Assembly (NCBI GenBank): GCA_963849325.1
Contig: CAWKHF010000012.1
Location: forward strand, 800,001-864,000
DNA length: 64,000 bases
Direction of reading: 5' to 3'
DNA from: an uncultured Planctomycetota bacterium
GTDB taxonomy: Bacteria > Planctomycetota > Planctomycetia > Gemmatales > Gemmataceae
The position numbers and the translations under genes are program-made. The notes beneath the pieces were generated by a model. The model saw only the letters and a program-made list of their open reading frames with translations. It was not told where the DNA came from and did no database searches. This document shows, one piece after another, positions 1 to 64,000 of the stretch (within the stretch, counting starts at the first letter, position 1; each line of letters opens with the position of its first letter).

Positions 1-161
1 ACGTTCCGCTGCTGGTGTACGGGCCGGGAGTACGCCGGGGGGTGCGGCACGAGGCGGTCACTCCGCAGGCCGCCGCCGCCATCCTGGCGGAAGCGCTCCG
101 CATCAGGCTCCCGGCGAAGGCAACTGCGCCGCTGCCCCGCGATCTTCTCCTCTCGCGATGA
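1..161 (+). CDS. 3' end of an alkaline phosphatase (PafA/nucleotide pyrophosphatase-like) family protein, truncated by the window edge
   Basis: Frame 3 reads VPLLVYGPGVRRGVRHEAVTPQAAAAILAEAL...SR*, a typical C-terminal motif of this superfamily; stop TGA at 159-161. Confidence 0.55.
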   Translation, partial: VPLLVYGPGVRRGVRHEAVTPQAAAAILAEALRIRLPAKATAPLPRDLLLSR

Positions 162-177
162 CAGAGACGACCAAGAC

Positions 178-375
178 TCACTGCTGGCAATATCGGGCTT
201 CCTGATCCAGAAGGAAAGCCGCGTATTCCAGGAGGAGGGCCTGGGGCGCCTGTTCCTTCGGCGCGGACGTTGCCGGCAGTGAGGCGCCGCGGAGGGCGGC
301 GTTGCGGAACGCCTGCCGGTCAAACCTCGATGCTTCTTGCGGCGTCTGTTTGAGAAGGGCTGGGTCGGCGAACAT
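178..375 (-). CDS. small hypothetical protein (65 aa)
   Basis: ATG preceded by GGAGGA at 5-nt spacing; no recognisable motif. Confidence 0.45.
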   Translation of the reverse strand: MFADPALLKQTPQEASRFDRQAFRNAALRGASLPATSAPKEQAPQALLLEYAAFLLDQEARYCQQ

Positions 376-672
376 GGAGAGTCCTCCACTTTCGGAGCGG
401 ACCCGAGCAGAGACCGCTCGGGGCGCTGGGATGGGGCGTCCGGGCCGACTTCAGGGGAACAGAGGGCCAGGGAAGCTGCAGGGTGATAGGGGCCACCCGA
501 GATTGTTCCCTCCTACTATCATTCTACGCTCGGACTCGGCCCAGCGCCAGCCACTGAGCAAAAATCGGCCGCAATCCGCTATCGTCTTCCGCAGTTTCGG
601 ATCGCCGCGTCCGACCGGCGGCTTGCTTTCCGTCCTCGGCAGGACTACATTGTCCCTCGCCCGAGTCGAGGA

Positions 673-1629
673 TTGATTATGACTCCCAAGCCGTCTGATT
701 CGTCCGGTCGTCGTACCTTTCTCAAGCGAGCCGCCGGGACGGCGTCCATCGTGGCCGGCGCCGGCGCCGCTTCCACCGCCTCGGGGGCCGTTCCCGCTTC
801 TCGGCTGCCGACGATCAAACTCGGGACGCACGACGTTACCCGACTCATCATCGGCGGCAATCCGATCTACGGCTACTCGCACTTTAACAAGCTGCTCAGC
901 CAGCACCAGACCGCCTGGCACACGCCGGAACGCGTGGTCGAACTGCTCCAGCGCTGCGAGGAGTGCGGCATCAACACGTGGCAGAACAGCTACGCCGAAC
1001 GAACGCTGCAAGACCTCGATCGCTTCCGCGCCGCCGGCGGCAAGATGCACTGGCTCTGCCTGGGCAAGCCGGACTGGGACCAGCATCCCGAGCACATCGA
1101 CGACGCCGCCCGTCGCAAGCCCATCGGCATCGCGCCTCACGGCGCCCTCGCCGACCGTCTGCACCGCCAGGACCGCCTCACCGTCCTGACCGACCTGCTC
1201 AAGCGCATCCGCGGCAAGGGCGTCCTGGTCGGCCTGTCGGCGCACAACCCCGCCCTGATCGAACTGGCCGAGGACAAGGGCTGGGACATCGATTACTATA
1301 TGTGCTGCCTCTATTATCTCACGAGGCCGCGCGCTGAGTTTCAGAAGCTCCTGGGCAAGGATCTGCCCCTGGGCGAGATCTACCTGCCAACCGATCCGCC
1401 GCGGATGTTCCAGGCCGTCCGGGCCACGCGCAAGCCGTGCCTGGTGTACAAGGTGCTGGCCGCCGGCCGCCGCGTTGGCAGCCCGGCCGAGGTGCGCGAC
1501 GGCCTGGCCGTCGCCCTGTCCAACATCAAACCGACCGATGCTCTCCTCGTCGGCATGTACCAGCAGTTCGGTGACCAGGTGGGTGCCAATTCCGCCGCGG
1601 TACGCGAACTGTGCGCCCGGAAGCGTTGA
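673..1629 (+). CDS. Tat-exported aldo/keto-reductase-like (TIM-barrel) protein
   Basis: Twin-arginine signal SGRRTFLK followed by a hydrophobic stretch; LPTIKLG..VTRLIIGGNP, GLSAH and YKVLAAGR motifs. Confidence 0.7.
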   Translation: MIMTPKPSDSSGRRTFLKRAAGTASIVAGAGAASTASGAVPASRLPTIKLGTHDVTRLIIGGNPIYGYSHFNKLLSQHQTAWHTPERVVELLQRCEECGINTWQNSYAERTLQDLDRFRAAGGKMHWLCLGKPDWDQHPEHIDDAARRKPIGIAPHGALADRLHRQDRLTVLTDLLKRIRGKGVLVGLSAHNPALIELAEDKGWDIDYYMCCLYYLTRPRAEFQKLLGKDLPLGEIYLPTDPPRMFQAVRATRKPCLVYKVLAAGRRVGSPAEVRDGLAVALSNIKPTDALLVGMYQQFGDQVGANSAAVRELCARKR

Positions 1630-2047
1630 GAGAGTCCCGATCGTCCGCGGCGCGGCGAAACGAGAGTCCTGGCACGTCCCTTGCTACCTGGTAAACGGCT
1701 CCCCCGCTGCCTGAGCCATCGCCGTCGGCAAACGCGGAAGGCGAGGCGATCTCTCCCTGTTACAATGACAGTACGAAGGCGCGGCGAAATCCGTTTGTTC
1801 GGACGCCGCACCGCCTTCGTTGCATTCGTTCGCTGACAGTCGATTGACGGAGGAGGTAGGGAATGGTATCAGTAAAGACGTTGGGATTGCTGACAAGCCG
1901 ATGGCACTGAGCACGGAGCGATCCGGCGCGGCGGAGGCACGACCGGCCCTTTTCGCCAGGATGTCCGGACGAAAAGGTTCGAGCGAACGGAAAACTCTCG
2001 GGACAAGGTGACGCGAAGGGAATCGCACTTGGACCGGCCGGAGCGAC

Positions 2048-3042
2048 GTGATGATTCCCAGCAAGCCAGTCGAGTTGGCCCTCGGGCCCCTGGTACACGG
2101 GCCGCACGACATCCGCGGCGACCGCGATCCCCAGCGCGACCACGATCGCATCGAACGGTTGACGGATTCCTGGCCGACCCGCGCGAACGTGCGCAAGACC
2201 GGGCCGGACCTCACCCTCGACTACGATCCGAGCAAGCCCGACTTCCTGACCGAGTTGCTGCCGTTTTACGACCACCCTCTCTTCGCGAGCGCTCCCGAAC
2301 CGTACCGGCAGGCCGCCCTGTCGTGCGGTTGGATCGCCTATAACGAGAAGACGGTGGCGATCGAATCCAAGATCGTCTCGCCGGCGTGCATGCACCTGAT
2401 CGACGGCGACCTCGTTGGTTTCCCGCGCCACCAGTACCGACCGGCGGTTTCGCAGGCCCTCGTCGATGAGTCCTATCACGTCCTGCTCGTCGTCCAGGCC
2501 AACAACGTGACCCGGCAGCGGCGCGGCTTGCACGACATGACGGTGCCTTCGTTCGAGTTGGTCTCCCACATGCAGCGGCAGCAGGACAAGCACCCGGAGC
2601 GGTGGAAGAAAATCCTCATCCAACTGGCCACCGCCGTCGTCTCGGAAGTGCTCGTCAGCGAATACCTCCGTCTGCTGTCGGATGCTCCGGGCATCCAGCC
2701 GCTCAACCGCATCACCACCGAGATCCATCGCCGCGACGAGGCGGCCCACAATGGCCTGTTCAAGAGCCTGGGAGCGGTGATTTATCACGGTCTGAGCCGC
2801 AAGGAAAAAGAGTTTTTCGTCGAGGCGCTGACGCAGCCCTCGATCTGGTTCGCCAGTCCGGAGTTGGACGTGTGGGAGTCCATGCTGCGGCAAATTGATT
2901 TCCCGGCGCCGAGCCGATGATCGCCGACTGCCGAGCGCAGCGACGAGCGAAGGGCATCCGCCTCGACCTGGGTACGCTCGACACGCTTTTCGAGGATCTG
3001 GGCGTGGAAAACAACCTTCGGTCGCGGGCCTATCCGACTTGA
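2048..3042 (+). CDS. AurF-like diiron N-oxygenase (frameshift near 2905; C-terminus continues to TGA 3040-3042)
   Basis: WIAYNEKTVAIE, QALVDESYH, AVVSE and EIHRRDEAAH diiron-ligand motifs; the shifted frame continues ...MIADCRAQ...LFEDLGV. Confidence 0.8.
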
Positions 3043-3138
3043 AATTCGGCGAGCGGGGGCGTCAGCCCCCTGTTGGAAGAAACAGGGAGCTGACGCCCCT
3101 CGCTCGCCGACTGCTACCTCAACGAAGCGAGATATCTT

Positions 3139-5135
3139 ATGTGTGGAATCGCAGGTGCGTTCGATCTGACCGGCCGGCGGGAGTTTCCCGAGGAGCGCCT
3201 GTTGCTCATGACCGGGGCCTTGGCGCACCGGGGACCCAATGACGAGTACGTCCACTGTGAGCCGGGAGTCGCCCTCGGCGTTCGCCGCCTGTCGGTCATC
3301 GACGTGGCCAACGGTCGGCAGCCGCTGTCCAACGAGTCCGGCGACGTTCTGGGTGGCCTACGAAGGCGAGCTGTACGAGTACCCCGACCTCCGCGCGCAA
3401 CTGCTGGCGCGCGGCCATCGGCTGTTGACGCACTGCGACACCGAGGCGTGGGTCCACCTGTACGAAGACCTCGGCGAAAAGGTCTTCGCGCAGGCGCACG
3501 GCCAGTTCGGCGTTTCGCTGTGGGACCGCAACCGCCGCACCGTATTTCTCAGCCGCGATCGCATCGGCATCAGCCCGCTGTTCTACGCCGAGGCGGACGG
3601 CTGGCTGCTGTGGGCTTCCGAGATCAAGAGCCTGCTCGCTTCCGGTCTGATTTCCGCCCGGCCGGACGTGCGCGGACTGGACTATTTCTTCAACTTCTTC
3701 TGCCTGCCGACGAGGCGCACGGCTTTCGAGGGCGTCCATTCGCTGCCGCCGGGCCACTACCTCCGCGCTCACGAGGGCCGGCTGACGCTCCAGCGTTACT
3801 GGGACCTCGATTTCCCCGATCGCGGAACGGAGCGCCGCTATGGCAACGACGACAAGGCGGCCGAGGACCTGGAGTCCGTGCTGCGCGGCGCCGTCCGCCG
3901 CCGGCTGTGCGGCGAGGTGCCTCTCAGCTGCTACATCAGCGGCGGACTCGATTCGACGATCATTCTCGGACTCAGCTCGCAGGAGAAAGGCGAGCCGATC
4001 CCGTCGCTCACCATCAGCCTCAACCGTTCCGGTCCCGCCGACGAGCGCAGCAAGGCGGAGGAGTCGGCCCACTACCTCGGCTCGAAGCTGACCGCGGTGA
4101 CGGTGACGCCGGCCGACCTCATCAACCATTTCCCGGACGTGATCCTCGGCGCGGAAGGCCCGGTGCTGGACACGTCCTGCGTGGGGACGCTGATGCTGGC
4201 CGCGGCCAACCGCCAAGCGGGCAACATCGTCGCCCTGACCGGCGAGGGGGCCGACGAGGCGCTGGCCGGTTACGTCTGGTTCAAGTGGAACCCCTTCCAG
4301 CGATTCGCCGGCTACTCCGGCCGATTTGTCGCCCTATCCATGCTGATTGGCGGCGGTAGGGCGCACCGTCCGTCGTATCGCGGCACCGGCGGCGTCCGCA
4401 CCGCGCAGCAGATCGCCTGGGAATTCATGGCCCAGAGCCGCGAACGGCTCTACACTCCGGCGATGTGGCAGCGACTGGATGGCCACTCCGCTTACGACGA
4501 CGTCTCGGTTGCCCGAGCGCATCCAGCGCTGGCACACCCTCAACCAGTCGCTGTACCTGAGCTATCAGATCATGTTGCCGGGCCTGCTCATGGCCGCCAA
4601 GGGAGATCGGGCAACGCGCTTTTCCGCCACGGAGGGGCGTTATCCCTTCCTCGACGAGCGTGTGGTGGAGTTCTGCGCCGGCCTGGCGCCGCGCTACAAG
4701 CTGCGCGGCTGGACGGACAAATGGCTGCTTCGCCGCGTGGCGTCGCGCGTGCTGCCGCCGCCTATCGCCCGTCGCAGCAAGACCATGTTCCGCGCCAACA
4801 TGGGTCGGGGGTTCGTTGGCCCGGATCGGCCTCGCTGGGTGGACCAGCTGCTCAGCCCCGAATCGCTGAAGGCGACCGGCTACTTCGATTTCGCGGCGGT
4901 GCAATTGGCCCGCGCGGTGCAGTTGCAAAAGCCGCTGCGGTCGCTGTATCGCTTCTCGCTCGACATGGGACTGATCGGCGTCATCGCCACGCAACTGTGG
5001 CACCACCAGTATTGCGGCGGCGGCCTGTGCGAGTTGCCTACCTGGACGCCGCCCGACCTGACGAAGACGCGGCTTTATGGTAAGCTGGAGGCGCCGATCC
5101 CCACCGAGGGACGGGCCGCGACCATTGCCGTGTGA
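3139..5135 (+). CDS. asnB: asparagine synthase (glutamine-hydrolysing)-like amidotransferase; frameshifts near 3350 and 4510
   Basis: N-terminal MCGIAG, HRGP, RDRIGISPLFY, SGGLDS, LTGEGADE and RYPFLD motifs spread over three frames. Confidence 0.85.
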
Positions 5136-5158
5136 GACATTCTTCCGACAAGCTGACA

Positions 5159-5207
5159 AGCCCGGAGCGCTAGCGACGGGGGAGACCCATCGCTAGCGCT
5201 CCGGGCT
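5159..5207. repeat. REP-like palindrome
   Basis: agcccggagcgctagcga...tcgctagcgctccgggct inverted repeat. Confidence 0.8.
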
Positions 5208-5222
5208 AGTATTCTTAACCCT

Positions 5223-6359
5223 ATGTCGATGCGCCGGCCGTATTCGCTGAAAATCCTCTGGCACGGGCGCAACCGCTTCTTGCCGGCGGTCCTCGCCGTC
5301 TCCTTCAGCGCCGTGCTCATCGCCGTGCAGTTCGGCGTGCTGCTGGGAACGCTGGCCGTCACCTCCAAGCCCATCGATCACGCTTCCGCCCAGATCTGGA
5401 CCGGCATTCGCGGCGTGCCGAGCATCGAGTTGGGCCATCCCATCCCCGACTCGTGGCTCTATCGCCTCCAGGCCCAGCCGGAGATCGAAGACGTGGAGAC
5501 GTACCTGTACGAATTCGTCTACTGGCACAAGCCGGCCGGCGGCGCCGTCCACTGCTGCATCATCGGTGTCCATCTCGAACGCTCCTCGCTGGGCGCGGTG
5601 CGCGACCTGACGCCCGCGATGCGCACCCTGCTGACCGAGCCGGGGGCCGTCGTCGTCGATGGCATGGAGCTGGACCGGCTGGGCCTGACGCACGGCGTCG
5701 GCGAGACCGCCGAGATCATGGGCCACAAGGTCCGCATCGTGGGACTGGTCCAGGGTTTCAAGAGTATTTGGGGTCCGTATGTCTTTTGTTCCATGCAGAC
5801 GGCGCGAATGGTCCTGTCGCAGTTTCAACCCGACCAGACGCAATATCTGCTGGCCCGCTGCCGCCGCGGGGCGGACGTGCCGGTCGTCGTCGAGCGTTTG
5901 GGCCGCAAGTATCCGGAGATGACCGTCGTGGCGCAGGAGGACTTTTCGCTACAGACGCGCTGGTACTGGCTGACGCGGACGCGGGTCGGCATCGCCCTGG
6001 GACTGACGTCGGTGCTGGCCCTGATCGTCGGCCTGGTGATAACCAGTCAGACGCTGTACGCGGCCACGGCGGCGTCGCTGCGCGAGTACGCCGTGCTGCG
6101 GGCGCTGGGTCTGCCGCGCTGGCGCATCTCGGCGCTGGTGCTGGCGCAGTCGTTCTGGATCGGCCTGGGCGGCGTGGCCACGTCGCTGCCGGTCGCCGTC
6201 GTTGTGGCGCGGGTTGCCGGCCTCATCGGCGCCGAGGTCCAGCTGCCCCCGTGGCTGCTGGCGGGTACGATAATCGTGACCATGCTCATCGCCCTGGTCT
6301 CCGGTTTCCTGGCCCTGCGCTCGCTGCGCCTGGTGGAGCCGGCCAACTTGTTGCGTTGA
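5223..6359 (+). CDS. ABC exporter permease (DevC/FtsX-MacB-like)
   Basis: N-terminal TM, large periplasmic loop, REYAVLRALG motif, three C-terminal TMs ending EPANLLR. Confidence 0.85.
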   Translation: MSMRRPYSLKILWHGRNRFLPAVLAVSFSAVLIAVQFGVLLGTLAVTSKPIDHASAQIWTGIRGVPSIELGHPIPDSWLYRLQAQPEIEDVETYLYEFVYWHKPAGGAVHCCIIGVHLERSSLGAVRDLTPAMRTLLTEPGAVVVDGMELDRLGLTHGVGETAEIMGHKVRIVGLVQGFKSIWGPYVFCSMQTARMVLSQFQPDQTQYLLARCRRGADVPVVVERLGRKYPEMTVVAQEDFSLQTRWYWLTRTRVGIALGLTSVLALIVGLVITSQTLYAATAASLREYAVLRALGLPRWRISALVLAQSFWIGLGGVATSLPVAVVVARVAGLIGAEVQLPPWLLAGTIIVTMLIALVSGFLALRSLRLVEPANLLR

Positions 6360-6376
6360 GGGACGATCTGATAGCT

Positions 6377-6471
6377 CCCCTCTCCCCCGAAGTGGGGGAG
6401 AGGGGTTGGGGGTGAGGGGGAGTGCGGCCCCCTCACCCCCAACCCCTCTCCCCCACTTCGGGGGAGAGGGG
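6377..6471. repeat. compound G/C-rich palindromic repeat (inverted pair of self-palindromic units)
   Basis: cccctctcccccgaagtgggggagaggggttgggggtgaggggg followed by its reverse complement. Confidence 0.8.
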
Positions 6472-6498
6472 CTTCGCGGAGAGCCTCTGAGAACCTAA

Positions 6499-7221
6499 AT
6501 GGTCCAGCCGGACGTAACCATCTCGGCGACGAAGCTCAGCCGCGCTTTCGGCAGTGGCGAGGCGCGGACGCTGGCCGTGCGCGAGGCGTCGCTGGAGTTG
6601 CGGGCCGGCGAGATGTCGCTGTTGATGGGTCCGTCGGGCAGCGGCAAAACGACCCTGCTGGCGATGCTGTCCGGCCTGCTGCGGCCCGACAGCGGACAGG
6701 TGGCCGCTCTGGGCGGCGACTTGTGGCGCATGTCCGACGAGGAGCGCGAGTCCTTTCGCCTTCGTCACTGCGGCTTCATTTTTCAAGGGTCCAATCTCAT
6801 GCCCGCCCTGAATGCCCGCGACCACCTGGAGATGGTGCTGCGCTGGGGCACGCGAATGCCGTGGGCCGAGGTGAAGCGGAAAGTGACGGACATGCTCGCC
6901 CTGCTGGGCCTGGCTTCCAAGGCGGACCTTCTGCCCGAACATCTCTCCGGCGGAGAGAAGCAGCGCGTCGCCATCGGCCGCGCACTCATCAAGCAGCCGG
7001 ACCTGTTTTTCGCCGACGAGCCGACCAGCGCCCTCGACTGGGAGCACGGCCGGCACGTGGTCGAGTTGCTGCGCGAGACGGCCCACGGCGGCGCCACCGT
7101 CGTCATGGTCACGCACGATTCACGGATTCTTCCCTACGCCGACCGCGTTTATCAGCTGGAGGACGGCCGGCTGCGCGGCGCGAGTGTACCGGCGAACCCG
7201 GCGGTCATGGGTGCCTCATGA
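6499..7221 (+). CDS. ABC transporter ATP-binding protein (DevA/LolD-like)
   Basis: Walker A GPSGSGKT, LSGGEKQR signature, ADEPT, VTHD. Confidence 0.9.
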   Translation: MVQPDVTISATKLSRAFGSGEARTLAVREASLELRAGEMSLLMGPSGSGKTTLLAMLSGLLRPDSGQVAALGGDLWRMSDEERESFRLRHCGFIFQGSNLMPALNARDHLEMVLRWGTRMPWAEVKRKVTDMLALLGLASKADLLPEHLSGGEKQRVAIGRALIKQPDLFFADEPTSALDWEHGRHVVELLRETAHGGATVVMVTHDSRILPYADRVYQLEDGRLRGASVPANPAVMGAS

Positions 7222-8301
7222 ACATGAAAAAACTTCTCTTATTCCTGGGCATCATCATCTTGCTCGTCGGCGTCGGCGGCGCGGGCTGGATCGGCCAACC
7301 ACTTCTGGGGCCCTGCGATGCAGCCAACGGGTGTCGGCGGCGAACCGAGCAAGGCCGACGACGGCGCCGACGCGGAGGGCGTGGTCTGCACCGGCTACGT
7401 CGATCTGGAGCACGGCGTCCGCTCCTTGGCCCCCCTTCGGCCGGGCCGTGTCGCAGAGGTGTTCGTGCAGGAAAATCAGCACGTCGAGGCCGGCGCACAC
7501 CTGCTCCGGCTAGAGGACGAGGACGCGAAAAGACAGGTGGAGGAGGCGGAATCGGCGCTGGAATCCGCGGAGGTTCAGATGGAGCAATCCCGCAAGCTCG
7601 CCGAGCAGCAGCGGGCGCGCCTGGCCCAGCAGCAGGCCGCCATCGACGCCGCCGCCTTCCGCCTCGACGCGGCGCGGCAGATGCTCCAACAGCGCAACGA
7701 GGAACAGCTCAAGAACCTGGTGAGTCGTCGGGACGTCGAGGTGACTCGCGACGAGGTGAAAGCCCTCGAAGCGCAGGAGCGTGCCGAGCGCGAGAAGCTG
7801 GCCGAACTAAAGACGATCGATCCCAACCTGTTCGAGCGCAAGGCGCGGGCCGAGGTGAAGCTGGCACGGGTGCGGCGCGACCGTGCCCGGCACCAGCAGA
7901 AGGAATGTACCCTGAAAGCTCCGACGGCGGGGACGGTCCAGCGCGTGTCGGTGGGCGCCGGCGATGTCGTGACCGGCAACCCGACTCAGACGATTATCCG
8001 CTTCTGCCCGGACGAGACGCCGCTGATCCGCGCGGAGGTGAATCAGGAATTCGCCGATCGCGTTCGGGAGGGGCAGACGGCGCTGATACGGGACGATGCG
8101 CGATCCGGGACCAGCTGGCGCGGCAAAGTCTGGCGCATGGCCGGATGGTACGAGCGGCGGCGGCCGAACTCCGAAGATCCTTCCGCCTACGTGGACGTGC
8201 GAACGGTCGAATGTCTCCTCACGATCGATCCGGGCCAGCCGCCCTTGCGCCTCGGCCAGCGCATGCGCGTGATGATCGGCGTCGTGCCCGCCGAGCGTTG
8301 A
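7218..8301 (+). CDS. HlyD/DevB-like membrane fusion protein (frameshift near 7300)
   Basis: ATG overlaps the upstream stop; MNMKKLLLFLGIIILL anchor, GRVAEVFVQE, coiled coil, LKAPTAGTV. Confidence 0.8.
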
Positions 8302-8314
8302 GACAAAGAACCTC

Positions 8315-8383
8315 TCGTTTCGCCGCGACGCGCAGCGGAGCGCGGGACTCTCCCGCGCTCCGCTGCGCGTCGCGGCGAAACGA
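8315..8383. repeat. long perfect palindrome between convergent genes (REP-like or bidirectional terminator)
   Basis: tcgtttcgccgcgacgcgcagcggagcgcggga-ctc-reverse complement; a partial copy lies near 1647-1663. Confidence 0.8.
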
Positions 8384-8394
8384 ATCACTGCTTC

Positions 8395-10135
8395 TCAGCC
8401 GAATTGCACGGCAGGCACGGCGTCGGCATCCCATTCTTCGTCGCGCGCCTCGCGCACCAGGGACATCACGCGCCACGTTCCGTCGCCCTGGAGCCGCAAT
8501 ACCATGTCGTGATATTCGAGCAGCCCCTGGTCCGGCCCCACGCTGACGTAGGTGATCGAGGTCCGCGAAAGCAGATCGTAGAGATGTCGCGCCTTGGCGG
8601 AGTCCAGGGCGCTGGCCGACTCATCGAGGAAGGCAAAGTCCGGCTCGGCGAGGAGGAGGCGCGCGAAGGCGAGACTCTGCTGCTCGCCCAGGGAGAGCAC
8701 CGCCCCCCAGTCTCGGCGTTCGGTATCCAGGCCGCCGACGCGCTCCAGCACCGCTTGGAGCTGTACGTCCTTCAGCACGGCCAACAGCCGTTCGTCGGAG
8801 ACGGTCGTGTCTCCCGGCAGCGTATACAACAGTTGAGCGCGGAGGGAGCCGAGCGTCAGGTAGGGCTGTTGCGGCAGGAACATCATGCTGCTCCAGCGGC
8901 GGCCGCACGATGCGCCCCTGTCCCTCCTTCCACAGCCCGGCCGTGGCCCGCATCAACGAAGTTCGCCCCGAGCCGTCCGGTCCCACAATCAGCAAGCGCT
9001 TCCCCAGCGGCAGTTCCAGCGACAGCCCCTCGACGAGCAGCCTTCCGTCGTCCGGGGTAGCCAGCGTCAGCCCATCATAGGCCAGGCGCGCCTCGTCCTC
9101 GACGACCTCGATGGACAACTTGGCCGTCTCCGGCGCGTCGTCGGTCGCCTCATAGAACGCCCCGAGGCGCTCGACGACGGCGGCGAACGTGGTGATGCGC
9201 TGGAACTCCTTGACGATGAGCGAGAACGCATCGAGCACGAAGTTGAAGCCCACCTGCGCCTGGGCCACCTGGCCGAACTCGATCTGGCCGCGAATGTACA
9301 AGGGCACGGTAATCAGCACCGGAATCAGCTGGGTCATGTAGCCGTACCAGGACGTGAAGAAGCCCAGGTTGCGGTTGACGCCGATGATGACGCGCCAGTT
9401 CTCCAGTGCCTTCTGCAAGCAGTAGCGCACGCGGCTATTTTCCTTCGGCTCGCCCTGGTGCAGGGCGACCGGGTCCGCATGTTCGCGTACGCGGATGAGT
9501 TCATAGCGGAAGTCCGCTTCCTTCTTGAACTGCTGCACGTCCAGGCCGACCAGGCGCCGTCCCAGCACGACCGTCATGAGGGTGCCGAAGGCGGCGTAGC
9601 CGACCGCACCGACCAGCAGCCAGGGCGTGATCGACCACAGGACGCCCGCGAAGCCGGCCAGCGCGACGGTGGCGTTAACCAATATGAGGACAATGGAGAG
9701 CGTATTCGTGGTGAAAGTCTTGACGTCCTCGGAGATACGCTGATCGGGGTTGTCGAGTTGGCCCGTCGTCTTGATGCGGTGGTAGGCGCGGTTGGCGAGA
9801 TAGCGGTCGGTGAGGTGACGGGTAAGCCAGCTCCGCCAGCGCAGGCCGAGCATTTCCTCGGTGAAGCGAAGGAAGGTGGCGACCACGGCGGACAGGGCGA
9901 ACACCCCGCCATAAAGGAGGGCGAGGTGGCAGACCTGGTCCGACTTCCGTTCGGTGGCGGACGTGATCAGGTCGCCATAGACGTAACTGTTGCGGATGTC
10001 GAGTCCCTTGACGACGAAAACGAGGGTGAGGAGCAGGGCGAGCAGTCCGATGCCCCACTTTCCCGCGTCGGACTTGAAGAAGGGCGTGGTGATCCGAATA
10101 AAGCGCGCCCACCGACTCCGGCCATTCGACCTCAT
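8395..10135 (-). CDS. ABCD-type (YddA/Rv1819c-like) ABC transporter, fused permease-ATPase; frameshift near 8890
   Basis: LDNPDQRISED, EADFRYEL, GPDGSGRTS, FLPQQPY, LSLGEQQ, LDESASALD. Confidence 0.85.
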
Positions 10136-10761
10136 CCGTGTCTCCTCCCCGGGCCACTCGGGCCTCGATTGCTACCGATTGGTTCTCGCCGCCACGCTGC
10201 ACGCCACAGGCTTCCGAACCGGAAACGTCCTCCGCAAAGACCGAGAAAAAGCACCGGACGAACCCCTGCCCTCGGTCCAGGAGCGGTTCGTCGTTCGATA
10301 GGCAGATAACCTCTTCACGCCCGCCGAGACGGCGGGACGGATTTCGGGCGCGAGGCGTACAAACCCGGAGGGAACGGGAGGGTCTGATGGGCACGACCGG
10401 GGGAGCGATCCCCGGCGCATCGGGCGGGAGTCAAGCAGCTGCCTCTCCTCTCCAGGAGTGGGCCGGGTCCGTCGGCCGATCTCCTCCCATCCTGTCAAAT
10501 GGGCTGTCCGCGAAAGTGAAATCAATTGTACCAGCCGTCCGAGCCGGTGGGAATCGGAAATTTACGATTTTTTCGAGCGTCTTAATAGCTCATACTCAGC
10601 CGTTTTGAGACGATTTGCCTCTCCGCGACTCGACGGAACTGTCCTTCCAGGCGACGAGCGACGGCACGAGCCTTGCACGAAAATGTCTGAGTTGATCGTG
10701 GTCTTTCAGGCCGAGAAAGGCGGCCGCGGTGTGGATTTCTCCGCACCGGAACAAGAAAACC

Positions 10762-10968
10762 ATGCCAAAGCACAAGAAAGACAAACACGCCCAGAGCGTC
10801 AACCAAGGTGTTGGGGCCAAGCAGGCAGTCAACCCGGTGGTATCCGGCGTTCAGCAGGCCGTGAGTAAGGACAACAAGGCATTCCAGCAGCACGACGCCA
10901 GCAACCGGCTCGGCGACTACGAGGGCACCGGCAATCATGCCCGTACCGGCAACCGAGGCCACCAGTAA
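10762..10968 (+). CDS. small hydrophilic hypothetical protein (68 aa)
   Basis: MPKHKKDKHAQ...FQQHDASNRLGDYEGTGNHARTGNRGHQ; coding-like codon usage. Confidence 0.6.
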   Translation: MPKHKKDKHAQSVNQGVGAKQAVNPVVSGVQQAVSKDNKAFQQHDASNRLGDYEGTGNHARTGNRGHQ

Positions 10969-10994
10969 GGGACCGTCTCGAATTCCCTTCCTCG

Positions 10995-11042
10995 TTTCGC
11001 GTCGGCTCGACGGGCCGCGCGGCCCGTCGAGCCGACGCGAAA
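10995..11042. repeat. perfect palindrome (REP-like or terminator)
   Basis: tttcgcgtcggctcgacgggccgc / gcggcccgtcgagccgacgcgaaa. Confidence 0.75.
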
Positions 11043-11063
11043 TTCGTGGCAGCGAGGACGAGC

Positions 11064-12026
11064 ATGAACTTCGCCTCCGAGACAGCGGCCGGGTGGGAAC
11101 ACCGGGACGCGACGGTCAACGGTGTGCACCTGCACTATGTCGAGGCCGGGTCGGGACCGCTGGTCGTCCTGCTGCACGGCTTTCCGGAGTTCTGGTACTC
11201 GTGGCGGCACCAACTCCCCGCTCTGGCTGCGGCCGGCTTCCGCGTACTGGCTCCGGACCTGCGCGGCTACAATCTCTCCGACAAGCCACCTGGCGTTCCC
11301 GCCTACCGGATGGACGTTTTGTTGGAAGACGTGGCCGGTCTGATCCATCACGCGGGAGAGTCTCGGGCCGCTGTCGTCGGGCACGACTGGGGCGGCGTCC
11401 TCGCCTGGCACCTGCCTCCGCGCTACCCGGAGATGGTGGATCGGCTCATCATTCTCAATGCACCCCACCCGGCGGCGTACCGGCGCGAGATGCGGTCCTG
11501 GCGACAACTGCTGAAGTCGTGGTACGTGTTTCTGTTTCAGGTGCCCGGCTTGCCGGAGCAGATGTTCTGCGCCGGCGACTATGATCTCGTCGGCCGAATG
11601 TTGCGTCGCCAACCCGTACACCGCGAGGCGTTCACGCCGGAGGACATCCGCTGCTACAAGCAAGCACTCGCTCGTCCCGGCGCCTTGACTGCGGCCCTCA
11701 ATTACTATCGCGCCCTGCGCTACCCAATGGCCCATGCGGGAGGCGAGCCTTCGCTTATCTCCGTGCCCACGCTCCTGCTCTGGGGCGAGCAGGATCCGTA
11801 CCTCAGTCCTCGACTGACGGAGGGTCTACAGTCGTGGGTATCCGATCTCCGCGTTGTGCGTTTCCCCGACGCCAGCCACTGGGTCCAGAATGACGCGCCC
11901 GAGCGCGTGAACCGTCTGATGATCGATTTCCTCCGCGACCTGCCGATACCGCGTCTGGAGCAGACCGCTCCCGCTGCCTGCACCTCGGAACCGCAAGCCG
12001 CACGGGCGCACCTTGTCAACGCCTAG
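11064..12026 (+). CDS. epoxide hydrolase-like alpha/beta hydrolase
   Basis: LLHGFPE, APDLRGY, GHDWGG, LWGEQD, ASHWV. Confidence 0.9.
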   Translation: MNFASETAAGWEHRDATVNGVHLHYVEAGSGPLVVLLHGFPEFWYSWRHQLPALAAAGFRVLAPDLRGYNLSDKPPGVPAYRMDVLLEDVAGLIHHAGESRAAVVGHDWGGVLAWHLPPRYPEMVDRLIILNAPHPAAYRREMRSWRQLLKSWYVFLFQVPGLPEQMFCAGDYDLVGRMLRRQPVHREAFTPEDIRCYKQALARPGALTAALNYYRALRYPMAHAGGEPSLISVPTLLLWGEQDPYLSPRLTEGLQSWVSDLRVVRFPDASHWVQNDAPERVNRLMIDFLRDLPIPRLEQTAPAACTSEPQAARAHLVNA

Positions 12027-12048
12027 TGCAAGATCCAGCGACCCTCTT

Positions 12049-12103
12049 TCCGAGCCTGAAGCGTAAGCGAAGGGCATGTCTTCGCTTACGCTTCAGGCTC
12101 GGA
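12049..12103. repeat. REP-like palindrome, main family
   Basis: tccgagcctgaagcgtaagcgaag...cttcgcttacgcttcaggctcgga; near-identical copies at 24419 and 30595. Confidence 0.9.
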
Positions 12104-12125
12104 CAAGATCTCGCTTGTCCTATCG

Positions 12126-12540
12126 CTAGGTGATTTGCCCCGCCTTGCAGGCGGCGGCCTCGCGGATCAGTTCGCGCAGGCTGGCATCCTCGATGCGCGA
12201 TAGGGTTTGGGAGACGTTCGAGCCAGCAGCGCTGGCGGAAACCACTTTCCGGCCAGTCCTCGGCCATGTCGGTCACGTTCATGAGGAAGACAGTGACGTG
12301 GCAGGTGAAGCCGGCCTTCTCGTAGAAGTAGCTGCCCAGCGGGTCCGGCTGGAGAACGCCGACGAGGCCGGCCTCTTCCCAGGCTTCTTGCAGGGCGATC
12401 TCGGCCAACGTCTTGCCCGGCTCCATGCAGCCCTTGGGCACCACCCAGCGCTTGCCGCTGCGCGACGACACCACGCAAATCTGACCGCCGTTGAGCGGGA
12501 TAACGCCGGCTTGCCGGATGACGTTGGAAGCGGTTGGCAT
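12126..12540 (-). CDS. NUDIX hydrolase (frameshift near 12215)
   Basis: WVVPKG..EPGKTLAEIALQEAWEEAG Nudix box. Confidence 0.85.
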
Positions 12541-12737
12541 GAGAGACCCCACGAGACCAGTAGATCCATCCTAGCGTAGCATGTCGCAAACAGGCGGAGT
12601 CCGTCAAGCACGGTTTGGCCTTTTTCGCACGATCTCCACACGTCCCGAGCCGTTCGTTCCGAATTCCTCCGCTGGTGGCAATCCCAGGGCCATGTTATAA
12701 CGAGGGAGGGGAGGGGCTGTGGGGAGAATGAGCCATC

Positions 12738-14006
12738 ATGGCGACCGGCAGCGAATCGGCCGAGACCATTCTGATCGTCGATGATGAAGAGCCGGTTCGC
12801 CGGACCTTCCGCGAATGGCTGGAAGGGGCCAACCTCGGCTGCCGCATCCTGGCCGCGGCCGACGCCGAAGCGGCCCTGGTCCAGGCCAATCAGCACAGCA
12901 TCGATCTCGCCATCCTCGACTGGAACCTGGGGGCCGGCAACGACGGCCTGCGCCTGCTCGAAGACCTGACGCTGTTCAACCCCGACGTGGTCGCCATCAT
13001 GATAACCGGCTTCGCCCACCAGGCGACGCCGCTGCAGGCCATGCGCATGGGCGTGCGCGACTACCTGGACAAGAACCAGGATCTCGACCGCACCACGTTC
13101 GTCAAGGCCGTGCGCCGCCAACTCGACCGCATCCGTCCGGCCCGGCGCGCGCGGCGTCTGCACCAGGGACTGGTCGCCTTCCGTTCCGCCGTCGAGAAGG
13201 TGTTGCCGCTGGTCCAGGCGGCGGCGGCGCTGCACGACCCGGTGCCGCTGCCGGCGGCGGTCGGCAATCTGTTCCGCTTTCTGCTGCGGACGACCGGCGC
13301 CCGCGACGGCGTATTGCTCGTGCGCAGCTACGATGCGGATCGTCAGCCCGCCGAAGTCTGCCGCGTCTATGACACGGACGGTCGGTTGCTCGACGTGCCG
13401 CTGGCGCCTTTCGCGCTCGCTGGCCGGCAGTGCCGCCAGTATGCAGAAGCCCTGCCTCATGGAACGGCCGGACCAGGTGGCGACGACGGGCAACCTGGAG
13501 CTGCAACCCTTCGAGCGCGGCCGGCATTCGGTGCTGGCCGCTCCGCTGAGCGTGGCTCCCGGCTTGCAGGCCGTGCTGGAGTTGTTCGACAAACCGTCGG
13601 GTCCGGGCCGTGAGGACGGCTTCACAGAGTCCGACCGCCAGCTGGCCGCGGCCGCCGCCGACTTCGGCACGGAGATGCTGCGCCAGGCGCTGGCCGAGCG
13701 GCAAATGCACCGCGTTCTGTTCGACGCCGTCGAGGCCGCCCTCGGCGCCAGCGATTCGATGGCCGAATCGTTGCACGGCTCGTCGCCGCGCCGGAAGATC
13801 CGCCGCCGGCCGCCGTCCTGGCGCAGCTGCGCGAGGGGTTGGACGCGACCGCCGATCCCGTCGATGCCGACGCGACGCTGCGCCTGGCCGAGGCCATCCG
13901 CGTCCTGGCTGTCCGCCACGGTCCTTCTGCCGTCGCTCACTGCGTTCAGCTGGTGGAGAGCCTGCGCCGGCTGCTCGACGACCTGACCGGGGAGACGCGG
14001 CCGTGA
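12738..14006 (+). CDS. response regulator with receiver, GAF-like and C-terminal helical domains (frameshifts near 13415 and 13790)
   Basis: ILIVDDE, LAILDWNL, ITG, DYLDK receiver motifs; SVLAAPL..AVLELFDK..FTESDRQL GAF motif; TGA overlaps the next GTG. Confidence 0.75.
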
Positions 14007-14845
14007 TCGATCCGCCGGCCGACCGGGCAGCCGACGACGTCTTCGCCGACGTGTTCGCCCTGTTGACTCCCGAGCGCCTGCTGCACCACCCCCGCGCCAC
14101 CGGCGAGGGTGTTTCCGTCTGCATCCTCGACAGCGGCGTCGAGCGCGCCCTGCTGGAAGAGAAGTTTCGCCGGCAAGGACAAACTCTCCAGCCCATCGAA
14201 GGCGGCGTCTTCACCATCGACCGCCCCGAACCCTTGCCCTACGACGGCCGCCAGAGCACGCCGCACGGCACGACGGTCGCTGACATCCTGTTGACACTGG
14301 CCCCGCGCGTCCGTCTGTATTCCGCCGACGTCTTCGGCCCGCAAGGGACGTGCGAGGTGGAAGTCGTCATCCGCGCCCTGCGCTGGGCGATGGACGTGTG
14401 GCACTGCAAGGTCATCAACCTGTCGCTGGGCGTGCCGGAGCAGCGCATGCAGCAGGTGCAGCGCCGCCAGCAATTGCTGCGCACCATCGAGGAAGCCTAC
14501 TACAAGGACGTGCTCGTTTTCGCCGCCGCCCACAACGAACATCCGCTGATGCGCAGCTTTCCCGCCGCGTTCGCGCCGCCCTTGTTGTCGGTGGACAAGG
14601 CGCTGTTCGACGATCCGCTCGACTTCGCCTATCACCTCAGCGAGCCGATCGAGTTTCAGGCGCACGGCCGCGGCTACCTCGGCCCGTTCGCCGCCGAGCC
14701 GGCGACGAGTTGGGCCGCTCCGCACCTCGCCGGCATCGCTTCCCGCATCCTGTCGCTGCGGCCGAACCTGAAACCATTTGAGATGAAAACGATCTTGTAC
14801 TGGATGTTTCAGACGAGACGTAATTCTTCCGAGCCGAAAGCGTAA
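14003..14845 (+). CDS. S8 (subtilisin-like) serine peptidase with no signal peptide or prodomain
   Basis: ILDSGV, HGTTVA, INLSLG, AAAHN, ATSWAAPHLAG catalytic motifs. Confidence 0.85.
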   Translation: MIDPPADRAADDVFADVFALLTPERLLHHPRATGEGVSVCILDSGVERALLEEKFRRQGQTLQPIEGGVFTIDRPEPLPYDGRQSTPHGTTVADILLTLAPRVRLYSADVFGPQGTCEVEVVIRALRWAMDVWHCKVINLSLGVPEQRMQQVQRRQQLLRTIEEAYYKDVLVFAAAHNEHPLMRSFPAAFAPPLLSVDKALFDDPLDFAYHLSEPIEFQAHGRGYLGPFAAEPATSWAAPHLAGIASRILSLRPNLKPFEMKTILYWMFQTRRNSSEPKA

Positions 14846-15046
14846 GCGAAGGCTGCCATGCCCGGCCACGAATGGATTAAGGTTTTGTCGTTTGTGGATG
14901 CCAGCGATGCTGGCGGAGAGAGTGCGGCGCCGTTATAGTTGGGAGGTATTTGATTAACGCCTAGGTTGCCTCGGCGCACGCCGAAGCAGGGGCTTAGGGC
15001 GTGCCGGCACTCTCGAAAAAAGAGTTCGGCGAAGGAGGGCAGGCTA

Positions 15047-15614
15047 ATGGCGGAAGTCCTCGAAGACCTACGGACGTTCGTCGCGTACCGGATGCGAGAA
15101 GGCTTCGAGTCTGTCCACGAGATCATCGAGAATGCCACCGACTATGCCCTCGAGAAGCACGAACGCGATGATTTGCAGCCGCAGATCAAGCGGATCACAG
15201 CCGAGTTGCTCGCGGCGCACCAGGCCGAACAGGCTGCGTGGGAGGGACCGACGGACTGCGACCGCTTGGACGAGGCATTCGCTGCTCTCAACCGGCAGGG
15301 CATCGTGGCGAGGCAAGACTTCACTGCTGCAACATCTGCGGATTCACCGAGATTTGGGATGAGGTCGAGGAAAGGAGATGCGCCAGCCCATCGAAGGGTA
15401 CGTCTTCTACCATCTGCAAGCAACCGAGACCGCTATCGAGTCGGGGCGGCTCCTAATGGGCTACGGGTGTGTGGAGGAGAACGCGGCAACCTTCGTCCGG
15501 GTCGCCAACAAGATCGTTGCCGAACTCCGCCGCGTCGGCCTCAACGCGTCCTGGAAAGGGACAGCCTATCATCCGATCGTGGTTGATGGCATCGTCTGGC
15601 GTCGGCGGAGATAG
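15047..15614 (+). CDS. DUF6891-like hypothetical protein (frameshifts near 15325 and 15375)
   Basis: RBS GGAGG; TDCDRLDEAFAALNRQGIVARQDF, CCNICG, GYVFYHLQ. Confidence 0.6.
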
Positions 15615-15743
15615 CAAGAATGTCGAACCAACCACTGCATCTGACCGAGGATCCCAGTGTGCAGCCGGGTGGGTGCAGACTACTGAGTCGTGGCACCACA
15701 ACCCTTGGACCAAGGAAACATTTGTCTTGCTCCGCATTGATGA

Positions 15744-15902
15744 ATACGAGCGGTATACGGCTCCGGCCGCTGGCGTAAGCGGAAGGGCATCGCCCTCGTC
15801 CGCCTCGCCGATGGGAGCGTCTGCAAGGCGGAGGTCCACTGGTATGAGGCCCACGGTATCGGGCGAAAAGAACTCAAGATCAAGCAATTTCTGGATGGAT
15901 AA
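15744..15902 (+). pseudogene. 5'-truncated conserved small protein, first gene of a TA-like pair
   Basis: YGSGRWRKRKGIALVRLADGSVCKAEVHWYEAHGIGRKELKIKQFL*; the frame is closed upstream by TGA 15741-15743 and has no start codon. Confidence 0.55.
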
Positions 15903-15904
15903 CT

Positions 15905-16138
15905 ATGGCCAAGCGACCTTCGAGCCAGCAGTTCCTGCTCTGCGTCAAGAATGACGCCTATCCCGCCTCGCTTGAGGTGCGGAAGGTCTACCGCGCCTTA
16001 CCCGACGCGGCGGCCGCGCTCAAGGGGTTCGTGCGGGTGGTCGATGAATCGGGGGAAGATTACCTGTACCCGGCAGACCACTTTGTCGCCATCGATCTTC
16101 CGCAAGCTGCTGTCGATGCCCTGCTTGCAGTCTCTTAA
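15905..16138 (+). CDS. conserved small protein, second gene of the TA-like pair
   Basis: CVKNDAYPASLEVRKVY...RVVDESGEDYLYPADHF. Confidence 0.7.
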   Translation: MAKRPSSQQFLLCVKNDAYPASLEVRKVYRALPDAAAALKGFVRVVDESGEDYLYPADHFVAIDLPQAAVDALLAVS

Positions 16139-16221
16139 GGGCCGAATCAGTCGTCGCAGCAGACCGGCTGCGCGGGAAGAAGCGACCTGCCGTAAAGCGG
16201 CGCTGGGGCTGCGGTGAGCAC

Positions 16222-16782
16222 TTACCGCCGGCGCATGCAGCGCGGACGATCGAAGATTTCGCGCAGAACGAAGGCCGTGCCGGCCGTCTGCGGTTTGCTC
16301 AGCAGAGAACGCACCTGTTGCACGATTGGCGAAGGGCGCGTGTCGCGTGTGGTCGTGGGAGTGATCGGCGGGGGTTCGGCGGAGGGCTGCACGCGCGGCG
16401 CGACGAGTACGGCCTCCGGCATCGCCGCTTCGGCGACGGGTATGGCGGCCGGGATCTGTTCGCGGCGAACGGCGGGGGCCGAGCGGGGCGGCGCCTCGCG
16501 CGGCCGAGAGGGACGTTCCCTCAGAGGGGGGCGCGAGATCGTGGCTTGGGGCGGCGGCGGCGCGGCAGGAACTTTGCGTCTCTCCTCCGTCTCGCGGCGT
16601 TGCCGCGCTTCTTCGAGAAAGCGTTCGAGGTCCGTCACCGGACGCCGTGCCGGCGTGCGTCCCGAGGAAACGCCGGGACGGCGAACGCCTTTCTTCGCGC
16701 GCTCGTCCTCGCCCTTGAAGAGCGTGCCGAGGATCCACACGCCCAGAGCGATCAACGGGATAATCAGGATTTCCCAGTGCAT
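16222..16782 (-). CDS. membrane-anchored Pro/Arg-rich protein (YqfB position in the floA operon)
   Basis: N-terminal TM; C-terminal AFVLREIFDRP. Confidence 0.7.
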   Translation of the reverse strand: MHWEILIIPLIALGVWILGTLFKGEDERAKKGVRRPGVSSGRTPARRPVTDLERFLEEARQRRETEERRKVPAAPPPPQATISRPPLRERPSRPREAPPRSAPAVRREQIPAAIPVAEAAMPEAVLVAPRVQPSAEPPPITPTTTRDTRPSPIVQQVRSLLSKPQTAGTAFVLREIFDRPRCMRRR

Positions 16783-16794
16783 GCGCCGCTCCGC

Positions 16795-17858
16795 TCAGGT
16801 GACATTGCGATCGCCTCGGTCGTTGTTGCCGCTGCCGCTGATGGCGTTGCGCATTTGCGTGTCCGCTTGCAGGTTCTTCAGGCTGTAGTAGTCCATGACG
16901 CCGAGATGGCCATCAAGGAACGCCTGCGAGAGGCGCGCGGCACCTCGGCCTCGGCGAGCACGACCTGAGCGCGATTCTCCTCGACCTTGGCTCGCATCTC
17001 CTGCTCCAGGGCCACGGCCAGGGCGCGGCGCTTCTCGGCGTTGGCTTGAGCCACGCGCAGGTCCGCCGCCGCCTGATCGGCTTGCAAGTTGGCGCCGATG
17101 TTTGCCCCCACGTCGATCTCGGCCACGTCGATGGACACGATCTCGAAGGCCGTCTGCGAATCGAGCGAGTTGCGCAGCACCGCTTGCGAGATGAGATTGG
17201 GATTGGCCAACACGTCGGTGTGGTGCTCGGCGCTGCCGATGGCCTTGACGATGCCTTCGCCGACGCGGGCGATGATGGTCTCCTCGGTGGCGCCGCCGAC
17301 GAGGCGGTCGAGCTTGGTCCGCACCGTGACGCGCGCGCGGGCCTTGAGCTGGATGCCGTTCTTGCACACGCCGTCGAGGGTGCCGCGGCCCTTGGTCGGG
17401 TCGGGGCAGTCGATCACCTTGGGATCGACGCTGCGTTTGACGGCTTCGAGGATGTCGCGGCCAGCGAGGTCGATGGCGGCGGCGACGCTCCAGCGCAGGT
17501 CCATGCCGGCCTTGTGGGCGGCGATGACGGCGCCGGCCACGCGCTGCACATTGCCGCGCGACAGGTAATGCGCCTCCATCTCCTGCGTGGACACCTTGAC
17601 GCCCGCCTGCACCAGCGCGATCTTCTGCCGCACGATCATCGCATAATCCACCTTGCACAGCTTCATGCGGATCATGTCGAGGATGCCGATACGCGCTCCG
17701 GTCAAGAGGCACTGAATCCACAGCTGCACGAAGCTGAAAAAGACGAAGAGCACGGCCAGGCCGGCGAGGGCGCCGATGATGAGGACGATCACCAGCCACT
17801 GGTTATCGGCCAGTATCCCTTGTTTCTGCTGGGCCTCGGCCAATAAAAAAGTTCCCAT
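16795..17858 (-). CDS. floA: flotillin-like protein FloA (YqfA); frameshift near 16935
   Basis: [58 protein letters not shown]. Confidence 0.9.
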
Positions 17859-17892
17859 ACGCATCTCCCGCGAAGCCGCAAGCGGCCGCGCT

Positions 17893-18426
17893 TTAGTTGA
17901 AAATGGCTGTTTCCAGATCGCCAAGGTCCGGTTTATCGATGGGCCGGACCACGACTCGGCCCGCCCGCACATCAATGCAGCGCACCAGTTGGCCCGGATC
18001 GACCATCATCCCTTCCGTGACGGTGTCGATGCGTCGGCCGTCGAAATCGACCATGCCGGCCGGCCGCAGGGCGGACAGCGTGCGGCCGATGCGTCCCTTG
18101 AGCTGCTCCAACTCCTGGTTGATCGGCAGAGCTGCGACTGTCGCATCCTCCGGCTGTTCGGTCAAGAAAAAATGTCGGCCCACCGGCGTCCGCGGCCACA
18201 GGTAGAGCAGAAACCGCACCGTGGCCGGCAGGGCGATGAAGACGGCGATCGAGGTCACCACGCCCACGGCGGCGCCGCCGCCGAAGTACGTCAGGATGAC
18301 GCCGGCGACGATGGCGGCCAGCGACAGCGCGGCCAGCACTCCGCTGGTCAGGAACAGGTCGCCAGCCAGCAGCAGGAAACCCGCGCCGATGAGAAGAAAG
18401 CCCAGGATCAACGGGTTGGAATCCAT
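17893..18426 (-). CDS. short NfeD-family membrane protein
   Basis: TM helices plus OB-fold tail ([11 protein letters not shown]...D). Confidence 0.8.
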
Positions 18427-18435
18427 GCGACCTTC

Positions 18436-20669
18436 TCACACTTCCTTGACGACAACACGGTTGCCTTCAATCTCGACGACCTGGACGCGCATGCCGGGCA
18501 GGACGTAGCTGCCCTCGGCGACGACATCGACGAAGTCGTCGCCGAAGCGCACCTTGCCGGCCGGCCGCAACGGCGTCGCCGCCACGCCGATGGCGCCCAA
18601 CAAGGCCGCCATCTCCGGGTGGATCGACTCGGGTAGCTCCGCGCCGTCTTCGCCGGCCTCATCGTGAGGCTTGAGGATCAGGCGGTTGACGTAGGGGAGG
18701 TGCGGCAGGTAACGCGCCAGTACGAACGCCGTCACCAGCGCCCCAGCAGGCTGATGGTGAAGGGACCCAGCGCCTGGCCATAGCCGATCCACTCCTCGTT
18801 GCTGCGCGGCCAGTGGCCGTAAGCGACCAGGCCGATGCTGCCCAGGACCAGCACAATGCCGCTGATGCCGGTGACGCCGAAGCCGGGAATGACGAAGATT
18901 TCCAGCCCGATCAGCAACAGCCCCAGCAGAAACAGCAGGAACGCCAGCCAGATGATTTGCCCGCTCACCTGCGAATGCGACCAGAAGAAGAGCAGGAAAC
19001 AGACCGCCGAGACGATGCCGGGCAGACCGGCGCCGGGCATCTTCAGCTCCAGGATCAGGCAGGTGATGCCCAGCATGACGAGCACCACGCTGGTCCACGG
19101 GTCCTTGAGGAAATCGACAAGACCATCCAGCCAGTCGGAGTCGGCGGCGCGGACGTCGGCGGGACTGATACCCTCCAGCTCGCACACCTCCTCGAAGTTG
19201 GCAACCACATCGCGGGCCACGCCCACGTCGCGGGCCTGCTCCGCCGTCAGCGTGAGGCAGCGCCCCTCTTCCTTTTCGTTCGCCGGTTTGACGATGCCGA
19301 CGCTGCGCCAGCGCTGCTCACCCTGCTGGTCGGCCTTCAGCTCCGCCTCGCTGAGGAATTGGCGCGCACTCTCCTCCTTGACGCTTTCGACGGCGACGAT
19401 GCGGAGATCGCGGTCGAGCATTCCCTCGGCGAGGAGGACCGGATAATGCTTCTTGGCCGCGATCTCGGCGAGATTGCGGCGAAGGGTCGGTCCCAGTCCC
19501 GGATGTTCCTGCAAGTAGCGGTCGAAACCGCCGAGGCGAGCGCCCTTCTGAACGACCTGTCCGCCCTGCTGGATCTCGCGCTGCATGACGATCTTGTTGC
19601 AGGCGAAGGCGAGGAAGGCGGCGGTATTGTCGGCGGCGGCGGTGACGTAGGCGACCGTCTCGACCGGCTCGCGCCGGTTGTCGTTAATCTCGGTCAGGAA
19701 CACGGCCAGCTCATGAGCGGCCTGGCTTTCGCCGTCGCCACAGGCCAGCTCCAAGATGAGCAGGTTGGCCTTCTGCCCCAGCGCCTTGCGGATGCGACGT
19801 TTCACCTTCTCCTTCAACTCGCCGGTGATCGGGCCGGAGACGACGATGCGCCAGGCGACGACGTGGTCCAGCGCTGGATACAGACTGGAGGGCGGCAGGT
19901 GGTAGCGCTGGCGAACCTCGTCGATACGGTTGCGGGCGATGGGCTGGCACAGGCCCAGGTCACGGGCCTGGATGAACGAATACAACGCCGTCTCACCGGG
20001 TCCAAGACCGGACACCGGTTCGCCTCGGGGGCGCTGCTTGTCGTGGCCATCGCGGTAGCCGCCGTCGCGCGTCTTGATGACCTCGACGTTCTTGTCGTAC
20101 ATCTTGCGAATGAGGACCGGCGGATAGCGCTTGCTGGGTAGCTTGTCGTAGGCTTCGCGGTCGAGTTCTTCCAGCGGCCGATCGCCCTCGGCGATTTTGC
20201 CGAGCTGGGCCGACGGCTCCTGCGACAGGATGATCTCGGAGCAGGCCAGCACCGGCAGCACGGCATGGCGCGTCACCTTGCCGTGAACGAAGGCGATGAC
20301 CTGGACACCTTGTTTCTTTTGCAGATCGCGCAGGTAGCGGGCCAGGGTCAGGCAGGCGCCGAAGTCGTCGCTGGCGTTGGCGCGGTTGTCGGGGTTGAAG
20401 TCGCACAGCAGGTAGAAGCCGCCGACGTTTTTCGGATTGCGGTTACGTTCGTCCTCGTAGCGGCGCAGCGGCCCATAGACGGCGCTGCGCAGCCGGCTCG
20501 TGGCCTCGGTGGTGACGACCGAGGGAATGGGCGCGACGAGTCCGGCGTTGGGGCGTTCCTCGGCCGGCAGGGAGCCGGGCAGGAGCAGGGCCAGCAGGAG
20601 GGCGGCCGCCAGGGTCAGCCATCCGGCCTCTCTCGCCTGCGCTTCCGGTTCGCGGAGTGTGGCGGTCAT
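18436..20669 (-). CDS. long NfeD-family protein with ClpP-like domains (frameshift near 18735)
   Basis: Signal peptide, ELKMPGAGLPG, EIFVIPGFGVTG, C-terminal ATPLRPAGKV OB fold. Confidence 0.8.
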
Positions 20670-20949
20670 GTCGGCACCTCACCGCGGGGAGCCTGTTGGC
20701 GGAGACGCATCGGCAGGGCCCACGGTCCCTGTGCGGAAATGGGCATCGATACCCGAGTCTACGTTGTGATTATAGATGGCGGCGCGAAAGGGTGTCAAAG
20801 GATTGCCCTCGTGGTCGTGGATGGCTCCCGATAAGTGATTCGTCGGCGGCGCCTCGATGTTTCGGGAAAAGCCTGGCGCTGGACCGGCGCCCTTCCGTGG
20901 CCCATACTTGATCCACGGTCTTCTTCTCGACCCGCCGGGAGCTATCTCC

Positions 20950-22444
20950 ATGCCCTTTACTCTGGTCTTGCTGCTTGGCAGCGCCGTCGTGGCGGCGCCG
21001 GTTGCGAACCTCGATTTCGCCGACGGTCGCCGGACCCACTGGACCGGAGAAGGGTTCTACGTCACGACGGGAACGAGCAGCGGCCCGAGCTTGCGTTGCG
21101 GTGTATGCAGCAGCGACGTGGGGACGAACGGACGCACGGCCCTGTTGCACCGGACGTTCGTGGTGCCGCCGGGAGCGGGGGCGATCACCTTCAAGGCCGC
21201 CGCGGTGCGTCCGGCCGGCGTCGCATCCGACAAGCCACTGGAGATAACGCTCGAAGCGGCAGGCGGCCGTTACATCCCGCGCCAGGTGCGCGAAGGCAAC
21301 GGCTGGCGCTCGGCGCCGCATCTGCTGCCCGGACACAACGGCCGACCGCACGAATACCTCTGGCCCGTCGAGGATCTGATTGGCCAGCCGGTGCGCATCG
21401 TCCTGCACGACGCCGACGATCGGCCCGGCTGCTACGTTTTTTGCACCGGCTTTCGCATGGTGTCGGCCGACGAGTGGAACGGCCGCGCCTTCGCCGCCCA
21501 CATGATCCGTCTGGAACGCACGCACCATCTGGCGCCGATGGCGCGGCTGGACAGCAAGCACTTCCGCGCCATCAGCAACGCGGCCGAGGAGTACACCGAG
21601 GAGCGTTTGTACAACTGCGAGACCATCTACGCCGTGTTCTTCACTCACTTCCGCAAGAAGGGCTTCAAGGTACGCGAACCCGGCTCGCGCCTGATGGCGG
21701 CCATCTTCGACTCGCAGGCCGGCTTCGAGGCGTACCTCGGCCAACCCATGCCGTCCACGACGACCGGCATCTATCACCCGCCCAGCAATCGCCTGGTGGT
21801 CTACGACTACGCGCGGAACCGTTCCTTCGTCGCCGGCAAAAAGAAGGGCGAACAGCTGGCGGGGCAACTGGGGACGCCGCTGGATCGGCAACGTTTCAGC
21901 GGCAGTTTCAGCCGCTTCGCCCAGGCTCGCCGCGCCGACGCCAACGTCGGCACCATCATGCACGAGGTCGCGCATCAACTCTCGTTCAACAGCGGCCTTC
22001 TCAACCGCGACGGCGATGTGCCGCTGTGGTTGGCGGAGGGGCTGGCCTGCTACTGCGAGGCGACGGCCAACGGTTCGTGGCAGGGCATCGGCGAGCCGAA
22101 CGCTCAGCGCGCCGGCACCCTGGCCGGGCCGGCACGCGGCAACGGTCCTTTCCTTCCGCTGCGAGATCTGCTGACCAGCGACAACTGGATGCGCAAGGCC
22201 CCCAGCGTGCAACAGGTGCTACTGGGTTACGCCCAGAGTTGGGCCTTGTTCCGCATGCTCATGGAGCAGCGGCCGCGGCACCCTGCGCAATTACCTGGCT
22301 CTCATCTACTCGCGTCGGACGCCGGAGCAGCGTTTGGCGGACTGGGGCCAGGTCTTCGGGACCGACCTGGCTACCTGGGAGAAGCAGTATCAGGATTACA
22401 TGCGACAACTCGTCCGCCACGAAGTGCGAATCCCTCCTCGTTAG
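20950..22444 (+). CDS. secreted DUF1570-domain (HExxH) protein; frameshift near 22280
   Basis: Signal peptide; TIMHEVAHQL..NSG, PLWLAEGLA, YAQSWAL. Confidence 0.75.
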
Positions 22445-22464
22445 TCCCGCAACAGGAAAATACC

Positions 22465-22516
22465 AGCCGCGAGCGCCAGCGAGCGGGATTGCCTCCGCTC
22501 GCTGGCGCTCGCGGCT
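22465..22516. repeat. REP-like palindrome
   Basis: agccgcgagcgccagcgagcgg...ccgctcgctggcgctcgcggct. Confidence 0.8.
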
Positions 22517-22607
22517 CGTTGGGGGACATAGTCCGTGCGGCATCGGAATTGCACTTTCGCCGCTTGAGCTTGGGTGGGGTGTTCGCCGACTGCTGCGGGA
22601 GAAGGCC

Positions 22608-24403
22608 ATGCCGTCGCGGATCGAAGATTATGCCTTGATTGGCGATTGTGAAACGGCGGGCCTGGTGGCGCGAGACGGTTCGCTGGACTGGCTGTGCCTG
22701 CCACGATTCGACTCCGGAGCCTGCTTCGCGGCCCTCCTGGGCACGCCGGAACATGGACGCTGGCAGATCGCTCCCGCCGGCGAGGTCAAGAAGGTCCAGC
22801 GCCAGTACCGCGACGGCACGATCATCCTGGAAACCACCTTCGAGACGTCCGAGGGCGTCGTCACTCTTATCGACGGCATGGCTGTCCGCGCCGAGCATCC
22901 GGTCTTGATCCGCTGTGTCCGCGGCGAACGGGGGCAAGTCCCCATGCGCTTGCACCTGGTCATCCGCTTCGATTACGGTTCGATCGTCCCGTGGGTGACG
23001 CGGTTGGAGGAGGGCGGCATTCGTGCTGTCGCCGGACCCGATACCCTCTTCATCCGCACTCCGATCGCGCTGCGCGGCGAGAACCACAGCACGGTGGCGG
23101 AGTTCACCGTCTCGGAGGGTGAGCAGGTGCCGTTCATGCTCTCCTGGAACCCCTCCCACGAGAAAGGTCTTCCTCCCGACGATCCGATGAAGGTCCTCGC
23201 CAAGACGGAGAAGTCGTGGCGCAAGTGGTCGAAGGGCTGTACCTGCGCCGGCCCGTGGGCCGGACCCATGCGGCGTTCACTGTTGATCCTCAAGGCGCTG
23301 ACCTACGCTCCGACGGGCGGCGTGGTGGCGGCGGTGACCGCGTCGCTGCCCGAGCAACTAGGCGGCCAGCGCAACTGGGATTATCGCCTGTGCTGGCTGC
23401 GCGACGCCACCTTCACCCTGTACGCGCTGATGGCGGCCGGCTACAAGGACGAGGCGCGGGCCTGGCGCCAGTGGGTGCTGCGCGCGGCGGCGGGCAATCC
23501 CGATAAGCTCCAGATCATGTACGGACTGGGCGGCGAACGCCGCCTCAGCGAATGGGAGGTGGACTGGCTGCCCGGCTACGAAAACTCGCGGCCCGTCCGC
23601 GTCGGCAACGGCGCCTTCCAGCAGTTCCAACTCGATGTCTACGGCGAACTGCTCGACTCGATGTATCAGTCGCGGCGCATCGGCGTCGAGCCGGAGCAAG
23701 CCGCCTGGAACCTGGAGGTCAATCTGCTGGAGTTCCTCGAAGCGCGCCTGGAAGGAGCCGGACGAGGGCATCTGGGAAGTCCGTGGGCCGCGCCGCCACT
23801 TCACGCATTCCAAGGTCATGGCCTGGGTCGCCTTCGACCGCGCCGTCAAGTCGGTCGAGAAATTCGGCGTGGAAGGCTCCGCCGAGCAATGGGGCGACGC
23901 TGCGCGATGCCATTCACCGCGAAGTTTGTGCCCGGGGCTTCGACAAGGACGTTAACTCGTTTGTGCAGTATTACGGCTCGAAAGAGCCGGACGCCAGCCT
24001 GCTGATGGTCCCGCTCGTGGGGTTCCTTCCGGCGGATGACCCGCGCGTCGCCGGCACCGTCGCCTGCATTGAGCGCGAGTTGCTGCATGACGGCTTCGTC
24101 CGCCGCTACAACACGCACGCCGAGGTCGATGGTCTGCCGCCGGGCGAGGGAGCCTTTCTGCCCTGCACGTTCTGGTTGGCCGATAATTACGTCCTGCTCG
24201 GCCGGCAGCGCGAGGCCGAGGATGTCTTTCAGCGCCTGCTCGGCCTGTGCAACGACGTCGGCCTGCTGTCCGAGGAGTACGACCCGGTGGCGAAGCGGCT
24301 CGTCGGCAACTTTCCGCAGGCTTTCACGCACGTCGGGCTTATCAACACCGCCATGAACCTGAGCCGGCAGACGAATAACCCCGCCGAGCATCGCAAAGAT
24401 TGA
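22608..24403 (+). CDS. glycoside hydrolase family 15 (trehalase/glucoamylase-like); frameshifts near 23745 and 23895
   Basis: [52 protein letters not shown]. Confidence 0.9.
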
Positions 24404-24418
24404 GGATCGCAAAACGCC

Positions 24419-24475
24419 TCCGAGCCTGAAGCGTAAGCGAAGAGCAACCTTCTTCGCTTACGCTTCAGGCTCGGA
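24419..24475. repeat. REP-like palindrome, main family; supplies the stop codon of the convergent gene
   Basis: tccgagcctgaagcgtaagcgaag...cttcgcttacgcttcaggctcgga. Confidence 0.9.
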
Positions 24476-25854
24476 CCTCCAGCAACCTCCGCAGGACGAG
24501 GTCCCGCACCGCCGTCATCGGCAAGTCGGCCGCCTCGGGAGCCGGCCCCTCGCCGATGAGCAAGGGTCGGTCCTGAACGTCGGCTGCCGGCAGGCCGTGA
24601 CTGCCGCGCACCAGGCCCGTGTCGAGCGGCACCACATCGAACAGGGTGCGAAAGCCGAGTTTCTTCTGGATGAGGCGCCACATCGCTCGCCCCCTGGGCC
24701 AAAGCAACCGCGGATCGAAGAACAGCTCGCAGGGATCGAAGCCGGGCTTGCGATGGATGTCCACCGTGCGCGCGTAGTCGGGCGCCTGCCGATCGTCGAG
24801 CCAGAACGGATACGCGAACCAGGCATCGGCGTCGGCCAGGGCGATCAGCTCGCCGGAACGCTCGTGGCGCAGGTGAATCTCCTCGCGCTCCTCGCCGTCG
24901 AGGAGGCGCGCCACGCCCTTGAGTCCGGCGAGCACGTCGCGCACGCGCGGCCGGTCGGCGTCCTCGGCGACGTAGACGTGAGCGAGTTGATGATCGCACA
25001 CGGCGAAGGCGCGGCTGGTGAAGGTGTCGAGGTTTTCGCCGAATGGGCCAGGCCGCACCGTCAGCAGTCCCGCCTCGCGCAGTGCTCGATTGGGCAGCAC
25101 CGCCCGGTTGACCTGCACGTGTCCGTATTCGCTGACGACCCACACCCGCGCTCCGGCGGCGCGGGCGGCGTCGAGCAGCGGGACACAAGCCTGGTCCAAC
25201 TCTCCCGTCAGACGGCGCATGTCGCAGCCTTGCGGGGCCGAAGCGCTGCGGATCGTAATCGAGGTGCGGCAGGTAAACGAGCGTCAGATCGGGCCGCTCG
25301 CGCCGCAGCACCTCGGCGGTGCAGCGCGCGATCCACTCCGTACAGGGCAGCCCCGCCATCGGTCCCCAGAACGACGGAAAGGGAAAAGGGCCGAGCGTCT
25401 TTTCGAGCTGTTCCGTCAGACCTGGCGGCGTGCCGGTGATGCCGAATGCCTTGTTGCCGTCGGCGCCGTAGTACGGCTTGGGCGTGACGCTGATCTCGAC
25501 CGCCGCCCCCTGGTTGAACCACCAGAACAGCTTGGCGCAGCGAAAGGACCGTCCGACTTCGGCGGCGCGCCGCCGGGCCGTGACGTACAACGGTTCCGCC
25601 TGCAGGAGACGATTGGACTGCTGCCAGAAGCGGACCTCGCCGGTGTCGCGTGCCAGCCAGCCGTTGGCGACGATGCCGTGCCGCTGCGGCGTCTGTCCCG
25701 TCAGCAAGGTCGCCTGGGCCGTGCAAGTGACAGCCGGCACGACTTCTCGCAGAGGATGCATCCAGCCGGCGTCTGCCAGCGCCTGCAAACGCGGCGCGAA
25801 CGGCAGCAGGCGAGGCGTCAGGCCGACAGCGTTGATCCACACCAGGGGAACCAT
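24465..25854 (-). CDS. alkaline phosphatase/nucleotide pyrophosphatase family protein (EboF-like); frameshift near 25230
   Basis: PAVTCTAQAT, HGIVANGW, FWQQSN, YLPHLDY, VSEYG, VDIHRKPGFDP, RGSHG. Confidence 0.75.
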
Positions 25855-25871
25855 GTCATGAAAACCCTACC

Positions 25872-25920
25872 GAGCCCGCAGCGTCAGCGAGGGACATTCC
25901 CTCGCTTACGCTGCGGGCTC
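25872..25920. repeat. REP-like palindrome; overlaps the antiporter stop codon
   Basis: gagcccgcagcgtcagcgaggga...tccctcgcttacgctgcgggctc. Confidence 0.85.
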
Positions 25921-27375
25921 CGAGTCGAGCCGGGCCTTGACGCGAGTGAACGCTTCGTCTTCCGCCAGGGCCAGCAGAGTGTCTCCCGCGGCCAACGTCG
26001 TTCCGCCGCTGGGCACGAGATACTCGCTGCCGCGGGCGATCAGCACAATCAGGAACTCCGGCGGAAGATGCAAGGCGACGAGCGACTGACCGACTACCGG
26101 CGAATCCGCCGGAATGGTCAACTCCTTGAGTTCGCTCCGGAGGCCGCTAACGGGATTGTACTCGAGCGGGAAGGTACGATGAGGAACGATGGGCGCGGAC
26201 AGGCGCAGCCATCGGGCCACAAGAGGCAAGGACGTCCCTTGCACCAGCACGGACGTCAACACCACGAAAAACACCACGTTGAACAGGAAGTCGGCGTGAG
26301 GGGCTTTCGCCAAAAGAGGGAAGGTCGCCAGCACGATGGGCACCGCCCCGCGCAGACCGCCCCAGGCGATGAAGATCTTTTCGCGCACGTTCAGCGCCGT
26401 CGGAAGAAGGCAGACGAACACGCTGAGCGGACGGGCGAGAAACAACAGCCACGCCGAGGCCAGCAGGCCCGGCCCGATCACCGGGACGAGGCGCGAGGGG
26501 AATACCAGCAGACCCAGCGTCAGGAACATGGCGATCTGCATTAGCCAGGCCATGCCGTCATGAAAGCGGAGGAGGCTCCGCTTGTGCAGGAACGTGCGAT
26601 TGCCGACGAGGATGCCAGCCAGGTAAACGGCCAGGAAACCGTTGCCGCCGATCAGGTTCGTGAGACTGTACGTCACCAGCACCAGCGACAGCGTCAGGAC
26701 GGGATAGAGTCCCTCGTACCCCAGGTGGAGGCGGTTGACGAGGAACACGATGCCCTGGCCCATGACGTAGCCGGCGATGGCACCCAGCGGCATCTGGAGT
26801 CCGAACAGGAGCAGCAGCGACGCGGGCGAGAGATCGGGTTGGGTGAGCATTTGCAAGAAGCCGACCGTCAGGAGGGCCGCCATCGGGTCGTTGCTGCCGG
26901 ACTCCAGTTCCAGCAGGGGCTTGAGCTGTCCTTGGAGGCCGACGTTCTTCGAGCGCAGGATGGAAAACACGGCCGCCGCGTCGGTCGAGGAGACGATGGC
27001 TCCCAGCAGCAAGCCCTCCCGCATGGATAGTCCGAGAAACAGGCGTGCGAAGAGCCCGAAGACCAGTGCCGTGAGCAGGACGCCGAGCGTGGCCAGGACC
27101 ATGCCGTACTTGAGTACCGGCCGGACGTCGTACCAGTTCGTCTCCAACCCGCCGGCGAACAGGATGAGCGCGAGGGCCGCAGCGCCGAGAAATTGAGCGA
27201 GGGCTGCGTCGTCAAAGTAGACGCCGCCCGGCCCCTCCGAGCCGGCGAGCATGCCCAGCACCAGGAACAGGACCAGGGCAGGGACGCCGAACCGATCGGA
27301 AACCTTGCTGGCGAGAACACTCAGCAGAAGGATTACGGATAGGCCCAGGAGTTGATAGTCAATGAGGGAACCCAT
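25906..27375 (-). CDS. cvrA: potassium/proton antiporter (CvrA/NhaP2) with C-terminal TrkA_C domain
   Basis: SSTDAAAVFS, LELESGSNDP, GGNGFLAVY, WGGLRGAVPI. Confidence 0.9.
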   Translation of the reverse strand: MGSLIDYQLLGLSVILLLSVLASKVSDRFGVPALVLFLVLGMLAGSEGPGGVYFDDAALAQFLGAAALALILFAGGLETNWYDVRPVLKYGMVLATLGVLLTALVFGLFARLFLGLSMREGLLLGAIVSSTDAAAVFSILRSKNVGLQGQLKPLLELESGSNDPMAALLTVGFLQMLTQPDLSPASLLLLFGLQMPLGAIAGYVMGQGIVFLVNRLHLGYEGLYPVLTLSLVLVTYSLTNLIGGNGFLAVYLAGILVGNRTFLHKRSLLRFHDGMAWLMQIAMFLTLGLLVFPSRLVPVIGPGLLASAWLLFLARPLSVFVCLLPTALNVREKIFIAWGGLRGAVPIVLATFPLLAKAPHADFLFNVVFFVVLTSVLVQGTSLPLVARWLRLSAPIVPHRTFPLEYNPVSGLRSELKELTIPADSPVVGQSLVALHLPPEFLIVLIARGSEYLVPSGGTTLAAGDTLLALAEDEAFTRVKARLDSEPAA

Positions 27376-27476
27376 AGCATCCGAATCATCGAGATCCTGT
27401 CGAGGTCCGCAGTGTCAGCGCGGGACGTTCCCTCGCGGAGGCTGCGCGACCCGATAGATAACGTATTCGGCGGCCG

Positions 27477-27962
27477 TCAGGACGGCGGGGTCTGCCCGCG
27501 AGCATCCGCCAGTCGCTGCAAGCCTTCGCCCACCGGTACGTTGATGAACAGACAATAGAGCATGTCTTCACCCGTGTTGCGCAACTCGTGCTCGGCGCCG
27601 GGCGCGACGTAGATCACGTCTTCCGCCGTGATGGCGTGCGGCTGGCCGTCGAGGTAGAACGTGCCGCGGCCGCGCAGGATGACCACCAACTCCTCGGCGT
27701 CGGGGTGGACGTGCAACTCGGCGACGTGACGGCCGCCCGGCGGGATGGCCATGTGATGGACGAACTGGATGGTGCGCAGACAGGTCCGCTCGGCTGACGC
27801 CTCCGTCTCGTACAGCCGCCGCACCGGCGCCGGCCGCTGGCTGCGGTCTACCCAATTCCCCTGTTCATCACGCATGCAGTAGCGAATGACACGATGGGGG
27901 TTGTTGAACAAGAGACTCTGAATGCAGCCGTAAACCTGGTTCTTCCAGTTGGCGATGGTCAT
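27477..27962 (-). CDS. cupin-domain protein
   Basis: HVHPDAEE...G and APGAEHELRN cupin motifs; ATG overlaps the upstream stop. Confidence 0.8.
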   Translation of the reverse strand: MTIANWKNQVYGCIQSLLFNNPHRVIRYCMRDEQGNWVDRSQRPAPVRRLYETEASAERTCLRTIQFVHHMAIPPGGRHVAELHVHPDAEELVVILRGRGTFYLDGQPHAITAEDVIYVAPGAEHELRNTGEDMLYCLFINVPVGEGLQRLADARGQTPPS

Positions 27963-28783
27963 GGGACGGAGGGCCTTTCTTGTGTTGCGGCGTTGTTTGT
28001 TGGCACCTCTTGGCCAATAGCTTGCGTGAGCCGGAAGCAGCCCATGAATAGAAGCAGCAGCCCGCCGACGGTCCCGAGGAGCAAGAACAATGTTCCCCAG
28101 AGTCCATCTCGAGGATCGAGCATCTTTACCAACGTCCGGGACAGTTGCTGCATCCCCTGTAAGCCAGGTCCATTGATGCTGGCGATACCGTACATCATGA
28201 GCAGGAACCATCCGGAAACCGCCTCGAACGAATGACCGAGGATCATGAACAAGATCGCATGGAGGAAGTTTGTACTTGGAGACTGCTTCATCTTCGTCCG
28301 CACGTCCACGGCAGCGGCTTGTTCGTAGACATGGCGAAAGGCTTCGGCTCGACTTCCACCCTCGCCGCGGATGATCTTCTCATCCTTCACGCCGGTGACG
28401 ATCCAAAAGGCCGAACTGCGTGTATCCTGAATCGACCAGCCAGTCCGGCTCAGGTGGTTTAATAATTCTTCGGCTCTCACTTCAGTTCGGCGAGATGGGA
28501 ATAACTTCCAACTCACGAAACCCGCAAGAGCGAACAATCCAAGGTTCATCAAGGTGGGGATCCCGATCACGAGCGGGAATTCGTAATCCGCGGGGACGTT
28601 GGGCAATGACAGCAAGTCGATCACGGGGAGTAGCAGCAGGACGGAGGGAAGTATCAAAAAGCCGATGATGAAATCAAATGGTCCGCGACTCGCTCCGAAT
28701 CCTCCCTGCATCAAAAACAAGATCGTGGCGAGAAACCCGCCGAAAGCGGGAAAGGCCATGAAAGTGAGGACTCTTCGACGCAT
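27959..28783 (-). CDS. hypothetical multi-pass membrane protein
   Basis: Several hydrophobic helices flanking a soluble segment; visibly lower GC. Confidence 0.6.
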   Translation of the reverse strand: MRRRVLTFMAFPAFGGFLATILFLMQGGFGASRGPFDFIIGFLILPSVLLLLPVIDLLSLPNVPADYEFPLVIGIPTLMNLGLFALAGFVSWKLFPSRRTEVRAEELLNHLSRTGWSIQDTRSSAFWIVTGVKDEKIIRGEGGSRAEAFRHVYEQAAAVDVRTKMKQSPSTNFLHAILFMILGHSFEAVSGWFLLMMYGIASINGPGLQGMQQLSRTLVKMLDPRDGLWGTLFLLLGTVGGLLLLFMGCFRLTQAIGQEVPTNNAATQERPSVP

Positions 28784-28798
28784 GGGAGTATTCCGCTC

Positions 28799-30460
28799 TC
28801 AAGCTGTCTTCTCGGCCGCGGCCTCGTGCAAGTTCAGCAACTCGACGGCCATCTGCCGCAGGCGAAACTTCTGGATCTTGCCGGTCACGGTCATGGGAAA
28901 CGTCTCGACGAAACGCCAGAAGCGCGGCACCTTGTAGGCGGCCAAGTGGGTCCGGCAGTAGCCGGTCAGGTCTAGCTCGTTCAGTTCCGCGCTGGGCCGC
29001 GAGCGGACCCAGGCCATGACCTCCTCGCCGTACTTGCGGCTGGGCACGCCGATGACCTGCGCCTCGCTGACATCGGGATGACTGACCAGCACTTCCTCGA
29101 TCTCGCGCGGCGAGATGTTCTCGCCGCCGCGGATAATCATGTCCTTGAGTCGGCCGACGATGTGAACGTAGCCGGATTCCTCCATGACGGCCAGGTCGCC
29201 GGAGTGCATCCAGCCGGCCGCGTCGATGGCGGCGGTCGTCGCCGCCTCGTCGTTCCAGTAGCCGCGCATGACGCTGTAGCCGCGCGTGCAGAACTCGCCG
29301 GCGACGCCGCGCGGCACGACGCGGCCCGTCGCCGGATCGCGGACGCCGATTTCCAGGTGCGGCTGCACCCGGCCCACCGTGCTCACGCGGCGTTCCAGCG
29401 GATCGTCCAGGGCGCTCAGCGTCGAGATGGGCGACGTCTCCGTCATGCCGTAGCCGATCGCCACTTCCGGCATGTGCAGGCGTTCGACCACCTCTTTCAT
29501 CAGCTCGATCGGGCACGGAGCGCCGGCCATGATGCCGGTGCGCAGCGACGAGCAGTCGAAGCGGTCGAACGCAGGATGTTCGAGGACGGCGCGGAACATC
29601 GTCGGCACGCCGTAGAGCGAGGTACAGCGCTCGGCCTGGATCGTTTGCAGCACGGTGCAAGCGTGGAAGCATTCGCTGGGATAGACCATGCAGGCGCCGT
29701 GCGCCGTGCAGGCAAGGTTGCCTAGAACCATCCCAAAACAGTGATAAAGAGGGACGGGAATGCGCGATACGGTCGCGTTCGCTGTAGCCCAGGGCCAAGC
29801 CGATGAAATAGCCGTTGTTGAGGATGTTGTGATGCGTCAGCGTCGCCCCCTTGGGCGAGCCCGTGGTGCCGGAGGTGTACTGGATGTTGATGGGGTCGTC
29901 GCATTGCAGCTCCGCCTCGCGCCGCTCCACGTCCGCGAGGTCCACCGCTCTCCCCGAGCGCAGGAAGCCGTCCCAGTCGGTATCGAGCGCGAAGGCGTGG
30001 CGCAGCGCGGGGCAGCGTGGCCGCACGGCTTCGAGCATGGGCGCATACGGCGTCTGCCGAAAGCCGCGGCCGTGCAAGAGCACGCTACACCGGACTTGTC
30101 GCAGGACGTATTCCAGCTCGTTGGCCTGGTAGGCGGGGTTGACGTTGACGAGGATGGCGCCGACGCGGGCGGTGGCGTACTGAAGGACGACCCACTCGTG
30201 GCGGTTGGCGGCCCAGATGCCGACGCGGTCGCCGGCGGCGACGCCGAGAGCGAGCAGGCCGCGAGCGGCATCGGTGGTCGCGTCCCACAGCTGCCGATAG
30301 GTGGCGCGATAATCCTGCGAGCGGACGACCAGCGCTTCGCAGTCGCCGTGGCGCGACGACGGTGTCGCGCAGGTTGTCGCCGATGGTTTGCCCGAGCAGG
30401 GGCGTCACGACTCGTGCCGTGGGCGTAGGACAACGAGACGCCGTGCGATGTGCCATCCAT
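28799..30460 (-). CDS. AMP-binding acyl-CoA synthetase (several frameshifts)
   Basis: YTSGTTGSPKG, YGMTETSP, HSGDL, GRLKDMIIRGGEN, TGKIQK. Confidence 0.9.
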
Positions 30461-30594
30461 GGGAACGTCTCACGATTGAGGCCACGGACAGGACGAGACG
30501 CGCCGGCCGGTTCGTCCGGCCGGCGGTCCTATCCGAAGATGGCCGACATCATCGCAAAGGCGGTCGCATCGTGCAACCGGAGCCGCATAATCCT

Positions 30595-30664
30595 TCCGAG
30601 CCTGAAGCGTAGGCGAAGAGTGGTCTTCGCGAAGACCACTCTTCGCTTACGCTTCAGGCTCGGA
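30595..30664. repeat. REP-like palindrome, main family, with extended stem
   Basis: tccgagcctgaagcgtaggcgaagagtggtcttcg / cgaagaccactcttcgcttacgcttcaggctcgga. Confidence 0.9.
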
Positions 30665-30672
30665 CAACAACC

Positions 30673-32157
30673 TTACTTTTTCGCCGGCGGTGAGGCGGCG
30701 ACGTGCAAACCGGGCGAAGCGTTGAACGCTTTCACCAGGCTGCCGTCGGCGACCTTCCACAGACGCACCTCACCATCGAAGGCGCCCGAGGCAATCAGGT
30801 TGCCGTCGGGGCTGACGGCCAGGGCGTACACGTAATCGCCGTGCCCGCTCAGTGTGCGCACGGCCGCGCCCTTGTCCGCGTTCCAGACACGCACGGTCTG
30901 GTCGGCGCTGCACGTCACCAGCAGCGGCTCCTTGGGATGCACCGCCAGCTTGAGGATAACTTTGCTGTGACCGCCGGAAGTGCGAACCTGCTTGCCCTCC
31001 GGGGCGGCGGTCCACGTCCGTAACTGATTGTCCTCGCCAACCGAGAAGCCGAACTTGCCGTCGGACTTGATCGCCACGGCGTAGACGGGATTCTGATGAT
31101 CCGGGAAGGTCAGAATGGATTCCTTGGCGGCCAGGTCCCAGAGCTTGGCCGTCTTGTCGCGGCTGGCGGTGGCCAGGCGCTTGCCGTCGGGCGTGAAGGC
31201 GACGCCGAAGACCCAGTCGGCGTGGTTCTCGATGGACGGTCCCTCCTTGACGTTGGCGTAACCGCCGCTGAGGTCCCAGACGTGGACGAGGCGATCGCAG
31301 CCGCCCGAGGCGAGCTTCTTGCCGTCGGCGCTGAGGGCCAGGCACAGTACCTCGTCGTCGGCGTCGAGCAGTTGCTTGACCATCACGGCCTTGTCGTGAA
31401 CGCCGTCGAGCACGGCGATGCCGTTGACGTTCTTGGCCGTGCCGCCGCCCAGATCGTAGATGCGCACGTCGCCTTCTTCGCCGGGCCGGCCGCCGGCGAC
31501 AGCCAGCTTGCCGTCGGGCAGGAATACCATCGCCATCGCTCGCCGTGCCCGCGTGGAAATGCGCTTCTCCAGCTTGCCGCTGGCCACGTCCCAGACGGTC
31601 AGCTCGTGGTGGCCGCTGACGACCAGTTTCTTGTTGTCCGGCGTGAACGCGACGGCCGTCACCGTGACGGGGAAGGGATAGGCGACCGGCGGCGCCGGCG
31701 GCTGCCAGCGCAGGCGCAGCTCGCGCAGCAGGTCGGACTCCGGCTTGAGGCCGGCGTCGAGCTTGGCGCCTTCCTGGATCCAGCGCTCGATCAGTTCGAT
31801 CTTCTCCTTGGGCAGCGGATCGCCGCTCTCCTTGGGCGGCATGCGCTTCTTGTCGGTCGCCGTGAGGACGAGCATGAGGTAGCTGTCGTCAGGTTTGCCG
31901 GGCGCGATGGGGTCGTCCTTGGTGCCGCCCTTGCGGAAGGTTTCGTAGTGGGTCATGTCGAGCTTGCCCTTGGGGTTCTTGGCCCCGTGGCAGCCGAAGC
32001 ATTTTTCCTTGAGGATAGGGGCGACGTCGTTGATGAAGCTGACCGGCCCTTTCGGCGCCGCGGCTTGCGCGGGCTGAGCAGCCAGCAGCATCAACATGGC
32101 CAGCACCGCACCCAGCGCGGCGCACAGAACGCAGAAGCAACGATGAGGTCGATACAT
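30673..32157 (-). CDS. planctomycete cytochrome c domain plus WD40-repeat protein
   Basis: Signal peptide, VSFINDVAPIL..KCFGCH, RMPP, WIQEGA, multiple WD repeats. Confidence 0.9.
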   Translation of the reverse strand: MYRPHRCFCVLCAALGAVLAMLMLLAAQPAQAAAPKGPVSFINDVAPILKEKCFGCHGAKNPKGKLDMTHYETFRKGGTKDDPIAPGKPDDSYLMLVLTATDKKRMPPKESGDPLPKEKIELIERWIQEGAKLDAGLKPESDLLRELRLRWQPPAPPVAYPFPVTVTAVAFTPDNKKLVVSGHHELTVWDVASGKLEKRISTRARRAMAMVFLPDGKLAVAGGRPGEEGDVRIYDLGGGTAKNVNGIAVLDGVHDKAVMVKQLLDADDEVLCLALSADGKKLASGGCDRLVHVWDLSGGYANVKEGPSIENHADWVFGVAFTPDGKRLATASRDKTAKLWDLAAKESILTFPDHQNPVYAVAIKSDGKFGFSVGEDNQLRTWTAAPEGKQVRTSGGHSKVILKLAVHPKEPLLVTCSADQTVRVWNADKGAAVRTLSGHGDYVYALAVSPDGNLIASGAFDGEVRLWKVADGSLVKAFNASPGLHVAASPPAKK

Positions 32158-32342
32158 GAGCGGCAAGCTCCGAGGTAGGAGTCCAGGCAAGGAAATTCGG
32201 CGGGTCCAACGGCACCATTATAGCGGGCCGACCCGCTGAGTGCGAGAAAAAAATGTCCCGGTTTCGCCGACGGCGGCAAACCACGCAGCCCTCGGCGTTG
32301 CCTCGGACAAGCGTGCAGGTATAATGATCGGGAGATGGCGTT

Positions 32343-32416
32343 GTCCCCGTAGCTCAATTGGATAGAGCGTCGGCCTCCGGAGCCGAAGGTTACAGGTTCG
32401 ACTCCTGTCGGGGATA
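32343..32416 (+). tRNA. tRNA-Arg(CCG), canonical
   Basis: GTCCCCG acceptor, TAGCTCAATTGGATAGAGC D arm, TCGGC-CT CCG GA-GCCGA, GTTCGACTC; TATAAT upstream. Confidence 0.95.
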
Positions 32417-32510
32417 CTGAAAAACCGCTTCCGACGACCGAACGGGACCGGCTGTCAGGAGCTTCGGGCAAGGCGAATATCCCCCGAAGTTCTTGGAACC
32501 TAGGGTACCC

Positions 32511-32933
32511 ATGCCAGCAATGGAGATCAGAAAGGTATCCGAGCCCGAGTTGCCGCAGGCGTTCGCCGTTTTACGGGAACTACGGGACCATCTCGACTTG
32601 CTGACGTTCTCGGCGCGTCTGCGACGTCAGTCTGAACACGGCTATTGCCTCTATGGGGCCTTTCAAGGTACCTCCCTTGTCGGTTTAATCGGCATGCGTC
32701 CCGTGGAGACGATGGCTCGTGGTAAACACCTTCACGTCGATGACCTGGTTGCAACCGCAAGCCGGCGCGGGGAGGGGATCGGTACGAAGTTGCTGGCCTT
32801 CGCCGAGCACTACGCATCAAACAATGAACTTACCTCGGTGTTCTTGGATAGCCGGCCAGAAGTAATCGGCTTCTACGAGGAACTCGGTTACTCCCCTCAC
32901 ACGGCGGTGTTGATGCGGAAGAAACTGCCATAA
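32511..32933 (+). CDS. GNAT-family acetyltransferase
   Basis: LHVDDLV...RRGEGIGTKLL, FYEELGY. Confidence 0.85.
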   Translation: MPAMEIRKVSEPELPQAFAVLRELRDHLDLLTFSARLRRQSEHGYCLYGAFQGTSLVGLIGMRPVETMARGKHLHVDDLVATASRRGEGIGTKLLAFAEHYASNNELTSVFLDSRPEVIGFYEELGYSPHTAVLMRKKLP

Positions 32934-33195
32934 CCAGCAGACGACACGCCGAAGCCGAGACCATCAACCGATGCAGCTTCACGCCACCAACGCCGAGGTG
33001 ACGGCGCTCCCGCGTCCCATTGCCCTGAGCGGGCCGCACCGCGGGGGACATGTTCTGCAGGCAAATCTCGACAACGCTCGCCTCCACCAAGTCGGAAAAA
33101 ACACCCGCCGAAGAAAGTCTTTTGAGAATTTGCCCGTAGATGGAAAGTAACCTAGACTCTCAAAAGAAAAGACCAGCGCAAGAGGAAAGAGGCAG

Positions 33196-33777
33196 ATGAG
33201 ACGCCATTTCTGCGAAGAAAGCGGCGCGAAGGTTCGCCGGCGGGGCGTGGCGGCGGTGGAATTCGCCCTTTGCTTGCCGCTGATCGTGCTGCTCATGCTC
33301 GGGGTCTGGGAGGTCGGCCGCATCGCCCAGGTGGCCAACATCCTCTCGAATGGTGCCCGCGAAGCCGCGCGCGACGCCTCCCTGGGACAGGACAATCTTC
33401 AGACCATTGCTTCCAATCAGCTCACCTACCTCCAGGGCGCGCTGTCGGGGGCATTCGGCCAGGGTCATTCAACCAGCATGCAGGCGCCGACGATCTCCTT
33501 GCCCGCGAACACCACCGGATACACCTGCTGGGACAATACCGCCAACCAGGAGCTGTTCACCATCACGTTCACGGACCTCACCACGCCCAGCGTCACCGAC
33601 CCGACGGCGATGCAGCAGCTCGATCACTATCAGATTGGCCTGCAGGTTCCGTATGCCAGTATCGGTTGGAATTCCCTGGCTCAGATTACGTCCGTTACCC
33701 GGATTTCCGTTGTCGTGGATTGGGTCTCCATGCGCGACGCCCCCTTCCAGATTTCGCCGGCGCTACCGGCCCAGTAA
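33196..33777 (+). CDS. tadE: TadE/TadG-like pseudopilin
   Basis: RRRG/VAAVEFAL prepilin motif, TM, GAREAAR. Confidence 0.85.
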   Translation: MRRHFCEESGAKVRRRGVAAVEFALCLPLIVLLMLGVWEVGRIAQVANILSNGAREAARDASLGQDNLQTIASNQLTYLQGALSGAFGQGHSTSMQAPTISLPANTTGYTCWDNTANQELFTITFTDLTTPSVTDPTAMQQLDHYQIGLQVPYASIGWNSLAQITSVTRISVVVDWVSMRDAPFQISPALPAQ

Positions 33778-33807
33778 CCTCTCCCGTGGACGCGAGGAGA
33801 ACAAGTC

Positions 33808-34257
33808 ATGGTTCGCGCACAGGCTTGCGGAAACCGACGCCGAGGCGCCACAGCGGTTGAGACCGCCGTGGTCCTGATTCCGCTGTTAATGTTTCTCTTT
33901 GGCATTTTTGAGTACGGCCGGTTCTTGATGGACTGGAACCTGCTCGATAATGCCACTCGGGAAGGCTGTCGATATGCCTTGGCGAACAACACGAATACCT
34001 CGATCAACGCGAATGTTCAAGCGGTCGTCACCTCTTACATGGCGGGGAGAGACGCGAGTTTCAGTAACTTCACCGTGACCGTCAGCGGGACGCACTCGGG
34101 CGTCTCCACTGCGGTCAACAGTTTAGCTCCCGGCGATCCGATCACCGTTACGGTCTCGGGGCAGTATCGGTTCATGAACATTATTCCGGTGATCTCCATG
34201 CCGAGCTTCGTTTCCTTGAGCAGTTCATCCACGATGATTTGCGAGGGAGGGACCTGA
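33808..34257 (+). CDS. tadE: TadE-like pseudopilin
   Basis: RRRG/ATAVETA, TM, ATREGCRYA. Confidence 0.85.
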   Translation: MVRAQACGNRRRGATAVETAVVLIPLLMFLFGIFEYGRFLMDWNLLDNATREGCRYALANNTNTSINANVQAVVTSYMAGRDASFSNFTVTVSGTHSGVSTAVNSLAPGDPITVTVSGQYRFMNIIPVISMPSFVSLSSSSTMICEGGT

Positions 34258-34383
34258 CAAATTTCTTGGGAGTCTTACGCTGCGGTGCCGGTACGGAAGG
34301 CCTTACCTTGCTGACTCCGCTGGCTAATCTCCCTTTGATCCTTTTGGAGTTTACAGCGCAGCCTGATGCGCGGAGAAGCGAAT

Positions 34384-37300
34384 ATGATGATTTCCAAACG
34401 GCCGTCCATTGCCCGATCCACTTGTCGCCGAGGGTCCGTCCTGCCCTTGCTGGCCCTTGCCCTCGTGGCCCTGATTGGCTGTGTGGCCCTGGCTGTCGAC
34501 GTGGCGATAATGACCATCGCCAAATCGCAGATCCAAAACGCCGCCGACGTAGCCGCGCTCACCGCCGCGCGCACGCTGACCGGAAATTCGGCAAGCAATT
34601 ATAATGAGAGCTCCGCCACGACGAACGCGCAGAACGCCGCCAGTTACAACCACGTCTTGGGTCAGTCGATTCAAACGTCGCAGCTCCAGCTATCCTACGG
34701 CACCTACGACTACGACCAGACCGCGCAGACCTTCAACGCCAATTTCCCACCGACGAGCGGCATGCCGCTGACCGCCGTTTCCGCGACCGTCACCTCGAGC
34801 AGTTTATCGGCCGCCTTTAGCACCGTCTTCGGAATCCAATTTCTCCCCAATGTCACCGCCACGGCCACGGCGGTCCATCGGCCGCGCGACATCGCCCTGG
34901 TCATGGATCTGTCCGGCTCGATGCGCATGGGCACCTGCCTCGGCTACGACTTTTATACCAGCTCACGCACCACGAACAACCCCGATACCCTCTACCCGAC
35001 ATTCGGACAGTATTCGTCCGGCAGCGCCGGCATGCAAGGCCCCAGCACCAATCAAACGTCCAGCTTCGATAACTACACGATCTCCCCGAGTAATACCACC
35101 GCTGCCAATTCCTCGTATTCCTTGACCTATGTGAACAACTTCTATCAAAACGCGGCCTATGCGAACACCTTGGTCCGCGCATTTGATTCGTATACCAGCA
35201 CGGACGGCGGGGTTACCTGGACCGCCCCCACTTCGGGGAGTCCGCAGCTGCCTCCCACCACGTACGCCTCGAAGCCGGGGGGAGACGTGCCTCTTTACAA
35301 GAATGGCAGCACGACGACTTATGCCACGAATGTCAACGACGTTGTGAACGGGACCACGCGGAACAAGTGGTGGGAGCTGGACGGTTACTCCGGTTGCACG
35401 AACGGTTCGTTCAACAATGCGGACCTGGGGACCAGTACCTACGCGAGCGGTTCCTTTAACGCTTATACGCAGGGTCCCGCCTACTACGGCAAGACCTTCT
35501 TCACCTGGCCCCCCGACCCGCGCCAGCCACTGACCACGGCGAACAACTCCACCCAGATCAATCAGTTCTTGCAAGATTTCGGCTACAGCACCAGCACGGA
35601 TTTCGCCAATGCCGCCTTCACGACCACGCTGGCGCAGAAAATATCGTCAACGAATAAAACCTCTATCTCGATCAATTCCGCGACACCTTTCCCGGTAAGC
35701 GGTCTTCCGACAACGTCGTTTCGTATTCTTGTCGGTTCGGAAGTCATGCTGGTAACGGCCGCATCGGGACCAGGGAACAAGACCTGGACCGTACAAAGGG
35801 GCATGGACGGGACCACAGCATCAACATACCCTGCGAACACGACGACGGTCAGTCTGTTGACCGGGCCACCCCTGTACGGGATCTATGGAGTCACCACGAC
35901 TTCGGGCAGCCAAAACTGGCCCTGGCCCAATGACAGTGGCACCACACTCAGCAATTACTTGACCAGCAAGGTATACGTGCCCGTTTCTTCCGGCGCTACC
36001 GCCCGTTTGCTCCAAACCACGGATGCGGTTTATCAGAAGATCATGCGCCTTTACAACTGGAACTACGTGGTCGATAACTACAACTCGGCGGGGAGCGGGA
36101 GCAGTTACCCCGGCACCACTCCCTGCGATTGGCGCATGCGCTTCTTCGGCACCAACGACAATACCAAGCTATTCAACTCTTCCGGGTTGTTGAACTTGCC
36201 GAGCAGTTCCACCTACACGATTAATTACAATGAGATCCTGCGCTGGATCGCCACCACGCCGAACCCCTTCCCGCAGCAGATGCGGGCGGGCCGCGTTAAG
36301 TTTTATGGATCCATCCCGACCCAGATCACGGGCAGTTGGCCCAGCTACGGCAGTACGGACCAGCAGTTCTGGAAAGAATTCATTGACTACGCGCTCGGCC
36401 TCCGGCAAACGAGCGCGACCAGCTACCAGGACATCAGCGCCATGGCCGGCTACGGCAGCGATTTCACCTGGGGAACTACGAAAACCAATTCTCCTCCTTC
36501 TGCCACGCAATACATGAATTATTCGGACAATCCTGCCCGCCCGCGGCTCCGCTTCTGGTTCGGTCCCATGAACATGGTCGATTATCTGCATAATTACAAT
36601 ATGGAGGAAAACGTCTCCGGCTATTATTTCCTTCAGCCAGGGGATACTTACGAGGCTCCGGTCTACACGGCCAAACAGGCCTACCTGGCCTCGATCAGCA
36701 CGATGCAGACCAACCATCCCAACGACTGGTTCACTACCGTTTGTTACAGCTGGCCTCGCGGTTCGTCGAATGGGACCGTGGCATCGAATATGGGTCAGGG
36801 GCGCTTCAATTGCGTGCGGTCCCCGCTCGGGCCAAATTACAGCTATGCCAGCGCCGCTCTCGTTTTCCCATTCTCCACCATCAACGCCGATGGTTCCGCC
36901 AATAGTACCGAGATCACTCCCTACGATACCGATCCTGCCACGAGCCAGGTTCCTTCGGCCAACTTCGTGGACACACCGCGCGCAGACGGAGATACCTGCT
37001 TCGCCATGTCGCTCATGCTCGCTTACAACCAGTTCGCCACCACGTCGCCCTCGGATGGCACCTTACGCTCCTTCGTCACGTCCACCCCCATCACTTTCCC
37101 GACGGGCATGGCGGGAGGAATGGGGCGCAAAGGAGCCCAGAAGGTCATCATCTTTGAAACGGATGGCCTGGCGAATACCTCCGCGACGGCCTCTCTGGTG
37201 AACATGGGATCGTACAAGTATTACAAGATCCGCTATGACATGAATAAGCCGAGCTCCAGCGAATACCCGACGGTCGGCGTATCCGTCATCAATGACTCCA

Positions 37301-37599
37301 ATGTCTTGAATCAGATTAATACCCTGGTCCAACAGCTCGCGAGCGATTACGGCACTTCGAGGAACCCCTTTCGGTTGTACGCCGTCGGATTCGGCCCTGT
37401 GTTCCAGGGTCCAAACGCCAGCTCGGCGTCGCAAACATTGCAAAACATGCAGTATTATGCCGGCACTCAGAGCAGTCCTTCCACAGCCTTGCCGCCCGCT
37501 CAAATCATTACGGGAACGGACTCCCAGATGTCGGCGAACATGAACACCACCTTCACGAACATCTTACAAAATGGAGTGCAAATCGCCCTGACCAAGTGA
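34384..37599 (+). CDS. tadG: large TadG-like pilus-associated adhesin with a split vWA domain
   Basis: RRG/SVLPLLAL, QNAADVAALTAA, DLSGSM MIDAS motif, later IFETDG and LYAVGFG; rich in S/T/N/Y. Confidence 0.8.
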   Translation: MMISKRPSIARSTCRRGSVLPLLALALVALIGCVALAVDVAIMTIAKSQIQNAADVAALTAARTLTGNSASNYNESSATTNAQNAASYNHVLGQSIQTSQLQLSYGTYDYDQTAQTFNANFPPTSGMPLTAVSATVTSSSLSAAFSTVFGIQFLPNVTATATAVHRPRDIALVMDLSGSMRMGTCLGYDFYTSSRTTNNPDTLYPTFGQYSSGSAGMQGPSTNQTSSFDNYTISPSNTTAANSSYSLTYVNNFYQNAAYANTLVRAFDSYTSTDGGVTWTAPTSGSPQLPPTTYASKPGGDVPLYKNGSTTTYATNVNDVVNGTTRNKWWELDGYSGCTNGSFNNADLGTSTYASGSFNAYTQGPAYYGKTFFTWPPDPRQPLTTANNSTQINQFLQDFGYSTSTDFANAAFTTTLAQKISSTNKTSISINSATPFPVSGLPTTSFRILVGSEVMLVTAASGPGNKTWTVQRGMDGTTASTYPANTTTVSLLTGPPLYGIYGVTTTSGSQNWPWPNDSGTTLSNYLTSKVYVPVSSGATARLLQTTDAVYQKIMRLYNWNYVVDNYNSAGSGSSYPGTTPCDWRMRFFGTNDNTKLFNSSGLLNLPSSSTYTINYNEILRWIATTPNPFPQQMRAGRVKFYGSIPTQITGSWPSYGSTDQQFWKEFIDYALGLRQTSATSYQDISAMAGYGSDFTWGTTKTNSPPSATQYMNYSDNPARPRLRFWFGPMNMVDYLHNYNMEENVSGYYFLQPGDTYEAPVYTAKQAYLASISTMQTNHPNDWFTTVCYSWPRGSSNGTVASNMGQGRFNCVRSPLGPNYSYASAALVFPFSTINADGSANSTEITPYDTDPATSQVPSANFVDTPRADGDTCFAMSLMLAYNQFATTSPSDGTLRSFVTSTPITFPTGMAGGMGRKGAQKVIIFETDGLANTSATASLVNMGSYKYYKIRYDMNKPSSSEYPTVGVSVINDSNVLNQINTLVQQLASDYGTSRNPFRLYAVGFGPVFQGPNASSASQTLQNMQYYAGTQSSPSTALPPAQIITGTDSQMSANMNTTFTNILQNGVQIALTK

Positions 37600-37631
37600 C
37601 GCGGGTCGTGATGACCGTGCCGAATCGCTCA

Positions 37632-38405
37632 TCACGGCTTCGTGGAGACGTGGCCGTCGATCGCCTGCAACACCTCGTCCGGCGAGAGCCGGGCGATCAC
37701 CTCGGGGGAACGATACAGCCAGCGCACGGTGCCGTCCTGGTCCACGAGGATCGTCGTTGGCGCGTCGGTATCGCCCCCATCGGGTGCCGAATGCGGATGA
37801 ATGACTCCCGCCGCCTCGGACAGACCGCGCTGCTCATCGGCGAGCACGAGCAGGTGCGGGAAGTCCGCCTGTGTCTTCCCGGCGTCCTCGAGTCCTTCCA
37901 CGGAAACCACCAGGACGCGGACGTTCCGCTGGGCGAAGTCTTCGTGCCGACGTTCGAGCTGACCTAGCTCGATCATGCAAAAGGGTCACCAGCGGCCGCG
38001 GAAGAAGACCAGCACGCTGTTCTGCTCGCCGATCAGGTTTTGCTGCGTGAACGGGGTGCCGTCCGCCCGCGCCGACGCGAATGGGGGAAAGGGCTGCCCA
38101 ACAACGATCGGCCCTGTGTACGCCGGCAGTCTCGCCGCTAGCAGGAACGTCCACGCGGCGCCGGCAAGCAGCGTCACCAAGACGAGGGCAAGTACACGCC
38201 AGACGGAACGCCTCTGCCAGAGCGAGACGACCACGAAAACCAGGCCGACGGTTGCCATGATCGGCACGTACCAGGGTGCCGTCAGGCGCTGCGCCTGGAT
38301 TTGAAGGACGTAGCCGATTACACCCAGGGCGGCCAAAGTGAGGCCCAGGGCCAGGAAGAGGCGGCCGGGCGAGCGACGCGGTGCGACAGCGGATGAAGTA
38401 GTCAT
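37632..38405 (-). CDS. membrane-anchored AhpC/TSA (peroxiredoxin-like) protein with in-frame UGA, predicted selenocysteine in a UxxC motif
   Basis: ORFs 37986-38405 and 37632-37976 share a frame, joined by ...VFFRGRW-TGA-PFCMIEL...; three N-terminal TMs; downstream VVS, LAD and PTTILVD motifs. Confidence 0.85.
37954..37972 (-). promoter_or_regulatory. candidate bacterial SECIS hairpin
   Basis: mRNA UCGAGCU-AGGUC-AGCUCGA, 7-bp stem starting 13 nt after the UGA. Confidence 0.6.
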
Positions 38406-38476
38406 GTCGTCATTCTATGACAGGGGCGGTTGGCGAGGGAGGCCGCACATCCGCTGCGTCCCAGGGTGGAAGGAAG

Positions 38477-38548
38477 AGTGTCCGGCGGGAGTCGCACCCG
38501 CCTATCCGACGCGGCAGGTCGGTGCCTCGGCTGCTCGGCCACGGACAC
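38477..38548 (-). tRNA. tRNA-Gly(GCC), array member, atypical T loop (TGCGA)
   Basis: GTGTCCG/CGGACAC acceptor, CCGAC-CT GCC GC-GTCGG. Confidence 0.75.
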
Positions 38549-38553
38549 AAGAG

Positions 38554-38623
38554 CAAGGACGGAAGGAGTCGAACCCTCGGCGCCTGTTTTGGAGGCAGGC
38601 TGCTCACCCAGGAGCACGCCCTT
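38554..38623 (-). tRNA. tRNA-Trp(CCA), array member, short D arm
   Basis: AAGGGCG/CGTCCTT acceptor, CCTGC-CT CCA AA-ACAGG, GGTTCGACTCC. Confidence 0.75.
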
Positions 38624-38633
38624 GTCGAACCAG

Positions 38634-38706
38634 CTGCCCCGGCAGGACTCGAACCTGCAACCGTCTCGTTAACAGCGAGCCGCTCTACCGTTTGAGCTAC
38701 AAGGCA
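38634..38706 (-). tRNA. tRNA-Asn(GTT), array member
   Basis: TAGCTCAAACGGTAGAGC D arm, CTCG-CT GTT AA-CGAG, GTTCGAGTC. Confidence 0.9.
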
Positions 38707-38726
38707 AGCAGACAGAAATGCCTCAG

Positions 38727-38799
38727 AGACGCCGGCAGGAGTCGAACCTGCTTCGATGTCGGGTTGCGGCCGACCGCCTGGCCGTCCGGCCCCGGCGTC
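38727..38799 (-). tRNA. tRNA-Cys(GCA), array member, C33
   Basis: GACGCCG/CGGCGTC acceptor, U discriminator, GTCGG-CC GCA AC-CCGAC, GTTCGACTC. Confidence 0.75.
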
Positions 38800-38811
38800 A
38801 TAACAGACAAG

Positions 38812-38884
38812 GGCCGGCGGTGGGACTCGAACCCACTTGGTCCGCGTTACGAAGGCGGTGCCCGGCCCGTCGAGCATCGCCGGC
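38812..38884 (-). tRNA. tRNA-Thr(CGT), array member
   Basis: GCCGGCG/CGCCGGC acceptor, CCGC(C)-TT CGT AA-(C)GCGG, GTTCGAGTC. Confidence 0.7.
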
Positions 38885-38893
38885 TTTGGTCAG

Positions 38894-38962
38894 CAGCCAG
38901 TGCTGGTGTCGAGCCAACTGGACCGAGGTTCAGAGCCTCCGTCCCCTGCCGAGGGCCTGGCT
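38894..38962 (-). tRNA. tRNA-Gln(CTG), array member, degenerate
   Basis: AGCCAG/CTGGCT acceptor, GAGG-CT CTG AA-CCTC, T loop CTCGACA. Confidence 0.55.
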
Positions 38963-38972
38963 GACGTGCGAG

Positions 38973-39045
38973 GGTGGCCGGCGGGAGTCGAACCCGCACA
39001 ACCCCGGTTCACAGCCGGGTCTCGCTGCCGCTTGAGTTCGGCCAC
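38973..39045 (-). tRNA. tRNA-His(GTG), array member, no encoded G-1
   Basis: GTGGCCG/CGGCCAC acceptor, C73, CCCGG-CT GTG AA-CCGGG, GTTCGACTC. Confidence 0.8.
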
Positions 39046-39047
39046 AG

Positions 39048-39119
39048 TGCTTCAACCTGGAATCGAACCAGGAACTCGGCCTTCGCAGGACCGCGTGATG
39101 TCCCTTTCACCATCGAAGC
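39048..39119 (-). tRNA. tRNA-Arg(GCG), array member
   Basis: GCTTCGA/TTGAAGC acceptor, CGGTC-CT GCG AA-GGCCG, GTTCGATTC. Confidence 0.8.
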
Positions 39120-39126
39120 AACACAG

Positions 39127-39198
39127 TACCCCGGCCAGGAATCGAACCTGGACCTGCTCCTTCGGAGGGAGCCATGATGTCCCTTTCACCACCAGGGC
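39127..39198 (-). tRNA. tRNA-Arg(CCG), array member
   Basis: GCCCTGG/CCGGGGT acceptor, GCTCC-CT CCG AA-GGAGC, GTTCGATTC. Confidence 0.8.
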
Positions 39199-39210
39199 AA
39201 CACGAACCAG

Positions 39211-39293
39211 TGACCAGGGAGGGACTTGAACCCTCACGCCGCGGTGGGCACGGTCTTCTGAGGACCGCGTGTCTGCCATTCCACCACCTGGCC
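39211..39293 (-). tRNA. tRNA-Leu(CAG), array member, long variable arm
   Basis: GGTGGAATGGCAGACAC D arm, CGGTC-CT CAG AA-GACCG, GTTCAAGTC. Confidence 0.9.
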
Positions 39294-39305
39294 ATTTACC
39301 AACAG

Positions 39306-39378
39306 TGGACCGTGGAGGGAGTTGAACCCTCATTTGCCGGGTGCAAGCCGACCGTCTTCCCCGTTAGACGACACGCCC
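39306..39378 (-). tRNA. tRNA-Ala(TGC), array member, one-base acceptor bulge
   Basis: G3.U70 retained, GTCGG-CT TGC AC-CCGGC, GTTCAACTC. Confidence 0.75.
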
Positions 39379-39392
39379 GGGAGAAAAAGCAG

Positions 39393-39465
39393 TGGCCCCG
39401 GTGGGGATCGAACCCACATCGCCCTGTTTAAGAGACAGGTGCTCCGCCAATTGAGCTACAAGGCC
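39393..39465 (-). tRNA. tRNA-Lys(CTT), array member
   Basis: TAGCTCAATTGGCGGAGC D arm, CCTGT-CT CTT AA-ACAGG, GTTCGATCC. Confidence 0.9.
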
Positions 39466-39475
39466 ATTCGGGCAG

Positions 39476-39555
39476 CGTGTCGGGCAGGAGTTGAACCTGC
39501 ACAGCGAATGCGGGTGGGTTACAGCCACTTGGGCTCGCCAGTGCCCAGCCGACAC
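39476..39555 (-). tRNA. tRNA-Tyr(GTA), first gene of the array
   Basis: GTGTCGG/CCGACAC acceptor, GTGG-CT GTA AC-CCAC, variable arm, GTTCAACTC. Confidence 0.8.
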
Positions 39556-39574
39556 GTCTGGTCCGTACATCTTG

Positions 39575-39602
39575 TAGACGTAGGCACCCGGCCGGAGGTT
39601 CA
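39575..39602 (-). promoter_or_regulatory. candidate ECF-sigma promoter of the tRNA array
   Basis: TGAACC-N16-CGTCTA ending 19 nt before tRNA-Tyr. Confidence 0.55.
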
Positions 39603-39822
39603 CGGATCCAAGCGAGATTTTTCGAGAAGCAACGGGGGCCACATGGGCAAAGTGGCAAAGCGCGTGCGTCTCCATCGGATGTACCGGATAAGCCTGTTGC
39701 GCCGGAGAGGAGTCAATTCCGTCCTTCCTCCATGCCGATAAAGAGTGATGGGCCGCGCGATCTGCCCGCATTGGTCCCGAGACGGGGAAGGCGCGGAAAG
39801 CATCGGCTCGGGAGGGAACGTC

Positions 39823-41249
39823 ATGCTGTTCTGCTCGTTGGAATTCCTGTTCTTCTTCAGCGCCATTCTGCTCGTCTACTGGCTCATCCCCGGCAAGACG
39901 GCTCGCATCTGGTTGCTGCTGGTGGCCAGTTTCTGCTTCTACGCGGCGTGGAACACCTGGCTGGCCTTGCTCATCAGCGTCACGACGGTCATGGATTATT
40001 TCCTCGCCCTGGGCATCGACCGCGGCACCTCGGAGGTCCGGCGCAAGCTGCTCCTGGCCGTCAGTCTCGTGGTCAACCTCGGCGTGTTGTGCTATTTCAA
40101 GTACGCCAACTTCTTTCTCGATTCGCTATCCGAGATTCTGCACGCGCTCGGCTCGTCGGCATCGCTGCCGCTGCTGGAAGTGATCCTTCCGGTCGGTATC
40201 TCCTTCTACACCTTCGAGGCCATCAATTACACCGTGGACGTCTACCGTCGCAAGGCGCCCGCGGAGCGGAACCTGGGGCACTTCATGCTGTTCATCCTGT
40301 TCTTTCCTCATCTGGTGGCCGGGCCGATCGTCCGCGCCCGCGACTTTTTGCCGCAGATCAAGCGGGCCAAGCGCTTCAGCTGGCCGCGCATGCAGCTGGG
40401 GCGCAGATCTTCCTCATGGGGCTGTTCAAGAAGTTGGCCATCGCCGATCGCATGGCCCTCTACGTCGATCCGGTGTTCCACGACCCGTTGTCGTTCCACT
40501 CGAAAGCGGTGTGGTGGGCGGTGCTGGCCTACGCCCTGCAAATTTACTGCGACTTCTCCGGCTACACCGACATGGCCATCGGCACGGCGCACATGCTCGG
40601 CTACAAACTGGCCGAGAACTTCAACATCCCGTACATCTCGGCCAACGTCTCGGAGTTCTGGCGGCGCTGGCACATCTCGCTGTCGAGTTGGCTGCGCGAT
40701 TATCTGTTCATCCCACTGGGCGGCAGTCGCGGCGGCACCTGGAAGACCAACCGCAACCTGCTGATCACGATGACGCTGGGCGGCCTGTGGCACGGAGCGA
40801 GCTGGACGTTCGTCTTCTGGGGCGTGCTGCACGGCCTGCTGCTGATCGGGCACAAAGCGTTCCAGGGATTTTGCACGAAACGGCCGATGCTCGAGCGCGT
40901 ACTGCGCTCGGCGCCGGGGACGTTGCTGCGCATGGCGCTGACGTTTGCCAGTGTGTGCGTCGGTTGGGTCTTCTTCCGGGCGACAACCTTCGCCATCGCC
41001 GCCGGTGTGCTGCGACGCCTGGTCAGCTTCACTCGTGCCGGGGCGCCGACGCCGATGCCGATCACCGGCTTCGTCCTGACAATCGTGCTGGTGGTGCTGT
41101 GCCATTTGGTTCGCCGCTTCGACCTGTGGCGGCGATGGCAGCCGAGCCTGCCGGCCCCCGTGCTCGGCTTCAGCTACGCCGTGGCGGTGACGCTGGCGCT
41201 GATGCTCGCCCCATCGGGGACCAAGCCGTTCATCTACTTCCAGTTCTGA
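39823..41249 (+). CDS. MBOAT O-acyltransferase (AlgI/DltB-like), copy 1; frameshift near 40400
   Basis: LPVGISFYTFE, FFPHLVAGPIVR, YCDFSGYTDMA, FWRRWHISLS, GLWHGA, PFIYFQF. Confidence 0.9.
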
Positions 41250-41266
41250 GAAGAGATCGACCGAAT

Positions 41267-42364
41267 ATGAATGGTCGTCAAAGTCGCATTTTGCGAAGGT
41301 CGCGGCCCGCCCTGTTGTGGTCCTTGTTCTTCTTTCTCGGCGGTCAGGTGATCGCGGGACGTCTCCTCTATCAGCGCCATCCGGACCTGTTCGATCCGGA
41401 ATTCCACCTCCGGCTGCACGACCTGGAATCGCGGTTGGCGGAAGTGCCCGGCCGGCCGCTGGCGCTGGCCGTGGGCAGCTCGCGCATCGCCTGCGGACTG
41501 CGGCCGGCCTGGGCCGACGACGCGCACACACCAGGCGGAACGGAGGCCGTTCTGTTCAACTTCGGCATGTTGGGAGGAGGGCCCGTCCGCGAGCGGATGG
41601 TGTTGCACCGTTTGCTCCGCACCGGGGTGCGGCCGAAATGGTTATTCGTTGAGGTGTGGGCACCAATGCTCCTGCAGGAAGGCTTCTTCCACGAGGAACC
41701 GCGCATCTTCCGCCAGGAGTTGTACTGGCCGGACCTCACCGTGATCGCACGCCTGTATGACCGCACGGGCGAATCGCTGCGCCGGCTGCTGGAAACGACC
41801 CTGGCGCCGCTGGTCCATTACCGTCAACCTCTACTGGCGCGCTACGCGGACTGCCTGATGCCGCCGTCCTTTTGGGCCGAGCAGAATCGAGAGGGCTGGG
41901 CGGGGCTAGACGACTCGGGATGGTTGACGCCCCACGAGCGCCCCAATGCGGCGGGCTTCGCCCTCCTGCTGGAGTATGGAAAGAGTGTGACCAAGCCGCT
42001 GCTGGACGACTTCCGCGTCAGCGCCATTTCGGATCGGGCATTGCGCGATCTACTGGCGGAATGCCAGGCCAACGGCATCCAGCCCATCTTGTTCCTCATG
42101 CCCGAACCGGAGGCGCTGCGGAGCTGGTATCCGCCGGCGACCCGCGCTGCGCTGACGGCCTACCTGCGGTGCCTGGCCAGGGATGGCCGGATGCCGGTGA
42201 TCGACGCCGCGGCCTGGTGCGGCGATGACGAATTCGCGGACTCCTGCCATCTGACATCCGCCGGCGCCCGCTCCTTCAGTGCGCGTTTCGGCCGCCAGGT
42301 TTACTGCCCGCTAATCGCCGGTCAACCTCTGCCGTGCGACGTTCTACTCCGCGATTCGCCGTAG
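41267..42364 (+). CDS. SGNH/DUF1574-like periplasmic partner of the MBOAT
   Basis: N-terminal TM, VGSSR, FNFG, FADSCHL..GA. Confidence 0.7.
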   Translation: MNGRQSRILRRSRPALLWSLFFFLGGQVIAGRLLYQRHPDLFDPEFHLRLHDLESRLAEVPGRPLALAVGSSRIACGLRPAWADDAHTPGGTEAVLFNFGMLGGGPVRERMVLHRLLRTGVRPKWLFVEVWAPMLLQEGFFHEEPRIFRQELYWPDLTVIARLYDRTGESLRRLLETTLAPLVHYRQPLLARYADCLMPPSFWAEQNREGWAGLDDSGWLTPHERPNAAGFALLLEYGKSVTKPLLDDFRVSAISDRALRDLLAECQANGIQPILFLMPEPEALRSWYPPATRAALTAYLRCLARDGRMPVIDAAAWCGDDEFADSCHLTSAGARSFSARFGRQVYCPLIAGQPLPCDVLLRDSP

Positions 42365-42381
42365 TAGGAAACCTTCTTTCG

Positions 42382-42431
42382 GAGCCGGAAGCGTAAGCGA
42401 AGGAAGATCCCTTCGCTTACGCTTCCGGCTC
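42382..42431. repeat. REP-like palindrome
   Basis: gagccggaagcgtaagcgaagg...ccttcgcttacgcttccggctc. Confidence 0.9.
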
Positions 42432-42595
42432 GGAGCGACGTTCACTTGCTCGGGCACGAGGGGCCGACCATACGGGTTGTCCCGGCGCGAACGATCGTGC
42501 CGATTTTTCTGAAGACGAGGCCGGGCGGATGCCGATTTTCTCGGTCGGAGGTGTCTCCTCCTCCGCGGTCTCCTCGCTCACGACAGGACGTTGTC

Positions 42596-44052
42596 ATGTT
42601 GTTCAGTGCGGCCACTTTTCTCTTTCTGTTTTTGCCGGTGCTGCTCCTGCTGTACTTCCTCTGTCCGCGCCGCTTGCGCAACTTGCTGCTCTTGACGGCC
42701 AGCTTGCTGTTCTACGTCTGGGGCGAGAAGACCTACGTTTTCGTCCTGCTCGCCTCCATCGCCGTCAATTACACGCTTGGCCTGTGGCTGGACGGCCTGC
42801 GCACGGCACGAGGCCGGCGTTTGGCGATCGCCCTGGCGGTCTTCGCCAACCTCGGCCTGCTGGCCACCTTCAAGTATGCCGTCTTCCTGCTGCAAAACTG
42901 CAATGTCGCGCTGGCCGCTCTGCATCTGGCTCCGCTGCCGGTGCCGAACATCCACCTGCCGCTGGGCATCTCCTTCTTCACCTTTCATGCCCTCTCCTAC
43001 GTCATCGACGTCTACCGCGGCGAGGTGCGGGCGCTGAAAGACCCGATCGCGTTCGCCCTGTACATTTCCTTCTTCCCGCAGAGTATCGCCGGACCCATCG
43101 TCCGCTATAGCGACCTGGCGACGCAGCTGGTACGCCGCCGCTTCTTCCGCGCGGGCTTCGCCGAGGGGGTACGGCGCTTCATCTTCGGGTTGTCGAAGAA
43201 GATGTTGATTGCCAATACGCTGGCCCTGCCGGCCGACGCCATTTTCGGCCTGCCGCCCGAAGGATTGTCGGCCGGGTTGGCCTGGCTGGGCATTACCTGC
43301 TATACGCTGCAAATCTACTTCGACTTCTCCGGCTACTCGGACATGGCCATCGGCCTGGCCAGAATGTTCGGCTTCGATTTCAAGGAGAACTTCAACTACC
43401 CCTACGTGTCGCGCTCGGTCACGGAGTTTTGGCGGCGTTGGCACATGTCGCTGTCGAGCTGGTTCCGCGATTACCTGTACATCCCGCTGGGCGGCAACCG
43501 CCGTGGGACGATCCACACCTATTTCAACCTGCTGGCGGTGTTTTTTCTGTGCGGCCTGTGGCACGGGGCGAGCTGGGCGTTCGTGGGCTGGGGCCTGTAT
43601 CACGGCGGCTTCCTGGTGCTGGAGCGCACTCGGCCGGGCGCTGGCTCGACGCGGCGCCGGCGCCGTTGCGGCACGCTTACGCCCTGCTGGCGGTGATGGT
43701 CGGCTGGGTGTTCTTCCGGGCGACGACGTTTGGCCATGCCGCGTCCTTCGTGGCCGCGATGTTTGGCCTGGGTTCGGACGGCGCCGTCGAGTACGTACCC
43801 GCCATCTACTTGCAGACGGACGTGGTGCTGGCGCTGATCGCCGGCGCGATCAGCTCGGCGCCGCTATTGACGTGGCTGCGGCGCGTCCGCCCGGGCGACC
43901 TGGCGGCCGCACTGCGGCGGCCCGCTTTGGCGCAGGCACTGGAAGCGGTGTTCGCCGGCGCCTCGGTGGCGGCGCACGCGGTACTGCTGCTGGCCTCGAC
44001 CACGATGCTGGCCGCCGGGACCTACAACCCGTTCATTTATTTCCGCTTCTAG
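42596..44052 (+). CDS. algI: MBOAT O-acetyltransferase (AlgI-like), copy 2; frameshift near 43635
   Basis: LPLGISFFTF, YFDFSGYSDMA, ENFNYPY, FWRRWH, GLWHGA, YNPFIYFRF. Confidence 0.85.
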
Positions 44053-44091
44053 GACCGCTCGCGGCTCGGTCCCCGATCGGAAGGAGGCGCC

Positions 44092-45257
44092 GTGGACACA
44101 GGCACTCGTATCCGCACCATCGCCGACTGGGCCGTGATTGCCTTGTTCCTGGCGGCGACCGGATTGCCGTTGGCCGGCGCCTTTCTGCCCGACCCGCACA
44201 ACCAGGCGGCCAACGACCTGCGCCCGCTGGCTTCCCTGCCGCCGCTGCGGCCCAAGCGCAGTGTCCTGATCGCTTTCCCCACGCAGTTCGAGAAATACTG
44301 GGAGGACCACTTCGGTTTCCGCGGCCCGCTCATCTACCTGCTGAACGTGGTCAAGGTACGCGGACTGCACGCCTCGACGGCGGCGAACGTCCTGCTGGGA
44401 CGGCCATCCTGGTTGTTCTACACTCATCTCCCCGCTGGCATGGATTACAACGCCGTGCGGCCCTTCACGGCCGACGAGCTGGACCACTGGCGCCGCGTCC
44501 TGGAGCGTCGCCGCGATTGGTTGCAGCGGCGCGGCTGCAAGTACGTCCTCTTCATTCCCCCCGATAAACAGACCATCTACCCCGAATATCTCGATCCGGT
44601 TTATCGCTCAAGGCACGACCAATCGCGGTTGGACCAGTTGCTCGCCCACCTGCGGAGCTGTGGTTCGAGCGTGGAGGTGCTGGACATCCGACAACCGATG
44701 CGGGCCGCCAAGGAGCGCGAGCGGCTGTACCATCAGACCGACTCGCACTGGAACGACCACGGAGCGTTCCTCGGCTATGAGCATCTGACCGGCGTGCTGG
44801 CCCGATGGTTCCCAGCCGTCCGGCCGGTGCCGCGCTCGGGCTTCGTGGAGGAGACGGCCGAGAAACGCGGCGGCGACCTGGCGACGATGGTTTACCTGGC
44901 CGAGCGGCTGCCCGAGCAAATGCTGAACCTCGTGCCGCGCTCGCCGCGGCGCTGGCGTCCGTCCGCACAAGGCGTTGTCGCGCGGCGCGGAAGACCGCCG
45001 CCTTTTACGCGGCCGCCGCCACCGAATGCGACGACGCCAACCTGCCCCGCGCCGTCATCTTTCACGACTCGTTCGCCCTGGCCCTGCGACCGTTCCTGTC
45101 CGAGCACTTCCGCCGTACCGCCTACGTCTGGGACGACGCCTTCCACCAGGATGTCGTCGAACGCGAACGTCCCAACGTCGTCATTCAGGAGATGCTGGAG
45201 CGCAAATTGGGGTTTGTGATACCCAACGACATCGAGGACGCCGAGCCGCTGAAATGA
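44092..45257 (+). CDS. AlgJ/AlgX-like SGNH O-acetyltransferase; frameshift near 44985
   Basis: DHFGFR, WLFY, PDKQTIYPE, TDSHWNDHGA, HDSF. Confidence 0.8.
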
Positions 45258-45496
45258 CGCGAATGCCTCCCCGACGTTATCGCCAGTCGTTGGCGGGTCG
45301 CGTTCTCATGGGGAGCGGAGGTATGTATCCACGAAATTGCATCCTTGCAAACGGCAGGGCACGAGCTAGAATGCAGTTGTCCCGTCGGGGGCGAGTGCGG
45401 TGACTGGGCGACACCGAGCGAACCACCGGCGGGACTTATTTCCCACCGCCTCCGTGACGACGCTCGGCGGACAATCGCGCGGGGAAGCGCGTCGAG

Positions 45497-46325
45497 TCAG
45501 CGCCGTGGCCTGCCGACATGCAGCCAGAGTTGAGGATGGGCGCGAGCCGATTTTTCCAGCGCCGCGATCCCCGGCCGACCGATGGGATTGCCGTCGAGGT
45601 TCAAGAGAGTCAAGCGGGCCAGATGAGGTGAAGCGGCCAGAGCGTACGCTCCCTCATCGTGGACGTTATTATCGACCAGGGAGAGCGTTTCCAGGTTCGT
45701 CAGGTGGGCGGCGGTGGCCAGCGGTCGCCCCCGCATCGCCGATGTCGTTGCGTCGCAGCCAGAGCGTGCGCAGGCTGGTCCCGTTCGCCGAGGCCGCCAG
45801 GGCCGCCGCTCCCGCGTCGCCGATGAAGTTGTATCCCAGGTCGAGCATGTTCAACCAACCCAGCCACGGCGAGGCCGCCAGACGCGCGACCGAAGCTCGC
45901 TCCAGGCCACGAAACGTCACGCCTTCAACCCAGGCGAACGCTTCCGACTGGATCAATTCGCCGGAGTCGTCCAGCAACGCGCCGGCCGAAATCTCCAGGT
46001 GGAGCAGTCCGCGATGCCAACTCCACGAGCGTGCCAGCGGCTTCAGCGGTCCCAGCCATGCCGTCTCGAAGCGCTCGAGCAACTCCGCTTCACGCTCCTC
46101 GTTCGGCGTTCGCGTCCGCAGAGATTGCAGGCGCAGAAACTCGCCCCGCGCCGCCCGCACGGCGTCGCCGTGTTCTTCCAGCCAGTCGGCCAGGATCAGG
46201 CGCGGCGTGTCGTCGCCGGGATGGGCCTTGATGTCGCGCAGGAACGCCAGGACCACCGGACGCCATATCGTCTCGTCGAGTTCGCGGGTTGAGACATGAC
46301 CAGGATCCCCGGAGTAGCCGGCCAA
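45497..46325 (-). CDS. TIGR02996-domain leucine-rich-repeat protein (frameshift near 45720; start uncertain)
   Basis: AFLRDIKAHPGDDTPRLILADWLEEHGD..RGEFLRLQ plus LRR units (LDLGYNFIGDAGAAALA). Confidence 0.85.
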
Positions 46326-46328
46326 GTG

Positions 46329-46880
46329 TCAGCTTCCTTCGGCGGTGGTCTCCGCGGCGAAAACGCGATCGTACGACTCCAGGGCGATTCCGCCCAGGCG
46401 GTTCGCTATCCGCCAATACGCTTCGCGGCGATAATCCCACTTCCGCGAACGGGGCACCTGCTCCAGCCAGTCATACAAATGAATCTTACAAAGGTCCGTA
46501 AAGTCCTCTTCCGACACTTCCCTGTCCTCGTCGGTGAGACGGTCCTTGATCCGATACGGCCCCTCCGCACCTTGCAGAGCGCGATCGAAGGAGGCGCGGT
46601 CCATGGCGCAGTTGAGGTAGGCCAGGCGCTCGGCCCGTTCGCCGAGGAGCGCGCGCACGTCCGGCCGTCGCTCCAGCGGCAGGGCGAAGCGCTGGAACAA
46701 CTCGGTGCCGTAGATGGAGTGGAACATGCCGGCCTGACATAATTCCTCGTTGCAGCCACGCGCTTCCATGTAGCGATACACGCCGATGACGTGGGCCAGG
46801 TACGACTTCTCCGTGTGGCGGACCTGTTCGGTGCCCAGCGCCAGCAGGAAGTCCGTCAACTGCTTGAAATTCCGGTGCAT
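46329..46880 (-). CDS. DUF6817-like (HD-related) protein
   Basis: H..SYLAH..GV, AGMFHSIYGTE, LGERAERLAYL. Confidence 0.7.
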   Translation of the reverse strand: MHRNFKQLTDFLLALGTEQVRHTEKSYLAHVIGVYRYMEARGCNEELCQAGMFHSIYGTELFQRFALPLERRPDVRALLGERAERLAYLNCAMDRASFDRALQGAEGPYRIKDRLTDEDREVSEEDFTDLCKIHLYDWLEQVPRSRKWDYRREAYWRIANRLGGIALESYDRVFAAETTAEGS

Positions 46881-47113
46881 GGTGTTCTCCTTCGGAGGTT
46901 GCGGCCGTGTGGAACTCGACCGGACAAGCGGAGCATACTCGCGCCGCGTGGGCAGAGCAAGGACGAGATCGAGGCGACCCATCCGGGTCGGAAAAGCCTC
47001 GACGCCGGTTTCACACGGACATTTCTCTTGTCGCCTGACACGCCCCGCCCGCGCGGTTGCCCTGGCGGCGTGCGTCGCTTACACTCGAAGGAGATGCGGA
47101 GGAGCCTCTTTCC

Positions 47114-47738
47114 ATGTCCACCCAAGCCGCAGCTTCCGAGTTGATCCGCCGCTGCCGGGCCGGCGAGGTCCACGCTCGGGAGCAGCTGTTCGCACGCTAT
47201 CAGCATTACCTGTATGTGCTGGCCCGCGCCCAACTCGGCCGGCGCCTGCGCAGCCAAGTGCGCCCCCTCGGACCTGGTTCAGCAGACCTTGCTGGAAGCC
47301 CACCGCGATTTCGACGGCTTCCAGGGCCAGCACGAGAGCGAACTGCTGGCGTGGCTGCGGCGCATCCTGGCCCACAACCTGTTCAACGAGGCGCGCCGCT
47401 ACGGCGCCCGCCAGCGCGATGCCGAGCGCGAGGTCTCGCTCGACCAGGTGCAGTCCGGCGTCGATCACTCCTCCGTTGTCCTGCAGCGCTGCCTGGCGGC
47501 CGGCGGCCCCAGCCCCAGTCAGATTGCCCTGGCCCACGAGGAGGCCGTGCGCCTGGCCGACACTCTCACCCGCCTGCCGGACGATTATCAAACGGTCCTG
47601 CTGCTGCGCGTCTTCGAGGAGCTGCCGGCCGAGGAGGTTGCCCGGCGCATGGGACGCAGTGCCGGCGCCGTCCGCATGTTGCAAATGCGCACCCTGACGG
47701 CCCTGCGTCAAGAGATGGAGAAGGACGCGCGGAGTTGA
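47114..47738 (+). CDS. planctomycete-type ECF sigma-70 factor (frameshift near 47255)
   Basis: SDLVQQTLLEAHRDF..F.G, WLRRILAHN, SPSQ, LPDDYQTVLLLR, EVARRMGRSAGAV. Confidence 0.85.
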
Positions 47739-47812
47739 GCATGCGCGGTCACGGCGGCCTGGATGGGGTCGATCCGCGAACACCGTGTCAGCAAGCATGT
47801 TAGATGCTGTTG

Positions 47813-48265
47813 TTACGGACGTGTGGCAGCGGTCTTTGGTGTGATGCATCCGAATGCGCCGAACACGCCGAAGTCGGCGGAGTTCGTTGTGAGAAGCGAT
47901 TGGATGCCAACTTGCCTGTAGGTCGCGGCGAGCAGCGTGTCCAACAGTCGCTTGCGGCCCAAGGAAAACTGCTTCAGCCAGTCGAGAAACTGCCGCGTCG
48001 CGGCCTCGTCAGGAAACACCGGGACGACGTCGCTGGCCGTCCACCATTGTTCGGCAAGTTGCTGGGCTGCCGCCATGTCGAGCGGATGCGTGAAGCGGCG
48101 AGGGTCCGTTACGATATGGATGAATTCCGCCAGCACCTGGGGAGCGAGGGCGATCCGGTCGCCTGCGCCAAGCAATCGGGCCAAGGTGGCGCGTGCATCG
48201 GTGTGCTCGGTGTGCTCCCTCACTGCCACCGCCACGAGAAAGCCGGTGTCGAGTCCATGCATCAT
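47813..48265 (-). CDS. vapC: PIN-domain (VapC-like) toxin
   Basis: GLDTGFLV, QVLAEF..IVTD, LLDTLLAAT, LLTTN..DF. Confidence 0.85.
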   Translation of the reverse strand: MMHGLDTGFLVAVAVREHTEHTDARATLARLLGAGDRIALAPQVLAEFIHIVTDPRRFTHPLDMAAAQQLAEQWWTASDVVPVFPDEAATRQFLDWLKQFSLGRKRLLDTLLAATYRQVGIQSLLTTNSADFGVFGAFGCITPKTAATRP

Positions 48266-48495
48266 CGCCGACCATCCAACATTTCACCGAGCAGATCGTC
48301 GTCCGCTGTTAGCGTGTGCAGTACGGGGCCAAGACTTAAGACCGGAACATCCAGGACACGGTGCGGCGAGCCGGGTAACGAAGCGGCGGTCGGCGCCGTT
48401 TCGGCTCGGAGGACAATCACTTCCTGTCCCTCCGGGAGACGAACGCCATCGTCCAGCACCACGACGCCATTTTGCACGTGACCGCGGGCAACCAT
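48262..48495 (-). CDS. putative antitoxin (AbrB/DUF104-like)
   Basis: MVARGHVQNGVVVLDDGVRLPEGQEV; ATGA overlap with the PIN gene. Confidence 0.75.
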   Translation of the reverse strand: MVARGHVQNGVVVLDDGVRLPEGQEVIVLRAETAPTAASLPGSPHRVLDVPVLSLGPVLHTLTADDDLLGEMLDGRR

Positions 48496-48532
48496 CGTAC
48501 ACCTCATCCTGTGAGGAACTCCTGAGGGCAGT

Positions 48533-49603
48533 TTACCGCGCATCGGGAAGAAGACAAAGCTCTGCCGCTCGGGCGATGATTTGCTCGATGGCCCAGCGTG
48601 CGGCGTCGCGGACCAGCGGCTCGGCGTCCTCCAGGGCGCGGCGCAGGGCCGGCAGCGCGGCGGCGTCGGCCGTGTTGCCCAGGACGAGGGCGGCGTTGCG
48701 TACCAGGCCGCGCCGCTTCGTCCGCCACAGGGCCGTGCCGCGAAATCGACGACGAAACTCCTCCTCCGACAACCCGAGCACCTCGATCAAATCGAGCCTC
48801 TCCAACTCGGGACGCGCTTGCAGGGCCGGCTCCGTCCCCGGCGGCGCCTTGCGGTTCCACGGACAGACTTCCTGGCACACGTCGCAGCCGAATACCCAGT
48901 CGCCCAGGCCGGCGCGTAGCTCCGGTGCGATCGCGCCCTTGTGCTCGATGGTCAGATAGCTGATGCAGCGACGCGCGTCGAGCTGTCCGGGACCGGCGAA
49001 GGCACTCGTCGGGCAGGCGTCCAGACAAGCGGTACACGTGCCGCAGTGGGAGGCGATGTGCGGCGCATCCGCGGCCAACTCCAGATTGACGAGAAGGGCG
49101 CCGATAAAGAAGTAGCTCCCCAGGCGCTTGTTCAGCAGCATGGTGTTCTTGCCGAACCAGCCCAGCCCCGCGCGGCGAGCGAAATCGCGCTCCAGCAGCG
49201 GTGCCGTGTCCACGACGCCGCGACCGAGGCAGTCGGGGCGCTCTTGGCGGAGCCAGTCGAGCAGGCGGTTCAGGCGTTCGCGCAGGACGTCGTGATAATC
49301 CGTTCCGCGGGCATAGCGGGCGACGCGGCCGGTCGGCGAGTTGAGAGCGTCAGCCCCCGGCTCACCGGCGGGACGATAGTTCATGCCGACCATGAGGACG
49401 CTGCGGACGTCGGACAAGATCGAGGAGGGATGGCGGCGGGCCTCGCCGTGGCGGTGCATGTAGTCCATCGTGCCGGCGAAACCGCGGTCCAGCCAGTCGC
49501 GCAGACGGTCGAAGCCGTCGGCCTCCGTCGCCGGCGCGATGCCGGCCATCTCGAAGCCGAGTGCGCGAGCTTGTTGTTTCAAACGATCTTCCAACGGGGC
49601 CAT
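48533..49603 (-). CDS. queG: tRNA epoxyqueuosine(34) reductase
   Basis: ARYARGTDYH, VDTAPLLER, CGTCTACLDACPT, CISYLTIE, GCDVCQEVCPWN. Confidence 0.95.
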   Translation of the reverse strand: MAPLEDRLKQQARALGFEMAGIAPATEADGFDRLRDWLDRGFAGTMDYMHRHGEARRHPSSILSDVRSVLMVGMNYRPAGEPGADALNSPTGRVARYARGTDYHDVLRERLNRLLDWLRQERPDCLGRGVVDTAPLLERDFARRAGLGWFGKNTMLLNKRLGSYFFIGALLVNLELAADAPHIASHCGTCTACLDACPTSAFAGPGQLDARRCISYLTIEHKGAIAPELRAGLGDWVFGCDVCQEVCPWNRKAPPGTEPALQARPELERLDLIEVLGLSEEEFRRRFRGTALWRTKRRGLVRNAALVLGNTADAAALPALRRALEDAEPLVRDAARWAIEQIIARAAELCLLPDAR

Positions 49604-49820
49604 GTCTCCATCCTAACGGATGCGCGGGGTCCGGGAAGTCGTGGATGTACGCCGATTGCCGTCGGGCGATCGGGATCCTATCACTGAGGACAACGGAGCG
49701 ATCGGGAGTCGGAAGGATCGAATAGGCGACGCCCGGTTTCCGTCGAAGACAGTGTATTTTGGTGCGCCGCCGCGGGGCGGTGCCGAACGTCGGCAACCAA
49801 TGACGATGAGGGATGAGAGA

Positions 49821-50211
49821 ATGCGCACGGTGAAGTATTTCATGATGGCGGTGCTGACCACGGGCCTGGTGGCCGGCCTCGGCATGTTCCGGGCCGCCGA
49901 CGACAAGCCCAAGTACAACATCGAAGAGATCATGGAGACAAGCCCACAAAGCCCCCAAGGGCAAACCGAGCCTGTTCAAGCAGGTAGCCGGCGGCAAAGC
50001 CAGCGCCGAGCAAAAGAAGCAATTGCTGGCGTATTATCAGGATTTGGCCAAGAATAAGCCCGAGAAGGGCGAGTTGAGCGATTGGAAAAAGCGGACGGAC
50101 GCCATGGTCAAGGCGGCCCAGGACGTGGTGGACGGCAAGCCCGGCGCCACCCAGGAACTCGGCAAGGCCACCAACTGCAAGGCTTGCCACCAGCTGCACA
50201 AGGGCGACTAA
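49821..50211 (+). CDS. secreted helical c-type cytochrome (cytochrome c'-like); frameshift near 49938
   Basis: Signal peptide; C-terminal CKACH. Confidence 0.75.
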
Positions 50212-50225
50212 GGGCCGATTCGTCC

Positions 50226-50277
50226 GAGCCCGCAGCGTAAGTGAGGAAACATACATCCTCGCTTACGCTGCGGGCTC
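50226..50277. repeat. REP-like palindrome
   Basis: gagcccgcagcgtaagtgagga...tcctcgcttacgctgcgggctc. Confidence 0.85.
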
Positions 50278-50299
50278 TTCTCTCCGCGACGAGGACGCC

Positions 50300-50704
50300 A
50301 TGAGAAACCGTCTGGCGATACTTCTGGTAGTGGCGACGAGCCTGGGACTCGGCGGTGCCGAGCCGGACAAAGCTCCCGACATCAAGGAGATCATGCAGCG
50401 GGCCAACAAGCCGACGGGTCTCTACTTCAATCTGAAAAAAGACCTGGAGGATGAGGAACCGATGTGGGACGACATGCTTGCGGAGGCGCGCGAGCTGGCC
50501 CAGCTGGCGGCCGCCCTCGGCAAGCAGACGCCGCCCAAGGGCGACAAGGCGTCGTGGGCCAAGTTGACCCGTGCCTACGCCAGCGAGGCCAAAGGGCTGT
50601 CTCAGGCCGTTGCCAAAAAAGACCGCAAGGCCGCTCAGGCCGCCATCGGCCGCATGGGCGGCGCCACCTGCAAGAGCTGTCACAAGGTCCATCGGCCGGA
50701 GTAA
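50300..50704 (+). CDS. secreted helical c-type cytochrome (cytochrome c'-like), paralog of the upstream gene
   Basis: Signal peptide; IKEIM, PPKGD..SW, C-terminal CKSCH. Confidence 0.8.
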   Translation: MRNRLAILLVVATSLGLGGAEPDKAPDIKEIMQRANKPTGLYFNLKKDLEDEEPMWDDMLAEARELAQLAAALGKQTPPKGDKASWAKLTRAYASEAKGLSQAVAKKDRKAAQAAIGRMGGATCKSCHKVHRPE

Positions 50705-50732
50705 CCGCGCGGGATTTCCGGGAGGCGCAATC

Positions 50733-51215
50733 ATGCTTGATGGTCCCGCTGTCGTCGCCGCGCTGCAGGACTGCGGCGTAACGCACGTGGTCTGGATACC
50801 CGACAGCGACCTCGGCCGGTGGGAGCCGGCCCTGAGTGCCGCGTCCAGCCCGCGATTGCTCCGCGTCTGCCGCGAGGGCGAGGCCATCTCCCTGGCCGCC
50901 GGCCTGCACCTCGGCGGCCAACAGCCGATCGTCGTCATCCAGTGTACCGGCCTGTTCGAGGCCGGCGACACACTGCGCAACATCCTCCACGATCTGCGCC
51001 TGCCGCTGTTTTTCGTCATCGGCGTTCGCAGTTACCACGCCCATCGACAGGGCACTTCGACCGACAGCTGCCCCGTCTTCACCGAGCCGATCCTGCGCGC
51101 CTGGCTGTTACCCTATACCGTGTTCGAGGACAACCACACGATCGCCGACCTGGTGACGGCATACCGTCAGGCACGGGCGAAAGGCCAGGCGTTCGCCGTC
51201 CTGATCGCCGAGTGA
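50733..51215 (+). CDS. sulfopyruvate/phosphonopyruvate decarboxylase alpha-like subunit (ComD-like)
   Basis: WIPDS, CREGEAISLAAG, IQCTG, TEPIL. Confidence 0.75.
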   Translation: MLDGPAVVAALQDCGVTHVVWIPDSDLGRWEPALSAASSPRLLRVCREGEAISLAAGLHLGGQQPIVVIQCTGLFEAGDTLRNILHDLRLPLFFVIGVRSYHAHRQGTSTDSCPVFTEPILRAWLLPYTVFEDNHTIADLVTAYRQARAKGQAFAVLIAE

Positions 51216-51223
51216 GTCCAACC

Positions 51224-51808
51224 ATGATGACGTTGCGCGAAGCCCTGGAAGTGCTGGCGGCCCATCGCGGACGGCGGATCGTCGTCACGACCATGAGTTC
51301 GGTCGGCGTCTGGCCGAGCCTGTCGGATACGCCGCTCGACTTCGCCTACATCCCGTCGGCGATGGGCCATGCTCCGCCGCTGGGGCTGGGCCTGGCCCTG
51401 GCCCAGCCGGAGCGCGGCGTCATCGTCGTCAACGGCGACGGTTGCACGCTCATGAACCTCGGCAGCCTGGTGACACTGGCGCATCATCCGGCCAACATCT
51501 ATCTGCTGATCCTGGACAATGGCCTGTACGAAGTGACGGGCGGCCAGTCGGTCGCCGGCGCCGGCCGCACCGACTTTGCCGGCCTGGCCCGCGCCGCCGG
51601 CATTCGGCGCGTGTATGCCTTTGATACCGCCGAGGCCTGGCGCGCGGACGCCGCCGAGGCGCTGGCGGGAGATGGGCCGGTCGTGGTGTGGCTGCGGGTC
51701 GAAGGGCGCCTCGGCCAGAAGACACCGAAAGCGCCGCGGCCGATGGCCAAGCAGATCGAGCGCCTTCAACAGGCGCTGGGCGAGCCGGGTGCGTCCGCCT
51801 CCGGTTAG
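51224..51808 (+). CDS. TPP-binding decarboxylase beta-like subunit (ComE-like)
   Basis: SAMG, GLGLALA, NGDG...MNLG, DNGLYEVTGGQ. Confidence 0.8.
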   Translation: MMTLREALEVLAAHRGRRIVVTTMSSVGVWPSLSDTPLDFAYIPSAMGHAPPLGLGLALAQPERGVIVVNGDGCTLMNLGSLVTLAHHPANIYLLILDNGLYEVTGGQSVAGAGRTDFAGLARAAGIRRVYAFDTAEAWRADAAEALAGDGPVVVWLRVEGRLGQKTPKAPRPMAKQIERLQQALGEPGASASG

Positions 51809-52198
51809 AGCGATCGCGGCCAAGGAGTTCGTCAATTCGTCAGGATGTCTTGCCAATATGCCACCCATCATGTAGAATGAGTTGGTTGCTCTACATTCCT
51901 GATGCCTTCCTCATCCTCAGAATCATTTCTTCGGATCCGGCCGACATCGAGTGTGCGGAGTAGGACATTGTCCTCGGAGGCACTCCGATGCAGGCCACGA
52001 CTCTCTTTCCCTTTCACAAACCCTTGCGCACCTTGTCGCAAAGGTTGCCCCCTTCCCAGTGGGGAGGCCTCTTGCGTTTCCGGCTCGCTTCGGGACACGC
52101 AGGGACGAGACAGTCTGCGCCAGGTAGGACCAGCGGGTTGGCGGCGGCACGGAGTTATTCCGGGAAGCCCCTTTCGCTCTGGACAAGGAGGTACAGCC

Positions 52199-52370
52199 AT
52201 GTTGGTCCTCTCGCGACGTGTGGGAGAGCAGATCGTGATCGATGGCTCGATCTATGTGACGGTCGTGGCCATCAAGGGGAACACGATCCGTCTGGGGGTC
52301 ACCGCGCCTGAGTCCGTATGCGTGGATCGCGCGGAGATCCACGAACGGCGCCGGGCGCCGGGCCGGCCTA
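52199..52370 (+). CDS. csrA: carbon storage regulator CsrA/RsmA (no in-frame stop as written; see findings)
   Basis: AAGGAGG RBS; MLVLSRRVGEQIVI...IRLGVTAP..V.VDRAEI. Confidence 0.85.
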
Positions 52371-52414
52371 GCCCCGAGCTTTCTTTTTCCTCCCCATCCG
52401 CAGGAGACTTTCGG

Positions 52415-52882
52415 ATGCAAACGGTTCAACAGGGCGACCACGTCCAGGTCCATTACGTGAAACGCTTTTCCGACGGCCGAGTGGCTTCGTCCCGGTCGCG
52501 TGGCCAGGCGCCTCTGGAATTAACCATCGGCACCGACCACCCGCGTCTGCCCGGACTGGGATTGGGCCTGATCGGCCTGGCCCCGGGGAACCACGTGACG
52601 CTCACCGTCCCCGCGGAGCGGGCCTATGGGCTATCCGACCCTGGACGGATACGCCGCTTGGCCCGCACGCGCTTCGCGGCCAACCAAGCGCTCCCCATCG
52701 GCAAGTGGGTGCGAATCCTGGACCGCCGCGGCCGGCACCGCCTGGTCCGTATCATGGAAGTCCATAATCGGTTGGTGGTCGTGGATACCAATCACCCTCG
52801 GGCGGGGCAGGCGCTCGAGCTGGACGTGGAACTCGTCACCATCCATGGCCCAGACGCCGATTCGAACGCCCAGAAGATCTAA
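52415..52882 (+). CDS. FKBP-type peptidyl-prolyl isomerase (SlyD-like)
   Basis: Own RBS CAGGAG; GDHVQVHY, PERAYG, VDTNHPRAGQAL. Confidence 0.8.
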   Translation: MQTVQQGDHVQVHYVKRFSDGRVASSRSRGQAPLELTIGTDHPRLPGLGLGLIGLAPGNHVTLTVPAERAYGLSDPGRIRRLARTRFAANQALPIGKWVRILDRRGRHRLVRIMEVHNRLVVVDTNHPRAGQALELDVELVTIHGPDADSNAQKI

Positions 52883-52908
52883 GAACCACTAACCGAATGC
52901 CCCACGAG

Positions 52909-52955
52909 CCGGAGCGTCCGCGACGGGTGCTTGCAACCCGTCGCGGACGCTCCGG
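52909..52955. repeat. REP-like palindrome
   Basis: ccggagcgtccgcgacgggt...acccgtcgcggacgctccgg. Confidence 0.8.
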
Positions 52956-52987
52956 ACTAGTCGGCAAAAAGACGGATCGGAAAAAAG

Positions 52988-53281
52988 ATGTCCGTGAAAC
53001 AGCGCGATGAGCAGCACAAAGAGGAGCGGCACGCGGAGGGCGAGAAATCCGAGCGCCAGCAGCGAAATGTCCGGATTGGCCAACACGTCATGCGCGGCCT
53101 GGGCCAGCCGGGCAACCTCCAACTGGTGCAAGTCCGACAGCTGTGGGAGGATCGCTACCGGGTGAACATCCTCGTCGGTGTCGATGCCGCTTCGGTCAAG
53201 GTCGCGCACAGCTTTTTCTTGGAGACCGATGGCGACGGCAACGTGGTCGCTTCCACCCCGAGGATTACGAGGCAGTATTAA
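52988..53281 (+). CDS. small hypothetical protein
   Basis: LGQPGNL..VQVRQLWEDRYRVN...SFFL..DGDGNV..STP. Confidence 0.7.
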   Translation: MSVKQRDEQHKEERHAEGEKSERQQRNVRIGQHVMRGLGQPGNLQLVQVRQLWEDRYRVNILVGVDAASVKVAHSFFLETDGDGNVVASTPRITRQY

Positions 53282-53365
53282 CCGAGGATCGAAGGGACGG
53301 CCGTCCCTTTCTCCGCTCTTATGCTTCTCTCGCCAAGCGGCACCCCCGGCGCGAAAGGACCAAGC

Positions 53366-53704
53366 ATGCGAAACCTCGTGGAGATCGAGAACATCGAGGA
53401 AATGCGACGCCAGGAGGGCATTGATGATGTCGAGCTTCGCGACGAGATTCGCCGGCTCGCCGTCGGCGATTTCGTCAAGGTGACATTCCTGGCCGGCACG
53501 AAGGCGTGTGAAACCTTGTTGGTCCGAATCACCAGCATCCGCGGCCCCGCATTTCGCGGCAAGTTGGTCCACGGGCCGACCTCGACGGGGCTATCGCAAT
53601 TGCGGGCCGGATCGCCCATCGCCTTCACGACGGCCCACATTCATTCCCTCTCGAAAGGGCCGTCCACGCGAGAGCAAGGATGTCCTTCCTCCCTGAGGGA
53701 GTAG
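53366..53704 (+). CDS. small hypothetical protein
   Basis: RBS AAGGA; EIENIEEMRRQEGIDDVELRDEIRRL.VGDFVK. Confidence 0.7.
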   Translation: MRNLVEIENIEEMRRQEGIDDVELRDEIRRLAVGDFVKVTFLAGTKACETLLVRITSIRGPAFRGKLVHGPTSTGLSQLRAGSPIAFTTAHIHSLSKGPSTREQGCPSSLRE

Positions 53705-53745
53705 CTCGGCAATCTTCCTCGCCCCTAACTGGAAAGCAGGCTGTC

Positions 53746-54101
53746 ATGGCAGGCCGAATTCTGAATCGACGTGAGCTGCGCAGCAGGCCGATCAAGCGGA
53801 GAAGTCCGAAGCGGTGGCCCCGGAAGCAGGGACCGTGGTTGTTGCCGTCAAGAAAGGGGCCAAGCGGAAGGCCGCCGCGACCCCCAAGGTGAAAAAGCCG
53901 CGCAAGGTGAAGGCGCCGCCGCGCCTGCGCGCCCGCTGGTGCATCTTCGACTCGGCCATGAAGCAGATCGCGCTCTTCGACTACAACCAGCGGGCCGCCG
54001 CCGACGAAAAGCTCGTGGACCTGCTTGCCAAGAAGAAGGGCCTTCACTTCATGGGGATTGTGAAGGAACCGATGCCCGAGCCGGCGCCCGCGGTCGAGTG
54101 A
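53746..54101 (+). CDS. small Lys-rich hypothetical protein (frameshift near 53780)
   Basis: MAGRILNRRELR...KVKKPRKVKAPPRLRARWCIFD..MKQIALFDYNQR. Confidence 0.7.
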
Positions 54102-54207
54102 GTATCCTCGTCGAGAAGCGACGGGGAGAGGGATTCGTGTCTGTTTCGTTGACGGGCCTTGCTCCTCCGTGTGGAGGAAGCGGTCCTTTTCTTTGGAGAG
54201 TTCGTAA

Positions 54208-54528
54208 ATGGGTAAGAAGCTGTATGTCGGCAACCTGACCTATGGGGTGACCGACGGGGATCTCGTGAAGATGTTCGAGCCTCACGGCACGGTGGAGTCC
54301 GCTCAGGTCATCATGGACCGCGACACCGGCCGGTCCAAGGGCTTCGGCTTCGTGGAAATGAAGACCGATCAGGAAGCCCAGGGGGCCATCGCCGCCCTGA
54401 ATGGACAGGATTCGGGTGGTCGTCCGTTGACCGTCAACGAGGCGAAACCCCGAACCGAAGGGGGACGAGGCGGGTCCGGCGGTCGGGGGGGACAGGGCGG
54501 CGGCTACGGCGGCCGGCGCTCCTATTGA
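54208..54528 (+). CDS. RRM RNA-binding protein with Gly-rich tail
   Basis: RNP2 LYVGNL, RNP1 KGFGFVEM, LTVNEAKPR. Confidence 0.95.
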   Translation: MGKKLYVGNLTYGVTDGDLVKMFEPHGTVESAQVIMDRDTGRSKGFGFVEMKTDQEAQGAIAALNGQDSGGRPLTVNEAKPRTEGGRGGSGGRGGQGGGYGGRRSY

Positions 54529-54553
54529 GTCGAGCACGGTCCTTGTCCGCCCG

Positions 54554-54611
54554 ACGAGCCGTGAGTGTCCGCGAGCGGGAGCAACACCGCTCGCGGACAC
54601 TCACGGCTCGT
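54554..54611. repeat. REP-like palindrome
   Basis: acgagccgtgagtgtccgcgagcgg...ccgctcgcggacactcacggctcgt. Confidence 0.85.
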
Positions 54612-54713
54612 GTCTTTCCCCGGAATGGTCCTTCTCGGGCGGTTCCGCGTACAATGCCCTCGTCCGCTCGTCCTTGAGGGGCAAGGGGTGTGGACGGCGT
54701 TCGGAGGAAGGGC

Positions 54714-55806
54714 ATGGTCCCCGTTCGCACCGCCCTGGTCGGTTGCGGCAAGGTGGGGCAGATCCACGCCGCGGCGCTGGGGAGCCTGCCGGAGTCGGAA
54801 TTCGTCGCCGTCTGCGATAGCAGCGGCGAGCGTGCTGCCGCCTTCGCGGCGCGCTTCGGGGTTCGGCCCTACACAGACCTCGCCGTCATGCTGCGCGAGG
54901 CGCGGCCGGAATCCGTGTTCGTCTGTACGCCGCATCCGCTACACGCCGCCGCCGCGATCCCGGCCGCCGAGGCCGGCGTTCACGTCTTGGTTGAGAAACC
55001 GCTGGCCGCCACCCTGGCCGACTGTGATGCCATGCTCGCCGCGGCGCGGCGGACGGGCGTCCACCTCGGCGTTGTCAGCCAGCGCCGCTTCTACGAGCCG
55101 GTTCGCCGCATGAAGGACGCCATCGACGCCGCCAAGATCGGCGCGCCCGTGCTCGGCGTCTTCGAGATGTTCAGCTGGCGCGACCGAGCCTATTATCAGT
55201 CCGACCCGTGGCGCGGTCGCTGGGACGCCGAGGGCGGCGGCGTCCTGATTAACCAGTCGCCGCACCACCTCGACCTTCTGCAATGGTTCATGGGGGAGAT
55301 CGACGAGGTAAGCGGTTACTGGGCCAACCTGAATCATCCCTACATCGAGGTCGAGGACACGGCGGTTGCGACGCTGCGATTCAAGAACGGCGGACTCGGC
55401 TCGATCGTCGCCAGCCTGTCGCAGAAGCCCGGACTGTGGGCGCAGCGTCCACGTCCACGGCCGCAATGGCGCCTCGGTTGGCGTCGAGACGGATCGCGGC
55501 GCCACCTTCGTCGCCGGCGTCTCCGCCATCGCCGAGCCACCGCTCAACGACGTGTGGACGGTGCCGGGCGAGGAGCAGCGATTGGCCGAGTTCCAGGCCG
55601 AGGACCGCGCCCGCTTCGGCCAGGTCAACGCCACGACACATTATCACGCCCTGCAAATTCAGGACTTCCTGCGGGCCGTGCGGGAGGACCGCCCGCCGCT
55701 GGTGACGGGCGAGGACGGCCGTATCGTGGTGGCCATGTTCACGGCCATCTATCGCTCCAGCCGCGAGCGCCGCCCAGTCGCATTCCCTCCGCCGCCCGAG
55801 GGATGA
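54714..55806 (+). CDS. Gfo/Idh/MocA oxidoreductase (frameshift near 55440)
   Basis: ALVGCGKVG, HVLVEKPL, GGGVLINQSPHHLD, VEDTA. Confidence 0.9.
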
Positions 55807-55873
55807 TTGGGATGCGTTCCGGAATGACTTCCGTAAGGCGTTTGGGAGGGAGGCCGGCGGCGGGGAATTGGAC

Positions 55874-57414
55874 GTGTAGGCGTCTCTTCTGTTGGTAGAA
55901 CCGATGTTCAGGCTGCGGCCATTCGCGGTGGGGAGCGGCGCCAGAAGGCTTGCCATTGCCCTGTCTCGCTCTTGAACAGAGCCCGCAAATGACAGAGGGT
56001 GTCGGTGCCGTATTCCCGCCAGCGCATGCCCGACAGCTTGAGACGCTGGCCGACGATCGTCTTGCAAGCCGACTCCACGGCACCCGAACCGATCGACCAG
56101 CCATTGCCTACATAGGTCGGGTAATCCATGCGATGCACGTTGTTGCGGAAGTAGTTCACCGTCGCAGTCTGCTTCTCCCCAACCGCCGGCTTGCGCGAAG
56201 TGGGTAGCGCTTCCAGGATTTCCAGGACGCGGGCGCCCCCCTCGCGTTTCAACATTCGACACCATTCCCCAACCACACGCTGCCGCGTCTCCTCGTCGGC
56301 GGGGTAGAGCAGTTGGCCCAACTCCGTGAGGTATTCACTGGCATGCCAGAAGTCGAGGATCAGCACGGCATCGCGGGGAAAATTGCGGCGCACAAATTCT
56401 TCCAGGCCGTTACCGCCATCCGTCAGGCCGATCCACACCTCCGCCTTGTCCATGCCGACTTGGCCCGCCTGCTTGCGCAATTCCAGCCCCAACGAATCGA
56501 GGTCGTACAAGCCGGAAAGGTAACGCGCCTGCATGCGGGCGTCCGTCGGGGGTTGGTGTGGCGAGTCCTCGGGCAGTTCCGGGACCGGGTTGAAGATCAT
56601 CGCCACATAGGGCATGCGTCCCTCGGCCTTGCCGCCGTCTTTGGCCTGTTGACGCACGCCGGTCAGATCGATGCCGACCTAGGCGCACGGTGCGACCCCG
56701 CGCGTCCTTGTACCAGTCCCAAGGATGGGGAAAGGCCCAGGTGCCGCCCGCACGCAGGTGATCGGCCACGCGCTGGCCAGCCGCTTCGGTCGTCCGCTGC
56801 ACGGTGGTTTCGGCGACCCGCAGACCCGCCATCTCGGGCAGCACCTTCGTGGCGGCTTCTTCAAAGCCGTCGCTCAAGGTGCCGGCGAGGCCGACCAGTC
56901 GCTCGGTGGCCGGGGTGAACGAGCGTGACGTCAAGCCGACCGCCCTATCCCAGGGGGCCAACCCATACCCGCAACGGCCGCAGTAGTAATAGGCCCGCAG
57001 GCAGGGAACCTGTCCCAGCAGGCTCAACGGCGTTTTCGGGCGGTATCCCTGGAACTTCGCGGACTGCTGACAGCCGGGGCAATCGATGCCCGATCCTTGG
57101 TAGCCGAGCTTTTTTTAAGCGCTCTTGGAGGGCGACGGCGCCGAGGTGATGGACGATGTTGCGGGCTTCAAACTCGGTATCGCCGAAGACCTCGGTGTCG
57201 CCCTTGCTGACCAGCAAGCGCGCCAGGGCCAGGATGTCGCTGTCGGCACGAGCGTGAATGCGTGCCGCCAGTTCCTGGGCTTGGGCTTCCAATTCCGCGT
57301 TCAAAGGCTCGTGCAGCGACATGGGATACTCCTTCGCCAGAGTGAAGTTGCCATCATACCGCGATTTTCGCACGTCCTGGACAAAAGTTCTACCAACTCT
57401 TCAGATGCTCACAC
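55874..57414 (-). mobile_element. ISKra4-like insertion sequence (about 1.54 kb) with imperfect 28-bp terminal inverted repeats
   Basis: Left end gtgtaggcgtctcttctgttggtagaac and right end gttctaccaactcttcagatgctcacac; no clear target duplication. Confidence 0.75.
55908..57322 (-). pseudogene. ISKra4-family transposase, disrupted
   Basis: CPGC...YYYCGRC zinc finger, TDGGNG, ILDFWHASEY, IGSGAVESACK; frame change at the A7 run (57110-57116); frameshift plus TAG at 56679-56681. Confidence 0.75.
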
Positions 57415-57534
57415 TCGGGTTGCCCGGACCCCAATTTTGATGTTCATTCCTGGATAAGTTCGGTTACGATGGAGATGGCCTCCGCTTCGTACCCCGCCGC
57501 GATCGGAGGTGGGAACCCCTGACCGGAGGAGCGC

Positions 57535-58545
57535 ATGATCGACCGCCCGTCGTCCTCCGCGGCCCCGGAGAAGTGGCCCGCGGACTTCGAGTTTCGCCCT
57601 CTGCCATTTCTGAGGAACCCCCACGTGCAGACCGTCCTGGGCGTGCTGGTGCCCGGCGCGGATTGTCCGCTGCCCAACCAGCGGCGCCTCGTGTACCTGC
57701 CCGACGGCGACGCGCTGGTGCTGCACAACAACACGCCGGCCGGTTGGAAAGCCGGCGATCCGCTGGCCCTGCTCATCCACGGCCTGAGTGGTTCGCACGT
57801 CTCCAAGCACATCCGCCGCCTGGCCGCCTTGCTGCTGGCGCGGCGCGTGCGAGTCGTTCGCCTGGACCTGCGCGGCGCCGGCCACGGCCTGCCCCTGGCC
57901 CGCCGCAGCTACCACGCCGGCCGTTCCGACGATGTCCGCGCCGCCCTGGAAGAGATCCACAGCTGGAGTCCGACGTCGCCGCTGTTGCTGCTGGGCGTGT
58001 CGTTGGGCGGTGCCCTGGCGTTGAAGATGGCGGCCGAGGCGGCCGACCGTCCGCTGCCCGCCCTGGTCCGCATCGCCGTCGCCGCCCCGCCGATCGACCT
58101 ACCGCGCTGCGCCGCCCTGCTGGCCCTGCCGAAGAATCGCCTCTACGACAACAACTTCGTCCGCGACCTGACCGCACAGGTCCGCCTCCGCCAGCGCTAT
58201 TTCCCCGACCTGCCGCCGCTGCGTTTCCCGCGTCGCATGACCCTGCGCCTGTTCGACGAGCTGTACACGGCCCCGCGCGGTGGCTTCGACGACGCCGAGG
58301 ATTATTACCGCAAGGCTTCCTGCGCCGCGCTCATCCCCAACATCCAGGTGCCGACCTTGATCCTGACGGCCCGCGATGATCCGTTCATCGCCGTCGAGCC
58401 GTTCGAGCAGCTCAAAGTGCCGCCGCACATTCGGGTGCGCATCGTGCCGCACGGCGGACACATCGGCTTCCTCGGCTGGGACGGCCTGGGCGGCATCCGC
58501 TGGGCCGAACGCCGCATGGTCGAGTGGGTCCTCAACCTGTACTGA
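57535..58545 (+). CDS. YheT-like alpha/beta hydrolase
   Basis: NPHVQT, HGLSGS, YHAGRSDD, GVSLGG, ARDDP, HGGHIGF. Confidence 0.9.
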   Translation: MIDRPSSSAAPEKWPADFEFRPLPFLRNPHVQTVLGVLVPGADCPLPNQRRLVYLPDGDALVLHNNTPAGWKAGDPLALLIHGLSGSHVSKHIRRLAALLLARRVRVVRLDLRGAGHGLPLARRSYHAGRSDDVRAALEEIHSWSPTSPLLLLGVSLGGALALKMAAEAADRPLPALVRIAVAAPPIDLPRCAALLALPKNRLYDNNFVRDLTAQVRLRQRYFPDLPPLRFPRRMTLRLFDELYTAPRGGFDDAEDYYRKASCAALIPNIQVPTLILTARDDPFIAVEPFEQLKVPPHIRVRIVPHGGHIGFLGWDGLGGIRWAERRMVEWVLNLY

Positions 58546-59618
58546 TTGGTTGCTGCTGCGTCAGGCAGTGCAGCGTGCCCAGACCCCACACCAGATCGAC
58601 GGCGTGGATGCCGAGGACCGTCCGCCCCGGAAACAGGCCGGCGAGGACGTCCAGCGCGCGGCGATCGTTGGCGTCGTTGAAGGTCGGCACTAGGACGCAC
58701 TCGTTGGCGATGTAGAAGTTGGCGTAGCTCGCCGGCAGCCGTTGGCCGGCGAAGTACAGCGGCGCCGGCATCGGTAACGTGTGGATCTCCAGCGGCCGGC
58801 CGTCGAGGTCCGTCATGCCCCGCAGCCGCAGCAGGTTCTCTTGCAGCGGCTCGTAATTCACGTCGCCGCGATCCTCCTCCACCGCGGTGACGACGGTGTG
58901 CGGGCCGACGAACCGGGCCAGGTCGTCGATGTGGCCGTGCGTGTCGTCGCCGGCGATGCCGCGGCCCAGCCACAGTACCTTGCGGACGCCGAGGTAGTCG
59001 GCGAACAGGCGTTCGTAATCCTCCCGCGAAAATCCAGGGTTGCGCTGTTGCACGTCGCCGAGTAGGCATTCCTCCGTGGTCAGGAGCAAGCCCTGGCCGT
59101 TGACGTCGATGCTGCCGCCCTCCAGGACAACGCGGCGACCGTCTCTCTCGGGCCGCCACACCGGCAGCGACAACCGGGCCACGAGTCGCCGCGTCACGCC
59201 GTCGTCGCGCTGCCAGTTGGGGTACTTGGCCCAGGCATTGAACGCGAAATCGACAATGGCCACACCATCGCTTGGCTGGCCCGACGTGAGGAAGAGCGGG
59301 CCGTAGTCGCGCGTCCAGACGCGATCCGTGGGGATGTGCCAGAACGAAATACGCTCCGGATCCAAGGCTAACTTCTCGAGTACGGCGCGAGCCTTGCCGT
59401 TCGCCGCGCGCACCGTTGACCAGGATGCGCACCTCTTCCGAGCGGTGCAGGTGGCGGACGATCTCGCCGTAGACCCACGGGACCGGAGCGAACTTGTCCG
59501 GCCAATCGTCGCGCTGGTGCGGCCAGGCGATCCACGTCGCCCGGTGCGGCTCCCATTCCGCAGGCATGTGGTAGCCCAGCGGCGACGGCACGGCAAGAGG
59601 AGGGGCTTCGGGGGACAT
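58532..59618 (-). CDS. aguA: agmatine/peptidylarginine deiminase (frameshift near 59400)
   Basis: MPAEWEPH, WTRDYGP, LEGGSID, DTHGHID, ASYANF, GTLHCLTQQQP. Confidence 0.9.
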
Positions 59619-59651
59619 GACAGAAGTGTATAGACGCTCCGGATTCTGTCC

Positions 59652-59750
59652 GAGCCGCGACCGTCAGGGAGTGGGGGCAACCGCTCGCTAACGCTCGCGG
59701 CTCTGTTGGGTCGGCAACCGCTCGCTGACGCTCGCGGCTCTGTTGGGTCC
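59652..59750. repeat. REP-like palindrome with a tandem duplication of one arm
   Basis: gagccgcgaccgtcagggag followed by two copies of ggcaaccgctcgct(a/g)acgctcgcggctctgttgggtc. Confidence 0.75.
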
Positions 59751-59757
59751 GCTCGCT

Positions 59758-60528
59758 CTAATACGGAAACGTCTCATCCACCGGGGCGGCGGCCAGTTCG
59801 ATGAGGAAATCGCCCAGGCGCTCGGTCAGCACGTCCATCAAGCGCCGGCCCTTGTCGGCGGAGGCGGCCCTGGGATCGCCCAGGCCGGTGTTGGCGCTGA
59901 CCAGGTGCCAGGGTCGGGTCAGACTGATCCAGCCGCGATTGATCGCCTCGAAGCGCGACGGCTTCGCCGCGCCGTCATCTGCCAATTCGGGATGAAGGAG
60001 ATCGGTAAAGAAGGCTAAACCGAGGCTCGTCTCCACCTCGTCGGCGTGTTCACCGGGATTGTCGAACAGGCCCGGATAGACGTCGCGGGCCATGCGGAAC
60101 CAGTCGCACACGCACAGGAAGACGCCACTCTTGTGGTGCAGTTCGCGCGTCAGCGGCTTCAGTTCGTTACCACCGTGACCGTTGAGCAGCACCAACTTGC
60201 GCACGCCCTGTCGCTCCAGCGAATCGACCAGGTCGGTCAGCAGATGCAACAGCGTCGTCGGCGTGACGCTGCACGCCAGGGCGCCGGGGATGTGCAGGTG
60301 GTTGGTGTTGACGCCGTAAGGAATGGTCGGCAGCAGCGCCACGCGCGCGCCGGCCTGGTAAGCTCGCTCGCAGGCCCGTTGGCCGAGTATCTCGACCTGG
60401 AACGTATCGGTGCCGTAGGGCATGTGCAGATTGTGCGGCTCCGTCGCCCCGAAAGGCAGCACCGCCGCCTGCCAGCGCTGCTCACGGACAAAGGCGTGCG
60501 TTTGTTCCGCCAGAATGCTCTCGCGCAT
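59758..60528 (-). CDS. creatininase/amidohydrolase family protein
   Basis: GATEPHNLHMPYGTD, LNGHGGN, GEHADEVETS. Confidence 0.85.
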   Translation of the reverse strand: MRESILAEQTHAFVREQRWQAAVLPFGATEPHNLHMPYGTDTFQVEILGQRACERAYQAGARVALLPTIPYGVNTNHLHIPGALACSVTPTTLLHLLTDLVDSLERQGVRKLVLLNGHGGNELKPLTRELHHKSGVFLCVCDWFRMARDVYPGLFDNPGEHADEVETSLGLAFFTDLLHPELADDGAAKPSRFEAINRGWISLTRPWHLVSANTGLGDPRAASADKGRRLMDVLTERLGDFLIELAAAPVDETFPY

Positions 60529-60636
60529 CAAAGGATTTCCCGATGGACAATGCAGTTCCTCGTTTTATAGCGTCTGCGGAAAGGAATGTCCGCCCGTCTC
60601 GGGAATGGTCCAAGGATTTCTACCTTACCGCGGCGT

Positions 60637-61702
60637 TCACGAGGCGGGAAGCGTCTTCAGGAAGTTCTCGACTTCCTCATCGACGAGCCGGTCGAACAGC
60701 TCGCGGTCGGCGGGAGTGAACGCCGGCGAGGCGCGATAGGCACGCTTGCTCTCGGCGCGTTGGCGCTCAACGGACTCGGCGATGTCCGTGCGCAACGCCG
60801 CCCAGGAGGTCGGCGCGGATCGTCGCTTGCTCGTCGCGGTCGTTGACGTCGAGCTGCTGGAACAGTTGTGCCAGCTCCAACTCCTGCCGGCGGGCCAACT
60901 CCTGCTGGTCGCGCTGTGCGGCCAAGGTCCGGGCGAGGGATGCCGACAGGGCGCGGAAGGCCGGCGTGGCGCGAACATGGGCGATTCGGCGAGCGTGTTC
61001 CGCGGCGCGGCGCTCGGCCAGCCGACGCTCGGCGTCGCGCTTCGCCTGGCGCTGTTGCATCTCCCTGGCCAGTTGGCGGCGCATCGTGTCCTTGAGGATC
61101 TCCCTTACTCCCTCGGCGTGCAACCCGCCGTCTTTGGGGAGCTGTCCGTCTACCGCGAACGCGGTCAGGGCATCGTCGGAGAGGCCGGCCAACGTGCGGG
61201 CAGCCTCCGCGCTGGAGGTGGCGCGTTCGACATCCGCGCGCAGCAACCGGGCATGCTCGCGTTCCGTCGCTCCGGGGTGAGCGTCATAGGCGCGGAGCAG
61301 AAGGAGGGCGTTGACCGCGTCCTTGCCCTCGATGGCGCGGGTGGCGGCTTGAAGCAATGCATCGGCCTGGGAGCGCCACGCCTGTTCGAGTACCGATTGC
61401 ACCTCATCGAGGTTGATTGCGTGCTCCTCGTTCAGTGCGTCCTCCAGCTGGCAGATGGCTTCCTCCCACTGCCGTCCCGCGAGGTGCGTGCGAGCAGCTT
61501 CGATCCGGGCGGCGACGCGCTCGGTGGCACGGGCCGCCACCCGAACTTCCTGCCGTCCGCGCAGCCAGGCGCATTCAACGCCGACCAGCCCCGCGAGGAA
61601 GAGAACGAAGGCCGCGAGGTACGAAGGAGGAATCGGCCGTGACGGCCGGCGCGCCCATCGAGGCAGTGGGGGAGGAACAACGGGGGCTTCTCGGCTGGAC
61701 AT
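60637..61702 (-). CDS. membrane-anchored helical/coiled-coil hypothetical protein (frameshift near 60800)
   Basis: N-terminal TM, TPR-like helices, coiled coil; C-terminus lies in the 60637 frame. Confidence 0.65.
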
Positions 61703-61794
61703 GGCGATGCCTCATCGACGACGAGCCGCACCGGCCCACAGCGGCCGGCGAAGAACGCCTTCGCCGACGCCGCGGGCCGGTGGGGCCGTTCGCG

Positions 61795-62846
61795 TCAACC
61801 ACCGACCTGCACGACCGGAGCGGTGGAGACCTTTTCCTTGAGAACCTTCTCGAAGACCAGCTTGTAGACCTGCTCCAGTCGCGGCAGCGGCGCCGTCGCC
61901 AACAGGAGATGAACCCGGCCCGGGTTGCTCAGCTGTGGATGACGGCCGGAGCGGCCGGCGCACGCCAGCTCCATGCCGTGCTCGCGCGCAAACGCTCGAC
62001 GTGGGCCTTGCGCCAGAACAGCCGTAGGCGGACCTCGGTTTTGACGTCCTCCAGCAGGGCCAGCTTCGAGGTTTCGACGACCCAGCGCGCCTCGCGCAGC
62101 AGGACGTCGGCCTTGACCGGCCCGGCGATGATGTGCAGGACACGCCCTTCGGACGTGCAGAAATAGCTGGCGACATTGCCGCCCTGCTTCTGGCCGCCGT
62201 TGATCGTGAAGGTGCCGACCTTCTGATAGGTCGCCACAAAAGAACCGTTGAGATACTTGCCGACTTCCGGATTGGTCAATGCGTTCACACGGAACGCCTC
62301 GGCGTTGTTTCAGGTGAAGCAGGAGTCTTCAAAGTTCCCGGAGATGTGCATGACGAACAGCAGCTTCTTGTCGCGTCGGGCCAGCTGCGCCGCAGCCTCC
62401 GGGTTGTTGAGAAAAAGCACCTGCGTGCCATACGTTTCGCCGGTGGGCGGAGCGGCCGGTGCTTGCGCGGCCGGGATGGGCTTTTGGACGGGGGCCTTCT
62501 TCGGCCCCAGCGGTACAAGCGGCGGAGGCGCCTCCTCGATTAACGGCAGGCGGGAGAGCAGCACATCCTGCCGGTCGGCAGGATGGACGGCCGGCGTTAC
62601 CTCGATGGGCGGGACCGGCTCGGGTGGTTGCGCCTCGGCCTCGGACGAGGGAGTGAGGGCCGCGATGGTCGCAGCCGGCGCGGCGGCCTGCGAGGGCGTC
62701 TTGTGTGGATGCGTGACAATCCAGGCGATGACGCTGACCAGCAGCGCGAACGAAACGGCGACCGCCGCAACGATGGCCGACCCGTTGACGAGAGAGTTCC
62801 TCCTGGACGGTGGGTTGAACAACTGGGGCGGAGGGTGCGAGGACAC
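61795..62846 (-). CDS. membrane-anchored thioredoxin-fold protein with in-frame UGA in CxxU, predicted selenoprotein (SelN-like); frameshift near 61985
   Basis: GTG start with GGAGGA RBS; TM, Pro/Ala linker, ...HISGNFEDSCFT-TGA(62310-62312)-NNAEAFRVNALTNPEV... in one frame; C-terminus GRVHLLLATAPLPRLEQVYKLVFEK in the shifted frame. Confidence 0.7.
62281..62297 (-). promoter_or_regulatory. candidate bacterial SECIS hairpin
   Basis: mRNA GCGUUC-CGUGU-GAACGC, 6-bp stem starting 12 nt after the UGA. Confidence 0.55.
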
Positions 62847-63082
62847 GGCGTAATCCTCCAGTGCAAATCGGTTCGGCCTGTCCGGCCGAGGACCGAGGGG
62901 CCGGGGCGAAGGCTGTGGCCTGGCCGACGTTTGTCGCCGGGGGGCCACGGGAAGCGCAAAACGAACGCCGCATAGAGGAGGGCTTGCGCGGTTTTGTTCG
63001 TCGCGTGACAAGTCCTCTACCTGGGTACAACCCGTGACGCACGGGTTCGTTGGCGCATCCCCTTCGCCTTCGGACTGGAGGA

Positions 63083-63388
63083 CTAAAGACGGATGTTTTC
63101 ACTCCATCGCCGCTGTTCCGGATCGGGCTCATTCCCAAGCGAATCGCGCGGTTGTGTCCCTCTCTCTCCCTGGGGTGGCTGCACGATGAAAAAGGAGATC
63201 GGCCCGACGATTGGGGCGACCACGATCCAGATGGTCCACAGGACGCGGGCCGTGGCCTCGATCCGCGAGAGGCGCAGGTTCCACAAGGCGGCGAGGTCCA
63301 GGCCAATGACGAAGAACCAGAAGGCTCCGAAGGCCAGTATCTCAAGAGGGTGTGACCCGAACATCAGTGTCTCAATACCATTGGACAT
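63083..63388 (-). CDS. small membrane protein (PLDc_N-like)
   Basis: Two TMs, LWTIWIVVAPIVGPISFF; RBS AAGGAG. Confidence 0.65.
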   Translation of the reverse strand: MSNGIETLMFGSHPLEILAFGAFWFFVIGLDLAALWNLRLSRIEATARVLWTIWIVVAPIVGPISFFIVQPPQGERGTQPRDSLGNEPDPEQRRWSENIRL

Positions 63389-63435
63389 GATATGCTCCTT
63401 CGGACGTTGAGTTGGCGATACCGAACACGGCGCGA

Positions 63436-64000
63436 TCAGACATTCTGCGTCCGTCCGGCCTGGGCGGCCTGGTAAAAGGCGAAGATGGTTCGTAGGACGT
63501 GCAGTCCTTCCTCGCCGCTGATCGGCGCTTCCTCCAGGCCGGCGCTGGCGCGCACGGCGGCGCGGACAAACGGCGTGTAGCCGCCCTGACCTCTAGCATA
63601 CTCGAAACGCTGCACCTTCGGCTCTTTCGTCCCTTTCGTGCTGTACCACTCCAGCGGCAACTCCTCGAAGCTGGCAAGACGAAGCCAACCGTGCTCGCCC
63701 CAGACCTGGAGGTGCGATTGTTTGCCCTTATCGAGATAATAGCCAGCGGTCATGGTGCCGAAAGTACCGTTGTCGAAGCGCAGGGCAACGGCGGCGGAGT
63801 CCTCGATGTCCAGCGGTTGCCCGCCGACGACGCCGGCGAAGCCGCACGTCTGCCGGACCTTCAACCCGGTGATGAAGAGGGCGAGATCGAGCCAGTGGAT
63901 GCCGAGCCAGATCAGGTTGCCGCCGCCGCCCCGTGCCTTGACGCAGTACCATTCCTTGCGATACGACTCGCGTTTCAGGCGCGTCTGGTCCGCCACCAGA
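63436..64000 (-). CDS. Gfo/Idh/MocA oxidoreductase, C-terminal part (5' end outside the window)
   Basis: GGGNLIWLGIHWLD, IEDSAAV, GEHG. Confidence 0.85.
   Translation of the reverse strand, partial: LVADQTRLKRESYRKEWYCVKARGGGGNLIWLGIHWLDLALFITGLKVRQTCGFAGVVGGQPLDIEDSAAVALRFDNGTFGTMTAGYYLDKGKQSHLQVWGEHGWLRLASFEELPLEWYSTKGTKEPKVQRFEYARGQGGYTPFVRAAVRASAGLEEAPISGEEGLHVLRTIFAFYQAAQAGRTQNV

Follow-up and report, generated by a model that had tools for sequence, protein, structure and literature searches.

Does the dense block of tRNA genes in the window (the whole 64,000-nucleotide stretch of this Gemmataceae genome analyzed here) serve everyday translation, or is it an accessory second set with a control of its own? 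An earlier note, made from the sequence alone, had read the block as 13 tandem minus-strand tRNA genes separated by a few to about 20 nucleotides. At default settings, ARAGORN called 12 minus-strand tRNA genes at 38476-39555. In a sensitive search of the organism's own genome, 12 of the 13 units reached the RF00005 gathering score of 29 bits, with scores ranging from 29.2 to 62.5; the fast Rfam filters listed just 8 of these 12 units, and the sensitive search listed all of them. The reported orientation and gene order were thus borne out for the 12 units, and the note's own worry that covariance models might reject most of the block was laid to rest. The units are given below in the direction of the minus strand, followed by a comparator from outside the array.

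tRNA-Tyr(GTA), 39475..39555, minus strand: ARAGORN; RF00005 score, 38.1 bits; 12-nt variable region, discriminator G
tRNA-Lys(CTT), 39392..39465, minus strand: ARAGORN; 62.3 bits
tRNA-Ala(TGC), 39307..39378, minus strand: ARAGORN; 49 bits; irregular acceptor stem
tRNA-Leu(CAG), 39210..39293, minus strand: ARAGORN; 51 bits; class II, A37
tRNA-Arg(CCG), 39126..39198, minus strand: ARAGORN; 55.4 bits; A37
tRNA-Arg(GCG), 39047..39119, minus strand: ARAGORN; 54.9 bits; no stand-alone copy of this anticodon
tRNA-His(GTG), 38972..39045, minus strand: ARAGORN; 48.2 bits; no encoded G-1
Gln(CTG)-like unit, 38895..38965, minus strand: ARAGORN with -ps90 only; compact D arm, no U8
tRNA-Thr(CGT), 38811..38884, minus strand: ARAGORN; 33.9 bits
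tRNA-Cys(GCA), 38726..38799, minus strand: ARAGORN; 37.2 bits; C at position 33
tRNA-Asn(GTT), intron-less, 38633..38706, minus strand: ARAGORN; 62.5 bits
tRNA-Trp(CCA), 38553..38623, minus strand: ARAGORN; 29.2 bits (just at the cutoff); aberrant D arm
tRNA-Gly(GCC), 38476..38548, minus strand: ARAGORN; 49 bits; T-loop TGCGACT, G at position 55
Comparator outside the array, stand-alone housekeeping tRNA-Arg(CCG), 32343..32417, plus strand: ARAGORN; 69.8 bits

The earlier count of 13 genes stands with one reservation, which concerns the Gln(CTG)-like unit. This unit failed ARAGORN at the default threshold and was called only at the relaxed one (-ps90); at 38895-38965, neither the tRNA family nor any other Rfam family gave a match, even at an E value of ≤1. 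Its stretch is kept in all four homologous arrays that were aligned, with the anticodon CTG in three of them and TTG (also Gln) in G006, and because of this conservation we accepted it as a highly divergent tRNA-like unit. A 24-mer taken from it occurs in 4 other records of a 185,579-species collection. Across related arrays, anticodons were either conserved or changed synonymously, the Gln CTG/TTG pair being an example.

By ARAGORN coordinates the spacers between units are 1 to 19 nt, as tight as had been claimed, and all 13 units lie on the minus strand. The block holds 13 units in 1,080 nt (12 per kb), as opposed to 92 ARAGORN calls in the 8.16-Mb genome, and its anticodon order contains no repeat, i.e., it is nonperiodic. 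That no unit encodes CCA was also correct (0 of 13), but the same is true of all 50 stand-alone tRNAs of the genome, so the trait is not peculiar to the array. The 13 units form a co-oriented block of supernumerary tRNA genes that is probably co-transcribed.

Stand-alone copies exist in the genome for 12 of the 13 array anticodons, and the remaining one, Arg-GCG, is covered by Arg-ACG. The earlier note had reasoned that the units would be housekeeping genes if they were the only genomic copies of their isoacceptors. At first this seemed to be the case for Asn: before introns were considered, ARAGORN found an intact Asn(GTT) gene only in the array and intact Leu(CAA) and Leu(TAA) genes only in arrays. 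A status of the array Asn as the sole Asn gene was then ruled out by a native gene on contig C3, which a 664-nt group I intron (RF00028, 56.6 bits) interrupts and which we traced through an intron-less orthologue in G002. Once spliced, the native Asn is 72.7% identical to the array Asn. A native Leu(UAA) gene is likewise present and split by a group I intron. Another Asn-like tRNA, at C5:716836, was rejected as the native Asn locus: its anticodon is GCT, and relatives keep only the downstream gene at that place, not the tRNA.

A housekeeping tRNA operon required for normal growth would be in keeping with the ARAGORN calls made before introns were considered and with an estimated genome completeness of 84.7%, owing to which some stand-alone genes could be missing from the assembly. 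It is nonetheless highly improbable. Native genes for Asn and Leu(UAA) are present, each with a group I intron; each amino acid has a stand-alone tRNA of higher covariance score; the promoter type, described below, is unlike that of stand-alone tRNA genes; and just 1 of 10 same-genus genomes, many of them incomplete assemblies, contains a long match (G006). Furthermore, the genome has four tRNA arrays, a point that had escaped the earlier note, together comprising 36-37 tRNAs for 19 amino acids, and none of these arrays includes a Met or initiator tRNA. Thus, the array adds to the native tRNA genes and does not replace them.

We then compared the units with their counterparts inside and outside arrays. 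Array units were 57-77% identical to the genome's own stand-alone copies with the same anticodon (Arg-GCG being compared with Arg-ACG). Identities to array units from other Gemmataceae genera reached 98.6%, and most units had an array counterpart in at least one distant genome at 82-98% identity. The array Tyr is 95.1% identical to the array units of G016 and G006 and 58% identical to the stand-alone Tyr. The array Thr shows 89-96% identity with units of G016, G006, and G022, as opposed to 67.1% with the stand-alone Thr(CGT), and the array Ala is 93-97% identical in G016, G006, G022, and G014. The array Leu(CAG) is 94% identical to a solo copy at G000:C7:207740 and 68.8% identical to the stand-alone Leu(CAG) on C10, and over 150 nt, the Arg(GCG)-His pair is 89% identical to a two-gene Arg(ACG)-His block of G001. 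For Arg(CCG), which had been described as differing strongly from the copy at 32343, the identity to that copy is indeed only 65.3%. The RF00005 score was lower in the array unit than in its stand-alone counterpart in every comparison that could be scored (11 of 11). By sequence and by covariance score, the array units were shown to be a tRNA lineage of their own, structurally divergent from the stand-alone tRNAs.

This divergence has left the cloverleaf intact in the units where it was formally analyzed. The covariation test covered 2 of the 13 units, Lys and Gly. For Lys (5 arrays), 99% of the cells were paired and 7 pairs were changed on both sides; for Gly (6 arrays), the corresponding values were 99.2% and 11, and none of 500 shuffles reached the observed result in either case. 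Such compensatory stem changes indicate selection on the cloverleaf. Paired changes also distinguish the Trp anticodon stems of G000, G016, G006, and G017. In the acceptor stem of Ala, the ARAGORN register gives a G3.G70 mismatch; by inspection, an alternative reading with a bulged G is possible, which would give G3:U70 and A73. Read from the ARAGORN output, the discriminator bases of the units mostly fit the textbook rules of the cognate synthetases. An ARAGORN call of "tRNA-Stop(tta)" in L053 was rejected as a misregistered Asn(GTT), 93.2% identical to the Asn of the window.

Individual units nevertheless carry unusual bases. C33 of Cys and G73 of Tyr were found only in this array, five of five related array units having T33 and A73, respectively. 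Base -1 of His is T here and in G001; the stand-alone His has G, as do those in the arrays of G016, G006, and G022. The Gly G55 is common only to G006. Together, these four changes suggest that selection may be relaxed on part of this copy. In a stronger version of the same idea, the locus would be a decaying remnant, an array fragment that lost its leader, is drifting toward pseudogenes, and hardly adds to the tRNA pool, if at all. The four deviations fall at otherwise conserved positions, RF00005 scores are low, the Gln unit is undetectable, and the leader and attenuator present elsewhere are lost in this copy; in Anabaena, 3 of the 26 genes of the array act like pseudogenes (PMC8421152). 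These points have to be set against stems that are 99% paired with compensatory changes across genera (Lys and Gly), a promoter-like motif that is intact before all four arrays, and the 82-98% identity of most units to units of at least one distant genome. Moreover, Gly G55 also occurs in G006 and His without G-1 also occurs in G001; since each form is present in another species, it has persisted and does not represent recent damage. Decay of the array is therefore an unlikely overall explanation.

The relatives show where the array belongs. In G016, which is from another genus, and in G006, the match extends over about 930 nt, with 77-79% identity; in G022, it consists of two pieces. Apart from G022, 2 of 40 relatives had matches of at least 900 nt, many relatives being represented by incomplete assemblies, and among the 10 same-genus genomes, many of which are also incomplete, only G006 had a match longer than ~260 nt. 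The arrays of G016, G006, and G022 (20-25 genes) have in common the order Tyr-Lys-Ala-Leu...Thr-Cys-(Phe)-Asn-Trp-Gly, and they also contain blocks equal to the C5 and C1 arrays of this genome. Related arrays of 20-26 tRNA genes were found only in G016, G006, G022, and G021.

The flanks of related arrays are not syntenic, and the genomes are scrambled throughout. The C1 array has a flank in common with the array of G007, with a DAGK-family gene beside both, which speaks for vertical descent at that array. Apart from this gene, no recurrent neighbor was found by Pfam among 47 open reading frames (ORFs) around seven arrays. In same-genus genomes, the block to the left of the window's array (37632-38435), the TadG-like gene, and the MBOAT operon are scattered over unlinked sites, none of which has an adjacent tRNA, and consequently no clean insertion site can be demonstrated either way. 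The best explanation of these comparisons is that the array would be a mosaic fragment of a family of long tRNA arrays (L-arrays) that circulates in the Gemmataceae and is split here over four loci.

We also looked for traces of mobility. As the earlier note had stated, no phage or integrase genes flank the array: none of the 18 ORFs at 30.6-47.7 kb had a Pfam integrase or phage domain, and none of the genome's 17 Phage_integrase matches was on the contig of the array. In G022, the distance from the array to a Phage_integrase gene, which has an adjoining HTH_17 gene, is 4.7 kb. INPHARED yielded single-tRNA matches only, covering ≤12% of the query. A 25-mer from Leu found one IMG/VR contig, whose tRNAs are 60-78% identical to those of this genome and whose GC content is 43.7%; a second unit pattern had no match in IMG/VR. 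Thus, neither INPHARED nor IMG/VR supports a phage origin of the array.

Relative to the stand-alone tRNAs, sequences of the anticodon loop and stem show systematic differences. Among tRNAs with G36, position 37 is A in 10 of 10 array members and G in 11 of 14 stand-alone tRNAs, i.e., array tRNAs carry A37 where the housekeeping readers of CNN codons mostly carry G37. In Arg, G34 takes the place of the stand-alone A34. For each of Lys, Asn, Thr, and Trp, array and stand-alone copies have the same 7-nt anticodon loop. Systematic differences of this kind (A37 for G37 in 10 of 10, Arg G34 for A34) could mean that the arrays counter tRNA-targeting nucleases, such as those of phage defense, contact-dependent toxins, or bacteriocins, with divergent bodies and loops making poor substrates, an idea put forward for phage and mycobacterial arrays. 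The integrase gene near the G022 array would fit this reading, as would mycobacterial array units, which PMC12803027 calls a putative antidefense system. However, the array has no nuclease, toxin, or phage gene in its flanks, the searches of INPHARED and IMG/VR revealed no related phage array, and four of the loops are the same as in the stand-alone copies. We consider nuclease evasion quite unlikely.

The four arrays have an upstream element in common, which in the window is located as follows.

Promoter-like motif GTGAACC-N16-CGTCTA, 39575..39603, minus strand: ends 20 nt upstream of tRNA-Tyr; AAC at the -35 position, CGT at the -10 position

In the 8.16-Mb genome, the pattern GTGAACC-N15-17-CGTCTA has 5 matches, and 4 of these each precede one of the four arrays by 20-230 nt, on the same strand as the array. 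The motif was defined from three of the arrays, so the match at the fourth is independent. A simple base-composition estimate gives ~5 genome-wide matches of the bare motif by chance, and the argument therefore rests on the location of the matches rather than on their number. The fifth match, between rplK and rplA, was rejected as a real site: it is not conserved, only 2 of 23 relatives' loci reaching 11/13, and we treated it as a chance occurrence. In 101,683 nt of related loci, every match was upstream of an array (G016, G006, G007, and G001); the exact motif also precedes the G137 array, and G022 and the L053 species have it with one mismatch. Altogether, 9 genomes have the motif before arrays, at a distance of 20-313 nt from the first tRNA; it is exact in 7 of these genomes and has one mismatch in 2. 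Four strict-pattern matches in other genomes (G087, G101, G121, and G024) had no tRNA within 1.5 kb. As read from translations, the genes downstream of tRNA-less matches encode a MATE-like transporter, an RRM protein, and prfB, and one match falls inside an archease-like frame. A reversed-pattern control gave 2 matches, and the tRNA-less matches do not establish a wider regulon.

Stand-alone tRNA genes appear to be read differently. None of 48 had the motif upstream at ≥12/13, whereas 22 of the 48 had a TTGACA/TATAAT-like site at ≥9/12, compared with 2.2% of 4000 random windows. The stand-alone Arg(CCG) at 32343, for example, has a TTGCCT-16-TATAAT promoter-like site 45 nt upstream. At the array, a simple scan found no sigma70 promoter-like sites, and the best TTGACA/TATAAT-like site upstream of it scored 6/12. 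The stand-alone Arg-CCT gene at C2:10047 has an 11/13 match to the motif 52 nt upstream, which indicates that this promoter type may not be exclusive to arrays. From its position, we regard the motif as the likely promoter of the array.

The motif displays the AAC/CGT hallmark of ECF-sigma promoters; according to PMC8103513, ECF sigma factors recognize AAC at -35 and CGT at -10. This form suggests an alternative (ECF-type) sigma factor. None of 95 Sigma70_r2 loci had the motif at ≥12/13 within 450 nt upstream, and the 11/13 matches at 2 loci represent the background level; the usual ECF autoregulation was thus not seen. Not all ECF groups autoregulate, as the same source (PMC8103513) indicates. 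Whether an ECF-type sigma factor would read the motif is nearly an even question, and we lean slightly to the doubtful side.

Other control elements were found on sister arrays. A leader reading frame followed by a terminator hairpin precedes the C4 array and six related arrays, and this leader peptide/terminator attenuator is absent before the array of the window. The terminator pattern occurred in none of 400 planctomycete genomes sampled from other families, and the C4 leader matched no Rfam family at an E value of ≤1. Upstream of the window's array (39556-39731), there were no direct or palindromic repeats or operators. Three terminator-like sites were found at the array, all on the other strand, versus 1.5 expected from shuffles. 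The array may be inducible, as the earlier note proposed, judging from the non-sigma70, ECF-like motif and from the attenuator on sister arrays, not on this one.

Public RNA libraries contain array sequences of relatives. In three soil metatranscriptome runs from three studies, contigs cover array units at 90-100% identity, and one 244-nt contig spans Arg-Leu-Ala (39124-39361). Relatives are the source of these contigs, and contaminating DNA could account for them. None of the public runs had more than 0.10 of the sampled words of this organism. The array flanks were uncovered in the four runs examined; since the contigs come from relatives, this is uninformative.

An accessory L-array fragment with a dedicated promoter is our overall best explanation, and we think it probable. 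Membership of the array among accessory L-arrays is, in itself, very probable. The proposal of an accessory second tRNA set has held: isoacceptor duplicates exist elsewhere in the genome, the lineage is separate and divergent, few relatives have long matches, and the promoter-like motif is its own. Most likely, the array would be transcribed from the dedicated promoter GTGAACC-N16-CGTCTA (39603-39575), common to all four and related arrays, with an alternative sigma factor switching on the spare set as one regulon under a particular condition. The precursor would be cut into tRNAs, and CCA would be added posttranscriptionally, as for all tRNAs of the genome. The resulting tRNAs would presumably be charged and used in translation. 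That the set backs up translation under stress, the role suggested in the earlier note, is possible but distinctly tentative.

A bolder form of the preferred explanation treats the four arrays as a single-sigma "emergency decoding" regulon of 36-37 genes, built to work without the modifications and other features that the housekeeping set needs. With A37 instead of G37, no TrmD methylation would be needed; with Arg G34 instead of A34, no TadA deamination; and with no CAT-anticodon tRNAs, no lysidine. The Asn and Leu(UAA) genes in arrays are intron-less, as opposed to native genes that would need self-splicing. An ECF-type sigma factor would turn the set on when tRNA modification, splicing, or integrity fails, and the largest array would have an extra, ribosome-sensing leader. 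We consider this form improbable. Still less can be said for tRNA-like RNAs acting outside translation, be it in tRNA-dependent envelope or peptide synthesis or as regulatory RNAs. Many units do break core tRNA rules, but anticodons are conserved or changed synonymously (Gln CTG/TTG), 19 amino acids are represented, and the discriminator bases mostly fit the rules of the cognate synthetases, so such a role is extremely unlikely. Noncanonical roles are raised as a possibility for Anabaena in PMC8421152.

The array fits an already known kind, the L-array, which has been surveyed in Planctomycetes. It shows a single orientation, spacing that would allow co-transcription, a length beyond that expected from accretion, a nonperiodic order, and supernumerary genes. 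Planctomycetes are named among the phyla with L-arrays in PMC8421152, and the survey of Tran et al. 2016 reports a few arrays there (PMC4758250). The array unit of that survey and this locus have in common a high density (at least 2 genes per kb), redundant core isoacceptors, and rearrangement, deletion, and duplication; its definition, however, asks for at least 20 tRNA genes per region, and this locus has 13 (PMC4758250).

The closest comparison is the trn operon of Anabaena sp. PCC 7120, as described by Santamaria-Gomez et al. 2021 (PMC8421152). Both are long, same-strand, nonperiodic, and supernumerary, with isodecoder redundancy and no new anticodons, and both include some aberrant units and, putatively so in the present case, are patchy in distribution and regulated separately from housekeeping tRNAs. 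Induction and charging were demonstrated for the Anabaena array (PMC8421152). Its promoter is of the sigma70 type and is kept off by a repressor, TrcR (PMC10272220), on 9-nt direct repeats over the -10 box (PMC8421152); here, there are an AAC/CGT motif and no repeats. Unlike the trn operon, the set of this genome is split over four chromosomal loci with the motif at each, and there is no homing endonuclease or rtcB beside this array. Mycobacterial and mycobacteriophage arrays are accessory and sporadic, as this one appears to be, but they sit on phages, plasmids, or mobile islands (PMC5966550, PMC12803027), whereas here there are no mobile genes nearby and no phage counterpart in INPHARED or IMG/VR.

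Long accessory tRNA arrays are widespread, and only the Anabaena one has been studied functionally. In PMC8421152, its authors list as open questions how arrays are controlled, whether their tRNAs are functional, and whether they add to or replace native genes; the Gemmataceae array described here adds to them. In this Gemmataceae case, each piece of the split array is preceded by a private AAC/CGT promoter-like motif, and some array copies also have a leader-peptide attenuator, which would represent a second, apparently different control logic. It offers testable handles in the form of a single motif, its four loci, and a defined set of divergent tRNAs. The A37/G37 difference could also interest those who seek natural tRNA sets distinct from the host's own.

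Twelve minus-strand tRNA genes were called by ARAGORN between positions 38476 and 39555 of the window, in the order reported by an earlier note that had described 13 tandem tRNAs. All 12 reached the RF00005 gathering score (29 bits) in a sensitive whole-genome search, with scores ranging from 62.5 bits for Asn to 29.2 bits for Trp; the fast filters of Rfam listed just 8 of them. ARAGORN also called a stand-alone tRNA-Arg(CCG), i.e., one outside arrays, at 32343. Support for the thirteenth unit was weaker, with no Rfam tRNA match at E ≤ 1.

38895-38965, minus strand: Gln(CTG)-like unit, called by ARAGORN at a relaxed threshold only

Despite these weak calls, we accept this stretch as a very divergent tRNA-like unit because it is kept in all four homologous arrays aligned, and each of them has a Gln anticodon there (CTG three times, TTG once). 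A 24-mer from it occurs in four records, labelled Planctomycetota, Gemmatales and, twice, Gemmataceae. The intergenic spacers of the array are 1 to 19 nt long. The absence of an encoded CCA holds for the array as previously noted and is not a special trait, since all 50 stand-alone tRNAs examined likewise lack it. In tRNAs generally, positions 33, 73, −1 and 55 bear on structure or charging. Here the Cys unit has C33 and the Tyr unit G73 (T33 and A73, respectively, in five of five relatives), and the His unit has T at −1, where the stand-alone His gene and the arrays of the related genomes G016, G006 and G022 have G; array His in the relative G001 also lacks G−1. The Gly unit has G55, in common with G006 only.

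The genome (8.16 Mb in 14 contigs, C1, C2 and so on; 65% G+C; estimated completeness, 84.7%) yielded 92 ARAGORN tRNA calls, including three further arrays.

C4:433741-435175: second array, 13 tRNA genes
C1:515629-516193: third array, 7 tRNA genes
C5:1106033-1106278: fourth array, 3 tRNA genes

Combined, the four arrays hold 36 to 37 genes for 19 amino acids, Met being the one missing. The proposal that the window's array is an accessory second set, and not housekeeping, is well supported: stand-alone genes exist for 12 of its 13 anticodons, and the remaining one, Arg(GCG), is covered by stand-alone Arg(ACG). In all 11 scorable comparisons, the array unit had a lower RF00005 score than its stand-alone counterpart (33.9 versus 73.4 bits for Thr and 29.2 versus 69.0 bits for Trp). 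Asn was an apparent exception, which would have made the array copy the only Asn gene of the genome. This was ruled out by a native, intron-split gene on C3, to which an intron-less orthologue in the same-genus genome G002 had led.

C3, about 92896-93640 (597-1335 of excerpt L034), minus strand: native tRNA-Asn(GTT), split between anticodon positions 35 and 36
C2, about 959700-960010 (1382-1685 of excerpt L036), minus strand: native tRNA-Leu(UAA) with a 216-nt insertion

The Asn gene is interrupted by a group I intron of 664 nt (RF00028, 56.6 bits, E = 3e-13) with a LAGLIDADG-like reading frame. In the Leu(UAA) gene, mis-called as Ser by ARAGORN, the break apparently follows the first base of the anticodon, which is where the classic Leu(UAA) intron of cyanobacteria and plastids sits; against RF00028 the insertion scored 35.1 bits and thus stayed below the cut-off (50).

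Array units are 57 to 77% identical to stand-alone copies with the same anticodon in this genome (Arg-GCG being measured against Arg-ACG) and up to 98.6% identical to array units of other genomes, other genera included. Across five arrays, 99% of the stem cells of the Lys unit are paired, and 7 pairs show changes in both partners; for the Gly unit in six arrays, the values are 99.2% and 11. None of 500 shuffles reached either pairing value, and sliding the partner strand lowered pairing to 36 to 54%. These patterns point to a separate tRNA lineage under selection. Position 37 further distinguishes the lineage: where G36 is present, A37 was found in 10 of 10 array genes, and G37 in 11 of 14 stand-alone ones. 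The three exceptions among the latter include a solo Leu gene of the array type at C7:207740. This Leu(CAG) gene (C7:207738-207824) lies outside any array, carries A37 and is 94% identical to the window's unit.

At C5:716836-716909, a class-I tRNA (RF00005, 60.3 bits) combines an Asn-like body, 85% identical to array Asn, with the anticodon GCT; together with about 430 nt downstream, it has a 71% identical paralogue at C6:234141-234585, where ARAGORN gives an 88-nt "Ala(AGC)". A well-formed tRNA at C2:189639-189710 (52.7 bits), with a body no more than 64% identical to that of any other tRNA in the genome, has a TTGACG-17-CACAAT site upstream and the anticodon TTA, by which it would read the stop codon TAA.

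A DNA search with the array found matches, mostly of single-tRNA length, in 37 of 40 related genomes (38 of 41 scored genomes when the genome itself is included). Long matches occurred in three relatives.

G016 (another genus): 929 nt, 79% identity
G006 (same genus): about 910 nt, 77% identity
G022: 499 and 358 nt, 79-82% identity

The arrays of these relatives contain 20 to 25 genes each and have in common with the window the core order Tyr-Lys-Ala-Leu...Thr-Cys-(Phe)-Asn-Trp-Gly; blocks equal to the C5 and C1 arrays sit inside them. For its Arg(GCG)-His pair, the window's match is instead a block of two genes, Arg(ACG)-His, in G001 (89%). Since the core order is that of the long arrays and the Arg-His pair is that of G001, the window's array is best read as a mosaic fragment of a larger, fluid array family. 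Array flanks vary from genome to genome, which is no proof of transfer, as synteny within the genus breaks every few kilobases anyway. The C1 array and the array of the relative G007 have a DAGK-family neighbour in common, and in G022 an integrase gene adjoined by an HTH_17 gene is found at 4.7 kb from the array. Just 3′ of the C1 and C5 arrays is a palindrome of about 65 nt that forms a long, GC-rich hairpin; blastn placed copies of this repeat, in both orientations, on nine or more contigs.

The window's array was correctly described as having no integrase beside it: of the 17 Phage_integrase matches in the genome, none falls on its contig.

33196-37599, plus strand: Tad-type pseudopilin genes, 3′ side of the array
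from 39732, divergent from the array: MBOAT/AlgX-type acyltransferase operon, 5′ side

Two small ORFs on the 3′ side have no Pfam matches, and a PSCyt1 domain, a planctomycete mark, was found within the window. The MBOAT and AlgX-like operon spans 39732-45219; the genome contains at least four paralogous copies of it (paralogues at C10:183450, C5:1155539-1159371 and C7:226611), and same-genus genomes contain many.

Comparison of the regions upstream of three arrays yielded the motif GTGAACC-N15-17-CGTCTA, scored over 13 positions. A search of both strands of the whole genome gave five matches. Each of the four arrays is preceded by one of them on its own strand, at distances of 20, 43, 51 and 230 nt from the first tRNA; the fourth array had been left out when the motif was defined. 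The remaining match, located between rplK and rplA, lacks conservation in relatives. Across 101,683 nt of related loci, matches occur only upstream of arrays (G016, G006, G007 and G001); in G137 the motif precedes an array of nine or more genes by 224 nt, and one-mismatch forms precede the arrays of G022 and of L053, a locus of a fifth species. Within 150 nt upstream, 22 of 48 stand-alone tRNA genes have TTGACA-N16-18-TATAAT at ≥9/12, versus 2.2% of 4,000 random windows, and none of the 48 reaches 12/13 for the array motif; ahead of the window's array, the closest sigma70-like site scores 6/12. The solo Leu(CAG) gene lacks the array motif (best match, 8/13). The best match among the 48, 11/13 (GCGAACC-N-CGTCTT), is 52 nt upstream of the genome's only tRNA-Arg(CCT) gene (C2:10047-10119, 48.4 bits).

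AAC at −35 and CGT at −10 are described as hallmarks of ECF-sigma promoters in a review (PMC8103513), making the array motif a candidate for ECF-sigma dependence. However, none of the 95 Sigma70_r2 loci of the genome has the motif upstream. The 95 matches represent an unusually large sigma repertoire, several being in open frames of 600 to 1,500 residues.

Alignable leaders of 220 to 310 nt precede the C4 array and six related arrays (G022, L053, G137, G016, G006 and G007).

C4:433484-433740 (5485-5741 of excerpt L015): leader ahead of the 13-gene C4 array

In six of the seven leaders, a reading frame of 33 to 35 codons (52 in C4, counted from the furthest ATG) ends at a TGA within a conserved GTGACACC box, and the predicted peptides have similar C-termini (HPPRW, YPRRL, SPLRQ, HPLRL, YPLRQ and YRLRL). 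The box is able to pair with GGTGTCAC, which sits within a 13-bp hairpin (GGCCAGG...CCTGGCC) with a T run after it. When three leaders were folded by energy minimisation, the predicted structure was the terminator hairpin for two of them and the competing pairing for the other. This arrangement looks like a translation-sensing attenuator. No Rfam family matched the leader, and its terminator pattern was absent from 400 planctomycete genomes of other families. The window's array has no leader frame, box or terminator; its Tyr gene starts 20 nt past the motif.

None of the public sequencing runs contains more than 0.10 of the sampled words. Contigs from three soil metatranscriptome runs (three studies) cover array units at 90 to 100% identity, one covering the Gly unit with zero differences and another, of 244 nt, spanning Arg-Leu-Ala; these contigs derive from relatives and may include DNA carry-over.

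The locus fits the L-array, the long accessory type of the Anabaena trn operon, in its orientation and spacing, in a length greater than accretion would produce and in its redundancy (PMC8421152), and falls short of the 20 genes that define a tRNA array unit (PMC4758250); Planctomycetes are already listed in both array surveys. Full-text searches of the literature turned up no paper on arrays of Gemmataceae or on how they are controlled. The Anabaena array is described as being transcribed from a sigma70-type promoter that is controlled by a direct-repeat-binding repressor (PMC8421152), whereas here an AAC/CGT motif is copied ahead of each fragment of a split array. The control region appears to set the locus apart from Anabaena, the one studied example. 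The array may be expressed conditionally, and the accessory set may serve as a backup.
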